From Promethearchaeota archaeon (GTDB lineage Archaea > Asgardarchaeota > Lokiarchaeia > Sigyniarchaeales > SOKP01), in contig JBHLOY010000001.1 in assembly GCA_048939995.1 (NCBI GenBank), positions 430,449 to 494,448 on the forward strand: 64,000 nucleotides of DNA, given 5' to 3'. Below the pieces are notes generated by a model. That model saw nothing but the letters and a program-made list of their open reading frames with translations, was not told the DNA's origin and made no database searches. Below are positions 1 to 64,000 of this stretch, one piece after another. A program made the translations under genes and the position numbers. Within the stretch, counting starts at the first letter, position 1. Every line of letters starts with the position of its first letter.

Positions 1-530
1 TTTTGAAGATTATTTTCCTCAAACTCCTTGTTCAATAGAAAATCTGCTCCTGCCTTTGAAGAACCACATAATGATGATCTTTCTATATCAATTCTATTGA
101 TAACTCCACTATTATCTATACTGAAATGATAAATTGGACGACCAAAATATGTAGTAAATAAATCAACTTCAGAGATACCCGTATTATTCTCTAATGAACA
201 CATTGTAGGAGCATAAATAACATTAGGATTCACCTTTCTGGCTTGTAAATATAAACCTATTCCCGGAAGCACTCCTAAAATCACTGGTTTTTGGAGTTCA
301 ACAAGTTGAGTTATAATGTCAGGATGACGAACATATGAAATGTAAAGGTCACATTCAGGGATGTTTAGATCCAGCTCATCATCTAACATAATATTCGATG
401 GAATCTCTGGTACAAGTATCCATTTAGTTTCAAACTTTTTTTTTATGTTTTCAAATGCTCTATCCCCATATTTCCCATCAGAAACTACTCCAACCGTTAA
501 TTTTTCTTTTTTTTCCATTTTATATACCAT
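1..530 (-). CDS. DUF166-family protein (runs off window start)
   Basis: Translated by hand: MVYKMEKKEKLTVGVVSDGKYGDRAFENI...YVRHPDI...APTMCSLE...FGRP...RSSLCGSS. Start at ATG 530 or 518. Not in the ORF track because it is partial. Confidence 0.7.
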   Translation of the reverse strand, partial: MVYKMEKKEKLTVGVVSDGKYGDRAFENIKKKFETKWILVPEIPSNIMLDDELDLNIPECDLYISYVRHPDIITQLVELQKPVILGVLPGIGLYLQARKVNPNVIYAPTMCSLENNTGISEVDLFTTYFGRPIYHFSIDNSGVINRIDIERSSLCGSSKAGADFLLNKEFEENNLQ

Positions 531-704
531 TCATTATGGTTAGAGCTTAAGGTATAGAAAGAACCATTCAAATAAAAATGTTTCGATGTAAATTGATTTT
601 TTTCGATTTGGATAAAACTTTTATAATTTAATATCTTTATATATAATATAAATAGATTTTTGGTGGTTTTTATCAAGGTTAATCGGAGGACAACAATCAA
701 AGAA

Positions 705-1064
705 ATGCTATGTAGTTGCGAGGAAGGTTCTGATAGTGAAAAGTATTTTAAAAATTTAGAAAAATTAGGAGAAAACCTAAAATTAGATGACAAGATCAAT
801 TCTACATTAATATTTTTAAATGCTTTAGGAAATAAAGAACGATTAACTATTATTAACGCCTTGAAAGAAAAAGATCGTTGTGTATGTGAATTAGAAGTTA
901 TTTTAGACAAATCTCAACCTTCCATATCTCATCATCTAAGAGAATTAGAAAAAGCTAACTTGATTCGAGGGTGGAAAAAAGGGAAATTTACATATTATAG
1001 TCTTTTAGAAAATAATTTTAAGGAGCAATTAGAAAATTTCTATCATGAATATAGGCTTGGATAA
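705..1064 (+). CDS. ArsR/SmtB family transcriptional regulator
   Basis: ALGNKERLTII...CVCELE...SQPSISHHLRELEKANLI...GKFTYYSL winged HTH. ATG 705 preferred over 660. Confidence 0.9.
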   Translation: MLCSCEEGSDSEKYFKNLEKLGENLKLDDKINSTLIFLNALGNKERLTIINALKEKDRCVCELEVILDKSQPSISHHLRELEKANLIRGWKKGKFTYYSLLENNFKEQLENFYHEYRLG

Positions 1065-1261
1065 ATAATCCGTCGATAATCATGGTGTAGAAGGTTGAAA
1101 ATATGATGAATTAAATTCTTTCTTTTTGAATTAGTCATAATTAGACATAATTTCGATGACCTTACATATGAGATTTTTTTGTCGAAATAAGGTTCACCGC
1201 TAAATATTTATGTATAAATTCCCATGTAGATAATGTTTATTATTTTAAGATTGAGATTATT

Positions 1262-2498
1262 AATGAAGCGTTCAGAAAATGGAGCAAATGAAAAAAAATA
1301 TTATCGGGTAATTCTACCTTCGGATTTTCAAATTGAGAAAGAGGATATTTTTTATCGCGATAAGTATAATGATATTATGAATTATTTTAAAGTTTTACTA
1401 ACTAGTGACGAGTATTCAGAAATTCAACAATATGTACAACCAAAAGGATTAATTCTTCTCAATATCCATCCTAGTACAGATATTTTAGACTTCTTGAGAT
1501 TAATCTCAAAGAATTACTTTTTAGATCTTATAGAGTTAGATTATTTTGAAATTTTGAAATCACCTTTAAAATTTCTTAATAGATTCGATCTAATCTTTCA
1601 AAATATAGTTGATGAGACTAAACATAAAGATGAACTTCAGAATGATTCTAAAAGCTATTTGGATAGCTATGAGAAGATTAAACCAAACAGATTGATATTG
1701 ATAAATGAATCTGAATTGCCAGAAAATTTACTTAATGAGCAAAATTTACTGAATTTCTTCTTAGCTTATTATAAAAGTTACAAACCAGAATATATAAAAA
1801 ATGGAATTATATTAGTATGGTTAAATGAACGCCTAGATGGTATAAATTTAAATTTTGTCTACCAAATTTTCGATCAATTAATTAAAGTTCCCCATTTAAG
1901 CATTGCAGAAAAGGAAGTATATCTAAGGAGCTATTCTGAAAAGAACCCTAGAATTGTATTTGATATAAATACAGTGATCAGTTATACTAAAGATTGGGAA
2001 ATTTTAGATATTAGAAATCTGTTAAAATTAGCCATTTTTAAGCAGTTCCTTAATTTTGAGCTAAATAAAACTTCTAATGAAATAACAGATATTATTATAA
2101 ATTTAATCGATTCAGGCGAATTTAAACCAGCAACTTTTTGCAATAATCAATTAACTCCAGATAAGGATTTAAGCAGAGAATCAATATTTATGAAAAAAGG
2201 CTTCAAAAATAAGGAAATGAACCTTAACGAGTTACAATCTATAATGAATGATATTCAAACTCAACCTATTTCTGAATTCATGTTAAGCCAATTATATGAA
2301 AATGCGGCTTTTAAAAATTATACAGAACTGGTCATAATTATCGATAAATTAAATAAAAACGAAGTACTTGAAGAAAACGAGAGAAGATTACTTGCTAATT
2401 ATCCTTTCATCTTAAATGATCCTCCAAATAGAGCCCAGATTCACTTAGAGAAGGCAAAAAAAAAAGTTGACCATATAAGACAGAGTTTTAGCAGATAA
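1262..2498 (+). CDS. Degenerate (probably catalytically inactive) AAA+ domain protein
   Basis: QPKGLILL precedes a destroyed Walker A. FDQLIKVPHLSIAEKEVYL...DINTVISYTKDWEILDIRNLLKLA resembles the classic-AAA lid (FDRxIxxPxPD...GADI). Confidence 0.6.
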
Positions 2499-2517
2499 AT
2501 AAAGAGGGGTTTCCACG

Positions 2518-5500
2518 ATTTCTATCGAAGCAGAAAGTATTTATTTAAAAAAGGTGATTCTTGAGAACTTCTTGAGTTTTCAAAGAGATGAAATAAATTT
2601 CGAGGATTCCAAATTCGTTATAATAATTGGACCTAATTGGTCGGGAAAAACGTCAATTTTTCAGGCGATTAAATTTGCTCTAGGAAGTAATGAAAGAGAT
2701 GAAAGATATAAAAAATGGTCTGATTTTATAAGGAATGGGCAAGACCATGCGATGGTTGAAGTTCATATACTAAATAATGAAGAATTAATCAAAATAAGGA
2801 GAACGGTGGTTAGAGGACAATCCCCGTTTTTTGAGATTGAAAGAATTACTAGTAAGGGCTTTCAAAGAGTTAATGCAAATGATATACAAGATTTAATTTC
2901 TAATTTAAGTATAAATCCTGATAATCAATTTGCTTTTGTAAGTCAAGGAAAAATTGATGTGATTAAAAGTTTAAAACCCATTGAACTTTGCGCTTTTTTA
3001 GAAGAGGGAATTGGATTGAAAGGGCTTAGGGAAGAAATTTTACTTCAAAAAAGAGGTATTTTTAGTCTAAATAGAGAATTTCAATCTATCTTGAGTCGTC
3101 GAAATACCCTAAATATTAATCTTAATCTTTTACAGCCTAAAATCCAACGCTTAAAAGAAAAACAAAAGCTTCTTGAGAGAAAGAAACGTTTTACAGATGA
3201 GTTATTATATGCAAACAGACAAAAGTTAGAAGATAACATAAGCCATTTAAGAGAAAAATTAAAAGAACAACAAGTATCTATTAGTGAGATCAAAAAGGTT
3301 ACTGAAAATTATCGAACTGTGCTTTCAGAAAAGCAATCAAAACTGAATGAGATTGAAGAAAATATCAACGAGTTTTCAGAGGAGTTAGGTCAATTAACTT
3401 ATAAAAAAAAAAGTCTAATAGAAAAAATTCAAATTTGGGAAAAAGAAAAAGTATTAGCCAAAAAGGAATTAGATGATCTAAATTTAAACGTTTTAAATCT
3501 TGAAAAAATTGTTAAAAATATTGAGAGTCAAAGGAATAAATTAGTCAGTGAGGTTAATTTAATTCAGAAAGAAATTTACTCTTTGAGGGGAAATATTGAC
3601 AAATTAATAAAAGAACAGAATACATTAACAAAAAAATTGAAGCAAAATGAAGATTTTTTAAAGGATTATCATAATTTAACTTCTAAAAAAGGAGATTATA
3701 GCAAGAAGATTGAAGATAATAAAAAACAGATAAAGGATATCAATTCAGAAATCAATGAGATTTTCCAGAGTTTTAAAGATATTGAACATAGATTAGAAAA
3801 GAATAAATGGTTTCTTGAAAATCCTACTTCTGATTTACTTTTACATCTTGATGGGGAAATTAGAAACTACTCCAAAGACCTTTTCGAATTAGGGAAAGAA
3901 TTAACTAATTTGCAATTCAAAAGAACTAACTTATTAGAGAGTTTTAAGAATCTACAAGTCTCCTTAAGAGAGCGAAAAGTGATTTTTCCGTCGAGTATTA
4001 ATATTTTAAAAGAAGAAATTGAAAGAAGGGAGTTAACCAATCAAGTAAAGGGGCCAATAATTGAATTCTTGCAGTATGATGATGAGCTAAGTTATGCAAT
4101 CGAATCGGTTTTGGGCGAAAGATTGTTATATAGTTTCGTTGTTAACGAATGGGATATTTTAAATCTCTTAAATAAAATAAAAAACAAATATAATGCCTAT
4201 TGTAATATTTACATAACTAAGAGTCTTGAAATTCGCCCTTTACCTCAATTTTCTGCTGATAATGTTATTGGTTATTTAGTAGAATTAATAAGAGTAGCTA
4301 ATAATGATAAAGATATTCTAAAAGTTATATATTCTAAAGTAAGGAATTGCTTAGTAGTTAAGGACTACCATTCAGCAATCCAAATCTATAAGAATTATAA
4401 TTTTAGGGGAAAATGTGTGACTTTAAAGGGAGAGCAGTTAATATCTTATAACTATGTATATGAAACTCCTTTTCAAAAGCGTCTAAAGGGTTTACTAAGT
4501 GCTAGTACTTTAAAAGAAAAACTAACTAAATTAGAGACTGAGATAGAAGCTATAAATAAAAGAATTTTTGAGTTAAGAGCTGAATACTCTACGATTGACC
4601 AAAATCAGAAAGATCTATACGAAAGAAAAGAATCATTTAACGATTTACTATATAACTTTAATCAAAAGCAGAGATTGACCTCAAAAAAGAATCAACTCTA
4701 TGAGCTTACGCATAATCTTGAGAATGATATTTTAGAACTCCAAAATAAAATCATTGAAATAGAGAACCAGATTCAGATTCTAGAGTCCCAGAGAGATCCG
4801 GAGATTTTTAAATTAAATGACAGAATTGAAGAGATACCGGACGAATTACATCTCTACAATGAAGATTTAAAAAAATGGGATAAAAAATTGAATTCTAATA
4901 TGCAACAGGAACAAGAGATCAATGAAAAACAAGCAACTCAAAAAAAAAAATTGATGGATTTAAAACAAGATTATGATATGAAAAAGCAAAAGTTTCAAAA
5001 CTCAGATAAGAAAGCTTTTTCAATATATAAGAAGCTGGAATCAATTGAGGATGAAATAGATGAAATAGAAAATAATATCTCAAAATCAAAGGACCAAAAG
5101 TTAGAGATCCAACAAGAAAAAACAGAAGTTGAAAAGGAACACATAGAGATAAAAATAAAACTAGAACAAGAATTACTAAAAAAAGTTGGCATTGAACAAG
5201 AGTTATCATCTAATGAAAAAGATTTAGAAAGAATAAATTCTGAGATAAGTGTTTTGGTATCTAATAAGGAAATTAAAATACGTCCTATTAATGATATTAG
5301 AGAAGATATTCTAATAATAGATAAAACCCTGTTAAAATATTTAGATGTGGATGACTCGATCCTAATTGAAAAGGCTCAAATACTATCCAGTATGAAAGAG
5401 ATTGCGAAACATCAAAAAAGTCTAGAAAAAGATATAAAATCGGCTATTAAAACCGAGAATAAACTGGAAGAAACATATTTTAATAAATTTAAGGGAACTT

Positions 5501-5952
5501 TAAATGATTTGGAATTAAAAATCAACCAAAAATTTGAATCTGCTAATATAAAATCCTATTGTTCCCTTAATTTAATCGGCAATTTTGAAGATTTAGGAAT
5601 AGATATTAAGGCTGCAACTACAAAAGAACAATTAAAATCTTTTAAGGCACTTAGCGGAGGTCAAATTTCAATGATTTCAATTTGCCTAATTCTTTCACTT
5701 CAGGAAATTAAACCATCACCGCTTTGTATGTTTGATGAGGCAGGTATGTTTTTAGATGACAAAAATTCAGAAGCATCCTATCAAATGATTAAGGCTACAC
5801 TTGAGCAAAATCCAGTACAACTACTCATGTTTTTACCCAAGTCGTCAAACAATTTATATTTATTAGCTGATAAGTTAATTGGAGTAGCGAGGATTGGTAA
5901 AAAAGAAGTTTCTACAATTTTTAAACCAAAAATTTTAAAAGAAAAAATATGA
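2518..5952 (+). CDS. smc: SMC ATPase, SMC5/6-like
   Basis: Walker A GPNWSGKT, Q-loop VSQG, coiled coils, hinge (VKGPIIEF...AIESVLG), signature LSGGQ, Walker B MFDEAG. The frame extends upstream of GTG 2554 (IYLKKVILENF); probable ATT start at 2518 after GAGGGG. Confidence 0.92.
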   Translation: MSIEAESIYLKKVILENFLSFQRDEINFEDSKFVIIIGPNWSGKTSIFQAIKFALGSNERDERYKKWSDFIRNGQDHAMVEVHILNNEELIKIRRTVVRGQSPFFEIERITSKGFQRVNANDIQDLISNLSINPDNQFAFVSQGKIDVIKSLKPIELCAFLEEGIGLKGLREEILLQKRGIFSLNREFQSILSRRNTLNINLNLLQPKIQRLKEKQKLLERKKRFTDELLYANRQKLEDNISHLREKLKEQQVSISEIKKVTENYRTVLSEKQSKLNEIEENINEFSEELGQLTYKKKSLIEKIQIWEKEKVLAKKELDDLNLNVLNLEKIVKNIESQRNKLVSEVNLIQKEIYSLRGNIDKLIKEQNTLTKKLKQNEDFLKDYHNLTSKKGDYSKKIEDNKKQIKDINSEINEIFQSFKDIEHRLEKNKWFLENPTSDLLLHLDGEIRNYSKDLFELGKELTNLQFKRTNLLESFKNLQVSLRERKVIFPSSINILKEEIERRELTNQVKGPIIEFLQYDDELSYAIESVLGERLLYSFVVNEWDILNLLNKIKNKYNAYCNIYITKSLEIRPLPQFSADNVIGYLVELIRVANNDKDILKVIYSKVRNCLVVKDYHSAIQIYKNYNFRGKCVTLKGEQLISYNYVYETPFQKRLKGLLSASTLKEKLTKLETEIEAINKRIFELRAEYSTIDQNQKDLYERKESFNDLLYNFNQKQRLTSKKNQLYELTHNLENDILELQNKIIEIENQIQILESQRDPEIFKLNDRIEEIPDELHLYNEDLKKWDKKLNSNMQQEQEINEKQATQKKKLMDLKQDYDMKKQKFQNSDKKAFSIYKKLESIEDEIDEIENNISKSKDQKLEIQQEKTEVEKEHIEIKIKLEQELLKKVGIEQELSSNEKDLERINSEISVLVSNKEIKIRPINDIREDILIIDKTLLKYLDVDDSILIEKAQILSSMKEIAKHQKSLEKDIKSAIKTENKLEETYFNKFKGTLNDLELKINQKFESANIKSYCSLNLIGNFEDLGIDIKAATTKEQLKSFKALSGGQISMISICLILSLQEIKPSPLCMFDEAGMFLDDKNSEASYQMIKATLEQNPVQLLMFLPKSSNNLYLLADKLIGVARIGKKEVSTIFKPKILKEKI

Positions 5953-6599
5953 TTGATTTTGTAAGTTATTACGAAGAAATTAACCGAAAGATCGAAAAGC
6001 TAAAAATGGAAATGCTATCAGGAAAGCTTAGCCTATTAAGTTTTGAACTTGATCCAATTTTTCAAGACCTCAAAGATTCTCTTAATACCTATAACATTGA
6101 TAATTATTCTGCATTATACAAAGAAGCTTGTTTCCTCTTAAACCAAAAGTTTGAAGAACTTAAATCATTTCTTAAACTTTTAGAAAATGACAAACTCTTT
6201 TTTAATTTCTTAGATTTAAATCCTAGTGATCAAGATATTTCTTTATTATTCAATGGTTGCTGGAGGATGATTTTTAATATTGAAACAATCTCCACTAACT
6301 TTTTGGCAGAAAGTGATAAAAAGTATTCCAAAGAACGGAATAAGATAATACAGGTTGAGCATTTAAAACGTCAGAAAGTAAATTCTGAATTTTTATTAGA
6401 AATTGCTCACCATAATTTTACTGAGAAGATGTCTCTTTATTTTGAAAAAATTAAGTCAAAATTGCCATGCAAATTTGAAGATATCTTCGAGAATGATAAA
6501 GATCAAGGGGAAATATTTGAAAATTTTGTATATTTATTACATCTTCTTCAATTAAATAAAATAAAGTATCAAAAAGAAACTGAAAGTTTATATATGTGA
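5949..6599 (+). CDS. scpA: Kleisin (ScpA/Nse4-like)
   Basis: Overlaps the smc stop (ATGA). N-terminal helical region plus C-terminal winged helix KFEDIF...EIFENFVYLLHLLQLNKI. Confidence 0.75.
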   Translation: MIDFVSYYEEINRKIEKLKMEMLSGKLSLLSFELDPIFQDLKDSLNTYNIDNYSALYKEACFLLNQKFEELKSFLKLLENDKLFFNFLDLNPSDQDISLLFNGCWRMIFNIETISTNFLAESDKKYSKERNKIIQVEHLKRQKVNSEFLLEIAHHNFTEKMSLYFEKIKSKLPCKFEDIFENDKDQGEIFENFVYLLHLLQLNKIKYQKETESLYM

Positions 6600-6611
6600 G
6601 GAGAATTTAAG

Positions 6612-7142
6612 ATGAATGAAATTTCAATTTTAATGCATCTTTTAAGTAGAAGAGATGATTTATCTTGCATTGGAGCGACTGAAGAACAAGTATTAGAAGC
6701 ATTGAATATAACTTATAAAAATAAAACACTGCACTTTCAACGTCTTATTACCGAATTATCTAAAATTATTGCCCCATTAGGAATTGAAATTAAATTTAAT
6801 CCTTTAAATGCTCATTGGTTTATAACATTTGAGCCTGAAATCTCCGATATTATAAATTCGAACCCCTTTGGAACACATCCTAGTTTGGGAGCAACCCTAT
6901 TTTGTATTTTAGCATGCTGTTTGAAGAATTCAGGGTTCTCAACAATTCAAGAAATTCATAAAATAAGAAAAAAGAAAACTGTTATAAAAGACATCAAACA
7001 GTTGGAAGAAAAAGGATATATTACATATAATAAGGAAGAGAATCGCATTTCTCTAACTCCGCTAATAGGATATCATTTAGATCTAGATAAATTATTTTTA
7101 AGGTTATCTATTGAACTAAATGAAAAAGAAAAGAAAAATTAA
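6612..7142 (+). CDS. KITE protein (ScpB/Nse1-like tandem winged helix)
   Basis: Follows the kleisin after SD GAGGAG. LITELSKIIAPLGIEIKFN...WFI and IKQLEEKGYI...ISLTP winged-helix patterns. Confidence 0.7.
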   Translation: MNEISILMHLLSRRDDLSCIGATEEQVLEALNITYKNKTLHFQRLITELSKIIAPLGIEIKFNPLNAHWFITFEPEISDIINSNPFGTHPSLGATLFCILACCLKNSGFSTIQEIHKIRKKKTVIKDIKQLEEKGYITYNKEENRISLTPLIGYHLDLDKLFLRLSIELNEKEKKN

Positions 7143-7153
7143 CGATGAGTCGT

Positions 7154-7789
7154 TTAAAGTGAAGTAGTGATTTTAAGAATCATTTCTGCTACTCGATTAT
7201 TATATTTTTCAACTTCGTCAAAGTTATCAACAGTTTCACCACAAGTAACAAATACATCTTGGATTGTTATTTTTCTTTTAGTAAAAAAATCACTGACTTT
7301 CTTTGTTAACTTCTCAATTTCTTTTTCTTTATCTCCTTTTAATAAATCTATCTTGTTTATACATAAATAGATTTTTTCAGGAAAAAATCTTACGTCATTA
7401 AAGAATTCAAATTGTCTATCTAAATCTCTATCTAAAGAGAAGACTGCAATAATTTGAGTCGCTATACGAGAAATTGTGATAATCCCCATTTTCACAACCG
7501 CGCGGCTACGGTCTCCCCCTGGAGCAAAGATTGTATGAGCTTTACCAGAAGCATCTTCTCTAAATACTACTCTATTGGGATGAATAGTTTTTGTTTCTTT
7601 TTCATCAAGAGTGTCAGCCTTATTTCCTCTAGGCACAGTTGCCTCACCAGAGAAATCTGTCTTTACAACTGAAGCTTTCAATCCTCCCTCAACGTTTTCA
7701 ATATCTCCACGATTAAGATATCGAACGAACAAACGCAAGATAGAGGTTTTACCGACACTTATATCTCCTAGTAATCCAATATTCACCAT
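7154..7789 (-). CDS. Atypical small GTPase (Ras-like superfamily)
   Basis: G1 GDISVGKT, G4 NKID. G3 reads FAPGG (no Asp). Confidence 0.8.
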   Translation of the reverse strand: MVNIGLLGDISVGKTSILRLFVRYLNRGDIENVEGGLKASVVKTDFSGEATVPRGNKADTLDEKETKTIHPNRVVFREDASGKAHTIFAPGGDRSRAVVKMGIITISRIATQIIAVFSLDRDLDRQFEFFNDVRFFPEKIYLCINKIDLLKGDKEKEIEKLTKKVSDFFTKRKITIQDVFVTCGETVDNFDEVEKYNNRVAEMILKITTSL

Positions 7790-8601
7790 TATACTTCACC
7801 TTCCAATAATTTATTTAATAGTAATTCATAGTCAGGGATTAAGAATTGTTCCAAATATGCATTATTGTGGGCTTCAATCAAAGCTATTAGCACTTCTTTT
7901 AAATTCTTAGCACTTTCAGCATACTTCAAAAGATTTTCTGAAGAAGGATCACTATTGAAATCTCTTGCTTTTTCTTCAAATCCAAAATTAGAGCGATCAG
8001 GCAGAGAATCAAAAAATCCAAAAGCAGAATATCCTTGATATTGAAAAAACACAAAAAATCTTGTTTTAATTGATGAGATTACTTTAGTTAAATAAGCAGA
8101 AGGATATATTTCGCCTAAAATTAGCTCATCATCTTGTTCAATAACGAAATAAGGTGAGATAGGAGAAACTTGATTTCCATACATTTCTTTTGGTGGTAAT
8201 GATATAAATGGTAACTTTTCGGAAACTATAGTCCATAGATCTTCACGACGTTTTTCCATTAAAATATCTTTAATTTCATCATAGGCAAAATAGAAATCTG
8301 ATTGTAAAGCTAATAATGAGCTTAAATATACTGATAAAGAAGCAAAAGTAGCTTCCAACAGAGGTCTTCTACCTTCATCTGATTCGGAAGGCTTAACTGC
8401 GCCTTTCCAAGCACGAAGTCCAGTGTATACAAATCCTTTAATATCGAAAAAGCTTCCGGATAGAAATATAAATGAAGGAACAAATCCTTGTTCTTTCGTT
8501 AATAAATCTCGTGACTTATTGATTAATGATGTTTCTAATTTGTCATCGTTAAATTTTGAGTGAACTACTGGCATTATAAGCCATTTCTTTTTTTTCGCCA
8601 A
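7789..8601 (-). CDS. Hypothetical protein translationally coupled to the GTPase
   Basis: 270-aa ORF with a 1-nt stop/start overlap (TAATG). Confidence 0.7.
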   Translation of the reverse strand: MAKKKKWLIMPVVHSKFNDDKLETSLINKSRDLLTKEQGFVPSFIFLSGSFFDIKGFVYTGLRAWKGAVKPSESDEGRRPLLEATFASLSVYLSSLLALQSDFYFAYDEIKDILMEKRREDLWTIVSEKLPFISLPPKEMYGNQVSPISPYFVIEQDDELILGEIYPSAYLTKVISSIKTRFFVFFQYQGYSAFGFFDSLPDRSNFGFEEKARDFNSDPSSENLLKYAESAKNLKEVLIALIEAHNNAYLEQFLIPDYELLLNKLLEGEV

Positions 8602-8774
8602 CCTTATAGCACAACTCTTGTTTTAATTAGGATTGTTATAATTGCTGAATTAATATTTTAATCTATATTTATTAAACAATATATTATCATAATATAATTT
8701 TTTGCAAATGTAGCATATAGAGAATTAAGTTTTTGTAATAATTTTAATTTCAAATTAATTTGAAATTTTGACTA

Positions 8775-9497
8775 TTAGAGAGGTCTATTTAATTTTCTTT
8801 TCCTTATAAAATAAAACACAAAAATTACTATGATTATCACTGCTGCAAATATAAAGATTTCAAAAGGAAAACCTTCAGTAGTTTCCCTAACTGGAGAAAA
8901 TGAATCTGGGGCAGCATCTAGGTAAATATAATTCCCATCATAGGAGGATGATAACACAAACCAGGTAGTATTTTCATTAATTGTAAATGCTAGCTGAGGG
9001 ATTATGGCTTCAATTGTATAATCTGAAAATGAGCCAACACTATCAGCCGAATTATTAAATGGAGTCCAATCATTAATAGTATTATTCCAAAATTCAAAAT
9101 CATATTCATCTCCGTTAAGAATATATTTAACTAATATCACCTTAAATCCTGTGCCAGTAAAATTAGAATAATGTACTCCATACTCAAATATTAAGTTATC
9201 TGGATTATAATTTTCAAAGAAATATATATTACATTCCATATTATATCCACTTATATTTCCTAAGAAAGTAACATTGCTATATTGGCTCGTAATATTTAGA
9301 GCAATATTAGTAATATCAAGCTGAGGATGGGTACTAACTTTCTCAACTTTTTGATTTAACGTATCTATTCTAAGTACATCGTTTTCAGGGTCAATATAAC
9401 TACCTATAGTTGCTTTAGCTTTGGGAGATTGATATAATACTAAAATAAACACAATAAAGTAAACTAAAATCATTAAATAAGCTTTTCTTTTCCCCAT
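8775..9497 (-). CDS. Secreted/cell-surface protein with C-terminal membrane anchor
   Basis: N-terminal signal-like helix, many NxS/T sequons, C-terminal TM followed by RKRK. Confidence 0.75.
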   Translation of the reverse strand: MGKRKAYLMILVYFIVFILVLYQSPKAKATIGSYIDPENDVLRIDTLNQKVEKVSTHPQLDITNIALNITSQYSNVTFLGNISGYNMECNIYFFENYNPDNLIFEYGVHYSNFTGTGFKVILVKYILNGDEYDFEFWNNTINDWTPFNNSADSVGSFSDYTIEAIIPQLAFTINENTTWFVLSSSYDGNYIYLDAAPDSFSPVRETTEGFPFEIFIFAAVIIIVIFVFYFIRKRKLNRPL

Positions 9498-9498
9498 T

Positions 9499-10083
9499 TT
9501 AATGCTCACTTGCTAATAATTTTCTGATTTTTTCTGTAATTAGATCATAATCTTCAATTGAATTTAAGTTAGAAATATGGATATATTCTATCTTATCAGT
9601 GTTTTTATAAAAATTATAATTCACACTTAAATTTGGATACCGTTCTTTAATTTTTATTAAGGCACCTTTTAAGAAAAGATTGATAAAATCTTCAGAAGTT
9701 TCTTTTATATCCCTTATTTCTGGATCAATGAATTTGATTTCAAGTCTTTTGAAATCATAGAAATTGAGTACACAGAGCAGGTCTTTTTCATCTGCAGAAA
9801 AGATTTTTCGCTTAATATTGGTACCCTTAAACTTTTCTTCTGAGATTCCTTCTTTAAAATATTCTTCACTTAATAATTTAGCATATATCTCATCAGCGCT
9901 TGTAAAAGACTGATTAGAGATTATTGAATTCAGATGATTCAGAATTTCATGAATTTCTTTTATTTCCAACTGTAAATCTTCTAATTGTTCTTGCTTCTTA
10001 ACATATATATTTTGAAGTAATGATAGAACTTTTGTTAATTTCTCTGTCTCCTTGTCATCATCTGTAAAATCCATCGTGTTCAT
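9499..10083 (-). CDS. Hypothetical protein with N-terminal coiled coil
   Basis: 194-aa ORF with heptad-rich N-terminus. Confidence 0.7.
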   Translation of the reverse strand: MNTMDFTDDDKETEKLTKVLSLLQNIYVKKQEQLEDLQLEIKEIHEILNHLNSIISNQSFTSADEIYAKLLSEEYFKEGISEEKFKGTNIKRKIFSADEKDLLCVLNFYDFKRLEIKFIDPEIRDIKETSEDFINLFLKGALIKIKERYPNLSVNYNFYKNTDKIEYIHISNLNSIEDYDLITEKIRKLLASEH

Positions 10084-10162
10084 ATAAATATAAAAATTAA
10101 ATAAATTTATTTATTTATTTAGTGCTAGTTGTATTAAGTAATTTTTTTCAGAGGGAATTAAA

Positions 10163-11032
10163 ATGAAGTCAATGATTATTACCCCTAGCCCTATAGATCC
10201 TGAAGTTCAAGTTCTTTCAGAACAATTTAAAAAGTTTGGATATAATATCGAGTATTTTGTACCTTCAAAATTTATCGCTAAAATTAAGATTAGCCATTTT
10301 GAATCTCAATTTAAAGATCTTGAACCAAGAGCAGCACTTGTAAGAGGCTTTGGAGCAGCTCAAACTCAAAAAATTTTCTTTAGGTTGGATTTATTAAGTG
10401 CTATTGAAGAATATAATGTGAAGTTAATTAATTCGAGAGAATCACTAGAAATTGCCAGCGACAAGTTTCTAACGTCTCTTTTTTTAGAAAAGAATAATAT
10501 AGCAACTCCAAGGACAATAGTTTGTGAAGATCCTGGGGATGCATTAACTTCTTTTGAGGAATTGGGTGGGGATATTGTATTAAAACCTCTTTATGGCTCT
10601 CGAGGTGTAGGAATTACAAGAATAAATGATAGAGGATTTGCTGAAAACGTAATTTATGCCCTAGGTCAATTGAATGAAGTCTTCTATTTACAAGAATTTA
10701 TTGAGCATTACAATCGAGATATTAGGATTCTTGTGCTAGGAGATAAAGTGATTGCAGGTATGTACCGAGTAAGCGATAAGTGGAAAACTAATATTCATGC
10801 AGGTGCCAGAATGGAGCCTATAGAACTGACATCCGAATTAAAAAATTTAGCAATTAGAGCAGCTAAGGTTACTAAAACTGAAATCGCTGGAGTAGATATT
10901 GTAGAAAGTGAAAAGGGTTTGTTGGTTTTGGAGGTCAACTCAATTCCTGGATTTACAGCACTACAAAAAGTTACGAACGTTAATATTGCTGAAGAAATGA
11001 TAAATTACTTTTTAAATAGAACAAAAATTTAG
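10163..11032 (+). CDS. RimK/MptN-family ATP-grasp alpha-L-glutamate ligase
   Basis: ASDKFLT, KPLYGSRGVG, YLQEFI, WKTNIHAG, GVDI...EVNSIPG motifs. Confidence 0.9.
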   Translation: MKSMIITPSPIDPEVQVLSEQFKKFGYNIEYFVPSKFIAKIKISHFESQFKDLEPRAALVRGFGAAQTQKIFFRLDLLSAIEEYNVKLINSRESLEIASDKFLTSLFLEKNNIATPRTIVCEDPGDALTSFEELGGDIVLKPLYGSRGVGITRINDRGFAENVIYALGQLNEVFYLQEFIEHYNRDIRILVLGDKVIAGMYRVSDKWKTNIHAGARMEPIELTSELKNLAIRAAKVTKTEIAGVDIVESEKGLLVLEVNSIPGFTALQKVTNVNIAEEMINYFLNRTKI

Positions 11033-11079
11033 AAAAATTAGAAAAAAATTAGATTTTCAACTTATTCTATGATATTAGA

Positions 11080-11421
11080 CTATAATTCTTCAATTAAACC
11101 AATTAAAAATGCAATAAGAACCAAAACTCCCGCTAAGATATCCACAAAAATAATCATCAGAACTGCTAAGATAAATAACATAATCCAATTAAATGGAATG
11201 GGATTATTTGGTTTTATACCCGCTAAAAGTGTTATGATTGCCACCGCAAAACCGATAATAATTGCTACAACAATATGAAGTCCAAGAGGAATTGGGTATA
11301 GCTGATACTGTGTACCTATTCCAGGGATCAATCTAAGTATGAGATAAACTATTCCGACTAATGCCCCAATGATAGTCAAAAACTTCATTATTCCTTCATT
11401 CTTATAATGTTTCTTCACCAT
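11080..11421 (-). CDS. Small integral membrane protein
   Basis: About 4 hydrophobic segments. Confidence 0.7.
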   Translation of the reverse strand: MVKKHYKNEGIMKFLTIIGALVGIVYLILRLIPGIGTQYQLYPIPLGLHIVVAIIIGFAVAIITLLAGIKPNNPIPFNWIMLFILAVLMIIFVDILAGVLVLIAFLIGLIEEL

Positions 11422-11563
11422 ATTCTATCATCTCGTTTAAAATAATATTCTTATTAAGTTTTTAAATTATAAAAGAATTTTCTATTTTTGAAACCGAATG
11501 ATATAGTAATACAAAATTGATTTAAACATAACTTTATTTTAATTTTAAAACATTCTAATCAAT

Positions 11564-12427
11564 ATGACATTTTCAATAGTTGCATATGACGCTAAGAATA
11601 ATGAGTGGGGGATCGCAGTTCAATCAAAATTTGTGGCTGTAGGAGCAATTGTTCCTATTGCTAAGGCTAATGTAGGTGCCATAGCTACACAAGCATATGC
11701 AAATACAAGTTATGGGCCAAAGGGTCTTTCTTTACTTGAAAAAGGTCTAACGGCTAAAGACACAGTTGAAAGATTATTGAAAGAGGATGAGTTAAGAGAA
11801 GAAAGACAAGTAGGAATTATAGATTCATACGGAAATGCACATGCATTTACTGGAAAGAAATGTTTCGACTGGGCTGGTCATGTAATTGGTGAGAATTATA
11901 CTTGCCAGGGAAATATACTAACTTCTGAAGCAGTTATAGAAGCAATGGCAGAAGCTTTTGAAAACACAAAAAAAGATTTAGTTGAAAAACTTTTCGCAGC
12001 TTTAGAAGCTGGTCAAGAGAAAGGAGGTGATAAAAGGGGAAGAGAATCTGCTGCAATTCTAATTGTAAAAGAAAAAGGTGCTTATGATGGTGGAACTGAT
12101 AGATATATTGATATAAGGGTTGATGAACATCCAGACCCAATCAAAGAATTACGTAATGTTTTTGAAGTCTATGATATGTCTATTCTTCTTAGAGATGATC
12201 CAAATGACATTATCAAATTGGAGGGGGAAGCAGCTGTAATTGTAAAAGAAAGGTTAAAATTAGATGGTTTTTATGAAGGTGAAATTAACGAATTATATGA
12301 TGAAGAAACTAAAGCTGCTCTAAGAGATTGGTTAGGAATAAATAATTTTGAGGTCAAAGAAAGAGATGATGAATATATGTGGGGCTCCGTGTATAGATAT
12401 ATATTCAAATTAAGAAACAAACTTTAA
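11564..12427 (+). CDS. DUF1028 family (Ntn-hydrolase-like) protein
   Basis: MTFSIVAYD...WGIAVQSKF...GAIATQA...GGDKRG...DIRVDEHPDPI. Confidence 0.9.
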   Translation: MTFSIVAYDAKNNEWGIAVQSKFVAVGAIVPIAKANVGAIATQAYANTSYGPKGLSLLEKGLTAKDTVERLLKEDELREERQVGIIDSYGNAHAFTGKKCFDWAGHVIGENYTCQGNILTSEAVIEAMAEAFENTKKDLVEKLFAALEAGQEKGGDKRGRESAAILIVKEKGAYDGGTDRYIDIRVDEHPDPIKELRNVFEVYDMSILLRDDPNDIIKLEGEAAVIVKERLKLDGFYEGEINELYDEETKAALRDWLGINNFEVKERDDEYMWGSVYRYIFKLRNKL

Positions 12428-12536
12428 GATTTCTTTTCAAATTATAGATCTTCTATAATATCCAGATAATATCGCGATATTTCTCCTTTTAAAATAGAGA
12501 GCTTAAAGTTATAATTTTGTGATAGAAGAGAAAATT

Positions 12537-12692
12537 ATGAAATATCGGAATGATTTAGTAGTAGCAAGAAAATTAGCAAAAAATAGATTTGCAAATCAAG
12601 ATTACTACAAAGAAATGAGCATTAAATTAGAGCATTTATTAAAGTTTTATGAAAATTTAAGAATTTGGAACGAGCTTTCTAATGAAAATTGA
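12537..12692 (+). CDS. Small hypothetical protein (51 aa)
   Basis: MKYRNDLVVARKLAKNRFANQDYYKEMSIKLEHLLKFYENLRIWNELSNEN fills the intergenic gap; below the ORF-track cutoff. Confidence 0.5.
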   Translation: MKYRNDLVVARKLAKNRFANQDYYKEMSIKLEHLLKFYENLRIWNELSNEN

Positions 12693-13301
12693 TTATTCTA
12701 TTGTTAGAAGATTGAAATTAAAATACCTTTTTAATAGTTCATAGATTTTAAATAGCGGCAAACCAATGACATTAGAAAATGAGCCATCGATAGATTTTAC
12801 AAATATATTAGCTTTATCATTAATCGAATAAGCTCCTGCTCTTCCTTTCCATTCACCTGATTTTAAGTAGGACCAAATCTCTTCATCTGATAATTCCCCA
12901 AAATGAACTGTTGTAGATTCATAATCAACAATCAAATTCGAAGATGATGTAGCTGTAAGAGCTATACCTGTAAGTAAATTATGTGACTTATTTTGTAATT
13001 TCTTCAACATCTGGTAAGCTTGTTCTTGATTTGAAGGTTTTCCAATAACCTCTTTATTACAATCAACAATTGTATCTGCGGCTATTATTATAGCATTTAG
13101 ACTTTCTTCCATAATCAATCTTTTAACATATAGAGCTTTTGCTTTTGCTAATTCTTTGACTAAGTTTACTGGGATCTTAATTTTTCTTTTATAGATGTCT
13201 TCATCGATCTTAGCAACTCTAGTTTCAAAAGGAATTTTTGCTCTTCTTAAAATTTCATGCCTATCCCTTGATTGAGAAGCTAATATAATTTTTTCTAACA
13301 A
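12693..13301 (-). CDS. maf: Maf-family nucleoside triphosphate pyrophosphatase
   Basis: IILASQSRDR, IIAADTIV, IGKP, GRAGAY, NVIGLP. Confidence 0.92.
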   Translation of the reverse strand: MLEKIILASQSRDRHEILRRAKIPFETRVAKIDEDIYKRKIKIPVNLVKELAKAKALYVKRLIMEESLNAIIIAADTIVDCNKEVIGKPSNQEQAYQMLKKLQNKSHNLLTGIALTATSSSNLIVDYESTTVHFGELSDEEIWSYLKSGEWKGRAGAYSINDKANIFVKSIDGSFSNVIGLPLFKIYELLKRYFNFNLLTIE

Positions 13302-13443
13302 AATTGGCTAAACACTCGATTTTTTTATTTAAATTTTGGTAAAAATTTTAATAAATAGTGTTCTTTGAAGATGTTAAAGATTTAAATTATTCATCAAATA
13401 AATTTATGTTATAATGCTATAAAATTAATTATCTTGAACTTTT

Positions 13444-14541
13444 ATGATTGAATTTTCAGTATGGTTTATTTTTATTACTTTTTCCTATATTATAATTTTA
13501 TATCTATTTTTGCATTTTTCTAAGAAAAAAGATCGATTTAATAATATATTAGGGTTTGCTGCGTTATCTATTGTTTTCATGCATTTATTAATCATTTTTA
13601 TCCTAATGTTTCAAGATGCTACACTTCATTCAGATCTAATTCCACTTTGGTTTTTTACGCTAGGATTTCCTATACTAGTTTTGGTTGTAGTAGTTCTTTT
13701 TTCGTCGTTTCTAGGACTCATAATTAAATTTTTAATCAATTTTCGCTCTTTTAAGCGCTTAAATATTAAAAGAGAATTTAAATTTAAAGAGAAAAGTAAA
13801 GTAAAAAATGATTTATATCGAAAAGTGCCTCATGCTTTAATGTTTATTGGTATTTTAGCATTATGGCTAATTGGGGTGTACGTTATTTATTCTACAATAG
13901 GAACTACTGAAGGGATGATCCCATATGAGAATAATATGTTTTATCTATACTTACAAATTCTAACTATGCCAAATAGCATTCGTAGTGTATTGTTTTCCTT
14001 AGGTTGGTTTTATTATCTATTACTCTTCTTTTTTTATGTTTTTGCATTAATAATGCTAACTAATGAATTTACTCGCAAATCACGATATGTGAGTTTTCCT
14101 ACAAATATTTTTTGTACTATTTTTCTAAATAAAAATGAAAAAGAGTCATATGGCACATATCTATATTTTTCGATTGGCCATATGTTTGCAGCTTTGATTT
14201 GTCCTCCAATGGTATTTTTTTCCATTTTAGGAATTAGTACTATCGCAGATTTAGTCGCAAGTCAGATCGGGATAAGATATGGAAAGAATCATATAAGCTT
14301 TAACCAAAATAAAACATGGGAGGGCACTTTTGCCGGTTCAATTGCCGCCTTTTTCATAAGCTTCCCTTTTATAGGTCATATATGGGCTTTTATATTTACT
14401 ATTACATTTTTATTTCTTGATATATTGACTGAGAAACCATTAAAAATATCTGATAACTTAATCTTTCCAATGGCTTTATCAATTATTTATTTTATTATCA
14501 GATTCATATTTAATTTAAATTATTATTCTCTGTTAGGTTAA
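13444..14541 (+). CDS. CTP-dependent polyprenol/diacylglycerol kinase-like membrane protein (SEC59/DGK1/VTE5 family)
   Basis: RKVPH, ADLVASQIGIRYG, KTWEGTFAG, ISDNL. Confidence 0.8.
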   Translation: MIEFSVWFIFITFSYIIILYLFLHFSKKKDRFNNILGFAALSIVFMHLLIIFILMFQDATLHSDLIPLWFFTLGFPILVLVVVVLFSSFLGLIIKFLINFRSFKRLNIKREFKFKEKSKVKNDLYRKVPHALMFIGILALWLIGVYVIYSTIGTTEGMIPYENNMFYLYLQILTMPNSIRSVLFSLGWFYYLLLFFFYVFALIMLTNEFTRKSRYVSFPTNIFCTIFLNKNEKESYGTYLYFSIGHMFAALICPPMVFFSILGISTIADLVASQIGIRYGKNHISFNQNKTWEGTFAGSIAAFFISFPFIGHIWAFIFTITFLFLDILTEKPLKISDNLIFPMALSIIYFIIRFIFNLNYYSLLG

Positions 14542-14544
14542 AAC

Positions 14545-15576
14545 ATGTTTTATCTACCCACAAGTATTATTTTATTTGGATACTCAATAACCACTTTAAT
14601 TTATATATTAATAAATTGGAAAGATAAAGTAAAAAAAGGGTTAATTGTTAATGAACTCGCTATAGCACTTTTATTTGGTTTAGCAGGGATGTTATTTCCT
14701 TATATGTTCATTTTTCATTCTGCTTCAATACCATTAGACTCTTTAAATTTTTTATGGCTATTAACCTCGATTACCTTTTTAACTGAGATGGGAATTTTAT
14801 CTATTATTTTAGTTTACAACACAATAATTTCGAAAAGAAATCCACAGATCATGGCAGAGAGAGAGTATAGTAGATACTGTGAAGAATTCAATCAAAATTG
14901 GAATGATGATTTGAAGAGTGAACGTGGAAGAAAAATGTTACATCTATTTACCAGTTGTGTTATTTTTATTTGTTGGAGCTTAGGAACTATATTGGACGCT
15001 TTTGGTATATTAGATAAAATTTCTCTTGACAATTACAGCTTTTCCTATTTACTTATTATTATAATTGGATTTGGATTTATTTTTATGTTTCAAATAGCAG
15101 ATTTAGCACGATTAAATAAATTTTATATGTTGCCAAATTGGGCTCGAAAATGGTATTTATCTATGCGAAAAGAGGAACAGGAAACTTTTTTAGCAGCTAC
15201 GCCATTAGTTTTATCTTTTGTACCTTTCATTTTTGCTCCCTTCCCAATTTTTGGCGCAGTATCTTTAATTGCTACTGGCGCAGATGCGATGGCCTGTATT
15301 ATTGGAAAAAAATATGGAAAACATTCCCTTAGGAAGAATTCAAAGAAAACCATAGAAGGGTTTGTGGCAGGTGGAATAAGCACGTTCTTGATTGTCTTTA
15401 TTATATTTAATATTTACCATATATGGATGCCAATTAACCAAATAAAAATAATTATGATGGCGTTTATAGCTACGAGCATTTTTTTGATTGTTGATATGTA
15501 TGCAAAATTCATCTCTGATAATATTTTAAATCCAATCTTGACAGGATTAGGGATGTGGTTAATCTATTTACTTTAA
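14545..15576 (+). CDS. CTP-dependent polyprenol/diacylglycerol kinase-like membrane protein (paralog)
   Basis: RKMLH, GADAMACIIGKKYG, KKTIEGFVAG, ISDNI. Confidence 0.8.
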   Translation: MFYLPTSIILFGYSITTLIYILINWKDKVKKGLIVNELAIALLFGLAGMLFPYMFIFHSASIPLDSLNFLWLLTSITFLTEMGILSIILVYNTIISKRNPQIMAEREYSRYCEEFNQNWNDDLKSERGRKMLHLFTSCVIFICWSLGTILDAFGILDKISLDNYSFSYLLIIIIGFGFIFMFQIADLARLNKFYMLPNWARKWYLSMRKEEQETFLAATPLVLSFVPFIFAPFPIFGAVSLIATGADAMACIIGKKYGKHSLRKNSKKTIEGFVAGGISTFLIVFIIFNIYHIWMPINQIKIIMMAFIATSIFLIVDMYAKFISDNILNPILTGLGMWLIYLL

Positions 15577-15584
15577 GTTAAGAT

Positions 15585-15878
15585 TTAACCACCAAAATAA
15601 AGATATAAAAAGGCTATATCATCACCATCTTTCAAAAGAGTTTCCAAAAATTTGTCATGGCGATAACTTATCCCATTAATAATTATTGATAAAAATGAAC
15701 TAAATTGCCCAGGTCTTTTTTTATCCCATAGAAGCTCTTTAAATTTTTGCCCATATTTTTCATAGAAGTATTCTAATAAGTCTTGTAGGGTGAGTTCTTT
15801 CTCAAGTTTTACTATTTCATTTGTTTTTTTGGTAACTTCATTGAATGGTGGTTCGTATCGAAGTTTTAAAGCGATCAT
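15585..15878 (-). CDS. MoaD/ThiS/SAMP ubiquitin-like protein
   Basis: IIING...LKDGDDIAF...C-terminal GG. Confidence 0.85.
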   Translation of the reverse strand: MIALKLRYEPPFNEVTKKTNEIVKLEKELTLQDLLEYFYEKYGQKFKELLWDKKRPGQFSSFLSIIINGISYRHDKFLETLLKDGDDIAFLYLYFGG

Positions 15879-16018
15879 ATATTTTACTCCTTATAAATTA
15901 AAAAGAATGATACTTAGGAATCATAAATTATTAAAAATATAAATTTTTAATGGAAATAAAAAATAAAAAGGATTTTTTTAATACCATTTTTATACTATAT
16001 TCGAAATTAAAGGGGAGC

Positions 16019-16201
16019 TTATATATTATCTGTAATTTCTTCTTTTCCCTCTTTAACAGCTTTCTTAACTCCCTTTGATACGCTCCCTTTCTTAACGCCT
16101 TTTTCTACACCTTTCCCAATAGCCTCGCTACCGGTGAAATCTTCAACGATCCCACCAGCTGCTTTTGCTAAACCTTTTTTTAATTTTTTGGCAAAGCCCA
16201 A
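16019..16201 (-). CDS. Small Lys/Gly-rich amphipathic protein
   Basis: TTG start after GAGGTTGA; KGVEK/KGVKK repeats. Confidence 0.65.
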   Translation of the reverse strand: MGFAKKLKKGLAKAAGGIVEDFTGSEAIGKGVEKGVKKGSVSKGVKKAVKEGKEEITDNI

Positions 16202-16364
16202 TTAACTCAACCTCTTAGATTTAATAAATATAAGATAAAGTATAGTTTTTTAAATGTATTTAAAAACAAAATAGAATTAACATGTTTTCTTATTAAAAAA
16301 TTAACAACTAGATTATAAAATTAAAAAAGATAATTGCTTAATTGTAGATAAAGAGGTATCGAAA

Positions 16365-17381
16365 ATGGCACAAACACTTTTTATTTCAGAAAGAACCATA
16401 CGAGATGCTTGGCTTTCTGCTTTAGCACAAGTTCTATTTAATGGAGATAATATTAAAACGGAATATGATAAGACAGATGATCCCCCCTCAAAAGATGCAA
16501 CAGCCTTGATAGAGGTTAAAGAACCATTAAAAGATCCAATTATGAGAAAGGAAAAGTTAATGAAGATTAACACTAAATATGGAAACTCTTATGAAGTATA
16601 TGGATGCATCGCTGATACTTATCTAATTGGATCAATTCAGAGTGGGTATATTGAAGAAATTCTACAAGGTGTAAATGATCATTATATTTGGGATTCAAAT
16701 GTGAGTTTTCCTTACTCATATCATGACAGGATTTTCAAATATACTCCCTTCTCTCTTGAAGACACAGTTCATGTAGATTACGATTTAGAAATTGTAGAAA
16801 ATGAATTTGTAAAAAGTCACCAAAAGTTAATCAAGGCAAATAAGATTGTAAAATCTAATGATGGTTTAACTTGGAAACTCAAAAATCTTGTAGATTTTAG
16901 CCTTGAGAAAAAAATTTCTGATCAGATTGGAGTAGATAAAATCCCCATAGGAGTAATAAGATTCCCAAAGATCAATCAAATAGAATATATAATTCAAAAA
17001 TTAAAAGAAAAACCATTTTCAAGAAGAGCTCAAGCAATAACATGGAGGCCACTAGTGGATCCTTTTCATGTAGATCCTCCTTGTCTTCAAAGAATTTATA
17101 TGCGAATTAAAGATGGAAAACTTTTAATGCAAACTACTTGGAGGAGCAGAGACCTATTTAGAGCTTGGGAAGCTAATGTAAATGGAATGATTAGAATTCA
17201 AAAATTAGTGGCTGATGAGCTGGGAGTGGAATTGGGTCATTACTTAGATTTCAGTAACTCACTACATATATATGGAAACACTATTTCAGAAGTCAAAGAT
17301 ATGTTTAATCGTATGATAAATCGAGGTGAGAAATTTCCTAGTGAAGTTGAAACCCTTCTTGAAAAGTATATCAAGGATTAA
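16365..17381 (+). CDS. thyA: Archaeal thymidylate synthase-like protein with internal insertion
   Basis: YSYHDR, NQIEYII, SRRAQAITW, PPCLQ, WRSRD, SLHIY. Confidence 0.85.
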   Translation: MAQTLFISERTIRDAWLSALAQVLFNGDNIKTEYDKTDDPPSKDATALIEVKEPLKDPIMRKEKLMKINTKYGNSYEVYGCIADTYLIGSIQSGYIEEILQGVNDHYIWDSNVSFPYSYHDRIFKYTPFSLEDTVHVDYDLEIVENEFVKSHQKLIKANKIVKSNDGLTWKLKNLVDFSLEKKISDQIGVDKIPIGVIRFPKINQIEYIIQKLKEKPFSRRAQAITWRPLVDPFHVDPPCLQRIYMRIKDGKLLMQTTWRSRDLFRAWEANVNGMIRIQKLVADELGVELGHYLDFSNSLHIYGNTISEVKDMFNRMINRGEKFPSEVETLLEKYIKD

Positions 17382-18154
17382 TTATCGAAAATTTTAGGAA
17401 AGATATTTCTAGTATTATTATAGATTTGTTCTTCGAGCTCATCAATCGATACATTCTTTAGCTTTGATATCGATCTTAAAACTTCTTTTATCATAGCAGG
17501 AGTACCTACTTTTCCTGAATATTCAACAGGACCATCACTTTCTAATAATAAGCGTTCTACATCCACCATTTCGACTGTCTTCTTTACTGCTAGAGAATAA
17601 TTAATTGCAGGTGTTATTGAAAAGTAATAACCTCTATTAATGCCTAACTTTAATAAGTTTTCTGGTCCTGAATACCAATGAATATTAACATTTGGAATAT
17701 TATACGATAATAAAGAATCAAAAACAGTTTGTTCTGCACCCTTGCTATGAATTATCACAGGTAATCTTAGATCTTCTGCTAATTTTAGCATAAGTAAAAA
17801 GATTCTCTTCTGCAATGGATAAAATTCTTTATTTTTGATGAAATAGTGATCTAGACCAATTTCCCCTACTGCAACAATTTTTTCTTTATTTGATTTTATA
17901 AAAATTTCGATCGAATCTAGCTGATCTTTAATCTTTTCATTCATTTTCACTTCTTCAGGATGTATTCCAAGTGCTGGGTATATGGATTTAAATTTTTGTG
18001 AAATTTCTAAAATTCTTTCTTGACTGAGAGCACTCATTGCAACTGCTATAATTTTTTGAACTCCAGCATTAAAAGCTTCTTTCAAGATATCTTCAATTGT
18101 TAAATAAAGATTTGCATGACAATGAACATCTATTAAAAAGTTATCCACCTTCAA
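17378..18154 (-). CDS. tatD: TatD family nuclease
   Basis: IDVHCH, GIHP, GEIGLD, IIHS, IHWYSG, LLESDGP. Confidence 0.92.
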   Translation of the reverse strand: MKVDNFLIDVHCHANLYLTIEDILKEAFNAGVQKIIAVAMSALSQERILEISQKFKSIYPALGIHPEEVKMNEKIKDQLDSIEIFIKSNKEKIVAVGEIGLDHYFIKNKEFYPLQKRIFLLMLKLAEDLRLPVIIHSKGAEQTVFDSLLSYNIPNVNIHWYSGPENLLKLGINRGYYFSITPAINYSLAVKKTVEMVDVERLLLESDGPVEYSGKVGTPAMIKEVLRSISKLKNVSIDELEEQIYNNTRNIFPKIFDN

Positions 18155-18182
18155 AAATTTAAAATAATCTAGCTTAGCGCAC

Positions 18183-18518
18183 TCACAATCGGCTAATTTC
18201 TGCTCTTAAATCCACAATTTTTTTTACTAATTGAAATTTTCCCTTTGGATATGATTTTGTATCTAAATATTGCTTTAAATTTTCTAATTCCTTAATTAAA
18301 TAATTCTTTATATCTTCTTTAGTCACATGACCTAAAAGTTTTGGTAAGGGTTCGATCTTCTCTGATCGCTTAACTCTTAGACTTGAGATTGCCTTTGCTA
18401 ATTGTGCTTGAAATCCCTTAGACTCTGAGATATCAGAACCACCAAGCATATCTAAAGAAGTTTTTAAGCCATCAATAAAGGCCTCTAAGTCCTTTATCTC
18501 TATATCATCATCAGTCAT
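18183..18518 (-). CDS. Hypothetical protein
   Basis: 111-aa helical ORF. Confidence 0.65.
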   Translation of the reverse strand: MTDDDIEIKDLEAFIDGLKTSLDMLGGSDISESKGFQAQLAKAISSLRVKRSEKIEPLPKLLGHVTKEDIKNYLIKELENLKQYLDTKSYPKGKFQLVKKIVDLRAEISRL

Positions 18519-18617
18519 TTATAAAGTAAACACTGTGAGTTAATATCCTTATATCCTAGAAGAATTTTTATTATATATATTTCTTTATATTTTACTCTAT
18601 CTAAAGCTAATAAGCAT

Positions 18618-19367
18618 TTAAGCAAATTCTACAAAAAGTAAATTAGCAAGAGTAAATGTAATTATTTTCCTAAGATTTTCATTATAAAGTCTTACTCTGT
18701 CTGAAAATTCTATTTGAATTGCCTGACTATTTTTTATTTTACTAGCTCCATACTTTTGAGTGATATAACCTCCTGTAAGAGCGTATTCCCTCCCTCTTTG
18801 ATGATTTGGAGCAATAGAGATCCCTAATTTTACAAAAGCTTTAATAATTTTTCCTCGTAAATCTTTTCCCCAAAATCTTTGAGTTTTGGGTACTGAATAT
18901 AGAGATTCCAAATTATTAGTCCCTAATATAATGTCTACATCGCGAAAACCCGCGGGAATATCTTTTGTTTCAAATCCATGCACATCAATCAATAATGAAC
19001 GATTAAAGTGTGTTAAATTAAAGTAAATTAATTCTTGTATTTTATGGTGATAATATTGGTAAATTTCTTTAGCTAAAAGAGATATCACATCGTATGCTTT
19101 AGATTCATTCCTATTGATGTCTATTTTGCTTCTATGCACATTTGATATAATGTAGGAGGGAATTTTTTTAATATTTGATTTAGATTGATATAATATTTCA
19201 ATGCTTCTAATTAATTCTAAGGCGAGTTCTTTTGAGTTTTTATCAGTTCCAACAATGCCCTTTCTTCGATTTGGTATGACTTTAGGTTTTTTTGTACCAC
19301 TATGAGGAACTGATATAATCAATGGAATATCTCCCTTATGACACCTTATATGTTTCTCAAAAGCCAT
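18618..19367 (-). CDS. N-formylglutamate amidohydrolase family protein
   Basis: PLIISVPHSG, IDINR, LIDVHGF, GGYITQKYG, AIQIE. Confidence 0.85.
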   Translation of the reverse strand: MAFEKHIRCHKGDIPLIISVPHSGTKKPKVIPNRRKGIVGTDKNSKELALELIRSIEILYQSKSNIKKIPSYIISNVHRSKIDINRNESKAYDVISLLAKEIYQYYHHKIQELIYFNLTHFNRSLLIDVHGFETKDIPAGFRDVDIILGTNNLESLYSVPKTQRFWGKDLRGKIIKAFVKLGISIAPNHQRGREYALTGGYITQKYGASKIKNSQAIQIEFSDRVRLYNENLRKIITFTLANLLFVEFA

Positions 19368-19429
19368 GAAAGTAATTGTTAATATTTATAGAAAATAAAT
19401 AAAAAGTTAAAAATTTAAATTCCAGATTT

Positions 19430-19903
19430 TTACGTAATTGTAATCATTCTGAGTATCATAAATATACCTAACCATATTAGAAATCCACAAATACCAAAAA
19501 TATAATATGCCCAGATGTTCTTTTCTTTTATAAAAATTAAATAGCAAAATAACCAAGAACCAAGAGCTCCAACAGCCCCCATTAGTAGATCAGTAGTTAT
19601 ATTTTGCCAGCTATCAACTCTACCCTCGAATTTCCAACCCAAATCTATAAATAGCGTGTTTTCAAAAACTTCCCATAAAATTATTATTATCATTGTACAA
19701 ATAAAAACGAATAATAATGAGAAGATAGGAATATGACCCTTACTTTTTGGTATAGTGTAAAACAATGAGAAGAAGAGAAAAACACCAATGCCGAAGCAAA
19801 TATGGCCAATCGAATAAAAATCAAACCAAGCTATTCCAACCATTGAAGGATCGGTTGCTATTAAATCCACGAATAACATATTATTTTCACATTTGATTTC
19901 CAA
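19430..19903 (-). CDS. Membrane protein (DUF2585/VanZ-like)
   Basis: DFYSIGHICFG, WEVFEN, DSWQNITTD; several TM helices. Start uncertain. Confidence 0.65.
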   Translation of the reverse strand: MEIKCENNMLFVDLIATDPSMVGIAWFDFYSIGHICFGIGVFLFFSLFYTIPKSKGHIPIFSLLFVFICTMIIIILWEVFENTLFIDLGWKFEGRVDSWQNITTDLLMGAVGALGSWLFCYLIFIKEKNIWAYYIFGICGFLIWLGIFMILRMITIT

Positions 19904-19992
19904 AATGTTTCTTTTTATAATTAATAATTTTTTAATAGAATAATTCTAAATTAATAATACTATTCATTGAATATAATCTTATTTTGTGTTAA

Positions 19993-21291
19993 TTGTTGAA
20001 AAAGGGTACTGCTTTAATTGTATTTTATCAAAAAGAGAACATTTATAGTTTCAATGCATTGATTGCAGCTATTGAAACTGAGCCGAAGTTAGATGATATT
20101 GATATATTTTTTATAAGAGGGAAAGAGAACCTCATTAATAAGCTGAGCAAATTAATTTTTATTTATAAGAGAGTAATTTTGGGAGTTTCTTTCTTTACCA
20201 CACAAGTTTGGAAAATCTATCAATTGTTAAAGATTTTAAAAAAAAATTATCAAGATAAAATAATTTTTATTGCTGGTGGAGCTCATTCTACGGGTGATCC
20301 CTTAGGAACTCTGAAGATGGGCTTCGATGTTGTTGTCGTGGGAGAAGGAGAAAAAACGTTAATCGAACTTATTTTAAAAATTAAGAATGACGACTTATTC
20401 AATAATATTAAAGGAATTGCCTTCTTAAATCAAAAAAAAGAATTAGTATATACTGGAAATAGAAGCCCAATAAGTTTAGATAATTACCCTCCTTTACCTG
20501 TTAAACATATAAAATTTGGAGCTATAGAAATTACAAGGGGATGTCCATATACGTGCTATTTCTGTCAAACATCATATTTATTTGGCACAAAACCACGTCA
20601 TAGGAGCATAGACAATATATGCAAAGCAGTTAAAATTATGGCCCTTAAATATGGGAAGAACGATATCCGTTTTATATCTCCTAATGCTTTTTCTTATGGC
20701 TCGATGGATGGAAAAACCTTAAACTTAGAAAAATTAGAAGAACTACTAAAGCAAATTAAAAGTATAATTTCTTCAAGTGGAAGAATTTTCTTAGGATCAT
20801 TCCCCTCAGAAGTCAGACCAGAACATGTGACTATTGATTCTCTAAAATTGGTTAAAAATTATGCTGCCAATGATAATATTGTTATCGGTGCGCAGTCTGG
20901 AAGCCAAAAGTTACTTGACTTATGTCATAGAGGTCATAATGTGGAAGACGTTTATAAAGCTGTAGAACTAACTGTTCAATCGGGACTTAAAGCGAATGTA
21001 GATTTTATTTTTGGGCTACCTTATGAAAATGAAACCGATATTGACCTAACTCTTAAAGTTATAACCGATTTGACTGATATTGGAGCTAGAATTCACACAC
21101 ATTCATTTCTACCATTGCCTCAAACCGTATTTGCTTCATTTAATGCTAAAAAGATACACAAAAAAATCAGAAAAGTACTTCATGATCTAAATATTAAGGG
21201 ATTAGCCTACGGTGAATGGAAAAAACAAGAGGATATTGCAATTAAGATAAGTAAATACTTAAAATCAAAAGAAGTGAAGGATCTATTCTAA
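19993..21291 (+). CDS. B12-binding domain radical SAM protein (TIGR04013-like)
   Basis: AGGAHSTG...GEGE, EITRGCPYTCYFC, FPSEVRPE. Confidence 0.88.
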   Translation: MLKKGTALIVFYQKENIYSFNALIAAIETEPKLDDIDIFFIRGKENLINKLSKLIFIYKRVILGVSFFTTQVWKIYQLLKILKKNYQDKIIFIAGGAHSTGDPLGTLKMGFDVVVVGEGEKTLIELILKIKNDDLFNNIKGIAFLNQKKELVYTGNRSPISLDNYPPLPVKHIKFGAIEITRGCPYTCYFCQTSYLFGTKPRHRSIDNICKAVKIMALKYGKNDIRFISPNAFSYGSMDGKTLNLEKLEELLKQIKSIISSSGRIFLGSFPSEVRPEHVTIDSLKLVKNYAANDNIVIGAQSGSQKLLDLCHRGHNVEDVYKAVELTVQSGLKANVDFIFGLPYENETDIDLTLKVITDLTDIGARIHTHSFLPLPQTVFASFNAKKIHKKIRKVLHDLNIKGLAYGEWKKQEDIAIKISKYLKSKEVKDLF

Positions 21292-22140
21292 TATATAGTA
21301 ATTTTGACCATTTTTTTTTATAAATCCCTCATCTTCTAATACATTGAGAATTTCTCTTATTGTACCTCGATCTCTCTGAACTTCTTTAAATATTTCAGTT
21401 TCATTAATATTTTTTTCTCTAAGTATCATCTTCAACACTTTTCCTCGAATCTCTCGATTAGATCCTTCAAATTTAGCTTGTTTTCTATAGTGGGTACTTT
21501 TTTTATGTAATTCTGGATGTGTTTTTTTAAGCATAACTCCATAATCCATTAAAGCATAATACCATTCTCTAGGATTAGCAAAATCTAGAGTTTTTTTAAC
21601 TAAAGGTAATATTTCTTCATCAGAGATTAGATTTTTATCCCGAAAGAAGAAATGGATATAAACCCTTCGAATGTTTGTTTCAACAAAATAGGTCGGTTTA
21701 TTAAAAGAAAAGGTTAATATCGACGAAGCAGTATTATGACCAATTTGGGGAAAAGATTTTAGAATATTTATGTCTTCAGGTAATTTACCTTCATATTCAT
21801 TAACTACAATTTTAGCTATTTTTTTCAATGCGAGGGCTCTTCGATTATATCCTAGTCCTTGCCAAACTTTTAAAATTTCATTAGTCTTAGCGTTTGCTAG
21901 TTCATTAAAATTTGGAAATTTGTTAATAAATTCTAAAAACTTGTCAGCTACCCTACTTGTCTGAGTTTGCTGAAGCATTATTTCCGATATTAAAACATTA
22001 TAAGGACTGATATCTGTTCTAAAGGGAAAATTTCTTCCAGATCTTTTGTAATATGAATAGATAATTCCTTGGAAAGTTTTCAATATATGGCTGGTTAAAC
22101 CTTCTCTTTTGTAAGTTTTGTAAAAATCATGAATAAGCAT
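21283..22140 (-). CDS. mutY: A/G-specific adenine glycosylase (HhH-GPD, MutY-like, no FeS motif)
   Basis: PYNVLISEIMLQQTQ, WQGLGYNRRA, VETNIRRV, ALMDYG. Confidence 0.85.
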   Translation of the reverse strand: MLIHDFYKTYKREGLTSHILKTFQGIIYSYYKRSGRNFPFRTDISPYNVLISEIMLQQTQTSRVADKFLEFINKFPNFNELANAKTNEILKVWQGLGYNRRALALKKIAKIVVNEYEGKLPEDINILKSFPQIGHNTASSILTFSFNKPTYFVETNIRRVYIHFFFRDKNLISDEEILPLVKKTLDFANPREWYYALMDYGVMLKKTHPELHKKSTHYRKQAKFEGSNREIRGKVLKMILREKNINETEIFKEVQRDRGTIREILNVLEDEGFIKKNGQNYYILE

Positions 22141-22228
22141 GTATTAACACTTTTATTGATTTTAATTTGAAAATCTATTGTGAAAAAAGAAGTTAACTCT
22201 TTTTAAATATAATTTACTTAAGAAATAA

Positions 22229-24142
22229 TTATTTAGTAATATCAAACGCGAATTCGGTTACTCCACCTTCAATTTTTTTTAATGTTAAGTTGTATCCAGC
22301 AGTATCAATCAAATGAAGCATCGATTTGTTTTCTAGCAAAATTGTCCCTCCAAATGTTTTATAATTTAGCTCCCTTCCAATTTTCACCAAGTAGTTTAAT
22401 AAAAACCTTGTTATTCCCAAATTTCTCCAATCTTTATGAACAACAAATGCCAATTCTGCCAAGGTAGGCTTGATAGTTTTGAAAAAACCCCCTAAAGCTA
22501 TTATTTTTGATTCTGCTTCTTCTTTATATTCTCCAACTAATATCATATCTGTAGTATAATCAATATTTACCATTGGTTGGATTTTTTTATGGCGAAAATC
22601 TCGAATCGGTGTAAAAAATCTTAAATATCTATCTTTTTCATCGAGTGAATAATGAAGTTCTTGAATCGTTCTTTCATCTGTTGGTTTTACTGGTCTTATA
22701 AGTATTTTTTTTTCATTTTTTAAAATTAATTTTGTCTCATATTTTTCAGGGTAGATCGCTATTCTCCCATCTATAGATACAGGTAATTTTTGATCTGAAT
22801 ATGCATATTTCCACTTCTTAGCATGTTCTAATAATTCTTCCCGAAAATCGGGGTGTGCAATATTTATCATTTCTAATACTCTTTCTCGTATACTCTTTCC
22901 ATAAAGGTATGCTATTCCCCATTCAGAAATGATATAATGCACATCACCGCGAGTTATTACTACCCCTGAACCTTGTTGGAGATAAGGTACTATCCTTGAA
23001 ACTACTCTGCCATCTGATAAAGTGGCTGTAGATGGAACCACCATTATTGGCTTCCCTTCCTTTGAACGCCCAGCTCCTCTAATAAAATCAACTTGTCCTC
23101 CAATTCCACTATAGAACTGATAGCCTAAAGAATCGGCATTAATCTGCCCTGTAATATCTACAGTCAATGCTGCGTTAATAGCAACTTGTTTTCTATTCTG
23201 AGAAATAATAAAAGGGTCATTTGTATATTCACAAGGATGAAATTCAACCATAGGATTATCATCGCAAAAATCATATAACTTCCTAGTACCCATGACAAAA
23301 GAACATATAATCTTATCTTTATGTATTGATTTCTTTTTGCATGTAACTACTCCTTTCTCTACGAGATCTACTATTCCATCTGAAAAAACTTCACTATGTA
23401 CCCCTAAGTCACTTTTTCCTTCTAATTCAACAGTAACAGCATTTGGAATGGTTCCGATTCCCATCTGAATGGTGGAACCATCTTCAATTAATGATGCTAC
23501 AAATTTTGCGATTTTTTTTTCAGATTCATCTGGAGGACCATAATCAAATTCAATAATATCGTGATCGGATAATACAAAGGCATCAATATCATCCATGTGT
23601 ATAAAGGAATCTCCTAATGTACGAGGCATTTTAGGATTTATTTCAGCAACAACAAAATCTGCAGCCTCAGCAATGGATTTTACAATATCTACATTAATTC
23701 CATAACTACAGAAACCATATCTATCTGGTGGACTTACTTGAATGAGGGCAGTGTCCAAATGCATTCTTCCAAGCTTAAACAACCAAGGGATTTCGGACAA
23801 AAGCATGGGAGTGTAATCGGCTTGCCCTGTTTTGATATATTTTCTTAAAGATTTACCAATAAAGAAGGCATTATGTCTAAATAAATCCTCGATTCCACCT
23901 GCAGTTTCATAATAATCAAGATCGCTTAGACTTAAAAAGTGCATTATTTCCACATCTGGTAATTCCGGACCAAGTTCAATTAGTTTTTTTGTTAAATCTA
24001 AAGGTTCAGCACATCCCGAATCGATAAAAATGCGATCTCCAGGATTTATAAATTTCTTAATTGCTTGGTTAATTGACACCTTTTTCTTATTATATTTATT
24101 CAATAGGTATTCGACATTTTCTTTACTCATTCGCAAAACCAC
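22229..24142 (-). CDS. Acetyl-CoA hydrolase/transferase fused to C-terminal GNAT domain
   Basis: IQMGIGTIPNAV, LGVHSE, SGIGGQVDF, IAHPDFRE; C-terminal AELAFVVHKDWRNLGI. Confidence 0.9.
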   Translation of the reverse strand: MVLRMSKENVEYLLNKYNKKKVSINQAIKKFINPGDRIFIDSGCAEPLDLTKKLIELGPELPDVEIMHFLSLSDLDYYETAGGIEDLFRHNAFFIGKSLRKYIKTGQADYTPMLLSEIPWLFKLGRMHLDTALIQVSPPDRYGFCSYGINVDIVKSIAEAADFVVAEINPKMPRTLGDSFIHMDDIDAFVLSDHDIIEFDYGPPDESEKKIAKFVASLIEDGSTIQMGIGTIPNAVTVELEGKSDLGVHSEVFSDGIVDLVEKGVVTCKKKSIHKDKIICSFVMGTRKLYDFCDDNPMVEFHPCEYTNDPFIISQNRKQVAINAALTVDITGQINADSLGYQFYSGIGGQVDFIRGAGRSKEGKPIMVVPSTATLSDGRVVSRIVPYLQQGSGVVITRGDVHYIISEWGIAYLYGKSIRERVLEMINIAHPDFREELLEHAKKWKYAYSDQKLPVSIDGRIAIYPEKYETKLILKNEKKILIRPVKPTDERTIQELHYSLDEKDRYLRFFTPIRDFRHKKIQPMVNIDYTTDMILVGEYKEEAESKIIALGGFFKTIKPTLAELAFVVHKDWRNLGITRFLLNYLVKIGRELNYKTFGGTILLENKSMLHLIDTAGYNLTLKKIEGGVTEFAFDITK

Positions 24143-24220
24143 CTTTCATAAAAAATAAAATACTAATGGTTTTAAATCAGGTCTAAATAAAAAATAAATT
24201 GAATATTTCAAAATTTTAAT

Positions 24221-24841
24221 CTATTTTTTATGAATAATAATTTCAACAATCCGATTAATATATTTTCCTTTTTGAATTTTACAAGTTCGAGCAACTTTTT
24301 TAAAATTAAATGATTCTGCTAAAGCGTCCAAATAAGAAATATTATATAAAATAGAGAGACTCTCATTGTTCCGCATGAATAATTTATCTAATGCTAGTTT
24401 AACTTGATCTCCATTTAATTTTTTTGATCTTATTTTAGTTCTTTCAATAATTTCTTTTAAAGAAATATTGAAATGGAAATCACGTATACTTGAAATTAAA
24501 GAACTTAAAACAATAGTATAGAGCAAAATAATATCATATTCGGTATCTTGTAATGCTGTTAATCTAATCTGAATATCTTGATATATTTCTTGTAAGAAGT
24601 TCTCGTCTAGTCCTTTAATTTTTTTAAAAGGTTTAAAGAATTTCAAATAACTACCTTCTAAAAAGTAATCGAGATTTCTTTTAAATAAATCTTTGAATTT
24701 TTTCACAATTAAACCAGAATTCCTAATTTTTACAGACACGTCAGGTGTTCTGCCAATTATTGTATCACTGCCATCTAAATAGAATTGTTGCTCTATGAGG
24801 TTATCTGTAGCTTGATATAATTGTTTTATTTTCGATTCTAT
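24221..24841 (-). CDS. Hypothetical protein (probable ATA start upstream of annotated GTG 24739)
   Basis: Frame is open from 24871; AGGTG SD lies 8 nt before ATA 24841, giving (M)ESKIKQLYQATDNLIEQQFYLDG. Confidence 0.65.
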   Translation of the reverse strand: MESKIKQLYQATDNLIEQQFYLDGSDTIIGRTPDVSVKIRNSGLIVKKFKDLFKRNLDYFLEGSYLKFFKPFKKIKGLDENFLQEIYQDIQIRLTALQDTEYDIILLYTIVLSSLISSIRDFHFNISLKEIIERTKIRSKKLNGDQVKLALDKLFMRNNESLSILYNISYLDALAESFNFKKVARTCKIQKGKYINRIVEIIIHKK

Positions 24842-25066
24842 TTTTAGAACACCTAAGTTCTCTTCTCGTTTTTATAGGGCTATAGTAATTATCAAAATTC
24901 AATGATTTAATTTTTATGATCTTAATCAGATATATTATTCTTACTGCTTATAATTTTCTACAATAATATTAATTAGAAAATGTTACATGAATATCATTAA
25001 TGTTGTTTTAAAAAAACAAATTCTTATCTAAGTTCAAATTTAAAATAAAAACTTAAGTGAAATAAA

Positions 25067-26791
25067 ATGGGATTGAAATTAGCGTCCACACTAGCAATAC
25101 TTTTCTTGTTCGGGCTGATTTATGCTGTAGTATTTGTAATAGGGGTTTGGTTTTTACCAAACACTTGGTGGAGCCTCTTGATTATGGTTGGATTTACTAT
25201 CATGATAATATTATTCCAATATGGGATAAGTCCTTTGATAGTAGGATGGTTATATCGAATTGATTGGATTCCTTATGAACAATATATAGCGGAATACCCC
25301 CATTTAGGCGATGCCATAAATAAAGTCGTAGCTATGCAAAGAATAAAGCCTCCAAAGTTGGGAATCATTTTTAATGAATTTAATCCAAATGCTTTTACTT
25401 ATGGTTGGACTAAAAATTCTGCAAGATTGGTAATTACGGAAGGTATCTTAGAACACTTAGATGAGCGAGAGCAAACTGCTGTGGTTGCCCACGAATTAGG
25501 GCATATTGTACATAATGATTTTATTCTCATGACTGTTGTATTTGCCATTCCACTAATCTTGTTGACAATAGCGAGATGGTCCTTCTACGTTGCTCGTTTT
25601 TCGGGAATAAGATCTGGTGATAGAGATAAAGCAAATTATCTACCACTAATATTAATAGTAGTTGCAGTGGTATCCTATCTTTCATATTATTTAGGATATC
25701 TAGTCTCATTAGTAGTAAGTAGAATTAGAGAATATTATGCTGATCAACATTCTGCAGAGCTTACTGAAGATCCAAATACTTTATCCACTGCTTTAGTAAA
25801 AATAGCTTATGGATTATTAGTGGGAGGAACTGAAGCCGAAATTAAAGAGAGAAATAAATCCAGAGTTAGAGCACTTAGGGGATTAGGCATTTTTGATCCG
25901 AAAAAAGCACATTATTTCGCTATGCAGGGTGTTGGAGCTTCTGGTGAATATTCAAAAAGAGCAATTGAAGCTGCTGCAGGATGGGATTTATTTAATCCAT
26001 GGGCCAAATATTTCCAAATTTTTAGCACTCATCCATTACCTGCCAAAAGAATTCAACGTTTAAATGAACTATGTGAAATTTATGGGAAATCTGTAGAAAT
26101 TGATTTTTCTCAAGCTCGAAAAATTAAAGAGGAACAAATAGGTAAATCAATGATTGGTGAATTTCTTACAGATATATTTATTAAATCCTTACCTTCTATA
26201 GTCTTTTTTGTTTTAATTGTCCTAAGCGTATTATGGTTATTTGCAACTATTGGATGGTTATATATAGGGACAATTGCGACTGTTAGTAATTTAATCCTCA
26301 TGTGGGCAACGGGATTTTTTGTTATGGGAATTGCTGCTATTTTGAGAACTTCATATATGTATCGGAAGGGATTTGAACCTGCAACAGTACTTGATTTAGT
26401 CACTCAGATAAATGTTTCGCCAGTTCGTCCCATTCCTGCTATTATAGAAGGTACAATAATTGGTAAGGGAATTCCAGGCTACATTTTCAGTAATGACCTC
26501 TACTTTCAAGATGAAACTGGATTAATGTATATCGATTATAGATTTGGTTTGAGCATTGTCGATTTCTTTTGGGCAATTACAAAAGTTAATAGATTAATAG
26601 GGCAACGAGTTAGAATTAAAGGATGGTACCGAAGGGGACCTGGTCCATATTTACAAATAGACACCTTAGAAACTGAAATGGGAAGGCGCCATCGAAATTA
26701 TTCAAAACACATGACATATATTCTAGCAATTATATTCTTCATTATTAGCGCTATAGTCTTTTATTTCTGGTTTGCTACCTATTTCTTTTAA
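25067..26791 (+). CDS. htpX: M48/HtpX zinc metalloprotease with C-terminal extension
   Basis: PNAFTYG, AHELGH, SRIREYYAD, FSTHP. Confidence 0.88.
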   Translation: MGLKLASTLAILFLFGLIYAVVFVIGVWFLPNTWWSLLIMVGFTIMIILFQYGISPLIVGWLYRIDWIPYEQYIAEYPHLGDAINKVVAMQRIKPPKLGIIFNEFNPNAFTYGWTKNSARLVITEGILEHLDEREQTAVVAHELGHIVHNDFILMTVVFAIPLILLTIARWSFYVARFSGIRSGDRDKANYLPLILIVVAVVSYLSYYLGYLVSLVVSRIREYYADQHSAELTEDPNTLSTALVKIAYGLLVGGTEAEIKERNKSRVRALRGLGIFDPKKAHYFAMQGVGASGEYSKRAIEAAAGWDLFNPWAKYFQIFSTHPLPAKRIQRLNELCEIYGKSVEIDFSQARKIKEEQIGKSMIGEFLTDIFIKSLPSIVFFVLIVLSVLWLFATIGWLYIGTIATVSNLILMWATGFFVMGIAAILRTSYMYRKGFEPATVLDLVTQINVSPVRPIPAIIEGTIIGKGIPGYIFSNDLYFQDETGLMYIDYRFGLSIVDFFWAITKVNRLIGQRVRIKGWYRRGPGPYLQIDTLETEMGRRHRNYSKHMTYILAIIFFIISAIVFYFWFATYFF

Positions 26792-26877
26792 AAAGTAATT
26801 TTTATTTTTTTATTCTTTTTTATTTAATACAAATGTAAAATCGTAATTCTTATATTGTTAAACAGCATTAATCACCA

Positions 26878-28137
26878 ATGAAAATGACTACTTTTAATAA
26901 AAATAAAGTTGAATTGATGACACCTTTAAAAAACTTAAAATCTCTCAATGCTGTTATTGGAAATGCTGATGCAGTTTATTTTGGTGTCGAATCCTTTAAC
27001 ATGCGAATGTTTAGTGATAATTTCAAATTAGTCGAGTTAAATAAAATTGTAAAAACTTGTCATGAGAGTCATATTAAGGCTTATCTCACTACAAATATAA
27101 TTATCTATGAAAATGAAATTAAACTGTTGGAATCTATATTAGATAAGGCTGTAGAAGCAGATATTGATGCTGTAATTGTTCATGATATAGGAGCTATTCA
27201 GCTTGCTAAGGAAAGAGGGCTTAAATTTCATATATCCACTCAAGCAAGTATCTCTAATTCTTATTCTGCTAAATTTTATGAATCATTAGGTGCTAATAGA
27301 TTGATTTTAGCACGAGAGTTATCCTTAAATCAGATTAAAGAAATACAGAATAAACTTAAAACTGCAAAAATAGAAACTTTCATCCATGGAGCTCAATGCA
27401 CTTCGATTTCAGGAAGATGTTATTTCTCAGCTGAATTATGTGAATCTCAGGACTACTCTGCAAACCGAGGGAAATGTGTTCAGCCTTGCCGCAGGAAATG
27501 GCGGGTAATTGACGATCAAGATAATGAAGTGCTCTATGATGGAGTTTTCTTCATCAATACAAAAGATCTTTGTATGATTGAACATATCCCCACATTAATC
27601 GAAGCTAACATTGATGCATTTAAAATTGAAGGTCGAATGAGAGATCCCATTTATATTGAAGAAACTACCTCCTGCTACCGTGAAGCAATTGATGCTTATT
27701 ATGACAATACATTCACCCAACAAAAAGTAAAAGAATGGTTAAAAAGACTTAATAAGGTATATAATCGAGGTTTTTCAACTGGATTTTATTTTAGTTTACC
27801 CAAGGGCAAAGAAATCCAGAGAGAATTTGATGGCAATATCTCACAATTTCAAAAAGTTGAAGTGGGCAAGGTTCTAAATTATTACCCAGAAAAGAAAGCA
27901 GCAAAAATCCTCTTAACTGCTGGTAAATTAAAATTAAATGACGAAATTTTCATTATAGGAACTCATACTGATACCTATATAAGGCAAAGAGTAACTTCTA
28001 TTCAAATTAAACAAAAGAAAAATCTCACTGAAACGCCATCAGTCTCATCCAGTATTGAAAGATTAACTGTTGGAATTACTGTTAATAAACCGGTTAAAAA
28101 AAATGATAAGATTTTTAAATTGAACATTTCTAAATGA
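26878..28137 (+). CDS. U32 family protein (Fe-S hydroxylation/peptidase family)
   Basis: ADAVYFG, HISTQAS, LARELS, HGAQCTSISGRC, NRGKCVQPCR, KIEGR. Confidence 0.92.
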   Translation: MKMTTFNKNKVELMTPLKNLKSLNAVIGNADAVYFGVESFNMRMFSDNFKLVELNKIVKTCHESHIKAYLTTNIIIYENEIKLLESILDKAVEADIDAVIVHDIGAIQLAKERGLKFHISTQASISNSYSAKFYESLGANRLILARELSLNQIKEIQNKLKTAKIETFIHGAQCTSISGRCYFSAELCESQDYSANRGKCVQPCRRKWRVIDDQDNEVLYDGVFFINTKDLCMIEHIPTLIEANIDAFKIEGRMRDPIYIEETTSCYREAIDAYYDNTFTQQKVKEWLKRLNKVYNRGFSTGFYFSLPKGKEIQREFDGNISQFQKVEVGKVLNYYPEKKAAKILLTAGKLKLNDEIFIIGTHTDTYIRQRVTSIQIKQKKNLTETPSVSSSIERLTVGITVNKPVKKNDKIFKLNISK

Positions 28138-28253
28138 AATAGAATAAAATAGTCTTTTAAATGAAATTATAAAATTAGAAATAATATATTGAAAATAATA
28201 TAAAATAAAAAGAGTATTAATTAATTTAATATGGGATTTGATTGAAATTTAGC

Positions 28254-28682
28254 TTATTCTGCGAGATCTTCAAAAGCTTCGATGGCTAATTCAATAATTT
28301 CTTGAAATGCCATAGCATCTTGAAGGTTACCTTCGACAGTTATGTCTCCAGCCATATAAGCGCTTGTTGCATCAACTTCTCCGAAGAGTAAGCCTAAGGC
28401 AACTTCTTTGTTAGCAGAAAAGGTAAAAGAAGGATTATCTACATCTCCTTCTCCATACTCAAGTATTCCGTCGTGAGCTTTCATCCAAGCTCTGGTGTCG
28501 GCATCAGTAACAATCATTTGGACTGTAATATCCATATCTTCTAATTCTTCTTTCAAATCTTCATTCTCTTCAGCAATTTGCTTGAAGAGTTCATACATTT
28601 TAAGAGCAAAGCTGATCTCAGTTGCAGCTGCTCCTGCATCTAATTTTTCCTTTACTTCATCTATTAATCCTTGATCGACCAT
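28254..28682 (-). CDS. SCP2 sterol/lipid-binding domain protein
   Basis: GEVDATSAYMAGDITVEGNL. Confidence 0.85.
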   Translation of the reverse strand: MVDQGLIDEVKEKLDAGAAATEISFALKMYELFKQIAEENEDLKEELEDMDITVQMIVTDADTRAWMKAHDGILEYGEGDVDNPSFTFSANKEVALGLLFGEVDATSAYMAGDITVEGNLQDAMAFQEIIELAIEAFEDLAE

Positions 28683-28885
28683 TTTGGTTTTTCAACCTTT
28701 TTTTATTTTTTAACCCTTTAAATCTAAAATTTTATATTTTAAATTTTTTTTGAAATTGTGATTTAGATAATTCTTTTTGATTTAAAAAACTTTGAACTTT
28801 TTAACAAATTGTTAGCAAAAAGTTTTTATTGATATTTAAAATATGAAAATTTTTAGAAATCAGAATGTTGATATATATATTTAAA

Positions 28886-29023
28886 TGGCGCCCACAGCGG
28901 GATTTTCTTCATGTGTGGAAAGCACACATTATTTTGAACCCGCGTCGCAGGAGTGACAGTCCCGAATGCTGGACCGGGTTTTGCGCGTCTTTTAATTAAA
29001 GACTAACTCTACACTATGTGGGC
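28886..29023 (-). tRNA. tRNA-Asp(GTC) with two introns (D-loop 28979-29008; T-loop 28903-28932), CCA encoded
   Basis: Mature: GCCCACATAGTGTAG|CCCGGTCCAGCATTCGGGACT-GTC-ACTCCTGCGACGCGGGTTCAAA|TCCCGCTGTGGGCGCCA (78 nt). Intron boundaries from relaxed BHB pairing. Confidence 0.9.
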
Positions 29024-29222
29024 TTAATTTATAGTGTTATATCAGAAAGAATAAATACAACTATAAAAATTTTATTCTCACACTTTACAGCTCTTCTTTT
29101 TTCTAATTAAAAATGTGAGTAATTTATCATTTTAGATCTTAATAAATTTGGATAAAAAACAAATAAATAAGAGGAAAGAGATAATCATTTATAGGTATAA
29201 GAATTTTTCATTTTGAAATAGA

Positions 29223-29660
29223 GTGATGGATGCTAAGGATCCTATTAATTCGTTATTGGAAGTTTTGGAAAAGGATAAAAAGCAGTTTGTAAGGTTCTTA
29301 GATAAAATCATCAGAATCGGGGTAAAAATCTTTAATTCAACGGAGGAGCTTCAAGAAGAATTGGTGGGGTTTGACGATGTTTACCAGACTTGTATTAAAG
29401 ATGTAAATTTTGATTATTGGTTCAAAGTTTCAAATGGAAAAATCGAATATCAAAGAGGAATTAATCCAGAAGCTCTCTTTAAAATAAATCACACCTCAGA
29501 CATGGTAATCAAAATTCTTAAGGGAGAGACTAGCGGAACAGATGCATTTATGAGAGGAAAACTTAATGTCGAAGGTGATCTAACTCAAGGTTTAAGATAT
29601 GTTAAGCTTTTCCGTATGTTTTTTAAATATATACAAAAAAAGAATCACTCTGCTAATTAA
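29223..29660 (+). CDS. SCP2 domain protein
   Basis: GETSGTDAFMRGKLNVEGDL. Confidence 0.85.
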   Translation: MMDAKDPINSLLEVLEKDKKQFVRFLDKIIRIGVKIFNSTEELQEELVGFDDVYQTCIKDVNFDYWFKVSNGKIEYQRGINPEALFKINHTSDMVIKILKGETSGTDAFMRGKLNVEGDLTQGLRYVKLFRMFFKYIQKKNHSAN

Positions 29661-29768
29661 ATAAGGATTATCATCGCTATATTATATGCTAATATATATT
29701 ACGAATTTTTAAATGATCATGAGTTAATTCAAATAATAATCTCTATATTTAAAGATTGAGTTTAAGAG

Positions 29769-30209
29769 ATGACAACTGATTCGAAAGTACTCTATTCAAT
29801 GTTAAATGAACTAGAAATAGCAGATGATGCATTTAAGATTAATATAGACAAATTAATGAGTGTAGGAGTAAAAATTGCTAACAAATCAAAAGATTTTCAG
29901 GACGAATTACAATTATTTGGGGATATTATTTTCCACCTTTATCTAAAAGATATCGATTTTAATATATGGATTATTAACTCAAATGGAATTTTAACATATA
30001 ACACGAGTTTCTATGAACCCGAGTCTGAAAAAAAAAGAGTGATTCATTTCATTCTCGTAAAAAATACGTTGAAACGGATTTTTACTAAAGATTTGGATGC
30101 CGCAGAAGCTTATATGAAAGGTTTTATCGAATTTGATGGTGATTTCTCAGATGCCATGATTGCAAAAAACCTAATGAAAATCTATTCTCATTGTTTAGAA
30201 CATATATAA
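29769..30209 (+). CDS. SCP2 domain protein
   Basis: LDAAEAYMKGFIEFDGDF. Confidence 0.75.
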   Translation: MTTDSKVLYSMLNELEIADDAFKINIDKLMSVGVKIANKSKDFQDELQLFGDIIFHLYLKDIDFNIWIINSNGILTYNTSFYEPESEKKRVIHFILVKNTLKRIFTKDLDAAEAYMKGFIEFDGDFSDAMIAKNLMKIYSHCLEHI

Positions 30210-30303
30210 GAAAAAGAGATATACTTATACTATTTATCAAAAATTTTTTTAGATATAAAATATGAAATAATTATACTGTTATATTGTTTGATCCCCCTTT
30301 TTA

Positions 30304-30407
30304 GGGCCTATAATCTAGTCTGGATTTAAGTTTTTATGAATGAATTTAACAGAAAGGGTGCCCGGCTTCGGACTGGGATGTCGCAGGTTCGAATCCTGCT
30401 AGGCCCG
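30304..30407 (+). tRNA. tRNA-Arg(TCG) with D-loop intron (about 30326-30354)
   Basis: GGGCCTA/TAGGCCC acceptor stem, CCCGG-CT-TCG-GA-CTGGG anticodon arm, GGTTCGAATCC T-arm. The 29-31 nt insert has a TTAAG/TTTAA stem; boundary uncertain by about 1 nt. Confidence 0.9.
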
Positions 30408-30422
30408 TTTTTTAGTTTGATT

Positions 30423-30683
30423 TTAAAATAACAATATCATAATAAAAGGTATTAACCAAAATATTATTCCAAGTATTCCAAGTATTAACCCTGCTATTGC
30501 TAAACCGGGAGAATCATCTTTCTTAATTCCTATCCCCCCACAAATTATAGCGATAACTGAAGATAAAAGTGGTACATACCATAAGATTACAACTGGCAAT
30601 GGCATTGGAAAGAGTAAAAGCAAAGCAGATAATAATCCGATTATTCCAAACACTAATGAGACAATACCAAGAGCTTTTCCCAT
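30423..30683 (-). CDS. Small membrane protein (DUF4190-like)
   Basis: ATG after GGAGG; ALGIVSLVFGII...LAIAGLILGILG. Confidence 0.7.
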   Translation of the reverse strand: MGKALGIVSLVFGIIGLLSALLLLFPMPLPVVILWYVPLLSSVIAIICGGIGIKKDDSPGLAIAGLILGILGIIFWLIPFIMILLF

Positions 30684-31362
30684 CTTTATTCCTCCTTGGA
30701 TTTCAATTTTCAATTTATAATTGAAATTGGATAGCTTTGAATGTAATATAAATTTTTTCTTTGATATGTCGAATCTTTATGGTAGAAGTCGAGCTATTCT
30801 AATAATCTAAAAGGAATAGACTTAAATGTTTGACTGATCCTAACTATCATTATCAAATAAGGTAAGGATAATGCGTGTAATAATTGTTTATAAATCCTCT
30901 AGCTCTTTATTATGGTTAATTTTCAAGAAGAAAGGGGTTCAAATAAATAATTTTCGATTAGACTCTGGAAAGGAATCAATATTTCTATCATATCCTGATT
31001 TTGAACCATATAGAACAATCCTTCTCAAGGAGAGAAAAAGAGGAAAAAATCCTCAACACTCAGCTGCTGATTAATTAGAAATTTTATTAGATTGTTTTTT
31101 ATAACAAATTGTGGATAACATCTTTCATCAAAAAAAGCTTGTTTTTGTTTTGTACTATTGAAACAAAATATTTTCATAAATTGAAAATTTAAATTCTCTT
31201 CTGTTTTCATATCTAATTAAGAAGTTTTATTAACACAAATATTTAATAATCTTTGTACACAAATGTTTTTTATTAGCACAAAACTTTATAAATGCAAAAA
31301 TAATATTTATTTGTTAGCAAAGAAAAAAAAGTTATTAACACAATAATAAATCCCAAAATATT

Positions 31363-32163
31363 ATGATTGTATTAGAGGATTCCCTCTCTGAAGTAATAGA
31401 GGAATATCGTCCTTTAGAGATGTTAGGGATAGGTTTAGTTTCTATAACCCCCAGGAATCATAATATAATTTTTCATAAGGGAATTGGCATCCAACTTCTA
31501 AATAAGCTAGTTGCGTTATATAAAGGAGAAATAATTGAAAAAAGAGAAGGAATATTTATAGATTATTTAGGTTCTTTCATTGTCTATATTCATTTCTATG
31601 AAGTAGAAAAGGAAGTTTTTACTATTTTCTATCTCAATGAAAAAAATAAGTTAATTAAATATGAACGTTTATGTGCTCTCTCAAATATTATAATGACATG
31701 TTATTGTTCGAATATTTCTACTTTAGAACTATTTAGTGTTTGTAATAGGATTATTCCTTGCGTGAAAGGTATTTCAGCCATATTTATAATATATAGAAGT
31801 GGCCATTCTTTATTCACTAAAGTAAATAAGGAAAAAAAATTCTTAGCTGAAAATCAAATTCAAGTTAGTGGATTTATCTCAGCAATCTTGGCATTTTCTA
31901 AAGAAGTAATAGGGAAAGAATCTGGGGAAGGCCTCCAGGCAATTATTTTCGAGAATGAAAGATTTTTTGTCCATGTAAGAGATAATATAATTTTTGCTTA
32001 TCTTATTAATAAGAAAAAAGAATCTAAGAATTTGAAGAGATTTATAGAATTGATTGCTGATGAGTTTATGGAGCGGTTTGATAGTGATTTAAAAGATTTT
32101 AATGGAGATGTTACTTCTTTCAGCGAATTTGAAAAAGTTGTTGATAGTTATTTATTAATCTAG
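31363..32163 (+). CDS. Asgard longin-like domain protein
   Basis: C-terminal IFIIYRSGHSLF...VSGFISAILAFSKEV...EFMERF...FNGDVTSFSEFEKVVD, typical of lokiarchaeal longin-like domains. Confidence 0.7.
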   Translation: MIVLEDSLSEVIEEYRPLEMLGIGLVSITPRNHNIIFHKGIGIQLLNKLVALYKGEIIEKREGIFIDYLGSFIVYIHFYEVEKEVFTIFYLNEKNKLIKYERLCALSNIIMTCYCSNISTLELFSVCNRIIPCVKGISAIFIIYRSGHSLFTKVNKEKKFLAENQIQVSGFISAILAFSKEVIGKESGEGLQAIIFENERFFVHVRDNIIFAYLINKKKESKNLKRFIELIADEFMERFDSDLKDFNGDVTSFSEFEKVVDSYLLI

Positions 32164-32292
32164 ATGCCTAATTATGGTTTGATTCTCCTAAGTCATTCTA
32201 AAAAGGTAAAAGCCAAACTGAACGTGATCTCTATAGCTTTATTCTGTTCTTAGCAAAAATATATAAGCTTTTGAGATATAAAATATATAGTA

Positions 32293-32649
32293 ATGACGAT
32301 TTTAATAGATTTAGACTTAATTTTAAGGAACTTAATCAGTGAATTAGGATCGTCAGTTTACTTTATTTTAATATCTTCTGAAAACGGAGCTGTAATTAAA
32401 TCATATATAAATGAAGAAGAGTTTAATAAAGCGTCAATTTCTCTGAATATATCACAGCTTTATGAGTTGGCTGAAGATACTGCTGAATCTATTGGGTTAC
32501 ATGGCCCAGATTTTAATATTATTCATTCAGATAATTATTATATTTTATCAATCAAAATAATTGAAAAATTAATTATACTCTTAACGGCTGATCAAATAAG
32601 AGTTAAAGAAGTTTTCAAAATAATTAATAACTCAATAAATACTGCTTAA
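32293..32649 (+). CDS. Roadblock/LAMTOR-like protein
   Basis: 118 aa; helix-ILISSENGAVIKS-helix-three strands-helix pattern. Confidence 0.65.
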   Translation: MTILIDLDLILRNLISELGSSVYFILISSENGAVIKSYINEEEFNKASISLNISQLYELAEDTAESIGLHGPDFNIIHSDNYYILSIKIIEKLIILLTADQIRVKEVFKIINNSINTA

Positions 32650-32765
32650 TGCAAATAGTGAAATTACTTTCTAACCTCTCTATTTGAAAAATTCTAAAAA
32701 TTGTTAATTATTTTTCTGTTGTTGGTCTTATTAAACCTTACTTGGAAAAGAAAATAAATATCTCC

Positions 32766-33734
32766 TTATGGAGGGTACCTTAATTCATAGATACTTTTTC
32801 CTCCATTTAAAGGTCCTTTTATATAAGGCTCAACCTCTATTGGATCTCTTTGTGTTATCCCTTCAATGGGAGGCAATTTTCCAGGAGGGAAGGTCTTTAA
32901 GATATCATTAACCAAATTTTCTAAATAATCTAGAAACGCTTCCATTCCCGGTTTCCCCTTTTCGAAATTTGCTTTACTGGGACAGCCTACATGACCTTCT
33001 GGATATGCTGCAACCTCAATTGGTCCGAATCCAATTTGGCCATACCATCGAATTGGTTTTTGGTAAATATTTCCAGCCTTGTCCACGTGTCCTTCAGGCA
33101 TCCATCCAATGACTTTATTATCCTCACAGTTATCTATTTTCTTAACCATCTCTGGGAATAAAGTCATTGAAAAAGAAGTCTCCGCCTCATCCGCATGAAT
33201 GAAAGGAGTTTCAAAAGGACCTCCATGTTCTTTATCCTTGCAATACTCAGGAATAGCGTGATACCAATTTACATTACAAATAAGAGCTGGTAATTGATAA
33301 TTTTTTGCCCATTCATGAATAGCACTCGGAATGACATACTCTTGACCATGCCCATTTAATAAGATCATTTTCCTTAATCCCATATTCCAGCAACCGGCAA
33401 TAACTGCCCTCAAGAGCCCTTTAAATATTTCTTCTGGTACAATAATCGTACCTGGCATACCCATATGATGATAGGGATGAGATCCATACCAAATAGGTTG
33501 AGAGACAGTGCATCCAGTTTTTTGAGCAACTAATTCAGCCATTCTGGTTACCAAGAATGTATCCTCCCCAATACATGCCGCAGGTCCATGATTCTCAGTA
33601 GATCCCACAGGGATAATAATCACATCATTGTTTTTAATACGTTCTCTAATTTCAGCTATATTCATATTTTGGAGGTAGATTCCATCAGCAAGATCTAAAT
33701 GACCCCCTTTAGGGGGCAAATTCCATTTTCCCAT
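32766..33734 (-). CDS. iolN: 3-dehydro-scyllo-inosose hydrolase (creatininase family)
   Basis: PVGSTENHG, GEDTFLV, LNGHGQE, FIHADEAETS; N-terminus WNLPPKGGHLD resembles Thermotoga IolN as recalled. Confidence 0.8.
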   Translation of the reverse strand: MGKWNLPPKGGHLDLADGIYLQNMNIAEIRERIKNNDVIIIPVGSTENHGPAACIGEDTFLVTRMAELVAQKTGCTVSQPIWYGSHPYHHMGMPGTIIVPEEIFKGLLRAVIAGCWNMGLRKMILLNGHGQEYVIPSAIHEWAKNYQLPALICNVNWYHAIPEYCKDKEHGGPFETPFIHADEAETSFSMTLFPEMVKKIDNCEDNKVIGWMPEGHVDKAGNIYQKPIRWYGQIGFGPIEVAAYPEGHVGCPSKANFEKGKPGMEAFLDYLENLVNDILKTFPPGKLPPIEGITQRDPIEVEPYIKGPLNGGKSIYELRYPP

Positions 33735-33828
33735 AATTATTTCACTTAAGAAGTTAATTTTATTTTAAAACTTTTAATTTTAGCTTTCTGTTAAACTTTT
33801 TAATGAAGGCAAATAATAAAATAATTGT

Positions 33829-34641
33829 ATGTTACTCAGTATAGTTACTGGGTTGAATGAATCCAAGAGCCCTATTGAGGTTGTACTTAGGAAATTTAAT
33901 GATTTATGCAGATTTTTAAAACCACTCCATTATAAAGGGGTTGAGTTAAGTCTTTTAGAGCCCGAAAAAATTGAGGTTAAAAAGATATTAGAAATTATTG
34001 ACTCTTATCAAATGAAAATTCCAGCTTTAGGCACAGGAGCCACTTTTTTAAGATTTGGGTATTCCTTGGGAAGTGATAATGAGCCAATCAGAAAAAAAGC
34101 TATTGAGAGAATAAAGAAATATGTAGAGTTTGCTCGAGAAATAGAATCGAAAGTTATTATTGGGTTAATTAGAGGGCGCTATAGATTTGATAGCAATCCT
34201 AAAAAAGAACGATTAAATATAATTCACTCTTTGAAAGAGTGTTGTTGGATTGCCCATAATAATAATGTAGAACTTGTTTTTGAGCCAATAAACCAATTTG
34301 AGGTTGATTCATTCAATACAATCGCTCAATCTTTAGAATTGTTAAAGGAAATAGGTTCAGATAACTTAAAATTACTAATTGACACTTTTCATATTTATTT
34401 AGAGGAGGACTCTGGTTTTATATGGGAGGATCTAAAGGAAGTAGCACCTCTTGTTGGGCACCTTCATCTAGCAGATACAAATAGAAGAGCTCCCGGTAGT
34501 GGACATTTTGATTTTAAAACTTTTTTGGAAATTTTCAAGAGAAGTAAATATGATGGTTTTGCTTCAATTGAAACAATTATGAAACCGTCTTTTGAAGAGG
34601 TTGCTAGAAATTCATCAGAATATTTAAAGTTAGTTCTATAG
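33829..34641 (+). CDS. iolO: Sugar epimerase/isomerase (IolO-like 5-keto-L-gluconate epimerase)
   Basis: ALGTGA, VIIGLIRG, FEPINQFE, DTFH, HLADTNRRAPGSGH; next to iolN. Confidence 0.7.
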   Translation: MLLSIVTGLNESKSPIEVVLRKFNDLCRFLKPLHYKGVELSLLEPEKIEVKKILEIIDSYQMKIPALGTGATFLRFGYSLGSDNEPIRKKAIERIKKYVEFAREIESKVIIGLIRGRYRFDSNPKKERLNIIHSLKECCWIAHNNNVELVFEPINQFEVDSFNTIAQSLELLKEIGSDNLKLLIDTFHIYLEEDSGFIWEDLKEVAPLVGHLHLADTNRRAPGSGHFDFKTFLEIFKRSKYDGFASIETIMKPSFEEVARNSSEYLKLVL

Positions 34642-34714
34642 GGGGTTCAGAGTTTATTAAGTAGAAGGACTCTTAATAATTTCTAAATATTTATTCAAAA
34701 ATAATGGTGTTATC

Positions 34715-34981
34715 ATGACTAAAATTAAAGTAGAGGTTGGTAAAGTTAAAGGAACATGTCTTCATTCAATGAAAGAAGGTGATTTTTTTTATGTGGAGGA
34801 CTATAAAATTATAATCCCTGAGGGAAAACATGTATGCATATGGGCTTTAAATAGTCTATTACCCTTATTTCCTTTATTAATTGAAAAAGAGAAATTAGTC
34901 CAAGATCATTGGATTAATGATGCTCAATCAATGAATTATCCAGATGGAAAAGTTACCTATTTCTTTAAATATCTGGATTGA
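34715..34981 (+). CDS. TIGR04076-like small protein
   Basis: KVKGTC...KEGDFF...VCIWALNSLLP; terminal motif YPDG where CPD is expected. Confidence 0.65.
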   Translation: MTKIKVEVGKVKGTCLHSMKEGDFFYVEDYKIIIPEGKHVCIWALNSLLPLFPLLIEKEKLVQDHWINDAQSMNYPDGKVTYFFKYLD

Positions 34982-35018
34982 ATGATTCAAAAAATAAAAA
35001 AATTAAGGTGATTTAAAA

Positions 35019-36008
35019 ATTCAATGGAGGATTAAACGTATTTTTAACTTTTCAGATGAGAAGACTTGGAAGGATGGATATGCGCAATTTGGATTCCACG
35101 ATTATAAAGGGAATTTCTATATAATGCGAAATGAAGCGAGTTGGTTTGGTCAATTAACTAAGGATGATAATTTTCTTTGGACTGCAGGATCCACTAATCC
35201 CAAGCTCAGCAGTAAACATATTTTTTTCGATTTAAAAAATCCGATGTATATTTCAAGACATCATGTTGATAATTCATTGATTATCTCAAGTGGAGGAAAC
35301 AGAAGGATTTTTAAAATATTTCCTCAAGAGGAGAATGTTATAACATTTATAGATGCTGAGAAGTATGGATTGAAGGACATTGGTAATTGTGTCGTAGATA
35401 AGCAAGGAAATATTTGGATTAATGAAATTACTGGTTATCAATTATGGCAATTTGATTCCAACGGGAATAAATTGCAGGTATTAGGTAATGGGAAACCAGG
35501 ATTTCAAAAAGAACCTGCTAGTTTTGATAGTGTTCAATTTAATTGGATATATGATATTAGAATGGGATTTGATAATAACTTATATGTGCTTGATAGTGGT
35601 AATTTTGCCCTTAGAAAAGTTGATATAGAAAATTGTACAGTTAATCTGATAGCTGGAACAGGTAAGCCAGGTTATTCTGGTGATGGTGGATTTGCTACAG
35701 AAGCTACTTTTGGCTCTGATGTAAAACAACAATTTGATGGTCCCTGGGCATTATCAGTTGATGATGAAGGAAATATTTTCATAGGTGATACTCAGAATCA
35801 TGTTGTTCGGATAATAAACAAAAATGGAATTATCTCGACAATTTTAGGAAGTCCAAACTATATCCCATCAAAAAGAAATCTTATTAATGAAACTAATCCC
35901 TATAGAATAAATTTACCTAAAATCTGCAGTATGGATTACTATAATAATGAGTTATTTATACCAGAATGGGATGGTGATCTTATTATCTTAGAGAAAATTA
36001 AATCTTAA
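35019..36008 (+). CDS. NHL-repeat beta-propeller protein
   Basis: AGTGKPGYSGDGG, GPWALSVDDEGNIFIGDTQNHVVR. Frame open upstream of ATG 35124; probable ATT start 35019 after AAGGTGA. Confidence 0.8.
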   Translation: MQWRIKRIFNFSDEKTWKDGYAQFGFHDYKGNFYIMRNEASWFGQLTKDDNFLWTAGSTNPKLSSKHIFFDLKNPMYISRHHVDNSLIISSGGNRRIFKIFPQEENVITFIDAEKYGLKDIGNCVVDKQGNIWINEITGYQLWQFDSNGNKLQVLGNGKPGFQKEPASFDSVQFNWIYDIRMGFDNNLYVLDSGNFALRKVDIENCTVNLIAGTGKPGYSGDGGFATEATFGSDVKQQFDGPWALSVDDEGNIFIGDTQNHVVRIINKNGIISTILGSPNYIPSKRNLINETNPYRINLPKICSMDYYNNELFIPEWDGDLIILEKIKS

Positions 36009-36066
36009 TCCAATTATAATTAAGAATAAACAAAAAAATAAAAATAGAAATTTTAAAACACAAAAG

Positions 36067-36621
36067 TCATTTAACTTCTATTTTTTTTTTTTCCTTCTTC
36101 TCTGGTTCTTTCTTTGGAATTAATACTGTTAATATACCTTTGTCTAAGTTTGCTTCAATATTTTCTTCATCGATGTTTTCTGGCAAATGAAAAGCCCTAT
36201 AATAACTTGCTGAACTATATTCTCTACGAACATATCCTTCTCTTTCTTCCTTTTCTTCTTTTTTTTGCTCGCCTTTAATCTCTAAAAGACCATCATCAAA
36301 TGTTATTTGTATTTCTCCCTTGTCTAAACCGGGTAATTCCGCAGAGATCGAGAATCCATCTTCTGTTTCAGTGATATTAGAAAGTAGTGTTCTAAAAATT
36401 GGTGCTTCTTCCCATCTCATTGGAACAATTATTCTTCTTCTTCCAAAAGGCCAGAACCAATCATCAGCATCTCTCCACAAACTATCAAACATTTTATCCA
36501 TTTTTTGGAATAATGAGAATGGGCTTTCTTTTCTTATTGCAAGTTCACGGCTTTTTTTATCAGAAGCTTGTTTTTCTTCCTTTTTTACTTTTTTAACTTC
36601 TATTTTTTTATCATTTTCCAT
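36067..36621 (-). CDS. hsp20: Hsp20/alpha-crystallin small heat-shock protein
   Basis: AELPGL, YYRAFHLPE, ANLDKGILTVLIPK, C-terminal IEV. Confidence 0.93.
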   Translation of the reverse strand: MENDKKIEVKKVKKEEKQASDKKSRELAIRKESPFSLFQKMDKMFDSLWRDADDWFWPFGRRRIIVPMRWEEAPIFRTLLSNITETEDGFSISAELPGLDKGEIQITFDDGLLEIKGEQKKEEKEEREGYVRREYSSASYYRAFHLPENIDEENIEANLDKGILTVLIPKKEPEKKEKKKIEVK

Positions 36622-36837
36622 TTATTTCACCTCATAATTGTGTTAATTTTAATTTTAGAGATTTTGGTAATGATAATATTGTAAACCTTTAATTGACAAA
36701 AATCACCACACATATTTAATGTGTGTCGAATATCTCTTTAAAATGACACTGAAAAGGAAAATGTTAAATACTATTTCAGATTCTTTTTTATCTAATCAAA
36801 GTTATAAACTTTGTTAATTTTGAATCTAAATTAAAAC

Positions 36838-38016
36838 CTAATTAATTCTTACAGAAATTTTACAATTTTCTCTATCTGTTTGTAAAAGTTTTAAGTTATC
36901 TGGTACCATTTCTATTGATATTTCTTTAGTAATCATTGGAGTTAAATCCATTCCAGCCGCCATAGATGAAATAACATTAGGAAAATTACCATGTCCAGAA
37001 TGACCTTGAGCTCCAACTATTCTAGCGCGTTTAACTTGAAAGAATTCTCCACATACTGGCATTTTCTGTTCTGCTCGTGCTACAATTACTACTGTGCTAT
37101 TAACTGCTTTGCATTCCCATATTGAATTTTGAATTTCATCTGTAACTATATGAGGTAATCCTGTTGCTTCAAGATACAATGCCGCACCTTCGTTATCAGT
37201 ATACTCTTTCACTTTTTCTACGAAATTCTCTTCTTGAGGATTAATAATGTAATCTGCACCTAATTTTTTTGCTAAATTGGCTCTAGATTTATTAGGTTCA
37301 GATAAAATGCAGATTGCTGCTCCGGCTGTTTTCAAAATTTTGGTGGCTGCAATTCCAATTGGACCCCCTCCTAATATAATAGCGTTTTCACCAGGTCTTA
37401 TACCTCCACCCCTTTCAATTAAAGCATTATAAGCAACTGATGTAGGTTCTACTAAACTTCCTGGTTTATATACATCACTATATTTTCTTTCTAACTTTTT
37501 CAGACTCCAACAAAGTTTTGATGGAACAGCTATGTATTCTGCGAAGGCACCATCAATTGAAAATCCAATTTCCTGTAAACGTTCACAATGATTGGGATAT
37601 CCATCACAACAAGGTTTACACTCTCCACACCAAACCATCTCTTCCACGGTAACTGGTTCTCCTTTCTTAAACAATTTTCCAGTTCTCTTATTAATGGCAT
37701 GTTCTCCAAGATCTACTATTTCCCCAGCAAATTCATGACCAAGCGTAACTGGAAATGATGTTAAGCCAGGATAATAAATATAGCCGTCTTGATACGACTG
37801 AGCCATGTGAACATCAGATCCACAGATCCCGCATCTTTTTACTTTAATTAGTACTTCATTCGGTTTGATTTTGGGAATATCTTTCTCAATTATTCTTATC
37901 GATGGATATCTCCAAACTTGAGAGCCCAAATAAGTTAACTTCCCATCAATATCTTTTACCCCTAACTTAAAATTGGGTTTAGGGTTCCATTGTGCTGACA
38001 ATTCAACTGCTTTCAT
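36838..38016 (-). CDS. iolM: scyllo-inosose 3-dehydrogenase (Zn-dependent MDR)
   Basis: LTYLGSQVWRYP N-terminus, CGICGSDVHM, GHE, CGECKPC, GAQGHSGHG. Confidence 0.8.
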   Translation of the reverse strand: MKAVELSAQWNPKPNFKLGVKDIDGKLTYLGSQVWRYPSIRIIEKDIPKIKPNEVLIKVKRCGICGSDVHMAQSYQDGYIYYPGLTSFPVTLGHEFAGEIVDLGEHAINKRTGKLFKKGEPVTVEEMVWCGECKPCCDGYPNHCERLQEIGFSIDGAFAEYIAVPSKLCWSLKKLERKYSDVYKPGSLVEPTSVAYNALIERGGGIRPGENAIILGGGPIGIAATKILKTAGAAICILSEPNKSRANLAKKLGADYIINPQEENFVEKVKEYTDNEGAALYLEATGLPHIVTDEIQNSIWECKAVNSTVVIVARAEQKMPVCGEFFQVKRARIVGAQGHSGHGNFPNVISSMAAGMDLTPMITKEISIEMVPDNLKLLQTDRENCKISVRIN

Positions 38017-38108
38017 TTAATACATTACTCTTAATAGATCAATTAATTGAATTAATTTTGACTTAAAATAAAGTTTTACCAAGATAAAAAAAGAAAAAAT
38101 AAGATTTA

Positions 38109-39329
38109 TTATGTATTTTCTGGTCTGTCTTTTAGGAAAAAGGTTATTATAAATGCCACTAAAAGAAGGATTGCCTGAATGAGTAAGGCAGGCCAATAAT
38201 CTCCAGCAATCTTTACTTCTTCTAAGCTAAGGATAAAAAGGATTCCTCCTACTTGTCCAATCATCATCAGCATTCCATTAGAACTTGCTTCTGGAACCGG
38301 TTTGGTTACATCTACGGCATATTCCAATCCCACTGGTCCAGCAGATAATATTCCAAACCCTAAAAGAAACCCGAAAACAAGTAATAAGATATCACTCACT
38401 GTAAACGTAATAACGAACATAGAAATTGTGGCTATTATAAGGGAGATTAATAACAATATTTTTCGTTTTCTATATTTATCAGACAAAGTAGACATTATTA
38501 AGCATCCAATGATCCCTCCCAAGAGCATCAATCCACCAAGAATTCCCGCAAAAGTAGGATCATATCCACGAGGATCCACGATTCCTTCTACATATGTAGT
38601 TATTGTATTAAATATCCCTAAACCCAAGAAAAATAGAATGAAAAGGATGATGAAGTATCTATTCTTGAATAATTTCTTCAAGCCTTGCCCCATAAATGCT
38701 TTCTCTTCAACCGTTTCATTTGAAGGAGGGGTTGGGGGCTTATCTTTAACTATGATTATGAATATTATGCCAATAACTAGAGAACTAATTCCATAGATGA
38801 GTAACATTGGAAGAATATCAGGATTAAGCTCTGTTCCAAGTATTAAAAATGGAGTTATAAATAAGCCTATAGCAATACCAAGAAATTGTGATATCAATGC
38901 CAATCCAGTGGATGTAGTTCTTTCATTTTCAGGGAACCAATTTGCTGATAGTTTGGTGACGGCGTTTAGTACAAATGGCTGGCCTATTCCAATTCCAATT
39001 TGAAATAGTAAAACAAGAAGATAATCGTTAAATGCAAAGAATCTTAGAAGTCCAAATACACCCGCAATCAATGCTCCTATTCCCGCCCCAACTCTAAAAC
39101 CAAACTTATCGATTATCCACGTTGATAGAAACGTCACAGGGATATATACGACCATGAAGCTTAAGGCTAATAAATCAATTAAGAGTTTGTCGACACTATA
39201 AAACGTTTGGGCGAGACTGTTTATCGAGGCAAAACTTATCCATAAAATTTGTAAGCATATGTTTGTAACCATAAAAAGTAGCAAAACAACCCATCGAAAA
39301 CCATATACTTTTATATTTTCTTTACTCAT
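38109..39329 (-). CDS. MFS transporter (FLVCR/SLC49-like)
   Basis: KVYGFRWVVL, KLSANWFPENER, about 12 TM helices. Confidence 0.88.
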   Translation of the reverse strand: MSKENIKVYGFRWVVLLLFMVTNICLQILWISFASINSLAQTFYSVDKLLIDLLALSFMVVYIPVTFLSTWIIDKFGFRVGAGIGALIAGVFGLLRFFAFNDYLLVLLFQIGIGIGQPFVLNAVTKLSANWFPENERTTSTGLALISQFLGIAIGLFITPFLILGTELNPDILPMLLIYGISSLVIGIIFIIIVKDKPPTPPSNETVEEKAFMGQGLKKLFKNRYFIILFILFFLGLGIFNTITTYVEGIVDPRGYDPTFAGILGGLMLLGGIIGCLIMSTLSDKYRKRKILLLISLIIATISMFVITFTVSDILLLVFGFLLGFGILSAGPVGLEYAVDVTKPVPEASSNGMLMMIGQVGGILFILSLEEVKIAGDYWPALLIQAILLLVAFIITFFLKDRPENT

Positions 39330-39441
39330 AATATCAACAATTTTTTTAAGATATAATAATTGATAAATTATCAATTCAAGTTAAACTTAATAAAATTTAA
39401 ATCTTCAATTAAAATTTTAATTAAACGTTATAATGTATTAG

Positions 39442-40500
39442 GTGATTGATTTGGAGAAAATGATGGCTGCCGTCTTCCATAAAAATATTAATAGAGGAGG
39501 ATCTGTGAATTTAGAATATGTAGAAATACCAAAAATTTCCAAAAAGGACCAAGTATTGATTAAAGTAGAAGCGAGTGGAATTTGTGGTACAGATCTAAGG
39601 ATCATTGAGGGAGGGCATCCTGCTAATGATAATACTATATTAGGACATGAATTCACTGGAATAATAAAAGAATTAGGAGATAATATTACAGATTTGAAGG
39701 TGGGAGATAAAGTAGTTGTAGATCCTAATGAGAAGTGTGGTTATTGTATCAATTGTAGAAGGGGCTATTCAAACTTATGTGAGTATATGGCTTTAGGTAC
39801 GACCTTTGGAATATTTCAGAATGGAGGATTTGCTGAATATTGTGTTATTCCTAGGAGTGCAGTGTTTAAGCTTCCTAATGATATTGATTTAACCGCTGCT
39901 GCCTTGATAGAGCCTTTATCATGCGCAATACATTGTCATAATATCGCTGATATTAGAGAATCTGATAACATCGTAATAATTGGAGCTGGACCGATGGGTC
40001 TGATTATAGAATCAGTTGTTAGGAAACATCCCATTAAAAAATTGATTATCGTTGAAATAGATGATTGGCGAAGACAAAAGGCGTTAGACATAGGTGCAAA
40101 TAATGTGATAAACCCTCTTTCTCAAAATGTTAAAAATGAAGTCATGAACCTTACTGATCAGCATGGGGCAGATATTATTATAGATGCTGTTGGCCTTTCG
40201 GAAACATTTGAGATGGCATTGAATATCTGGGCTCCGGGGGCTAGATTAATATGTTTCGGACAAGATTATCGTGCTGAAGCAAAAATTAAACCTAATGATA
40301 TTGTTAGATATCAAAGAAAGATCCTGGGTTCCTACATAGGATATGCTGAAGATTTTTTAGATGCTATCGAAGTAATAGCTAATAATGTTATTGAAGTCGA
40401 CAAATTAATAACCACTGTAATACCCTTAGAAGAATTGGTGACTATTGGTTTTGATCTTATGAAAAAAAAAAACTGTGTTAAAGTGATTATTAAACCTTGA
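39442..40500 (+). CDS. Zn-dependent alcohol/polyol dehydrogenase
   Basis: GICGTD, GHE, CGYCINC, GAGPMG. Confidence 0.9.
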   Translation: MIDLEKMMAAVFHKNINRGGSVNLEYVEIPKISKKDQVLIKVEASGICGTDLRIIEGGHPANDNTILGHEFTGIIKELGDNITDLKVGDKVVVDPNEKCGYCINCRRGYSNLCEYMALGTTFGIFQNGGFAEYCVIPRSAVFKLPNDIDLTAAALIEPLSCAIHCHNIADIRESDNIVIIGAGPMGLIIESVVRKHPIKKLIIVEIDDWRRQKALDIGANNVINPLSQNVKNEVMNLTDQHGADIIIDAVGLSETFEMALNIWAPGARLICFGQDYRAEAKIKPNDIVRYQRKILGSYIGYAEDFLDAIEVIANNVIEVDKLITTVIPLEELVTIGFDLMKKKNCVKVIIKP

Positions 40501-40588
40501 CAAATTAGTGATTTTAAACTTTTTAATTACCCAAGCATTATTAATTTTTAAAAGAAGATATTTTTTAAAATCCTTAACTTGAAATAAG

Positions 40589-41140
40589 ATGTCTTATGAT
40601 ATTTCTGCTTTGAAAGTTTTAATCAAGAAAATTTTTCCACCTAAAGAGTCGGTATATATAGTTGATTCTAATGGAGATGGGACCATAGATTCTATAGTTA
40701 TTAAAGCGCTAAATGTTTTTATGCCGATTGAAATCCCAGAAAAAATTGAGATTGGAGGATTTAATTCTGAAAATTTTAATGTGAAAAATTTTGATTTATC
40801 TGAATATGGAAAACTGTATCTTGATGACAATCCAATAGATATCTCAAAAGTCGAATTTGAAGTTGAGAAACTAAAAGAAAGATTTTTCATATATCACAAA
40901 GGCGAAGAATTTAGAATAGATGACCTAATAAAGGGAAAATTAGCAGGAAGATTGATTGCATTAGGTGATACTATAGAAATTCTTATAAAAGTAGATAGAG
41001 AGACTATCACTAAATTTTCTGAGGGGAAGCACAAACTCGCACTAGAATCGGAATTAGTGCCGAAATTAGAATTTCACTTCGAATTAAATCATAAGAATAT
41101 GAATAAAAAATTAGATGAAGTTATCTCATATTTTAAATAA
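40589..41140 (+). CDS. Hypothetical protein with DxNxDG Ca-binding-like loop
   Basis: DSNGDGTID near the N-terminus. Confidence 0.65.
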   Translation: MSYDISALKVLIKKIFPPKESVYIVDSNGDGTIDSIVIKALNVFMPIEIPEKIEIGGFNSENFNVKNFDLSEYGKLYLDDNPIDISKVEFEVEKLKERFFIYHKGEEFRIDDLIKGKLAGRLIALGDTIEILIKVDRETITKFSEGKHKLALESELVPKLEFHFELNHKNMNKKLDEVISYFK

Positions 41141-41212
41141 TACTTTTTGATTCCATATTCTATTCTTCATTCTATTTTAAAGGAGTTTTTATTTTCAAAT
41201 CTAAAATAATTA

Positions 41213-41737
41213 TTGGGGAGATATATATTGGAAATAATTGAAGAAAAAGTAAATTCTCAAAATAATGAAATGACAATATCAATTAGATGTCCAGTTTGTA
41301 AACTAAAAAAAGACTTAAGATTTCCTAAATCTGTTATAAATCAAGCAAAGCAGCTTACTACAATATCTATTCCAAAAGATTTAATATGTGAACATCACTT
41401 CCAAGCTTTTGTAGATAAAAATTTTGTTGTACGTGGATATCAGAAAGTAGATTTTGAATATGAAGTTAAATTTAAAAACTCCTTACCGAATAGTAATGGC
41501 AGAGAATTTTCTGAATATATAGTTATCGAAGAAAATTACCTTGCTTCTAAGCCAAAAGATAATCAAATTATCATTGAAAGAAAAATTAGAAACAATTTCG
41601 AAAATCAATCGAAATTGAAGATGAATCGAGAAGATATTTACAATGAATTTTGGGATTTTATTGACGAAAAAAATAAAGATTTTCAAGATTTCATTAAAAG
41701 CGATAAGAGGCGAAGTAATTTAGAAAAATTCTATTAA
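41213..41737 (+). CDS. Zn-ribbon protein (lokiarchaeal family)
   Basis: CPVC...ICEHHFQAFVDKNFVVRGYQKVDF. Confidence 0.7.
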   Translation: MGRYILEIIEEKVNSQNNEMTISIRCPVCKLKKDLRFPKSVINQAKQLTTISIPKDLICEHHFQAFVDKNFVVRGYQKVDFEYEVKFKNSLPNSNGREFSEYIVIEENYLASKPKDNQIIIERKIRNNFENQSKLKMNREDIYNEFWDFIDEKNKDFQDFIKSDKRRSNLEKFY

Positions 41738-41748
41738 TTTTTTTTTAT

Positions 41749-41967
41749 TTATTTATTCCATTTTCTTAATTTATATCGTTGATACCCTCTGTTGATTTTA
41801 AAAGGTTTCTCTGAGTGATTAAAGAAACAATTTGGACAATGTATTGAAAATAGATGATTATTCCAAAAATTAAGTGCCCGTTTCTGAGACAAAGAAGGAT
41901 TATCTCGACAGAATTCTTTAAAACTCATTGTTTTATTACAATCAATACATTTTCTTACTTTTTTCAT
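41749..41967 (-). CDS. Small zinc-finger protein
   Basis: CIDC...CPNC pair, 72 aa. Confidence 0.7.
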   Translation of the reverse strand: MKKVRKCIDCNKTMSFKEFCRDNPSLSQKRALNFWNNHLFSIHCPNCFFNHSEKPFKINRGYQRYKLRKWNK

Positions 41968-42108
41968 GATAAATAAGAAATCTATTTTAAATAGATTATA
42001 TTCCCTAGATTTTTATATGAAAGGGAGGTAGATTTTTTTAATTTTTTGAGTATAATATTAGTAGTATACTACTCCACGGTCGAGAATGAGTAGATTTCAG
42101 TCTATAAA

Positions 42109-42246
42109 TGCCAAGGGAGGGAGTCCCAAAAAAGCACGAAAAGGGCTTATTTTTTGAACCCTCGATACCCAGATCTTCAGTCTGGTGCGTTCATACCCAA
42201 AATAGGAGGTTAAAGCTCCTACAATTCCGGGCTACGCCACCTTGGC
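42109..42246 (-). tRNA. tRNA-Phe(GAA) with two introns (D-loop 42193-42226; T-loop 42123-42152)
   Basis: Mature: GCCAAGGTGGCGTAGCCCGG|GAACGCACCAGACT-GAA-GATCTGGGTATCGAGGGTTCAAA|TCCCTCCCTTGGCA (74 nt). Central helices GCCC/GGGT and TTCA/TGGG. Confidence 0.9.
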
Positions 42247-42372
42247 GAATCTAATATTTTTTCGAATTTCAGTATTTCAAAATTCGTAATTTAAAAAGTA
42301 TAAAATCTCATATAAAGTTTTTTAGAACGAATCTTGTGGATATATCCATTTTTAACTGAATTAATAGTGCAT

Positions 42373-43116
42373 CTATTTTCTTAAAATGATTGATCTTCTT
42401 TCCTTCGAGAGCTTTTCACTTCCATATCTAAGAATTAATCGAGTGAATTTATCTTTATTTTTTATTAGATAAGCAAAAATTTGATCAGGATCAATATTTG
42501 AACATGTCTTAATAAGCCAGCCTATACCTTTCTCAATATAATTTTCATTTGAATAAGGGAGCATTTTTTGTACAAGATTATTTAAACATGCCATTTCAAT
42601 TTGTTTTTTTACCATGTAGATTTTAAGTAATGTAACCATTGAGCCCCTTTTTATCCAAAGATTTTTCGAATCAGACCAATCCTTAATCATTTGTTTAGCT
42701 AATTCTTCATTCCCTTTCTTAGCTAGAAATGGACCTAAAACTCTAATACAAGTGCTATCTAACACACTCCAAGTGTGACAATGTTTAGTTAATTCATCAT
42801 AAAACAGTGTTATTATTTTTTCATTGAAGAATTTTTTGAATCGATTTAAGAAAAGAAAACCAGCAAATTTTTCTTCTTCAATATTAGTGCTTATTAGTTC
42901 CTTAAATATTTCAATCGCTTCTGTGAAGGTGATATTAAAATTAGTTGAGACATTTCTTACTATTTTATCGATTATTGCAACCCTAATACCATAAATCTTA
43001 TAGGGTTCAATATCTGGATTTATTACTTTATATAATCTTGATTTTTGTTGATCAGTTAAATCGGGTTTATTATTTTGTATTAGTCTTCTAATCTCTTCAA
43101 TAATTATTTTAGTCAT
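42373..43116 (-). CDS. DNA alkylation repair protein (AlkD-like HEAT repeat)
   Basis: YGIRV, TWSVLD, WSDSKNLWIKR, YIEKGIGWLIK, LRYGSEK. Confidence 0.82.
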   Translation of the reverse strand: MTKIIIEEIRRLIQNNKPDLTDQQKSRLYKVINPDIEPYKIYGIRVAIIDKIVRNVSTNFNITFTEAIEIFKELISTNIEEEKFAGFLFLNRFKKFFNEKIITLFYDELTKHCHTWSVLDSTCIRVLGPFLAKKGNEELAKQMIKDWSDSKNLWIKRGSMVTLLKIYMVKKQIEMACLNNLVQKMLPYSNENYIEKGIGWLIKTCSNIDPDQIFAYLIKNKDKFTRLILRYGSEKLSKERRSIILRK

Positions 43117-43165
43117 ATATAAATCATTAATCTCTTTTTTAATATGGGGCTTAAATGATGTTAGA

Positions 43166-43855
43166 TTAAGTAAAAAAATTAAAAATCATTGGAATGCCAT
43201 AAAATATAAACCAGATTAAAATTCCGATAATTAATAGCCACTTTATTAAAATATCGATATCTTTTCCTTTTTTAAATAGATTTTTCACTACTTGTTTGCC
43301 ATAAAGTTTAATAGTTTTTAATACCGTTATATGATCAAGAGCACTAATGATTGAATCGGCAAAACCAAATGGAAGCATAGAGATAATATTACCTCGTGCA
43401 TATTCGAGCATCCATGCCTCTTCTTTGATGCAATAATGTTTTACAATGCTAGGAGGAAGATATGCCACAGATCCAGGCTTATGGACCTCTTTCTTAAAAT
43501 GCCCAGTATACTCACATAACATTTCTCCTGTAAATATAAAATCGAAAACTTCTGCTTTATATCGACCTGAATGTCCATTAGAACCTATATTTGTCCCAAA
43601 AATTATTAAATATTCTCGAAACGATCCGTGGAGTACAGTCATTTGACCCATTGCCCCTCCAGCAAAATTGAAAACCCAGTTTTGCTTTGTTTCAATGTAC
43701 CCAGGATATTCTTCAGCTAAAGCTTTAATAATAATATCAAATGCCTCTTTTTTAGGATGACCTATCCCCCTCTTTGCAATATCCCACAATTTTCTTGGAT
43801 CAAAAATACAATGCTTCTTTTTATCCAAAAATCGTGTTCTTTTCTTCTTTCTCAT
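43166..43855 (-). CDS. ERG2 (C-8 sterol isomerase)/sigma-1 receptor family protein
   Basis: WVFNFAGGAMGQMTVLHGSFREYLIIFGT, GHSGRY, WMLEYARG...FGFAD; C-terminal TM helix. Confidence 0.88.
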   Translation of the reverse strand: MRKKKRTRFLDKKKHCIFDPRKLWDIAKRGIGHPKKEAFDIIIKALAEEYPGYIETKQNWVFNFAGGAMGQMTVLHGSFREYLIIFGTNIGSNGHSGRYKAEVFDFIFTGEMLCEYTGHFKKEVHKPGSVAYLPPSIVKHYCIKEEAWMLEYARGNIISMLPFGFADSIISALDHITVLKTIKLYGKQVVKNLFKKGKDIDILIKWLLIIGILIWFIFYGIPMIFNFFT

Positions 43856-43903
43856 GCTAATCGATTAAATTGAATTAAATTAGAATAATCTATAATCTTT
43901 CAA

Positions 43904-45046
43904 TTAACTAAAAAATCTTTCTAAACCATGATTCTCCTTGATCTTGTCTAAATATGGTTTAACAAATGCAACTACATCTTTTGAGAAATTCTTCAATTCT
44001 GATAATTTTTCTCGCTTATATATGTTAACAATTGATTCCTTTAGATTGTTTAGATTTAAACCCGCCCATTTCATGTTATTATTTTGTTTTCCAGTTTTTA
44101 CACTATCGATATATTCCCTATTTAGCAGAATCTCAGAGAGTCTATAATTCCATTTCCTATAATCACTTGGAATCCAACGTTTAATTCGAACGTCTAAGTC
44201 ATAATCTTGGCATAATTTATATAACTTTAGATGACATTCTCGAGTATAATTAGCAGGCGGGTGCATTCTCCCCTTATATAATTCTAAAATTGGTCTAACA
44301 ACACTACTATACTTGCTTTGTTTTAACTTATCGATGAAGAATTGTGCTTGAGCATCTCTTAAGGTTAATCCTGGAGAAAATAAAATAAATTTAGCACCAG
44401 CTTTTTTAGATTGTTTAATTACATCCTCTAAGTTATCATCATCATCTTCTAAGTATGGGATAATGGGGATAAAGTAAGTGCCAACTTGTATTTCAGGAAC
44501 TTGTTGTTTAATAATGTGGATTGCTTTCAAACGTTCATATGGACTAGAGGAATAAGGTTCTAAAAATTTAGCCAACTCTTCATTTGTTGTAGTGATAGAG
44601 AATCCAATTGTACACCATGTGTCTTTAGCAATTTGCTTTAAGATATCAATGTCTCTTATTATTAGATTTGATTTGGTGGCTATGTTTACAGGAAATTTAT
44701 ATTTTGTCAATATTTCTAGAATTCTTCTGGTGTTTAGAACTTCTTTTTCAGCTGGTTGATATGCATCACATACACCTCCAGGTCCAACAACATCGGGTAG
44801 TAAAGTACGAGCTCTCGTTATCCTATTTTCTAGTTTTTTATCTAGCCCTATTTTTACAATTATTTCACTTTCAAAATCTTGCTCTAAATAATATCTCTGA
44901 CTTCTTGCATCACAATATATACAAGTATGAGCACATCCAGAATAAGGATTGATTGTATATCTTGCCCAAAACCATGAGTCAGGATATTTTAACTTGTTTA
45001 AAGTGGATTTAAACTCTTTATAAGTTATTTTGAATTTATTCGTCAT
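43904..45046 (-). CDS. Radical SAM protein (SplB/Rv2578c-like)
   Basis: INPYSGCAHTCIYC, DAYQPAE, TKSNLIIRDID, LEPYSSSP. Confidence 0.88.
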   Translation of the reverse strand: MTNKFKITYKEFKSTLNKLKYPDSWFWARYTINPYSGCAHTCIYCDARSQRYYLEQDFESEIIVKIGLDKKLENRITRARTLLPDVVGPGGVCDAYQPAEKEVLNTRRILEILTKYKFPVNIATKSNLIIRDIDILKQIAKDTWCTIGFSITTTNEELAKFLEPYSSSPYERLKAIHIIKQQVPEIQVGTYFIPIIPYLEDDDDNLEDVIKQSKKAGAKFILFSPGLTLRDAQAQFFIDKLKQSKYSSVVRPILELYKGRMHPPANYTRECHLKLYKLCQDYDLDVRIKRWIPSDYRKWNYRLSEILLNREYIDSVKTGKQNNNMKWAGLNLNNLKESIVNIYKREKLSELKNFSKDVVAFVKPYLDKIKENHGLERFFS

Positions 45047-45479
45047 TTCATTGTATAAAATTTGATATTGCTGAATAATAAACAAAAAAATTTAAGATTG
45101 TTGCCCAGAAGAAAAAGATTGAATATTAGGAAAAAACGCCCTTTTAATATTAATGAAGAAGTGATTAAAATATGGAAATGGAAAAAAATATTCTGGGGGC
45201 GCTTTTTCGATCTCTACATACAATTATGTAAATTTAACTTTTTGCATTAATTTTTAAAAATATAATTTAATTTTTTAATATTTTAATAATTTTAGGTCTT
45301 TATTTTGCAAGAATTTTTTAAAAAATATTTCGCGATATATTCTTTAAATATCCATATCAATTATATGATTCGGAATTTCGTTAAAGGTCAATTCAGAGTC
45401 TGATTTCAATGTAAATTCATTTGAAATTTACTCATCTTTTCTCCTCTTCTAAATATATAAATACAATATTGTAAGGATA

Positions 45480-45656
45480 TTATGTGTCATAATCTGATTC
45501 GTGGAATTCGTCTCCAATTTCTCCCATTTCCTCATCCTCATCATTTTTCTCATTCCAGTCCCTGTCTTCTTCTTTTGTTTTGGCTTCCTCGCGATTCTTA
45601 CTTATCTCATTCCATTTATCAACTTTAAATTGCTTTTTACCTTTATTTTTTTTCAT
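45480..45656 (-). CDS. Small charged protein (58 aa)
   Basis: MKKNKGKKQFKVDKWNEISKNREEAKTKEEDRDWNEKNDEDEEMGEIGDEFHESDYDT; preceded by purine-rich AGAGAGA. Confidence 0.55.
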   Translation of the reverse strand: MKKNKGKKQFKVDKWNEISKNREEAKTKEEDRDWNEKNDEDEEMGEIGDEFHESDYDT

Positions 45657-46127
45657 AATTGTCTCTCTTAAGTATTTATTCTACTATGCATTTCAAATTT
45701 TAATTTACAATTTTAAGTATGAGTGGTTTAAATTATAAGATTTCTAAAAATTTTAATTACTCTGATCCAAAAATAATTTTAATAGAATACACTTTATAAT
45801 TATCTTAACACATTATAAATGTAATATATCTTTTTCCACTTTCTTTCCTATATTTAGTATCTCCCTCCTCCGTGGTGCCCCCTCCTAATAATAGGAATTA
45901 ATAGAATTTATTAATAACAATTTATCCTTAAAACTGTCTTTATGGTTTAATTTCTATTTTTAAAAATAAATATCATACTTATATATAAGGTTTAACGTGA
46001 AATTAAGGTTTCACGAAATTGTAGAATAAATATGAGCTGTATCGATGATTTCACGATGCATTAATATAAATGCTAATTAAAAAATCGTCTGATTAAATGA
46101 ATCTTAATAAATTTAAAAAAAGTAGAA

Positions 46128-46227
46128 TGCGTCGTCCGGGGATTGAACCCGGGTCACCGGCTTGGAAGGCCGAGATCCTACCATTTTCCTCCATTATATA
46201 CTCTAATCGGATCTAGACCAACGACGC
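46128..46227 (-). tRNA. tRNA-Gly(TCC) with D-loop intron (46184-46212)
   Basis: Mature: GCGTCGTTGGTCTAG|TGGTAGGATCTCGGCCT-TCC-AAGCCGGTGACCCGGGTTCAATCCCCGGACGACGCA (71 nt). Confidence 0.92.
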
Positions 46228-46293
46228 ATAGTTAGGATAAATAGTATGATAAAAAAGAAAACATTTCTTATAACTTTACTGCTTTCTTGAACT

Positions 46294-46968
46294 TCATTTA
46301 ATATCATTTACAATTTCATAAAAGCTAATAACTTTACTTACAACGATCCAAGCATCTAAAGAGTATTTGGAAATTGAAATGATTTTTTTGCTTAATTCCA
46401 AGATATTTTCTGAAAACCCTCCTTTTTGGAAACCCCCTATTATTGTTATATAATTTTTAGAGAGATCATCTCGGAATAAATCTAGATGATGTTCTATTAG
46501 ATTGCCTTTACTTGAGAAAATTAAGACTTCTTTCTTTTTAATTGAATCTACCAAATGTGAGATATCTTGTTTAAGTTCTTTTATCAGAAATGTATGATTA
46601 AATTTGATATTCCCATCTATTAATAACTTTGCTATTAAACCTTTAAATCTATTGTAATTGCGAGTAATTCTTATCTCAGGATTGATTTCAAAAATACGAT
46701 TATTTATTGTGTGAAAATAAATTTTTAGTAGTTTGTTTTTGCTTAGTGGAGAACCTAAAGCATTAAGAAGACAATTATGAAGAATATCCGGGCGTCCTCT
46801 CTTCTCAAAATTTCTTAATCTTACCATAGCAGAGTGATGTAAAGAGTTATCTAAAACTTGGGAAGCGTAATTCTTACTTTTGATATTTTTTTTTACAGAA
46901 GGGTGATCTCTTATTTCTTTGGGGATTAATTCCAATCCACAATCCACTAGAATTAAGTTTAGGACCAT
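46294..46968 (-). CDS. nep1: 16S rRNA pseudouridine methyltransferase Nep1/EMG1
   Basis: LELIP, RGRPDILHNCLL, RNYNRFKGL, IIGGFQKG. Confidence 0.92.
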   Translation of the reverse strand: MVLNLILVDCGLELIPKEIRDHPSVKKNIKSKNYASQVLDNSLHHSAMVRLRNFEKRGRPDILHNCLLNALGSPLSKNKLLKIYFHTINNRIFEINPEIRITRNYNRFKGLIAKLLIDGNIKFNHTFLIKELKQDISHLVDSIKKKEVLIFSSKGNLIEHHLDLFRDDLSKNYITIIGGFQKGGFSENILELSKKIISISKYSLDAWIVVSKVISFYEIVNDIK

Positions 46969-47009
46969 GATATAATTTTAATATGATTTTATTTTAATAT
47001 TAAAGGAAA

Positions 47010-47357
47010 TTAAACAATTTTAGTTAAATTTTTTTTTGTTTTAATATAATAACGCGTTGTTTTATTACACTCTAAACATGTCATGGAGATGTGGGTTGCT
47101 TTCTTAAGAGAGTGTAATCTTATTCGGCAATTTAATCCGGGATAGAGAAAAGTCTTACATTTATGACATATTCTTCTTTTCCAATCTTTTGAGATTTCAA
47201 TTTTTGCTCTTTGAGAATAGCGTCTTGCTAAATATACATATCTATTTGCTAAATCTTTTTGATCTGGAAAAATCTCATGAGCTTTTTTAAGTAAGAAATT
47301 TATTCTTACTTCTGCCAGTTGTTTTACGATTCCTCTATCTTTTCTTTTTTTAACCAT
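47010..47357 (-). CDS. rnp4: RNase P protein Rpp21
   Basis: LANRYVYLA, KRRICHKC...YPG...RIR...TCLEC. Confidence 0.92.
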   Translation of the reverse strand: MVKKRKDRGIVKQLAEVRINFLLKKAHEIFPDQKDLANRYVYLARRYSQRAKIEISKDWKRRICHKCKTFLYPGLNCRIRLHSLKKATHISMTCLECNKTTRYYIKTKKNLTKIV

Positions 47358-47653
47358 TAAATCCCTTTATGAGAACGCTTCAATTCCTTTTTATTAATTG
47401 CCATTTTTGATAGTATAAATTGTTTACCTCGGATATCCAAAACATATGAGTTTGTTAACCTAGAGATTTCATTTGCTAAATTATTAATATCAGAAGTTCT
47501 TGCAATCGATTTTAAGACTTTAATTTTTATGATTTTATTCTGTTTTATTAATTTAACTACATTTGCTATGAAATCATCTGTAATACCACTTTTTCCCAAA
47601 TTACAATGAGCTCTTGATAATAATACCTTCTTAAATTCTTCTCGGTAATCCAT
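47357..47653 (-). CDS. yhbY: YhbY/CRM-domain RNA-binding protein
   Basis: LGKSGIT...IIKIKVL...DIRGK; adjacent to rpp21. Confidence 0.85.
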   Translation of the reverse strand: MDYREEFKKVLLSRAHCNLGKSGITDDFIANVVKLIKQNKIIKIKVLKSIARTSDINNLANEISRLTNSYVLDIRGKQFILSKMAINKKELKRSHKGI

Positions 47654-47750
47654 TATCCCAAAATCCTTAAAATACCAAAAAATTTTTAATTTATTTAATC
47701 TTTTTACATCTAATAAATAATATTAAAGAAAGATTTAATTAAAGATTAGC

Positions 47751-48170
47751 ATGTCTATATATATCATTGAACCAGCAAAACTCATTAAATCAATCGCCGA
47801 AAAATTAAAGGAATACCCTGAAATTAAACCTCCAGAAGGAAGTCAATTTTGGAAAACAGCATATTTTAAGGAATTAGCTCCAACAGATTCAGAAAATTTC
47901 TGGTATGTTCGATGTGCTTCAATTTTGCGAAAAGTAAGAAAATATGGCCCTATTGGAGTCAATAAACTTAGAAAGTATTATGGCGGGAGAAGTCGGAAAG
48001 GCAGAGGATTGCATCATAGTAAAAGAGGGAGTGGCAAAATTATTAGGGTTGCACTTCAACAATTAGAAAACGCTAATTTAATATTAAGAGAAGAAAAGAC
48101 GGGAAGGATAGTTTCACCAGATGGAATTAGTCTTTTAGAAAGAACTGCCCATAATTTGTTGAGAAAATAA
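47751..48170 (+). CDS. rps19e: 30S ribosomal protein S19e
   Basis: WYVRCASILRK...GPIGV...YGG...GSGKIIRVALQQLE. Confidence 0.95.
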   Translation: MSIYIIEPAKLIKSIAEKLKEYPEIKPPEGSQFWKTAYFKELAPTDSENFWYVRCASILRKVRKYGPIGVNKLRKYYGGRSRKGRGLHHSKRGSGKIIRVALQQLENANLILREEKTGRIVSPDGISLLERTAHNLLRK

Positions 48171-48198
48171 TTTTTAAAAAATTCTCTAGGGATTATAA

Positions 48199-48540
48199 TT
48201 GAGTGATGAGGAACAATTAAAAAATATTAGAAAAAAAAAATTGGCAGAGTTACAACAACAAGCAATCCAAAATCAGATAGCAGAACAGCAACAAAGAGAA
48301 TATGAAACCAAGAAATATCAACTTATGAGATTAATTTTAAGCCCAGAAGGAAGACAAAGATTAGAAAATATTAGAATGATAAAACCTCAATATGCAGAAC
48401 AAATAGAATTACAATTAATTCAATTGTACCAAGCAGGAAGATTAAAAGGAGCTACACCATTACCAGACAAAGCATTTAAGAAATTATTAGAACAATTATC
48501 CTCCATGGAAAATAAAAAAGAATTTAAAATTAAGAAATAA
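48199..48540 (+). CDS. PDCD5-like DNA-binding protein
   Basis: ILSPEGRQRLENIRMIKP...IELQLIQLYQAGR. Confidence 0.92.
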   Translation: MSDEEQLKNIRKKKLAELQQQAIQNQIAEQQQREYETKKYQLMRLILSPEGRQRLENIRMIKPQYAEQIELQLIQLYQAGRLKGATPLPDKAFKKLLEQLSSMENKKEFKIKK

Positions 48541-48557
48541 ATATTTGGTTAAACAAC

Positions 48558-48719
48558 ATGGCAAGAAATAAAGATTTACCTTCAAAATTAAGAAGAGCTA
48601 AAAATTCTAAACAATCGAAATCTGTCCCTAATTGGGTAATAAGGCGTACTAAGGGACGAGTAAGATCTAGTCCATACTCTAGGCGAGAGTGGAGAAACAC
48701 TCGCTTAAAGAGGGATTAA
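48558..48719 (+). CDS. rpl39e: 50S ribosomal protein L39e
   Basis: Hand translation MARNKDLPSKLRRAKNSKQSKSVPNWVIRRTKGRVRSSPYSRREWRNTRLKRD; conserved position. Missed by the ORF track. Confidence 0.93.
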   Translation: MARNKDLPSKLRRAKNSKQSKSVPNWVIRRTKGRVRSSPYSRREWRNTRLKRD

Positions 48720-48746
48720 ACCCAAACTTAAAAAAGAGGATTTTAT

Positions 48747-49202
48747 ATGGCTAAAAAGAAGAGTAAGGAAGTAAGTTTAGATGATTTAGAAGAAGAACTT
48801 ACAGAAGAAACATCTGAAGAACTAGAAGAGATTGAAGAAATAGAAGAGTTCAGTTTAGAAGAAACAGTTGAGGGAGAAGAAATTAGTGAAGTATTTGAAG
48901 AAGCGATAGAAGAAATTGAAGAAGTTGAAGAGGAAGCCCCAAAAGAAGAAATCATCGATGAAAGGATTTATATTATTCCCTTAACAAAAGCAAGAAGAGG
49001 TCCGCGTACAAAATGGGCTAAAAAAAGTGTTAGATTTCTGAGAGAATTTATGGAACGTCATTTCAAACCTGAAGCTTTGATCATTTCACAAGAAGTTAAC
49101 GAAGCTATTTGGAAAAGAGGTATTATGCATCCACCACGAAAACTTAAAGTTCGTGCAACAAAAAATATAGATGGGTTAGTTGTAGTTTACTTAAGCAAGT
49201 AA
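48747..49202 (+). CDS. rpl31e: 50S ribosomal protein L31e with acidic N-terminal extension
   Basis: ERIYIIPL...AKKSVRFLREF...VNEAIWKRG...PPRKLKV. Confidence 0.93.
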   Translation: MAKKKSKEVSLDDLEEELTEETSEELEEIEEIEEFSLEETVEGEEISEVFEEAIEEIEEVEEEAPKEEIIDERIYIIPLTKARRGPRTKWAKKSVRFLREFMERHFKPEALIISQEVNEAIWKRGIMHPPRKLKVRATKNIDGLVVVYLSK

Positions 49203-49262
49203 AAGTTACTTAGTTTTAAATACCTGTTTTTCTGATTTTTAACTAAAGATTGGATTAATAAA

Positions 49263-50042
49263 ATGTCTAGACCTGAACAACATGGCGCCTATTCACTTAT
49301 AATCTACTACATAATTTTTGTGATATGGAAAGACACTTTTATTTTACCTCCACTTCTCACGTTTTTAATAATTTTTTTTGGAATATTTCCTGATTTTGAT
49401 ACATTATATTGGATTATTAAAAGCCAAAAAGCAAAAAATTCTGGTACAGAATATCAACATCATTTTCATTATTGGACTCACTGGCCCTTAAGTTACGCTC
49501 CTTTAGTTATCGCTTTAGTATTTAGTATTATATTCAATTTTTATATTGAATATTTCCTAGTCCCTATTATAGGTGTTTATATTGGGCACTTTATTTTTGA
49601 TTCAATTTCATCTGGAGATGGAATAATGTGGGGAAAAATTCCTTGGAAAAAAGCAAGATTTGCCCGTTACATTAATTTATTTCGAAGTGTTTCAGATGGT
49701 TATCATGGTCGATACTGGGATGTAAGATATCGAAAAACATTAGTGTGTAAAATAGGTTATGTTGCTGTTATTATTGCAATAATATTAATCTGCTTTTTTC
49801 AAATCTACACCATTTTGGATGGTTGGTATCTTTTTTCAATAATTTTTTTATTTGTTATGTTAATAGTTGGATTAAAAAAGAGTCCTAAGCTTTATTTAGA
49901 AGAACCTCCCGAAGGTCGATATGCCGATTATAGGATTAGTATTGGGTATATAAATGGTTTAAGCGAAAAGAATCGAAATAAACATGTAAAAAAGTATTTT
50001 GATTTGTTAAAATCAAAGGGAATTCTAGCTAAAATTAAATAA
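49263..50042 (+). CDS. Membrane-bound metal-dependent hydrolase (YdjM-like)
   Basis: GIFPDFD, HH...WTHWP, GHFIFD, GIMW. Confidence 0.8.
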   Translation: MSRPEQHGAYSLIIYYIIFVIWKDTFILPPLLTFLIIFFGIFPDFDTLYWIIKSQKAKNSGTEYQHHFHYWTHWPLSYAPLVIALVFSIIFNFYIEYFLVPIIGVYIGHFIFDSISSGDGIMWGKIPWKKARFARYINLFRSVSDGYHGRYWDVRYRKTLVCKIGYVAVIIAIILICFFQIYTILDGWYLFSIIFLFVMLIVGLKKSPKLYLEEPPEGRYADYRISIGYINGLSEKNRNKHVKKYFDLLKSKGILAKIK

Positions 50043-50055
50043 AAATTAAAAAAAA

Positions 50056-52302
50056 TTAATATATCGTATGAGTTTCACTCACATTAACTAATCTTGGTAG
50101 TATAATGCTTGAATTGTATTTAGGACCTACAAGTAATGTATTATTGGCAATATTATAATTCAAATAATTATAAGCTAATGGAGCTCCTGTATTTGGGTTA
50201 ATTCCATATCGCGGATAATTAGAACTAGAAATAGCTACACGTATTTTATGTCCTGGTGCAAAATAGTACGCAGTGGACCAGCAATCTATACTTAGTTCAT
50301 AGACATCTAATTGATTTCCTGACATAAACGTTTCAGATGTATAATTATAACGACTTCTTACTGTTAAAGACCCATCCGTAATTAACATAGAACGACCATC
50401 TGGATATACATCTGTTAATTTTATAGTAAAATCTGTATCAGTACAGTTAGAAGTTATCCATAGATGCCCCCATATTCTTCCAACAATTTCCACGGGTTCA
50501 ACTAATTCTTCTGTTTCGAATATTAAAACATCACTTCGCGATTCTATAGGTGTTTGATCCATAGGTCCAGCTAAATCGAACGGTTGATTCTGTCCTCCAA
50601 GATTAGGTACTGGATTTCGAGGATCAAATAAATAAGAAAAGTTGTAATTCACCGAACCCGCAGAAATATTACTTAACCCGCCATCTACATTGAAAAACCA
50701 TTCATCATCTAAATGATCTAAAGGCCAATCATAAGCATATCTCCAATAGTTCCATTTATCGGAAGGCTCAGTAACGGGCCCCATTAAATAATAGGCTACC
50801 CTTGCACTATTCCAGTTTGTTGGAATACCTAAAAGAGCTTCATCAAAAATTTCACGTTCCCAATTAAGAATCATATCGAAACCATTTGAATTTTCAGGAT
50901 AAGTTAATTCCCCTTGCATACCTCCATATATTGAACCATGAGTCCATGGTCCCATAATTAACTTCTGATGTCCATTGGCTCTGGCTTTTCCATAATCATC
51001 ATAACCAACATATCCATCCAATGTGCCTTGAAGAAAGTGATCATACCACCCTCCCACATGAATTCCATAAACAGAAATGTTAGAATAACGAGGACCAATT
51101 GGAATTGATAAAGAAGTCGAATTATACATTGTCTCATTCTTCGGCATAAACTCAAAAATTCTATTTATTTGATACAGCCAATTTTCTGGGGAAGTACTTT
51201 TTATCCATGTTTCAACTGAAGATTTATGATATGATCCTTGGTAAATAGCATGATCAAACAACTCAGGAGTTCCAAACCATAGTTGTTGAGCTAAAAGACC
51301 TTCAGGATCCATTCCAGCATAAAAATATTGATTTATGCAGAGAGCAGAAACTCCAGCACTAGCTATCTTTCCATTACACCATAATTGATTACGTATCCAA
51401 TTTATTGTATCAACACCATCATGATAAGATTCTATAAAGAGTAAAGATCTATCTCCCCCTTCAGAATCATGAGTGCCTCTGAGATCTTGAATAACAATAT
51501 GATAATCCTGAGTCAAATAGAAAGGGAGATATAAATCCTCTGCCCAACCAGACTTACCATATGGTGTTCTTATTAATATTACAGGTCTTGGGGCACCGAA
51601 TGATCCTGGTGCAAAATACACATCTGTGGCTAAATTAGTACCATCTCGCATAGGAATCATATATGTCTGTTTATCTTCCGGTTTATAAATAGCAGTGCCT
51701 AAAATTATTGTTAGAGGGAAAATCATCAGAAAAACCATTCCAAAATAGGTTAAAATTTTGGGCAGGTTTTCAATTTTTCTCTTCTTATACTTACTTATTA
51801 CCGAAGAGAGTGAAAGAGATGAAATTCTCTTACCATAATAGAAATATGCCAATATGCTTAATCCTACAGCTGCTAAAGCGTAATGGTTTGGGGTGCTAAA
51901 AGTATACCAAATAATTCCACTTATAGGGGCTAAAACACTAATTAAAGTTCCTATAACCTTTAATAAGGACAATTTTTTCTTTTCGCCAACCTGTTTGATA
52001 TAAGTTCCCGCTGTCATTAAAGAGTAAAAAGATATAAAAGCTGTAATTGCCAAGTATATCATGCCGAATAATACAATAAGAACTTGTTTTAAACCAAAAT
52101 ATATTACCTCGTTTCTTGAAAACAATTTTTCTCTTTCTAGAAGTTCTGCATCATAGTATTTAAAGTAATTACTGACGTAAGTACAGATATACAGTCCTCG
52201 ACAAATTAATAAGAGAGGTAAGTTAATAGTTATTATTTGTTCTAAAACTAAAACTTCGTATAAGTTAAGAAAATAGAAAATTGCAATTATCCAGTTAATC
52301 AT
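50056..52302 (-). CDS. CocE/NonD family hydrolase with N-terminal multi-TM domain
   Basis: IPMRDGTNLATD, RTPYG, QDLRG, GVSAL nucleophile region, GGWYD, GPWTH, SSSNYPR. Confidence 0.9.
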   Translation of the reverse strand: MINWIIAIFYFLNLYEVLVLEQIITINLPLLLICRGLYICTYVSNYFKYYDAELLEREKLFSRNEVIYFGLKQVLIVLFGMIYLAITAFISFYSLMTAGTYIKQVGEKKKLSLLKVIGTLISVLAPISGIIWYTFSTPNHYALAAVGLSILAYFYYGKRISSLSLSSVISKYKKRKIENLPKILTYFGMVFLMIFPLTIILGTAIYKPEDKQTYMIPMRDGTNLATDVYFAPGSFGAPRPVILIRTPYGKSGWAEDLYLPFYLTQDYHIVIQDLRGTHDSEGGDRSLLFIESYHDGVDTINWIRNQLWCNGKIASAGVSALCINQYFYAGMDPEGLLAQQLWFGTPELFDHAIYQGSYHKSSVETWIKSTSPENWLYQINRIFEFMPKNETMYNSTSLSIPIGPRYSNISVYGIHVGGWYDHFLQGTLDGYVGYDDYGKARANGHQKLIMGPWTHGSIYGGMQGELTYPENSNGFDMILNWEREIFDEALLGIPTNWNSARVAYYLMGPVTEPSDKWNYWRYAYDWPLDHLDDEWFFNVDGGLSNISAGSVNYNFSYLFDPRNPVPNLGGQNQPFDLAGPMDQTPIESRSDVLIFETEELVEPVEIVGRIWGHLWITSNCTDTDFTIKLTDVYPDGRSMLITDGSLTVRSRYNYTSETFMSGNQLDVYELSIDCWSTAYYFAPGHKIRVAISSSNYPRYGINPNTGAPLAYNYLNYNIANNTLLVGPKYNSSIILPRLVNVSETHTIY

Positions 52303-52448
52303 AATTAATTATTGTATTGTTATTCTTTATAAACACTACTCATTAAATATTTTTTTCAAAACTGGAAGTCATTAAAACATAGTTTAAAATCTATGAAAAA
52401 ATATTTATGGTTTGTAAGTTTCTTTTACCAAACAGTAATTTCTTATAG

Positions 52449-53129
52449 ATGTCAATTCTCAAGTACCAACTATTCGGAAAAAACTCAGTTGGAGTCTATC
52501 TTTCTGTTAATAACATATTTGGACTATACCCTTCCACATTATTAAATTTTGCAATTAAAAAAATTAAATCAGCTTTTAAAGAACCGTTTTTCCCTATATC
52601 CATTAATAATTCTACCCTTTTAGGAGTGTATCTTGCTAGTAACAAATATGGAATTGTTGTACCTCATATCGTTAGAGACGATGAGCTTAACAATTTAACC
52701 AAATTTGCCATAAATCTTAAAGATGATTACCAAATAGGGACAATAAAATCGATAGATAACGCTTTTGGAAATTTGATTTTATGTAATGATAAAGGTGCTA
52801 TTATTAGTTCCCTATTAAAAGATTTTAAACATGAAATAGAGAATATTTTAAATGTTGAAAGCGAAATTTTTGAATTTACAAACAATTATTTACCCGGATC
52901 AATTGGATTGGCTAATAATAATGGTTGCGTTGTACATCCATTGACCAATGACAAAGAGATAGAGCAAATTTCTTCAATCTTGAGGGTAAGTGAAGTAGAT
53001 GTATCCACAGTTAATAGGGGAATTCCATATTTGTCATCAGGAGCTACAGTGAATGATTATAGTGGTATTTTTGGATTAGCTTGCACTGGACCAGAATTGA
53101 TGCGTATGACAGATATTCTGGGGCTCTAG
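52449..53129 (+). CDS. eif6: Translation initiation factor 6 (aIF6)
   Basis: GNLILCNDKGA, NNNGCVVHP, TVNRGIPY, TGPELMR. Confidence 0.95.
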   Translation: MSILKYQLFGKNSVGVYLSVNNIFGLYPSTLLNFAIKKIKSAFKEPFFPISINNSTLLGVYLASNKYGIVVPHIVRDDELNNLTKFAINLKDDYQIGTIKSIDNAFGNLILCNDKGAIISSLLKDFKHEIENILNVESEIFEFTNNYLPGSIGLANNNGCVVHPLTNDKEIEQISSILRVSEVDVSTVNRGIPYLSSGATVNDYSGIFGLACTGPELMRMTDILGL

Positions 53130-53138
53130 GCCCCAGAA
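53116..53138 (+). other. GC-rich RNA hairpin with the eIF6 stop codon at its loop
   Basis: TTCTGGGGC-TCTAG-GCCCCAGAA perfect 9-bp inverted repeat. Confidence 0.55.
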
Positions 53139-53289
53139 AGGTTAATTTTTGACTATTAATAGTTATTAGCTATTAAAAATTCGCGAGTTATTAAGAGGCA
53201 ATTTCTCTTAATTATTCAAAAAGCAAAAATTTAATATTTTCAAAATAATTTTTACCATTAATCTCGTTAATATTTGGGTTTAAAATTTC

Positions 53290-53517
53290 ATGTCAGAGAT
53301 TAAAATTTATCGAATTATTGGCACTTATTATAAATATCATAAGAAATATTTGTTTCGAAAAGAAGTTCGAGCATTAAAAGAGGAGGATGCTCTCGAAAAA
53401 GCCTTAAGTCAAATTACTTCTATAGGGATTCTTAGAAGACAAATAAAAATCAATGAGATAAAAGAGATTCCTCCAGAAGAAGCACAAGATTACCTTATTC
53501 GTGAATTATCTCAATAA
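53290..53517 (+). CDS. rpl18a: 50S ribosomal protein LX (eL20/L18ae)
   Basis: KIYRIIG...FRKEVRALKEEDALEK...RRQIKINEIKEI; conserved synteny after eIF6. Confidence 0.9.
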   Translation: MSEIKIYRIIGTYYKYHKKYLFRKEVRALKEEDALEKALSQITSIGILRRQIKINEIKEIPPEEAQDYLIRELSQ

Positions 53518-53540
53518 ATTATTATAAATGGTTTAATCAA

Positions 53541-53963
53541 ATGGAAAGTAATCAGAATTTAGAAAATCAATTATATCAATTTAGGCTTATTAAAGAACAA
53601 CGTGAAATGTTCCAAGGTCAACTGGAAATCATTAATGCTTCATTAGGGAACTTATTAAATACAAAAAATACCCTTCAAAATATTAAAGAGGGTGTAAAAG
53701 AAAATGATGAAATGATTATTCCAATAGGAGGTTTAGTTGGAATAAAAGCTTCAATTCAAGACACCGAAAAAACTCTCTTATTTATTGGAAATGACAGTGT
53801 AATCGAAAAAGATATCGATGATTCTATTACATTTATTGAAAAATTAATTGAGCAACATAATGAACAAATAAAGACATTGACAGAAAGAATTCAAAAATTA
53901 GATTTTACTATTCAGGGAATGAGCCAATCCATTCAAGAGAGTTATTCAGGGAGGAGAGGTTAA
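53541..53963 (+). CDS. pfdA: Prefoldin alpha subunit
   Basis: Coiled coil-IIPIGG...IGNDSVIEK-coiled coil; synteny. Confidence 0.9.
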   Translation: MESNQNLENQLYQFRLIKEQREMFQGQLEIINASLGNLLNTKNTLQNIKEGVKENDEMIIPIGGLVGIKASIQDTEKTLLFIGNDSVIEKDIDDSITFIEKLIEQHNEQIKTLTERIQKLDFTIQGMSQSIQESYSGRRG

Positions 53964-54009
53964 TAAACATTAATTATGCCTTCTAATGTATATTTAAGTG
54001 AACATACCG

Positions 54010-54915
54010 ATGCTTGAACAATTAAAGAATGCATTTTCTAGTTTTATAAAGAAATCCTTATCTGATGAGAAAATTGATGATACTCTAAATGAGTTAAAAT
54101 TACTTCTCATAAGTAATGATGTTGCAGCTGAAACTGCTAATGAATTATGTAATAGTATTAAGAACTCGTTAAGCGGAGAACAAATCGGAAGATTCTCTTC
54201 AAAAAAGAAATATCTATTTGAAGTATTGAAGAATGTGATCACAGATGTATTGACTCCCGACCAAGATATCAATCTTCTAGACGAAATTAAGAACAGTGTA
54301 GAAAAAAATTTGCCTTATATAATAGTTTTTCTTGGTGTTAATGGAACTGGAAAAACTACGACTATTGCAAAAATAGCCTATTATTTAAAAAGGAATAATA
54401 TATCTTCTGTTGCTGCTGCTGCAGATACTTTTCGAGCGGCGGCTATAGAACAATTAATCTATCATATGGATAAAGTCGGAATTAGAGTTATTAAACATAA
54501 TTACAAATCTGATCCTGCAAGTGTTGCGTTTGATGCAATTCAGCATGCTATAGCGAAAGGAGTTAATGTAGTATTAATAGATACTGCTGGAAGGCAAGTT
54601 AGTAATAAAAACTTAATGACAGAAATGCAAAAAATTGTTAGAATTGCTCAACCAAACTTAATCGTTTTTGTAGGGGATAGCTTGGCTGGAAATGATGCTC
54701 TAATTCAAGCTAAAGAATTTAAAAATAAAGTCGGAATAAATGCTAACATTTTGACTAAACTGGATGCAGATGCAAAAGGAGGAGCAGCATTATCTATAGC
54801 TTTTGAAACAAAGAAACCAATAATCTTTGTAGGAACAGGACAAAATTATGATGATTTAAAACCTTTTAAAAAAGAATTCTTTATCTCCAATATTCTGGAC
54901 TTAAATGAAAATTAA
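54010..54915 (+). CDS. ftsY: SRP receptor FtsY
   Basis: GVNGTGKTTT, DTFRAAA, DTAGR, TKLDADAKGG, GTGQ. Confidence 0.96.
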   Translation: MLEQLKNAFSSFIKKSLSDEKIDDTLNELKLLLISNDVAAETANELCNSIKNSLSGEQIGRFSSKKKYLFEVLKNVITDVLTPDQDINLLDEIKNSVEKNLPYIIVFLGVNGTGKTTTIAKIAYYLKRNNISSVAAAADTFRAAAIEQLIYHMDKVGIRVIKHNYKSDPASVAFDAIQHAIAKGVNVVLIDTAGRQVSNKNLMTEMQKIVRIAQPNLIVFVGDSLAGNDALIQAKEFKNKVGINANILTKLDADAKGGAALSIAFETKKPIIFVGTGQNYDDLKPFKKEFFISNILDLNEN

Positions 54916-54970
54916 GCAGAATATTTTCCATATTAGTTAACTTTTTTAAATATTTAGTTTTAATTTATTT

Positions 54971-55225
54971 GTGTCAAAACAATACCCTAAATATGATAAA
55001 TACGAAAAATTTGACAAAAAGAAGAAGCCTAGTTTATATGAACGATTTGGTATATTTTTTCGTAATGCTAAAAGAGTCCTAAAAGTAGCAAACAAGCCTG
55101 GACGAAAAGATTATTTTCTTGTATTCAAGATATGCCTTATTGGATTAGTGCTTTTAGGTGCTGTCTCATGGGTAATTCAATTAATTTTTACGCTTGTTAA
55201 CGATGCGCTAGGAATTGGAAGCTAG
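54971..55225 (+). CDS. secE: Protein translocase SecE/Sec61-gamma
   Basis: RVLKVANKPGRKDY followed by a C-terminal TM helix. Confidence 0.9.
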   Translation: MSKQYPKYDKYEKFDKKKKPSLYERFGIFFRNAKRVLKVANKPGRKDYFLVFKICLIGLVLLGAVSWVIQLIFTLVNDALGIGS

Positions 55226-55232
55226 GAATTGG
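55207..55232 (+). repeat. 12-bp direct repeat GCTAGGAATTGG x2 across the secE stop
   Basis: Copies at 55207-55218 and 55221-55232. Confidence 0.6.
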
Positions 55233-55266
55233 CAACGTTTAATATTTTTATCTCTTTTTCATAATT

Positions 55267-55689
55267 ATGCAAGTAAAATTAAATCATCAAGAAAATCTCC
55301 ACTTTAAAGCATCAGTTAGAAATTTTGAAAATTTTGATCTAGATGAGCCGAAATCTTTTCATGGTACAGATTTTGGACCTAGTCCTGTTGAATATCTATT
55401 AATTGGGATTGGAGGGTGCCTTGGAAGTTCTTTTATGTATTGTTTAATCAAGAATGCAATTAAGATCACGAATTTGGAAATAGTTATAGAGGGGAAAATA
55501 AAGCATGTTAGTCCAAGTTTAAGATTGAAGTTGGTGGGAGTTGATATTAAAATTTTATATGGATTAGAAGATAAATCGTTTAAAGAGAAAACTATGAGAT
55601 GTATAAATGAATTTAAGCAACATTGTGTGGTTTCAGATTCTCTAATAAATGGTATCTCATTAAATATTGATTGTAAAGAATTATTTTAA
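55267..55689 (+). CDS. OsmC-family protein
   Basis: DEP...GPSPVEYLL...GGC...CVVSDSL. Confidence 0.88.
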   Translation: MQVKLNHQENLHFKASVRNFENFDLDEPKSFHGTDFGPSPVEYLLIGIGGCLGSSFMYCLIKNAIKITNLEIVIEGKIKHVSPSLRLKLVGVDIKILYGLEDKSFKEKTMRCINEFKQHCVVSDSLINGISLNIDCKELF

Positions 55690-55697
55690 GGATAAAT

Positions 55698-56925
55698 CTA
55701 AAATTGATAAATAATTATTTGATCTGGAATTATCAATTCTTCTTCTTTGTTTTTACAAGCGATAAATTTTATTTTCATTTTTAATGCTTCCGAAAGAAGA
55801 CGTTTGGTTAAGATCCCATCAATAATTAAATATTCAGTTTTATTATATTTTATAATCTCTTCAAATAATTCTTTGACAGGGATTTCAAATAATTTTTCTA
55901 GTTTATTGTTATATCCTATGCTATAATCGGGTGGAATTGTATCTAGGGCATCAATAATTATATTTTGGTTTTTAATTTTAAGCTTTTTAAGGAGTTTAGT
56001 AATCAAGGTTTCTGCAGGTTTTTTTTCCTTAGCTGAGGGGATTGTTTCTGATTTCTCTAAAGGTTCTGTTGTAGATCTTTTATTTTGAAGGGACTTTATC
56101 AATTGCTTCCTTGTTAATTCTTCTACTTCATAACCCTCAGGTGCTCGAGCAATAAAATCAACTTTTACTAGTTGCATTAATTCTTTTATAATTAGTTCAC
56201 CCCCACGATCTCCATCAGAGAAGATAATTATTGACTTTTTTTGTTTTGCTAAGTCTATTACAGATTTTGGGATATGAGTTCCTTGAACCGCTATACTATT
56301 TTTTATACCTATTCTTAATAAGTTTAGTACGTCTGCACGGCCCTCTACAATGATAAGTTCGTCGTTGCTATCGACTTCTGGTCCTGCAGGTAGTCCTTCA
56401 GGCCCCCATTTTATTATTTCGCCAAGTTTAATATCTGTATCTATCTTTTCTTCAATTTCACTAGGTTCGAGCGATTTTTGATCCCATTCTTTTAATAATT
56501 CTGCTGCTCGTTCAATAATTTTTTTGCGTTTGGTTTCTCTTACATCTCTAATTTCAATTAGTTTGATTTGGGCTTCACATGGTCCTACGCGAGTAACAGT
56601 TTCAACTGTCGCCGCCAATAATGCTGTCTCCTTTCTAGTTAATGAGGATGGAATTTTAATAATGCCTATTGAAAGGCCCTCTTTGGATTCATTTTCTACT
56701 TCAATCCTTCCAATTCGTCCTGATTTTTGAAGATCTCTTAAATCAAGATCTAAAAGGAGACCCTCGGTTTAGCCGATTGAGCCGAACTGGCTTTTTTTAT
56801 CTTTGACCAAATATGGCGCCGACTATATCGCTCTTTTCAACCACTCCTTTAATTTCAAATTTAGCTTCAATAATATATTTTGTAGTAAAATCTACTTGAT
56901 TATTGGTAATCTTGATCACTTCCAT
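55698..56925 (-). CDS. dnaG: Archaeal DnaG (TOPRIM; exosome-associated), two exons: 56925-56803 and 56768-55698, 397 aa spliced
   Basis: Exon 1 ...KYIIEAKFEIKGVVEKSDIVGAIFGQ; exon 2 TEGLLLDLDLRDLQKSGRIGRIEV...VEGRADV...DGDRGG. The ORF track shows only a 306-aa fragment. Confidence 0.92.
56769..56802 (-). other. 34-nt BHB-type intron in dnaG mRNA
   Basis: RNA: GGUC AA|A GAU...AUC GGCU AA|A. 4-bp central helix, two 3-nt bulges, intron-side helix GAU/AUC. Removal restores frame and motif. Confidence 0.85.
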
Positions 56926-57387
56926 ATTTTATTATTAAATTTTATTAAATTCTGATGAGATAATTATGATTTTAAACAATATCAAAAATTTTAAATCGAT
57001 TTAGTTTTACTTAATAGCTTTTTAATGAGAAATCATCAAAAAATAAATGATCATATTAATTAAATAATTCTTTCAATATATTTTTTGCTGAGTGATAACA
57101 TCCTCATAGGATGTAATTTCTTAAATTAAAACTTTAAAACTTTATTGATGAGTTTTTATTGGAATAATAATCTTTTGAAAAGAATTTCAAAGATAAATAA
57201 AAAAAAGATTAAGTTCAGATTGATCACTTCAGTTGGTCGTTTTTATTTCTACTTCGAAAAAAAAAATTCTGATTTTAATGGAAAAATTATTTTTTTTCCT
57301 AAAGAATTCTAAACTATAAATTTGTGAGAATTAAAATTCTAACAATAATATTACTTAATTGCCTTCATTATTTTAGAGGATTTAAGA

Positions 57388-58416
57388 ATGATTGAGAAAA
57401 TTATTGTGTTTGGAGGCAAAGGTGGGGTTGGAAAAAGTTCAATTAGCGCAGCAACTGCTGTTAGACTATCAGAATTACTCCCTGGAAAAAGAATTTTATT
57501 AATTTCATTTGATATAGCTCATAATCTATCGGATATTTTTGGAACGTCTATAAATAGTGAAATATCCCCAATTACGGCTAACTTGTGGGCGATTGAACCG
57601 GATCCAGATCTGTATGCTGAAGTATATACAAAGGATTTAGTAGAAAAAATGAAAACTTTGACAAAGCAAATGCCCATAATTGGAAGTTTACCCCAGATTG
57701 ATAAGTTTATTAATACAACTTTTACGTCTGATTCCATCCCACTAGCTTTAAAAAATGCAATGTTTTTCCAGAAATTACTAGATGCTGAAGATATCAATAC
57801 TCAAGACATCCATTTTGATATTATTGTAGCGGATTTTCCTCCTACAGGAAATATGGTTGCCCTTTTTGAAATTCCTGAAGATCAAGTAAAAGTTGTTCTT
57901 AAATATTCTTTAAATTTTTATAATTCAATCAAGAGCGCAATTAGGAATCTGTCGAAAATGTTTAGACAAATAATTAAACCATTTGATAATGGGACTTATG
58001 AAATGAGAAGGGAATTGGGAAAAGATATATTCAATATGATTGTAGAACTTGAAAAAAGAGGAGAGAGAATAAGTGAATTAATTCATAAAGTAGGATCCTT
58101 AAGATTAGTAACAATTGCAGAGCGTCCTAGTTTTGAAGAAGTAAAAAGAGCACGCGATTTGACCAAAAGATATATTTCCCTCCATGCAGTTCATATAAAT
58201 ATGATTACCCCTAAAGCGAAACGATGTGAATTTTGTAATATATTACGAGAAAATCAGCTAAAATTTATCGCAGAAATTAAAGAAGAATTTAAAAATATAA
58301 AAATTTGGGAATCAAATCGTCTTATTGAGGAACCAATTGGAATAGAAGGAATTAAAAAGTTAGCAGTAGAAATATATGGATCTGCCATAGCAGATGATAT
58401 ACTAAATCCAATTTAA
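57388..58416 (+). CDS. ArsA/GET3(TRC40)-family ATPase
   Basis: GGKGGVGKSS, SFDIAHNLSD, DFPPTG, C-terminal CEFC, EEPIG. Confidence 0.88.
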   Translation: MIEKIIVFGGKGGVGKSSISAATAVRLSELLPGKRILLISFDIAHNLSDIFGTSINSEISPITANLWAIEPDPDLYAEVYTKDLVEKMKTLTKQMPIIGSLPQIDKFINTTFTSDSIPLALKNAMFFQKLLDAEDINTQDIHFDIIVADFPPTGNMVALFEIPEDQVKVVLKYSLNFYNSIKSAIRNLSKMFRQIIKPFDNGTYEMRRELGKDIFNMIVELEKRGERISELIHKVGSLRLVTIAERPSFEEVKRARDLTKRYISLHAVHINMITPKAKRCEFCNILRENQLKFIAEIKEEFKNIKIWESNRLIEEPIGIEGIKKLAVEIYGSAIADDILNPI

Positions 58417-58584
58417 AGAGGAAAAAAATTAATAATAAAATTTTTTTTAGCGTATTATAAGGCAATAAGTATTGAAGATATGTTAAACAACATCCATAAA
58501 GGAAGTTAGAAATTTTTAAGCCCCTTTTTTTATTATATGAAGCTTTCATTATAACTTAAGTAATTATAAAAAACGCTTCTAATA

Positions 58585-59427
58585 ATGCCAAAAAATAAAT
58601 TTGGAATTTATATTGCTAATTATGGTATAACTAATGATCCTCAAGATTATATTGATTTAGCAATTTTAGGTGAGAATAATGGGTGGGATGGGTTTTTCTT
58701 ATGGGATCATATCTTTTTATCCTCCAATAAAACGCAACCATTTTTAGATCCATGGATTATTTTATCAGTAGTTGCAGTAAAAACAAAAAGAATTAAATTA
58801 GGAACAACAGTCACTCCTTTAGCAAGAAGAAGACCATGGATAGTTGCAAAAGAAGTAAGTACTCTTGATCAATTATCAAAAGGAAGAATGATTTTAGGAG
58901 TTGGTTTAGGAATTGATTCAGACTTTGGTGATTTTGGAGAAAATACTGATCGATTAATCAGGAGTGAAAAACTGGATGAATCTTTGCATATTTTAAAAGG
59001 TTTATGGGCTAATAAGCCCTTTAGATTTAAAGGAAAGCATTTTAATATTAAAGAAGTAGAATTCTTTCCAAAACCTTTTCAAAACACTATTCCGATTTGG
59101 GTTGGTGGGACTTGGCCCATTAAGAAACCTTTTCAGAGGGCAGCCCAATATGATGGTGTATTTCCACTTAAATCAGGTGAAGACTCTTTATCCCCTATTG
59201 ATTACAGAGAAATTATAAAATACATAAATAAATATAGGAGTTCCTCTGATTCTTATGATATTATTAAATCTATTTACTCAACAGGTATAAAAGAAGAAGA
59301 TGAATGGATTAATGATTATCTCAATGTGGGGATAAGTTGGTTTGTTGAAGCAATATGGCCTGGACGTGATTCATCATTAGACAATATTAAAAAAATTATA
59401 TCTCGAGGACCACCTCTAATTAATTGA
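58585..59427 (+). CDS. LLM-class flavin/F420-dependent oxidoreductase
   Basis: GWDGFFLWDH, LDPWI, TLDQLSKGR, PIWVGG. Confidence 0.9.
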   Translation: MPKNKFGIYIANYGITNDPQDYIDLAILGENNGWDGFFLWDHIFLSSNKTQPFLDPWIILSVVAVKTKRIKLGTTVTPLARRRPWIVAKEVSTLDQLSKGRMILGVGLGIDSDFGDFGENTDRLIRSEKLDESLHILKGLWANKPFRFKGKHFNIKEVEFFPKPFQNTIPIWVGGTWPIKKPFQRAAQYDGVFPLKSGEDSLSPIDYREIIKYINKYRSSSDSYDIIKSIYSTGIKEEDEWINDYLNVGISWFVEAIWPGRDSSLDNIKKIISRGPPLIN

Positions 59428-59802
59428 ATTTATAAATTCAGCGAATTTATTAAGAAATCTAATTTTAAATCCTTCAATAAAACTAGTATTTCTGAAGTTG
59501 AGGATAAAAAAGTAAATATTTTTGAATCTATCGCAAAACCCAAGAAAATAACAGAAGAAGAAGCATCAATTTCCAAAGAAAAAAAAATATTTTTGGTTTG
59601 CAAGAGCAAGATTCTGGGTTTTACTTTTATCTGTCGAGATTGTGAATCTTTTTACTGCGAAAAATGTTATCAAGCTCTAATACAACTTGAAAATGCGTGT
59701 TGGGCTTGTGATAAACCGTTTGATACATCCAAACCTTCAGTACCATTTAAAAAAGAAGAAGATATTAAAGAAGAAATAGAAACTATAAAACAAAAGAAAT
59801 AG
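59428..59802 (+). pseudogene. Remnant C-terminal RING-like Cys domain of a lokiarchaeal protein
   Basis: KITEEEASISKEKKIFLVC...ICRDCESFYCEKC...ACWAC. No good start; the first expected Cys appears as Phe. Confidence 0.55.
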
Positions 59803-59822
59803 AAGAAAAAATGAAAGAGGGG

Positions 59823-60458
59823 TTAGGGGTGAATTTCATTTTTCAATGATTCCATTAAACTGTGGAAATAATTCGCTTCTTTGGTTTTATACAATTGATA
59901 CCATGCTTCCAACGTTTCCGGCTTCATTACGCCGGTTTTTTTAAATATTTCATTTGCGAATTCAAGCGGTGCAAGGCCCGTAGCTGTTATCAAGTTACCA
60001 TCGATAACAGCGGGTTGATTTAAGTAGAACTCCTCTCCGGTATATTTTGGGCAAGTCATATTCATAAATTCTTTGTCGATGCTGGTGTGGTTTCTCTTAT
60101 TCAATAGCCCCTTGTTTGCCAGAGCAATTGTAGCTCCGCAAATTGCGGCAATTATCACATTCTTGTTTATTAAATCAGAAACGATATCCAATATTTTATT
60201 ATTACTCTCTTCCAACCAAGTGTCTGCTCCTGGTAAAATTAGTAAATCACCTTCTTTAAAGGTGATATCATCAACACTCTCATCAGGAGTAATAATAATT
60301 CCTCCCATTGTTTTTATGGGCTCTTTTGTGTTTCCAATTTTAATTAACTGTATAGGCGGTTTTGTTTTATCTAAATATCTACCGCTATTCAATTCAGCAG
60401 TGATATAACCAATTTCCCAATCTGCCAATGTGTTTAGTATATATAAATATGCGTTCAT
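59823..60458 (-). CDS. DJ-1/PfpI family protein (Bacillus YoaZ/YdeA-like)
   Basis: LADWEIGY, TMGG, ILPGADTW, AAICGAT, LITATG. Confidence 0.9.
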   Translation of the reverse strand: MNAYLYILNTLADWEIGYITAELNSGRYLDKTKPPIQLIKIGNTKEPIKTMGGIIITPDESVDDITFKEGDLLILPGADTWLEESNNKILDIVSDLINKNVIIAAICGATIALANKGLLNKRNHTSIDKEFMNMTCPKYTGEEFYLNQPAVIDGNLITATGLAPLEFANEIFKKTGVMKPETLEAWYQLYKTKEANYFHSLMESLKNEIHP

Positions 60459-60542
60459 AAAATCTCCTATAGGTTTATGTTTATAAATTTATCGTTTTCT
60501 GTAGTGAAGCGAAGGAAAACACAAGATTATCCCCCTCCATAA

Positions 60543-60728
60543 ATAAACAAAATTCTTTTTTATCTATCGGAACAAGTTAAAAAAAGCATAGCAATTAATC
60601 TTGAGAAGAAAATAGAAAAGGATTTAAGCAATTGGGCTGATAAATACCCTAAGTTAATCCCTAAATTACCAAATTATGCTAAATATATATTACCAAAGCA
60701 GATGAGAATTTATAAATACTTAAACTAA
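60543..60728 (+). pseudogene. Startless gene fragment
   Basis: Open frame INKILFYLSEQVKKSIAINLEKKIEKDLSNWADKYPKLIPKLPNYAKYILPKQMRIYKYLN* with no start codon. Confidence 0.35.
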
Positions 60729-60752
60729 AAAAAATAGAAAAAAAAAACTTGA

Positions 60753-62021
60753 TTAGGTGCCTTCTTCGTAGCCATGGATGTAGTTATATTGTTCCTCGGT
60801 TAGTTTATCTATCTCAACGCCCATTGACTGAAGCTTTAGAAAGCCTACTCTATTGTCAATCTCGACAGGTACATCAACCATACCTGGTTTTAATGAGCCT
60901 CTGTTTTTGACGATATATTCAGACATTAAGGATTGAAGACCGAACGACATATCCATTACTTCAGCAGGATGCCCTTCGGAGAGCACTAAATTAGCTAATC
61001 TTCCCTTAGCAAGTAAATAAATTCTTTTATCATCAGGAAAAGTGATTTCTTCGACGTTACTTCTTATTGGCTTGATTTCTTTAGCGTATTCATAAATTTC
61101 CTTAGTTGGAATCTCAATGTCAAAATGTCCTAGATTACCTAAAATGACTCCATCTTTAAGAGCATCGAAGTTTTCTTTTGTAGGTAATATCACATGTTTG
61201 CATCCCGTCGCAGTTAAAATGATATCTGCGATGGGTAAAGCCTCTGAAATAGGCATAACTTGGTATCCTGCAAATTTAGCTTGGAGTGCTTTAATCGGAT
61301 CAATCTCAGTAACGATTACATTTGCACCCAAACCACGTGCTCTCAATGCCATCCCGCTACTGCAATGACCGAATCCTGCCACGATAACATTCTTACCAGC
61401 AAATAAAACGTGCATTCCATAAATTGCGGCTACGATGCCTTGCCCAGTTCCTAATTCATTGTCAAACTGATTTTTGCATCTCGCGTCGTTTACTGGGAAG
61501 AGTGGTACTTTTAAGTCCCCCCCTTTGTCCATTGCTCTAAATCGCTTAACTCCAGTTGTAGTTTCTTCTTGACAGCCAATAATAATCCCTTCAGTGATCA
61601 ACTCGGGAAATTCTTTATGTGCGGTTACTATCATATCTGCTCCATCATCAATCAAAATATTAGGTTTAGCACCTAAACATTGTCGAATGCACCAATAGAA
61701 TTCCTCATCAGTATTTCCGTGCCAAGCAAATACGTTTATACCTTCTTTTACCAATGCAGCTGCTACATCATCCTGAGTTGATAAGGGATTACTACCGCAT
61801 AGATAAACTTCAGCGCCTCCTGCTTTAAGAGTCCTTGCTAAATTTCCAGTTTCTTTAGTTATGTGTAAACATCCTGCAATTATTATACCTTCCAAGGGTT
61901 TTTCCTTTTGAAACCTTTCACGAATTACCTTAGCAGTGATAGGCATTTTACTTTCTGCTATATATAGTGCTTCCATCCCTTGATCAGCTAAATTTTCATC
62001 TGCAACTTTATAATTTACCAT
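60753..62021 (-). CDS. ahcY: Adenosylhomocysteinase
   Basis: CLHITKET, SNPLSTQDD, DDGAD, EETTTG, FDNELGTGQ, GHFD, GRLANL, GHPAEVMDMSF. Confidence 0.95.
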   Translation of the reverse strand: MVNYKVADENLADQGMEALYIAESKMPITAKVIRERFQKEKPLEGIIIAGCLHITKETGNLARTLKAGGAEVYLCGSNPLSTQDDVAAALVKEGINVFAWHGNTDEEFYWCIRQCLGAKPNILIDDGADMIVTAHKEFPELITEGIIIGCQEETTTGVKRFRAMDKGGDLKVPLFPVNDARCKNQFDNELGTGQGIVAAIYGMHVLFAGKNVIVAGFGHCSSGMALRARGLGANVIVTEIDPIKALQAKFAGYQVMPISEALPIADIILTATGCKHVILPTKENFDALKDGVILGNLGHFDIEIPTKEIYEYAKEIKPIRSNVEEITFPDDKRIYLLAKGRLANLVLSEGHPAEVMDMSFGLQSLMSEYIVKNRGSLKPGMVDVPVEIDNRVGFLKLQSMGVEIDKLTEEQYNYIHGYEEGT

Positions 62022-62158
62022 TTTAGTCACTTAAATATATGTATGAATATTAATTTTAATTAATTAATAAACCTTTTTTTGGTTGAGTGCAAATATTTTT
62101 ATAAATAAGTTTACATTTAATTAATAATAATCACATAATTTTGTAATATTGTAATTAT

Positions 62159-63442
62159 ATGAGTATAGATAAAAAACTAAAAGAAATCCAAAAATTTATA
62201 AAAAATTTAAATGGAAAGACCAAGTTCATTGTATCACAAAATTCACATGCGTTAGGACTATCTAGACAGACTTATCAAAACAAACTTGATAGTTTGAGAG
62301 AGCAGAAAATAATTACTAATTTCACAATAAACATTAATCCAGATATTCATCCCAACAACTTGAAGTATGTAATGCTTGAAATTAAAACTAACCCAAAAGA
62401 ACCTGAGCTGGTTAAGGAACTATTAGAAATACCCCAGTTAAGAATGTTGGATGGAATAATTGGAGATTTCTCCTTATTCTCCTTGTTTATCTTTAAATCC
62501 CCTGAAGAATATTTTCAGATATTAAATAAAATAGATAATATAATGGCAAAATCATACTTTAAAAAATATAAAATAATTGAAACTATAAAGGTATATAAGA
62601 CAAATGGAATTAGCTTAAGAAAATCTAAAGTGTCTTATGAAGAAGAACTCGTGGAAAAATTAAATCATAAGTTTCAAAATCAAGATGTTGATGAAAATGA
62701 TAAGGTAATTGTTAAGATGTCAGAAAAAGTTGATTTAAATGAAATTGCTAAAAAAATGCAGAATATTGAGTACGATCCTAAGAGATTTCCGGGCCTTATT
62801 ATAAAGATAGTAAATAGTAGTATTAAAGTTATACTTTTCTCAAATGGGAAAATAATTATCACTGGTTTAAAGAATGCCGCAAATGTAACTCAAATAATCA
62901 ATAAAATAATTGAAAGCATAAAAAAAACTGGAATAAGTTTAGATAAGAAAAATTTTGACTTAAATTATGAGATTGATGATATTGATTATACAATTTTAAC
63001 CATTTTGCGAGATAATCAAGGTCCTAAACCAATATCCACCTATGAAATAAGTAGATTTTTTAAAGATCGATACAAAACAGAAATTTCTCAATCAACTATT
63101 CATAATAGAGTGAAAAAATTAGAAAAAAAAGGAGTTATTTTAAATTATGCAATAAATTTTTGTCCAAAAAAAATCGGTTTTGAAGGAAAATATCTCCTTC
63201 GAATAAAACCAAAAGATCCATCAAAATATAATGAACTCGCCCTCAAACTAGATATGAATAAATATATTACTGATTTATTTAGAATAGGTGAGCAATTTGG
63301 TTTATTTGCTATTGTCAGAGTAGAAAAAATTGAAGAATATGCGAGGTTTATTAAGGATTTATACACGTCAGAAGAAATTGAAGATACCTTTACAAATTTT
63401 GTTTTAGACGAATTAATTACCTGTAATAATTTTGTGTTATAG
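62159..63442 (+). CDS. Tandem Lrp/AsnC regulator with an inserted TBP-like repeat
   Basis: Two HTH+RAM units (LGLSRQTYQNKLDSL; ISQSTIHNRVKKLEKKGVI) flank EYDPKRFPGLIIKI...LFSNGKIIITG. Confidence 0.85.
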   Translation: MSIDKKLKEIQKFIKNLNGKTKFIVSQNSHALGLSRQTYQNKLDSLREQKIITNFTININPDIHPNNLKYVMLEIKTNPKEPELVKELLEIPQLRMLDGIIGDFSLFSLFIFKSPEEYFQILNKIDNIMAKSYFKKYKIIETIKVYKTNGISLRKSKVSYEEELVEKLNHKFQNQDVDENDKVIVKMSEKVDLNEIAKKMQNIEYDPKRFPGLIIKIVNSSIKVILFSNGKIIITGLKNAANVTQIINKIIESIKKTGISLDKKNFDLNYEIDDIDYTILTILRDNQGPKPISTYEISRFFKDRYKTEISQSTIHNRVKKLEKKGVILNYAINFCPKKIGFEGKYLLRIKPKDPSKYNELALKLDMNKYITDLFRIGEQFGLFAIVRVEKIEEYARFIKDLYTSEEIEDTFTNFVLDELITCNNFVL

Positions 63443-63517
63443 AGAATAATCCTAATCCCAAGGATTGAAAAAAATATTAATTTAATTACTTTAGAATCAT
63501 TTCTTTATTTGTAGACA

Positions 63518-64000
63518 ATGACTCATTTTTATGAGATATTAAATAAAAAGATCGGTTACTCTAGAATAGGTAGAATTATTTTATCGAAGGATTCTAAGAA
63601 GTATGTAAAGACACCTAATGTTATAATTCCTATGCGAAACTTTTTGATGAAAAATGTAAATTACTTAGATGAATTTGAGGATCATGAAGTCTTTATAATA
63701 TCAAAAGAAGTTTTTCTAAAAATTGGTTTTTTTAGAGAAAAATTTAGAAATACTGCTTTTATTTTCACTCACATGGGTACATTAGATACATTTATAGAGA
63801 TTATTGAAAAAAATATTAATGCCTTCTCTAAAGACAATATTATACTGTTAATTCCATTTAATATCCCTACAAGTAGTATTAGCGAAACCTTTACAAGACA
63901 TGAGATTGAACACTATCTTGAATCTGTACGCAATCTTTTACAGAAGTATCAAGAACTCAATTTTGGGTTGTCCATTAAAATTTTTGAATCGCCAGCATTA
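63518..64000 (+). CDS. tRNA-guanine transglycosylase/archaeosine synthase-like protein (partial)
   Basis: MTHFYEILNKKIGYSRIGRII...VKTPNVIIP resembles the TGT/ArcS N-terminus; runs off the window. Confidence 0.55.
   Translation, partial: MTHFYEILNKKIGYSRIGRIILSKDSKKYVKTPNVIIPMRNFLMKNVNYLDEFEDHEVFIISKEVFLKIGFFREKFRNTAFIFTHMGTLDTFIEIIEKNINAFSKDNIILLIPFNIPTSSISETFTRHEIEHYLESVRNLLQKYQELNFGLSIKIFESPAL

What the first reader, a model, noticed from the sequence alone, without database searches (positions are those of the whole stretch)
56769..56802. tRNA-type (BHB) intron inside the protein-coding gene dnaG: mRNA splicing in an Asgard archaeon
Seen: on the minus strand dnaG reads ...GGT CAA [AGATAAAAAAAGCCAGTTCGGCTCAATCGGCTAA] ACC GAG GGT CTC. 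The 34-nt insert shifts the frame and introduces a stop after residue 42, in the middle of the highly conserved archaeal DnaG motif GAIFGQTEGLL. The RNA folds as GGUC/GGCU (4-bp central helix), two AAA bulges, an intron-side GAU/AUC helix and an inner AGCC/GGCU hairpin. Cutting after the second nucleotide of each bulge (the EndA rule) yields exactly GQ|TEGLL and a 397-aa protein. The exon-side helix is weak (relaxed HBh' form), as in this genome's tRNA introns, which are the same size (29-34 nt). Known: EndA-spliced mRNA introns in archaea are best documented for crenarchaeal cbf5, and archaeal DnaG is an RNA-binding exosome subunit. Inference: DnaG expression depends on EndA/RtcB splicing, possibly coupling RNA decay capacity to tRNA-splicing activity. 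Automated pipelines would call this gene truncated or frameshifted, so similar introns may be hidden genome-wide.
Basis: partly seen in the sequence, partly recalled or inferred. Interest (0 to 1): 0.93.

Follow-up and report, generated by a model that had tools for sequence, protein, structure and literature searches.

The report
tRNA-type intron in Loki-archaeon dnaG
The only dnaG gene of this Asgard (Loki-type) archaeon is broken by a 34-base insert shaped like the introns cut out of tRNAs, and at least ten other protein genes of the same genome are broken the same way, so these microbes very probably splice messenger RNA routinely, which the papers I could search report inside a coding sequence for only one archaeal gene (cbf5).

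Summary
Confirmed. A 34-nt insert (56769-56802, minus strand) splits the genome's single dnaG; removing it at the EndA cut positions restores a 397-aa DnaG. An insert sits at the same codon in 50 distinct related junctions (29-43 nt, always with a stop). The 4-bp central helix pairs in 50 of 50, and its synonymous exon base is matched by compensatory intron bases (C-G, U-G, A-U, G-U, G-C). Both exons are under purifying selection. The genome encodes a two-subunit EndA with a crenarchaeal-type loop, plus RtcB. Comparison with a relative's proteome and a pattern scan gave at least 10 more such inserts here (EF-1alpha, uL11, MetRS, PurA, mevalonate kinase and others); the relative has its own (EF-2, RNase HII). 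dnaG is hit at three sites within 33 nt across the class. Against: no spliced RNA found; the BHB is not the predicted lowest-energy fold. A dnaG-specific link to RNA decay is untested. This scan already noted dnaG and other mRNA BHB introns in other Asgard genomes; published coding-sequence cases I found are limited to cbf5.

The parts
56803..56925 (-). dnaG exon 1, 41 codons (ATG 56925; GTG 56919 is an alternative start), ends ...FGQ; holds the KY pair of the N-terminal RNA-binding domain
   Evidence: K6/Y7 role in Sulfolobus from PMC4227792, equivalence by motif likeness
56769..56802 (-). 34-nt BHB-type intron; frameshifting; premature TAA at 56799-56797
55698..56768 (-). dnaG exon 2, 356 codons plus stop; first in-frame start (TTG 56618) is 50 codons in
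56805..56808 (-). central helix, exon strand GGUC (Gly codon plus C of Gln)
   Evidence: pairs in 50 of 50 junctions, compensatory third pair
56802..56804 (-). 5' bulge AA^A, predicted cut between 56803 and 56802
   Evidence: EndA rule; register fixed by L038
56799..56801 (-). intron-side helix, 5' strand GAU
   Evidence: G-C 50 of 50, second pair 47 of 50, third 40 of 50
56780..56792 (-). inner hairpin AGCC-AGUUC-GGCU; GCC-N5-GGC present in all 36 long site-1 introns
56775..56777 (-). intron-side helix, 3' strand AUC
56771..56774 (-). central helix, intron strand GGCU
56768..56770 (-). 3' bulge AA^A, predicted cut between 56769 and 56768; two more unpaired bases follow (relaxed, loop-like form)
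56809..56811 (-). possible exon-side helix strand UUU (Phe), pairing with GAG at 56765-56763
   Evidence: paired in 20 of 20 but forced by the codons; TTC in 20 of 42 intron-bearing against 1 of 83 intronless genes; inferred

Best explanation
A bulge-helix-bulge (relaxed form) intron in the dnaG pre-mRNA. Shown: the insert, the frame break, the helix geometry and its covariation, selection on both exons, and the genes for EndA (alpha and beta) and RtcB. Inferred: the transcript folds, at least briefly, into the BHB; the two-subunit EndA cuts after the second base of each bulge; RtcB joins the exons; the joined mRNA gives full-length 397-aa DnaG, while unspliced mRNA gives a 42-residue peptide. 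It is one of at least 11 (13 with two weaker candidates) such introns in this genome. Most likely they are tolerated insertions that persist because a permissive EndA removes them, and that are gained and lost repeatedly.
For: Excision restores the conserved motif and adjacent model positions. Single copy in a 98%-complete genome. Same site in 50 distinct junctions from eight genera of the family, and in a second family; lengths 29-43 nt, all with a stop in the exon-1 frame. Third central pair: C-G 31, U-G 7, A-U 8, G-U 3, G-C 1; no shuffle of 10000 reaches this, though kin are not independent; 97% of cells paired against 19-53% for slid controls. Synonymous changes outnumber non-synonymous on both sides (12.3 to 5.0; 24.1 to 4.3), as in intronless genes. 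EndA alpha is closest to Aeropyrum 3p1z (E 5e-37), with Tyr/His/Lys and the K-P-R loop tied to relaxed substrates (PMC12397907); second subunit; RtcB. Of 10 insertion-type breaks with both flanks at least 7 of 10 identical to the relative's protein, 9 have 4 of 4 central pairs in a best-scoring register and metG in a register 2 nt away. tRNA genes here carry relaxed introns at non-canonical sites (rough).
Against: No spliced transcript or full-length close protein found. The BHB is not the predicted lowest-energy fold here or in most relatives; the central helix has two G-U pairs and no directly stacked exon helix. No cleavage assay. The ligase is assumed. Independent tree pairs are too few (5) for a significant test of the GGY codon bias.
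Confidence: 0.9

Rival explanations
1. Add-on to the best explanation: the dnaG intron is kept as a regulated switch. Competing folds (exon GGY with the inner GCC; intron GGCU with exon-2 GGUC) hide the BHB until a protein, perhaps DnaG or the exosome, shifts the fold, tuning DnaG levels.
For: The intron is old and conserved beyond the needs of a BHB (inner GCC-N5-GGC in 36 of 36); decoy folds are predicted; dnaG is hit at three sites within 33 nt; no locus examined had two; a negative-regulator role was proposed for the cbf5 intron (PMC2738675); exosome Rrp41 is present.
Against: 83 of 130 loci lack any intron and the tree needs at least 6-9 changes for site 1; the A-run is not conserved; similar five-base loops recur in introns of unrelated genes, so they are not dnaG-specific.
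Confidence: 0.2
2. No splicing: dnaG is split or decaying, and a shortened protein is made from an internal start in exon 2.
For: Databases hold only shortened forms (305-347 aa) for the closest relatives; a TTG lies at 56618.
Against: Those are gene calls. The first start lies anywhere from codon 5 to 251 among relatives, and the 50 codons before it and exon 1 are conserved; the N-terminal domain is needed for RNA binding (PMC4227792); EF-1alpha, uL11 and MetRS are single-copy and broken the same way.
Confidence: 0.03
3. Ribosomal bypassing or frameshifting over the insert, without cutting the RNA.
For: Hairpin plus early stop; the take-off codon CAA resembles the last intron triplet UAA.
Against: Lengths cover all three frames (29-43 nt); relatives have CAG before, or UAU at the end of, the insert; what covaries is the BHB central helix; ten unrelated genes share the geometry but not codons.
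Confidence: 0.03
4. Assembly artefact or a recent DNA element (MITE) insertion.
For: The genome is an assembly in 38 contigs with 5% contamination.
Against: Same site in 50 distinct junctions from independent assemblies; no second copy of the insert in the genome; no terminal inverted repeats seen in the sequence.
Confidence: 0.01

Closest known systems
BHB intron in the cbf5 pre-mRNA of Crenarchaeota (Watanabe 2002; Yoshinari 2006; Yokobori 2009, PMC2738675)
   Same: Short intron inside a coding sequence, often relaxed BHB, host with a hetero-oligomeric EndA, gain and loss among relatives.
   Different: Host gene dnaG, Asgard lineage, three sites in one gene, and at least 10 more genes in one genome; cbf5 here has an open frame with no stop. 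cbf5 splicing is shown by experiment; this is not.
BHB intron in the 5' UTR of Haloferax HVO_1309 (PMC7714728)
   Same: EndA acts on an mRNA.
   Different: Untranslated region, no frame break; different EndA type.
Non-canonical tRNA introns of Asgard archaea (bioRxiv 10.64898/2026.10.13.758758)
   Same: Same motif and enzyme type; repeated gains; missed by annotators.
   Different: That paper covers tRNA genes only (no occurrence of mRNA, cbf5 or dnaG).
HAC1/XBP1 non-spliceosomal mRNA splicing in eukaryotes (own knowledge)
   Same: A short frame-changing intron removed by an endonuclease and a tRNA ligase.
   Different: Cut by Ire1 at stem-loops, not by EndA at a BHB; an analogy, homology not claimed.

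Membership tests
Archaeal BHB (EndA-type) intron | 4-bp central helix between exon and intron | tested here: met
   50 of 50 paired, compensatory third pair
Archaeal BHB (EndA-type) intron | Cut after the second base of each 3-nt bulge restores the host RNA | tested here: met
   Gives GQ|TEGLL, 397 aa; only register in L038
Archaeal BHB (EndA-type) intron | Intron-side flanking helix | tested here: met
   GAU/AUC; 50, 47 and 40 of 50 paired
Archaeal BHB (EndA-type) intron | Exon-side helix stacked directly on the bulge (strict form) | tested here: not met
   No pair next to the bulge; 3 pairs after skipping 2 bases. Relaxed form, as often in cbf5
Archaeal BHB (EndA-type) intron | BHB is the favoured fold | tested here: inconclusive
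   Not the minimum-energy fold, yet covaries
Archaeal BHB (EndA-type) intron | Host encodes a broad-specificity EndA and a ligase | tested here: met
   Two EndA genes, catalytic one with K-P-R loop; RtcB
Archaeal BHB (EndA-type) intron | Cleavage and ligation seen in RNA | not testable with these tools
   Indirect search for spliced products negative
Archaeal DnaG (NF003108) | Score above the family cut-off, N-terminal domain plus TOPRIM | tested here: met
   363 bits against cut-off 300; exon 1 covers model 1-26
Group I or II self-splicing intron | Catalytic RNA core of hundreds of bases | tested here: not met
   34 nt; no Rfam match of meaning

The most novel reading that the evidence does not exclude
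Loki-type Asgard archaea routinely splice mRNAs with the tRNA machinery: a dozen or more genes per genome, essential ones among them, carry BHB introns that differ between relatives and recur at fixed sites, with dnaG a repeated target. This would be an intron-containing, splicing-dependent coding transcriptome in the prokaryotic lineage nearest eukaryotes, hidden by gene callers.
Probability: 0.8. Interest if true: 0.9.

Novelty: new variant of a known kind. Interest (0 to 1): 0.82.

Why it matters
The papers found treat archaeal mRNA splicing as a one-gene exception (cbf5; PMC7714728, PMC2738675). Here it appears in many core genes of an Asgard lineage. It gives a testable case of how introns can enter and persist in coding genes without a spliceosome, in cells where translation can start on unfinished transcripts. 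It also means that DnaG, EF-1alpha, EF-2, uL11, MetRS and others are mis-called as short or broken in Asgard databases, which affects marker-gene trees and completeness figures.

Tried and rejected
Looked for spliced products: no junction-spanning protein above 82% identity to a site-1 locus; contig L354 is unspliced; no intronless locus near-identical to a site-1 locus. So the spliced-RNA claim of e1-5453221 could not be checked. Free-energy folding and RNAalifold do not return the BHB. Rfam: nothing. No solved archaeal DnaG. No second copy of the intron in the genome, and no likeness to the tRNA introns by eye. The de novo scan is noisy (113 loci against 57 in a control), so only three hits were kept. 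400 kb of G044 showed no intron. A short co-conversion tract at site 2 was considered: L009 differs from near-identical L161/L164 over its whole upstream part, so recombination or a chimeric assembly cannot be told apart. The test of one origin for site 2 did not finish. The sigma-70 promoter scan is not suited to archaea and was at chance. C7(+)20329 was first mislabelled fwdA in my notes; it is a MoxR-type ATPase.

Full report
Observation. On the minus strand a 34-nt insert at 56769-56802 lies between the Gln and Thr codons of GAIFGQTEGLL. From ATG 56925 the unspliced frame stops after 42 residues; excision gives 397 aa. Exon 1 matches positions 1-26 and exon 2 positions 27-278 of the archaeal DnaG model. 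There is one dnaG in the 3.75-Mb, 98%-complete genome. Most records of related loci are titled Promethearchaeota, including Loki_b31 and Loki_b32, so the host is a Loki-type Asgard archaeon.

Anatomy. The junctions can form a 4-bp central helix GGUC/GGCU, each strand followed by an AAA bulge, a 3-bp intron helix GAU/AUC and an inner hairpin. Cutting after the second base of each bulge is one of four registers that give the same protein here; in L038 it is the only one. No exon pair stacks on the 3' bulge; three pairs are possible after two skipped bases, so the motif is relaxed. The BHB is not the predicted lowest-energy fold (about -5 against -15 kcal/mol) and RNAalifold prefers a weak rival hairpin. 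The case rests on comparison, not on energy.

Relatives. Of 130 distinct dnaG loci, 42 have an insert at this site, 5 have one 22 nt upstream, and 83 have none. A class-wide search and further loci extend the site to eight genera of the family and to a second family, and show a third site 33 nt upstream in another family. In 50 distinct junctions the insert is 29-43 nt, always has a stop in the exon-1 frame, and all four central pairs form. The third pair uses the free third base of the Gly codon: C-G 31, U-G 7, A-U 8, G-U 3, G-C 1. On a 20-row alignment 97% of cells pair, against 19-53% when partners are slid. Kin are not independent, and only five independent tree pairs were available for the codon-bias test. 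Both exons show the same excess of synonymous change as intronless genes, and the first internal start is not conserved, so the gene is alive and read from exon 1. The tree needs 9 changes for the long site-1 class (6 on firm branches) and 5 for site 2: repeated gain or loss, direction not settled.

Machinery. Two EndA genes and RtcB are present. One EndA has the Tyr, His and Lys catalytic motifs and is closest to Aeropyrum pernix EndA, including the K-P-R loop that PMC12397907 ties to relaxed substrates. The other lacks the His motif and is the likely structural subunit (inferred). A rough rebuild shows relaxed tRNA introns of mostly 16-31 nt at non-canonical sites.

Not alone. I compared the proteome of G061 (same family, another genus, intronless dnaG) with this genome: 1781 matches. 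Ten insertion-type breaks had both flanks at least 7 of 10 identical: dnaG, EF-1alpha, uL11, MetRS, mevalonate kinase, a PurM-like protein, an acyl-CoA dehydrogenase, a MoxR-type ATPase, a low-molecular-weight phosphatase and an unnamed gene beside rtcB. All are 21-37 nt and all can form the central helix (chance at most about 0.09 each). A pattern scan added purA, whose intron G061 shares, and two weaker candidates. G061 has its own in EF-2 and RNase HII. EF-1alpha is broken at the same model position in about ten genomes of four genera (not cut out and checked one by one). The count is a lower bound, since shared introns and genes missing from G061 are invisible.

Mechanism. Most likely the precursor forms the BHB briefly, EndA cuts both bulges, RtcB joins the exons, and full DnaG is made; unspliced message yields a 42-residue peptide lacking most of the N-terminal RNA-binding domain (PMC4227792). 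Cutting and joining are inferred, not shown: I found no spliced product. A regulatory role is possible, given the conserved inner hairpin and decoy folds, but a dnaG-specific link to RNA decay has no support beyond that.

Known work. PMC7714728 states that cbf5 was the only other mRNA BHB intron; PMC2738675 notes unconfirmed predictions for other genes; the 2026 Asgard preprint covers tRNA only. Seven searches found no report for Asgard coding genes; the library lacks most subscription journals. Earlier notes of this scan describe dnaG and other mRNA introns in other Asgard genomes and several of the inserts in this genome. They are unchecked AI notes and are not counted as support; EF-1alpha and uL11 came out of my scan before I opened them.

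Verdict. Real; works like, and by the testable features belongs to, the relaxed BHB intron class (0.9). New variant of a known kind: new host gene, new lineage, genome-wide use. Interest 0.82.

Noticed in passing
G000: C11(-)167345, C23(-)129234, C6(+)82172, C28(+)379867, C23(-)175447, C17(+)23476, C7(+)20329, C17(+)37247, C19(-)22792, C7(-)109926: BHB-type inserts of 21-37 nt in EF-1alpha, uL11, MetRS, mevalonate kinase, PurM-like, acyl-CoA dehydrogenase, MoxR-type ATPase, LMW phosphatase, an unnamed gene beside rtcB, and purA.
   Followed up: partly
G000: C17(-)377452 and C7(+)27864: Two more candidates (30 and 29 nt) with strong stems but no close intronless ortholog in the reference.
   Followed up: partly
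G061:C1 1382056(+), 2145572(-), about 335880(-), about 292050(-): The relative's own inserts in EF-2, RNase HII and a probable metallo-hydrolase, and a purA insert at the same site as in G000 with another sequence.
   Followed up: partly
L009, L016, L067, L168, L178 (site 2); L335, L336 (site 3): Two further dnaG intron sites, 22 and 33 nt upstream of this one; site 2 is scattered over the tree, and L016 sits among site-1 carriers but has site 2 instead.
   Followed up: partly
window 56788-56784 and other introns: A five-base hairpin loop of the form A-N-Y-U-(C/A) recurs in introns of unrelated genes (dnaG, acyl-CoA dehydrogenase, EF-1alpha, uL11, RNase HII, G061 purA); unexplained, enrichment not tested.
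   Followed up: no
L009 against L161 and L164; L067/L080; L058/L062; L038/L054: Pairs that differ in intron state are most divergent in the 60 nt before the junction; L009 is about 100% identical to L161 downstream but about 60% upstream of the gene (recombination or chimeric assembly).
   Followed up: partly
G000 introns: Eight of 13 lie within the first 45 codons, often inside the first conserved motif.
   Followed up: no
window 52449-55689 (+) and 57388-58416 (+): Ordinary neighbours: aIF-6, L18Ae, prefoldin alpha, FtsY, SecE, OsmC-like; an ArsA/GET3 ATPase diverges from dnaG.
   Followed up: no
G000:C11:460752-460855 (window about 30300-30400): An intron-bearing tRNA, probably Arg(TCG) with a 31-nt D-arm intron, missed by the window scan and called Ile by the genome scan.
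   Followed up: partly

Follow-up and report, generated by a model that had tools for sequence, protein, structure and literature searches.

A TATA-binding-protein lobe inserted into a tandem Lrp/AsnC regulator encoded divergently from ahcY in Asgard archaea

Introduction

Autoregulated and divergently arranged genes are typical of the archaeal Lrp/AsnC (feast/famine) family. To our knowledge, the interplay of such bacterial-type regulators with the eukaryote-like basal machinery of archaea is understood for few cases (Ptr2, LrpA), and we know of no characterised Lrp/AsnC member that carries a basal-factor domain. Asgard archaea are the archaeal lineage closest to eukaryotes.

Archaeal Lrp regulators bind beside BRE/TATA and work with or against TBP; an earlier note on the present DNA stated that archaeal Lrp activators act through TBP, which the literature supports (PMC2995911). 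Single TBP-fold domains function alone or as modules, for nucleic-acid binding in RNase HIII and for protein binding in adaptins. The cases described by Brindefalk et al. 2013 are euryarchaeal single-TBP-domain proteins, the RNase HIII N-domain, DNA glycosylases, and adaptin/COPG appendages, and neither Lrp nor AsnC occurs in the text of that paper (PMC3597702).

Here we describe a tandem Lrp/AsnC regulator that holds one TBP lobe in the linker between its modules. Such an Lrp-TBP fusion has apparently been undescribed so far, as no earlier description was found in the literature covered, outside which most subscription journals lie.

Results

Two Lrp/AsnC modules in one chain

The regulator gene lies near the end of the window, which is the whole 64,000-nucleotide stretch of DNA analysed. 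Its parts are the following.

62159 to 63442, + strand: tandem Lrp/AsnC regulator gene with an inserted TBP lobe (open reading frame and Pfam domains; 427 aa plus stop)
62159 to 62623, + strand: N-terminal Lrp-like module, aa 1-155, with a diverged HTH and a RAM-like beta-alpha-beta-beta-alpha-beta part (alignment to the C-terminal module, AF2 secondary structure)
62627 to 62692, + strand: linker helix, aa 157-178, the N-terminal portion of the insert (residues 4-17 helical in the domain model, with pLDDT about 84)
62693 to 62944, + strand: TBP lobe, aa 179-262, with a short S1, H1, the stirrup EYDPKRFPGL, S3-S5 and H2 (PF00352, domain model)
62972 to 63439, + strand: C-terminal Lrp/AsnC module, aa 272-427, with an AsnC-type wHTH and a RAM domain (HTH_24, HTH_AsnC-type and AsnC_trans_reg matches)

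The C-terminal module is readily recognised. It matches PF01037 (AsnC_trans_reg) in two stretches at 36 bits (cut-off 25) and HTH_24 at 27.3 bits (cut-off 21.9), while an HTH_AsnC-type match (E 3.4e-4) stays under its cut-off and matches to NCBIfam Lrp/LysM/AsnC models (E 1e-12 to 1e-14) stay under their equivalog cut-offs. The N-terminal module alone reaches no Pfam model, and its HTH signal is weak. In the AF2 model it has helices at residues 2-15, 25-31 and 36-48, followed by the order E/H/E/E/H/E. The earlier note had labelled the protein a double Lrp/AsnC regulator. The label is right, with a diverged first module, because the N-terminal and C-terminal modules align by BLASTP (E 1e-5, 25% identity across HTH and RAM) and the RAM beta-alpha-beta-beta-alpha-beta pattern is found in both modules of the AF2 model.

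Among orthologues the N-terminal module is very conserved, its recognition-helix region being nearly invariant, and the recognition helices of both HTHs are nearly invariant as well. For the full-length protein, AF2 yields a poor model (pLDDT 64.6, pTM 0.38) in which the placement of the lobe against the HTHs is unreliable; the top Foldseek matches of this model are FL11/PH1519, AsnC and LrpA, with E of 1e-8 to PH1519, AsnC and others. Both an AsnC-type winged HTH and a RAM / AsnC_trans_reg effector domain, two features of the Lrp/AsnC (FFRP) family, are present. With its two Lrp/AsnC-type modules, each an HTH plus a RAM domain, the single chain amounts to a ‘pseudo-dimer’, and its gene is present in its own genome as a single copy without an insert-less paralogue.

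An AhbA/B siroheme decarboxylase also has the Lrp fold, but its NCBIfam match is weak (E 0.0099) and its Foldseek rank low. This enzyme-like reading was rejected because the HTH recognition helices and the intergenic DNA are conserved.

Origin of the inserted lobe

The segment picked out in the earlier note as a TBP repeat, 62693-62935, is aa 179-259 of the 427-aa protein and is indeed a TBP lobe in the inter-module linker. In the Pfam scan, PF00352 (TBP) matches aa 185-256 in one stretch only, with E 6.6e-19 and 68 bits (cut-off 22.9). The alignment to one TBP repeat is gapless, as had been claimed: in a phmmer search of PDB sequences, archaeal TBP N-terminal lobes align over 82-86 residues without a gap, with E of 7.6e-28 (whole chain) for M. 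jannaschii TBP (2z8u) and 7.4e-26 for S. acidocaldarius TBP (1mp9). When the segment is modelled in isolation, the prediction is confident (pLDDT 84.4, pTM 0.76); AF2 gives S1 just 4 residues. The top 44 PDB matches of this model in Foldseek are TBPs without exception, and VIA-align to N lobes gives Z of 9.0 (1mp9), 8.8 (7o4i) and 8.0 (5fur). Thus the segment is a TBP domain (PF00352) both in sequence, above the curated threshold, and in fold.

Compared with the TBP of its own genome, the lobe is 40% identical to the N lobe (E 1.5e-20) and 31% identical to the C lobe (E 8.6e-8). Similarly, an HMM of the insert family scores the own TBP N lobe at 120.6 bits vs 47.9 bits for the C lobe. A tree of lobes groups the inserts as a single clade, which is nested among Asgard-like N lobes and belongs to a starred set comprising 29 inserts, 13 N lobes and 2 C lobes. 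As judged from these sequence relationships, the insert is a derivative of the N-terminal lobe of the lineage’s own TBP.

The protein itself is no TATA-binding protein, which has two tandem lobes in one saddle; NCBIfam TBP models give 37-66 bits vs cut-offs of 181-347. Nor is it a monopartite TBP-domain protein (stand-alone, under about 150 aa), the lobe being internal to 427 aa. A normal TBP is encoded elsewhere in the genome, on another contig (G000:C37), and a PF00352 search of this genome returned TBP and the present gene alone, with no stand-alone TBP lobe. The same domain gives 4-9 matches in other genomes of the family, some of them odd in number.

Distribution, gain and probable loss of the insert

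About 90 protein clusters from NCBI, JGI, ENA and Logan share the fusion architecture, and the insert is present in 37 of the 126 species genomes having the backbone. The fusion is found as an uninterrupted ORF at one constant syntenic position in independent assemblies. The regulator gene is confined to a single GTDB family within the Asgard archaea, and the TBP lobe to one sub-lineage, in which the linker of about 8 residues from RAM1 to HTH2 acquired a copy of the TBP N lobe. Inserts are 91-123 residues long, versions of 91-95 residues being without the linker helix, and insert-less orthologues have a linker of 8-10 residues in its place.

On a flank-only tree the insert was gained once, and it was probably deleted about three times. 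In nested insert-less forms, three residues from the start of the insert (KMS/KVT-like) are still present, as is the GISL signature shared with the insert clade. In an AU test, a single clade of all insert-bearing rows, that is, no secondary loss, was not rejected at 0.05 (delta lnL 49.4, p-AU 0.067), so that secondary loss rests on the free tree and the junction remnants. The insert clade combines genus codes g1, g2, g5, g9 and g12. The tree of the adjacent gene, ahcY, does not recover the insert clade (12 changes), of which well-supported branches force only 3, and the members of genus g1 are dispersed there as well. Taken together, these trees are suggestive of allele exchange between genera, by which the insert may have spread laterally.

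Across 76 pairs, median omega is 0.36 for the TBP core (maximum 0.71) against 0.12 for the flanks; the core value is below 1 in all 76, with dS reaching about 1. Amino-acid identity is 47% in the core vs 79% in the flanks. The lobe is kept by purifying selection that is about three times more relaxed than that on the flanks, and frameshifted or decayed copies were not found among 27 insert-bearing loci.

The divergent ahcY locus

The surroundings of the regulator gene contain three further features.

60753 to 62030, - strand: ahcY, S-adenosyl-L-homocysteine hydrolase, the divergent neighbour (PF05221 E 7.8e-60, PF00670 E 6.5e-43)
62022 to 62158, no strand: divergent ahcY/regulator control region with conserved blocks as candidate operators (intergenic alignment)
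63518 to 64000, + strand: 5′ part of a downstream co-directional gene cut by the window end (open reading frame; ArcS-like, TGT plus DUF5591, in orthologous loci)

Divergent transcription from ahcY, already noticed in the first reading, holds well beyond this genome, as the AdoHcyase gene is divergent from the regulator in 79 of 80 orthologous loci. The true ahcY start is likely the ATG at 62021, TACCAT being conserved in the intergenic alignment. The 160 aa of the downstream gene inside the window have no Pfam match. A co-directional homologue of this gene is present in 65 of the 80 loci. The orthologous neighbours have PF01702 and PF17884 domains, and next in line are radical SAM, Gar1 and TFB genes.

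The intergenic region shows strong conservation; in it, blocks that contain G/C directly adjoin TATA-like runs. One such run (62096-62107) has the block GGTTGAGTGCAAAT (62081-62094) immediately on its 5′ side, and another block, TGTAATATTGTAAT-like, lies at 62139-62155. From this conservation we infer that the blocks may serve as operators. The comparison of orthologues with and without the insert, proposed in the earlier note, reveals one locus and one conserved intergenic region for both: the consensus of 36 aligned orthologous regions is identical in the two groups. Because insert-bearing and insert-less forms share the promoter region, no DNA feature co-varies with the lobe.

DNA-contact residues and stirrup

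In TBP, the S1 strand lies at the centre of the saddle, paired with S1′ from the partner lobe. In yeast numbering, the DNA-contact set of a lobe is N69, V71, F99, L114, F116, V122 and T124.

In TBPs, the N-(I/V)-V motif at the start of S1 reaches 92-97% conservation (84 N lobes, 84 C lobes). The insert family keeps the S1 Asn in 56% (vs 92-97% in TBPs); a deletion removes the next two residues in 70% of members, and these residues vary in the others. The Val position is among those deleted in 70%, vs V in 94-95% of TBPs. In S5, Thr (T235) is found in 37% vs 71-88% of TBPs and Gly (G236) in 74% vs 100%. The earlier note had stated that both DNA-intercalating Phe are retained. This is true of the 427-aa protein (F210, F227), which also keeps the S1 Asn and the S5 Thr/Gly and misses the Val alone; across the family it stands for the first Phe, F210 of the RFPGL motif, which is present in 100%, but not for the second, F227 of the LFSNGK motif, which is present in 85% vs 96-97% of TBPs. 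The per-lobe conserved DNA-contact set of a TATA-binding protein is thus incomplete across the insert family, and because the S1 N-(I/V)-V is absent or altered and conservation of the S5 Thr/Gly is poor, canonical TATA recognition is not preserved. Basic residues equivalent to yeast R105, K120 and K127 are K/R in 74-90% of the family.

The best-conserved part of the lobe is the stirrup plus H1 (P207/P211/G212 at least 93%, L193/I196 95%), and F210 and G230 are invariant among 90 sequences. The retained Phe could instead make a protein contact. In human TBP, E284, E286 and L287 are the TFIIB contacts. The insert-family stirrup is of the N-lobe type N/D-P-E-K/R (N78/D14 - P - E57/K14 - K51/R45), whereas C-lobe stirrups of TBPs read E77 - P - E80 - Q55; the TFB/TFIIB-binding C-lobe signature E-P-E-Q/L is absent from the insert family.

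Discussion

We tentatively favour a regulator linked to ahcY whose TBP lobe provides an additional, optional contact to promoter DNA, a reading to which we would give slightly less than an even chance. The protein would be a local regulator of the divergent promoter pair of ahcY and its own gene, its RAM domains probably sensing an amino acid or a methyl-cycle metabolite. The HTH modules would dock first on the conserved operator blocks beside the TATA-like runs. Once docked, the regulator could use its lobe for a TATA-proximal minor-groove or bending contact, or to compete with TBP for that DNA, through retained concave-face residues (the invariant F210, the mostly kept F227, and K216, K231 and K238). 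The effect would be tuned repression or activation, without replacement of TBP. The lobe is accessory rather than essential because insert-less orthologues have the same locus and promoter. Such an accessory contact is more likely than a private TBP because the lobe is optional and the central DNA-reading strand of TBP has been lost.

The captured N lobe might bind proteins rather than DNA, which we regard as possible, on the unlikely side. It would pair with free TBP, as in TBP dimers, contact TFB/RNAP to recruit or sequester the basal machinery, or dock on the RAM domains of the regulator itself, mimicking within one molecule the Ptr2-type Lrp-TBP contact. RAM domains of Ptr2, LysM and Ss-LrpB activate by direct TBP contact (PMC2995911), and given these contacts the fusion points by ‘Rosetta stone’ logic to an Lrp-TBP partnership; TBP-fold domains act as protein-interaction modules in adaptin and COPG appendages, too (PMC3597702). 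The pattern of conservation agrees, as the stirrup and H1 are conserved most, whereas the central DNA-reading residues have decayed. On the other hand, the stirrup is not of the TFB-binding type, concave-face basic residues are still retained, and we know of no partner of the archaeal N-lobe stirrup. A lesser chance, which makes it unlikely, goes to a near-neutral passenger, an enlarged linker that is tolerated, does little by itself and is heading for loss. Its variable length, its roughly threefold faster evolution than the flanks, and its apparently clean deletion about three times would fit, but omega stays below 1 in every pair, the fold is confidently predicted, F210 and G230 never vary, and no decayed copy was met among the insert-bearing loci.

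The earlier note had imagined that dimerisation could rebuild a TBP-like saddle, for initiation that is ligand-gated and promoter-specific or for TATA occlusion. In such a model two chains, or a higher Lrp-type oligomer, would join two lobes into an N-N saddle that binds and kinks a TATA box and needs no free TBP. Lrp proteins do oligomerise (PMC2995911), the 427-aa protein retains most of the contact residues (both Phe, S1 Asn, S5 Thr/Gly), and the control region is rich in TATA-like runs adjoining conserved blocks. Nevertheless, we find this idea quite improbable, since S1, the lobe-lobe seam with the central DNA contacts, is shortened and its motif mostly deleted, F227, T235 and G236 vary across the family, no C-lobe-type stirrup is available for TFB, the genome retains a normal TBP, and the lobe has probably been lost repeatedly with the promoter unchanged. 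Equally doubtful is the wider form, in which lobes of at least two chains, or the lobe and a free-TBP lobe, would form a regulator-tethered saddle on the TATA-like run beside the operator and metabolite-dependently nucleate or block the pre-initiation complex at the ahcY/own promoter. As for an assembly or gene-calling artefact, a chimeric contig uniting TBP and Lrp genes, its chance is negligible: no supporting evidence was found, independent assemblies and species genomes with the same uninterrupted ORF at the same position rule it out, and the real TBP is on a different contig.

The family offers a ready comparison, as natural lobe-less orthologues at the same locus keep promoter and backbone constant with the lobe present or absent. 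This comparison could show what a single TBP lobe does, be it DNA grip, bending, TBP competition or partner binding. The fusion is ‘Rosetta stone’ evidence of a regulator family working at or with the TATA/TBP step, and it points to a previously unrecognised dedicated regulator of SAH hydrolase in Asgard archaea. A regulator-tethered saddle, if true, would amount to a natural ‘activator-bypass’ design, in which part of the basal machinery has been taken into a gene-specific factor.

Like FL11/PH1519 (2cyy, 2e1c), P. furiosus LrpA (1i1g), E. coli AsnC (2cg4) and M. jannaschii Ptr2, the protein is built on the wHTH and RAM module; unlike FL11, LrpA, AsnC and Ptr2, it has two modules per chain, the first strongly diverged, and a TBP lobe in the inter-module linker. 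The lobe is homologous to the TBP N-terminal lobe (own TBP, 1mp9, 2z8u, 1ais, 1ytb) with 30-40% identity and the same S1-H1-S2-S3-S4-S5-H2 fold, and in the 427-aa protein it shares the stirrup motif Y-N/D-P-x-x-F-P-G-L and the Phe pair. It differs from TBP in being a single lobe within another protein, in its altered or lost S1 N-(I/V)-V, and in the family-wide relaxation of the S5 Thr/Gly and second Phe. The domains of Brindefalk 2013 are ancient and highly diverged from TBP, whereas the present lobe is recent and clearly TBP-derived (E 1e-19 to Pfam TBP), a young example of a TBP-fold domain put to new use in another protein. Insert-less tandem Lrp relatives of 307-325 aa with the same backbone are found under the names Helarchaeota and Bathyarchaeota. 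The insert-less tandem Lrp orthologues of the same Asgard family (318-335 aa) are ahcY-linked and share the backbone with flanks 54-84% identical; the insert-bearing regulators are set apart from them by the insert of 91-123 residues.

Fold and architecture of the regulator

The regulator is a single ORF lying next to ahcY.

62159–63442, + strand: ORF of 427 aa, regulator with TBP lobe

Pfam PF00352 (TBP) matches this ORF only once, at aa 185–256 (E 6.6e-19; 68 bits against a cut-off of 22.9). NCBIfam TBP models score 37–66 bits against cut-offs of 181–347, as expected because the regulator holds half a TBP. On the C-terminal side, within aa 272–417, the winged-HTH model HTH_24 scores above its cut-off and the AsnC_trans_reg (RAM) domain reaches 36 bits against a cut-off of 25. 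When the first 155 residues were searched alone against Pfam, no model matched, but this N-terminal module aligns to the C-terminal one with E 1e-5 and shows the same pattern of three helices followed by beta-alpha-beta-beta-alpha-beta in the AF2 model. Thus, the order is diverged Lrp module, linker helix, TBP lobe and Lrp/AsnC module. In public annotation the protein is called ‘Lrp/AsnC ligand binding domain-containing protein’ or ‘hypothetical’.

The AF2 model of the whole protein is poor (pLDDT 64.6, pTM 0.38), although the lobe region is good at pLDDT 79–86. When aa 157–272 are modeled on their own, pLDDT and pTM are 84.4 and 0.76, and an N-terminal helix is followed by S1-H1-S2-S3-S4-S5-H2. 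With this segment model, the best 44 Foldseek matches in the PDB are all TBPs (~80 residues aligned, rmsd 2.5–3.5 Å, ~30% identity). With a Foldseek-independent aligner, the TBPs of S. acidocaldarius, yeast and human score Z of 9.0, 8.8 and 8.0, the aligned range being the N-terminal lobe each time (13–101, 70–150 and 168–249, respectively), whereas unrelated folds reach Z of 5.5 at most. Using phmmer, 82–86 residues align without gaps to archaeal TBP N lobes. The earlier note, which proposed the PF00352 scan, had read the segment as a gapless TBP repeat keeping both Phe residues, placed between two Lrp/AsnC modules in a gene divergent from ahcY. With both Phe present in this 427-aa protein and the neighbor matching PF05221 at E 7.8e-60, the fold and alignment results therefore make that observation right in every particular.

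Distribution of the fusion

By word-indexed search, the identical three Pfam families were found together in ~90 clusters (formed at 90% identity), which stem from assemblies in NCBI, JGI, ENA and Logan under the names Promethearchaeota, Lokiarchaeia, Thor- or Hermodarchaeota. The search also yielded 318-aa proteins consisting of the backbone without the insert. Of 400 genomes surveyed in the phylum, 134 belong to the window's GTDB family and 266 do not; the backbone was detected (E 1e-30 or better) in 125 of the former, always in single copy, and in none of the latter. The insert, called from open-frame length and match pattern, is present in 37 of 126 backbone-bearing genomes, the window's own genome (G000) included. 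An assembly chimera, the failure that the earlier note had envisaged, is ruled out by the ~90 clusters from several sources and these 37 genomes, leaving an artefact with virtually no probability. G000 has one normal two-lobe TBP on a different contig from the regulator, and no insert-less paralogue of the regulator was found in it. The tandem Lrp gene seems confined to one GTDB family, in which we noticed no cultured member. In two closed, single-contig genomes of sister family f3 (G135 and G138; 4.4 and 6.0 Mb), nothing matches the tandem Lrp backbone with an E of 1e-30 or better.

Gain and loss of the insert

A tree was built from the flanks alone for 80 orthologous loci, in which 11 of the family's 13 genus codes are represented; tandem Lrps under the names Helarchaeota and Bathyarchaeota served as the root. 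The 27 genes that bear the insert all lie within one clade of 36 (SH-aLRT 93), which also contains nine insert-less genes in three sub-clades, and the basal lineages have no insert, so that one gain with about three losses would fit. The nested insert-less genes retain the GISL signature that marks the insert clade, together with the first three insert residues (EMS, KTS or KVT versus KMS or KVS), which run straight into ..F(E/D)LD.., where module 2 begins. The junctions in these genes are 6, 7 and 12 residues long, compared with 8–10 in basal forms, and they look like independent clean in-frame deletions. The capture happened once, and the lobe is dispensable. In the AU test, the loss-free tree gives p of 0.067 and is not formally rejected. 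The insert clade spans five genus codes and is not recovered in the weakly resolved ahcY tree, which may hint at lateral allele exchange.

Origin of the lobe

The lobe is closer to the N lobe of the G000 TBP (40% identity, E 1.5e-20) than to its C lobe (31%, E 8.6e-8), and an insert-family HMM scores 120.6 and 47.9 bits on them, respectively. A tree was made from 29 inserts together with 84 N lobes and 84 C lobes. The inserts group together in it, adjoining the G000 TBP N lobe, and the well-supported set around them holds 13 N lobes and 2 C lobes besides the 29 inserts. Some of the proteins (P0041, P0052 and P0057) retain ..DYKIEN.. ahead of S1, as in the G000 TBP. A TBP N lobe was thus captured into the linker of the ahcY-linked tandem Lrp regulator.

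Incidentally, the G000 TBP (L001:1135-1803, G000:C37) carries ahead of lobe 1 an N-terminal tail of ~30 residues, nearly all Glu/Asp. Because MAFFT aligned the start of the insert linker helix (..SYEEE..) over the end of this tail, some of the tail may have come along when the lobe was captured.

Constraint on the lobe

By the Nei-Gojobori method with 76 unsaturated pairs, the TBP core has a median omega of 0.363, against 0.117 in the flanks; the core value is the higher one in 76 of 76 pairs and reaches 0.71 at most. Amino-acid identity averages 79% in the flanks and 47% in the core. The lobe is under purifying selection, about threefold more relaxed than the backbone, and is retained by selection. 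Residue roles are assigned after the TBP complexes of yeast, human and P. woesei.

Residue conservation, insert family versus TBP lobes (84 N lobes and 84 C lobes)
First Phe (RFPGL): 100% versus 98%
Gly of SxGK: 100% versus 97–98%
Basic positions (yeast R105, K120, K127), K/R: 74–90% versus 86–96%
Second Phe: 85% versus 96–97%
S5 Thr: 37% versus 71–88%
Gly following S5 Thr: 74% versus 100%
S1 Asn: 56% versus 92–97%
Val two residues past S1 Asn: deleted in 70%, else variable, versus 94–95% Val

The window's own protein keeps the Asn, both Phe, Thr and Gly, with Val replaced by Lys.

The ahcY-regulator locus

Loci with and without the insert, a comparison that the earlier note had advised, share the identical gene order of ArsA, ahcY (−), regulator (+), ArcS-like TGT+DUF5591, radical SAM, Gar1 and TFB. 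ahcY is divergent in 79 of 80 fetched loci, the single exception being cut by a contig end, and the ArcS-like gene is downstream in 65 of 80. The conserved 3′ string (window 63518–64000; L008:6441-11045, L010 and L011) encodes ArcS-like (TGT + DUF5591), radical-SAM (RaSEA-like), Gar1 and TFB proteins, so that the ahcY regulator is closely followed by a SAM-using pair for tRNA modification and by a basal transcription factor.

62022–62158: ahcY/regulator intergenic region, ~137 bp, highly conserved over 36 orthologous loci
62081–62094: GGTnAAATGCAAAT block, containing G/C, directly 5′ of a ATTTATATAT run
Within the intergenic region: ACATTTAATTAATA block
62139–62155: TGCAAAATTGTAAT-like block, containing G/C, just ahead of the regulator ATG

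Intergenic conservation in the insert clade is striking both with and without the insert, and so no promoter feature co-varies with the lobe. The GGTnAAATGCAAAT and TGCAAAATTGTAAT-like blocks, ~60 bp apart in direct orientation, flank TATA-like runs and are candidate operators. The conserved locus and intergenic region would fit a protein that locally controls the divergent promoters of ahcY and its own gene. In the start region of ahcY (62019–62030, − strand), the ORF call begins with GTG at 62030 (MTKMVNYKV), and the conserved start position in orthologous loci is ATG at 62021 (MVNYKV; TACCAT on the + strand).

Possible roles of the lobe

We tentatively favor, at somewhat below even confidence, an accessory promoter contact. 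The HTH modules would dock on the conserved intergenic blocks, from which the lobe could reach adjoining TATA-like DNA to provide extra grip or bending, or compete with TBP. A protein-contact role is less probable but credible, considering that conservation within the lobe is best in the stirrup and H1 and that Ptr2-type RAM–TBP contacts are known (reviewed in PMC2995911). That the lobe is a near-neutral passenger seems rather improbable.

The TBP-like saddle rebuilt by dimerization, which the earlier note had put forward, is the most doubtful of these roles. Its S1 seam is decayed, as S1 is just four residues long in the segment model, its stirrup is of the N-lobe type (N/D-P-E-K/R, versus E-P-E-Q in TFB-binding C lobes), and the lobe seems to have been lost repeatedly.

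Relation to known TBP-fold proteins

Brindefalk et al. 2013 (PMC3597702) catalogued TBP-fold domains within other proteins, and neither Lrp nor AsnC occurs in the text; full-text searching of the literature found no description of an Lrp–TBP lobe fusion. PF00352 in G000 is limited to the TBP and the fusion. Many family relatives (e.g., G253:C143:11956-12195 and G157:C110:1842-2078) have 4–9 matches, implying several TBP paralogues. In some of them the count is odd or the frame has an unusual length (148 and 279 aa), and so TBP lobes may occur in further contexts. The four PF00352 repeats of a predicted Penstemon davidsonii protein (P0162, KAK4492228.1, 376 aa) amount to two tandem TBPs, probably a gene-model fusion of tandem genes.

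Because natural orthologues with and without the lobe exist at one promoter, the regulator should interest archaeal-transcription specialists. The fusion joins two elements that are each of a known kind, namely an Lrp/AsnC regulator and a TBP-fold module put to new use.
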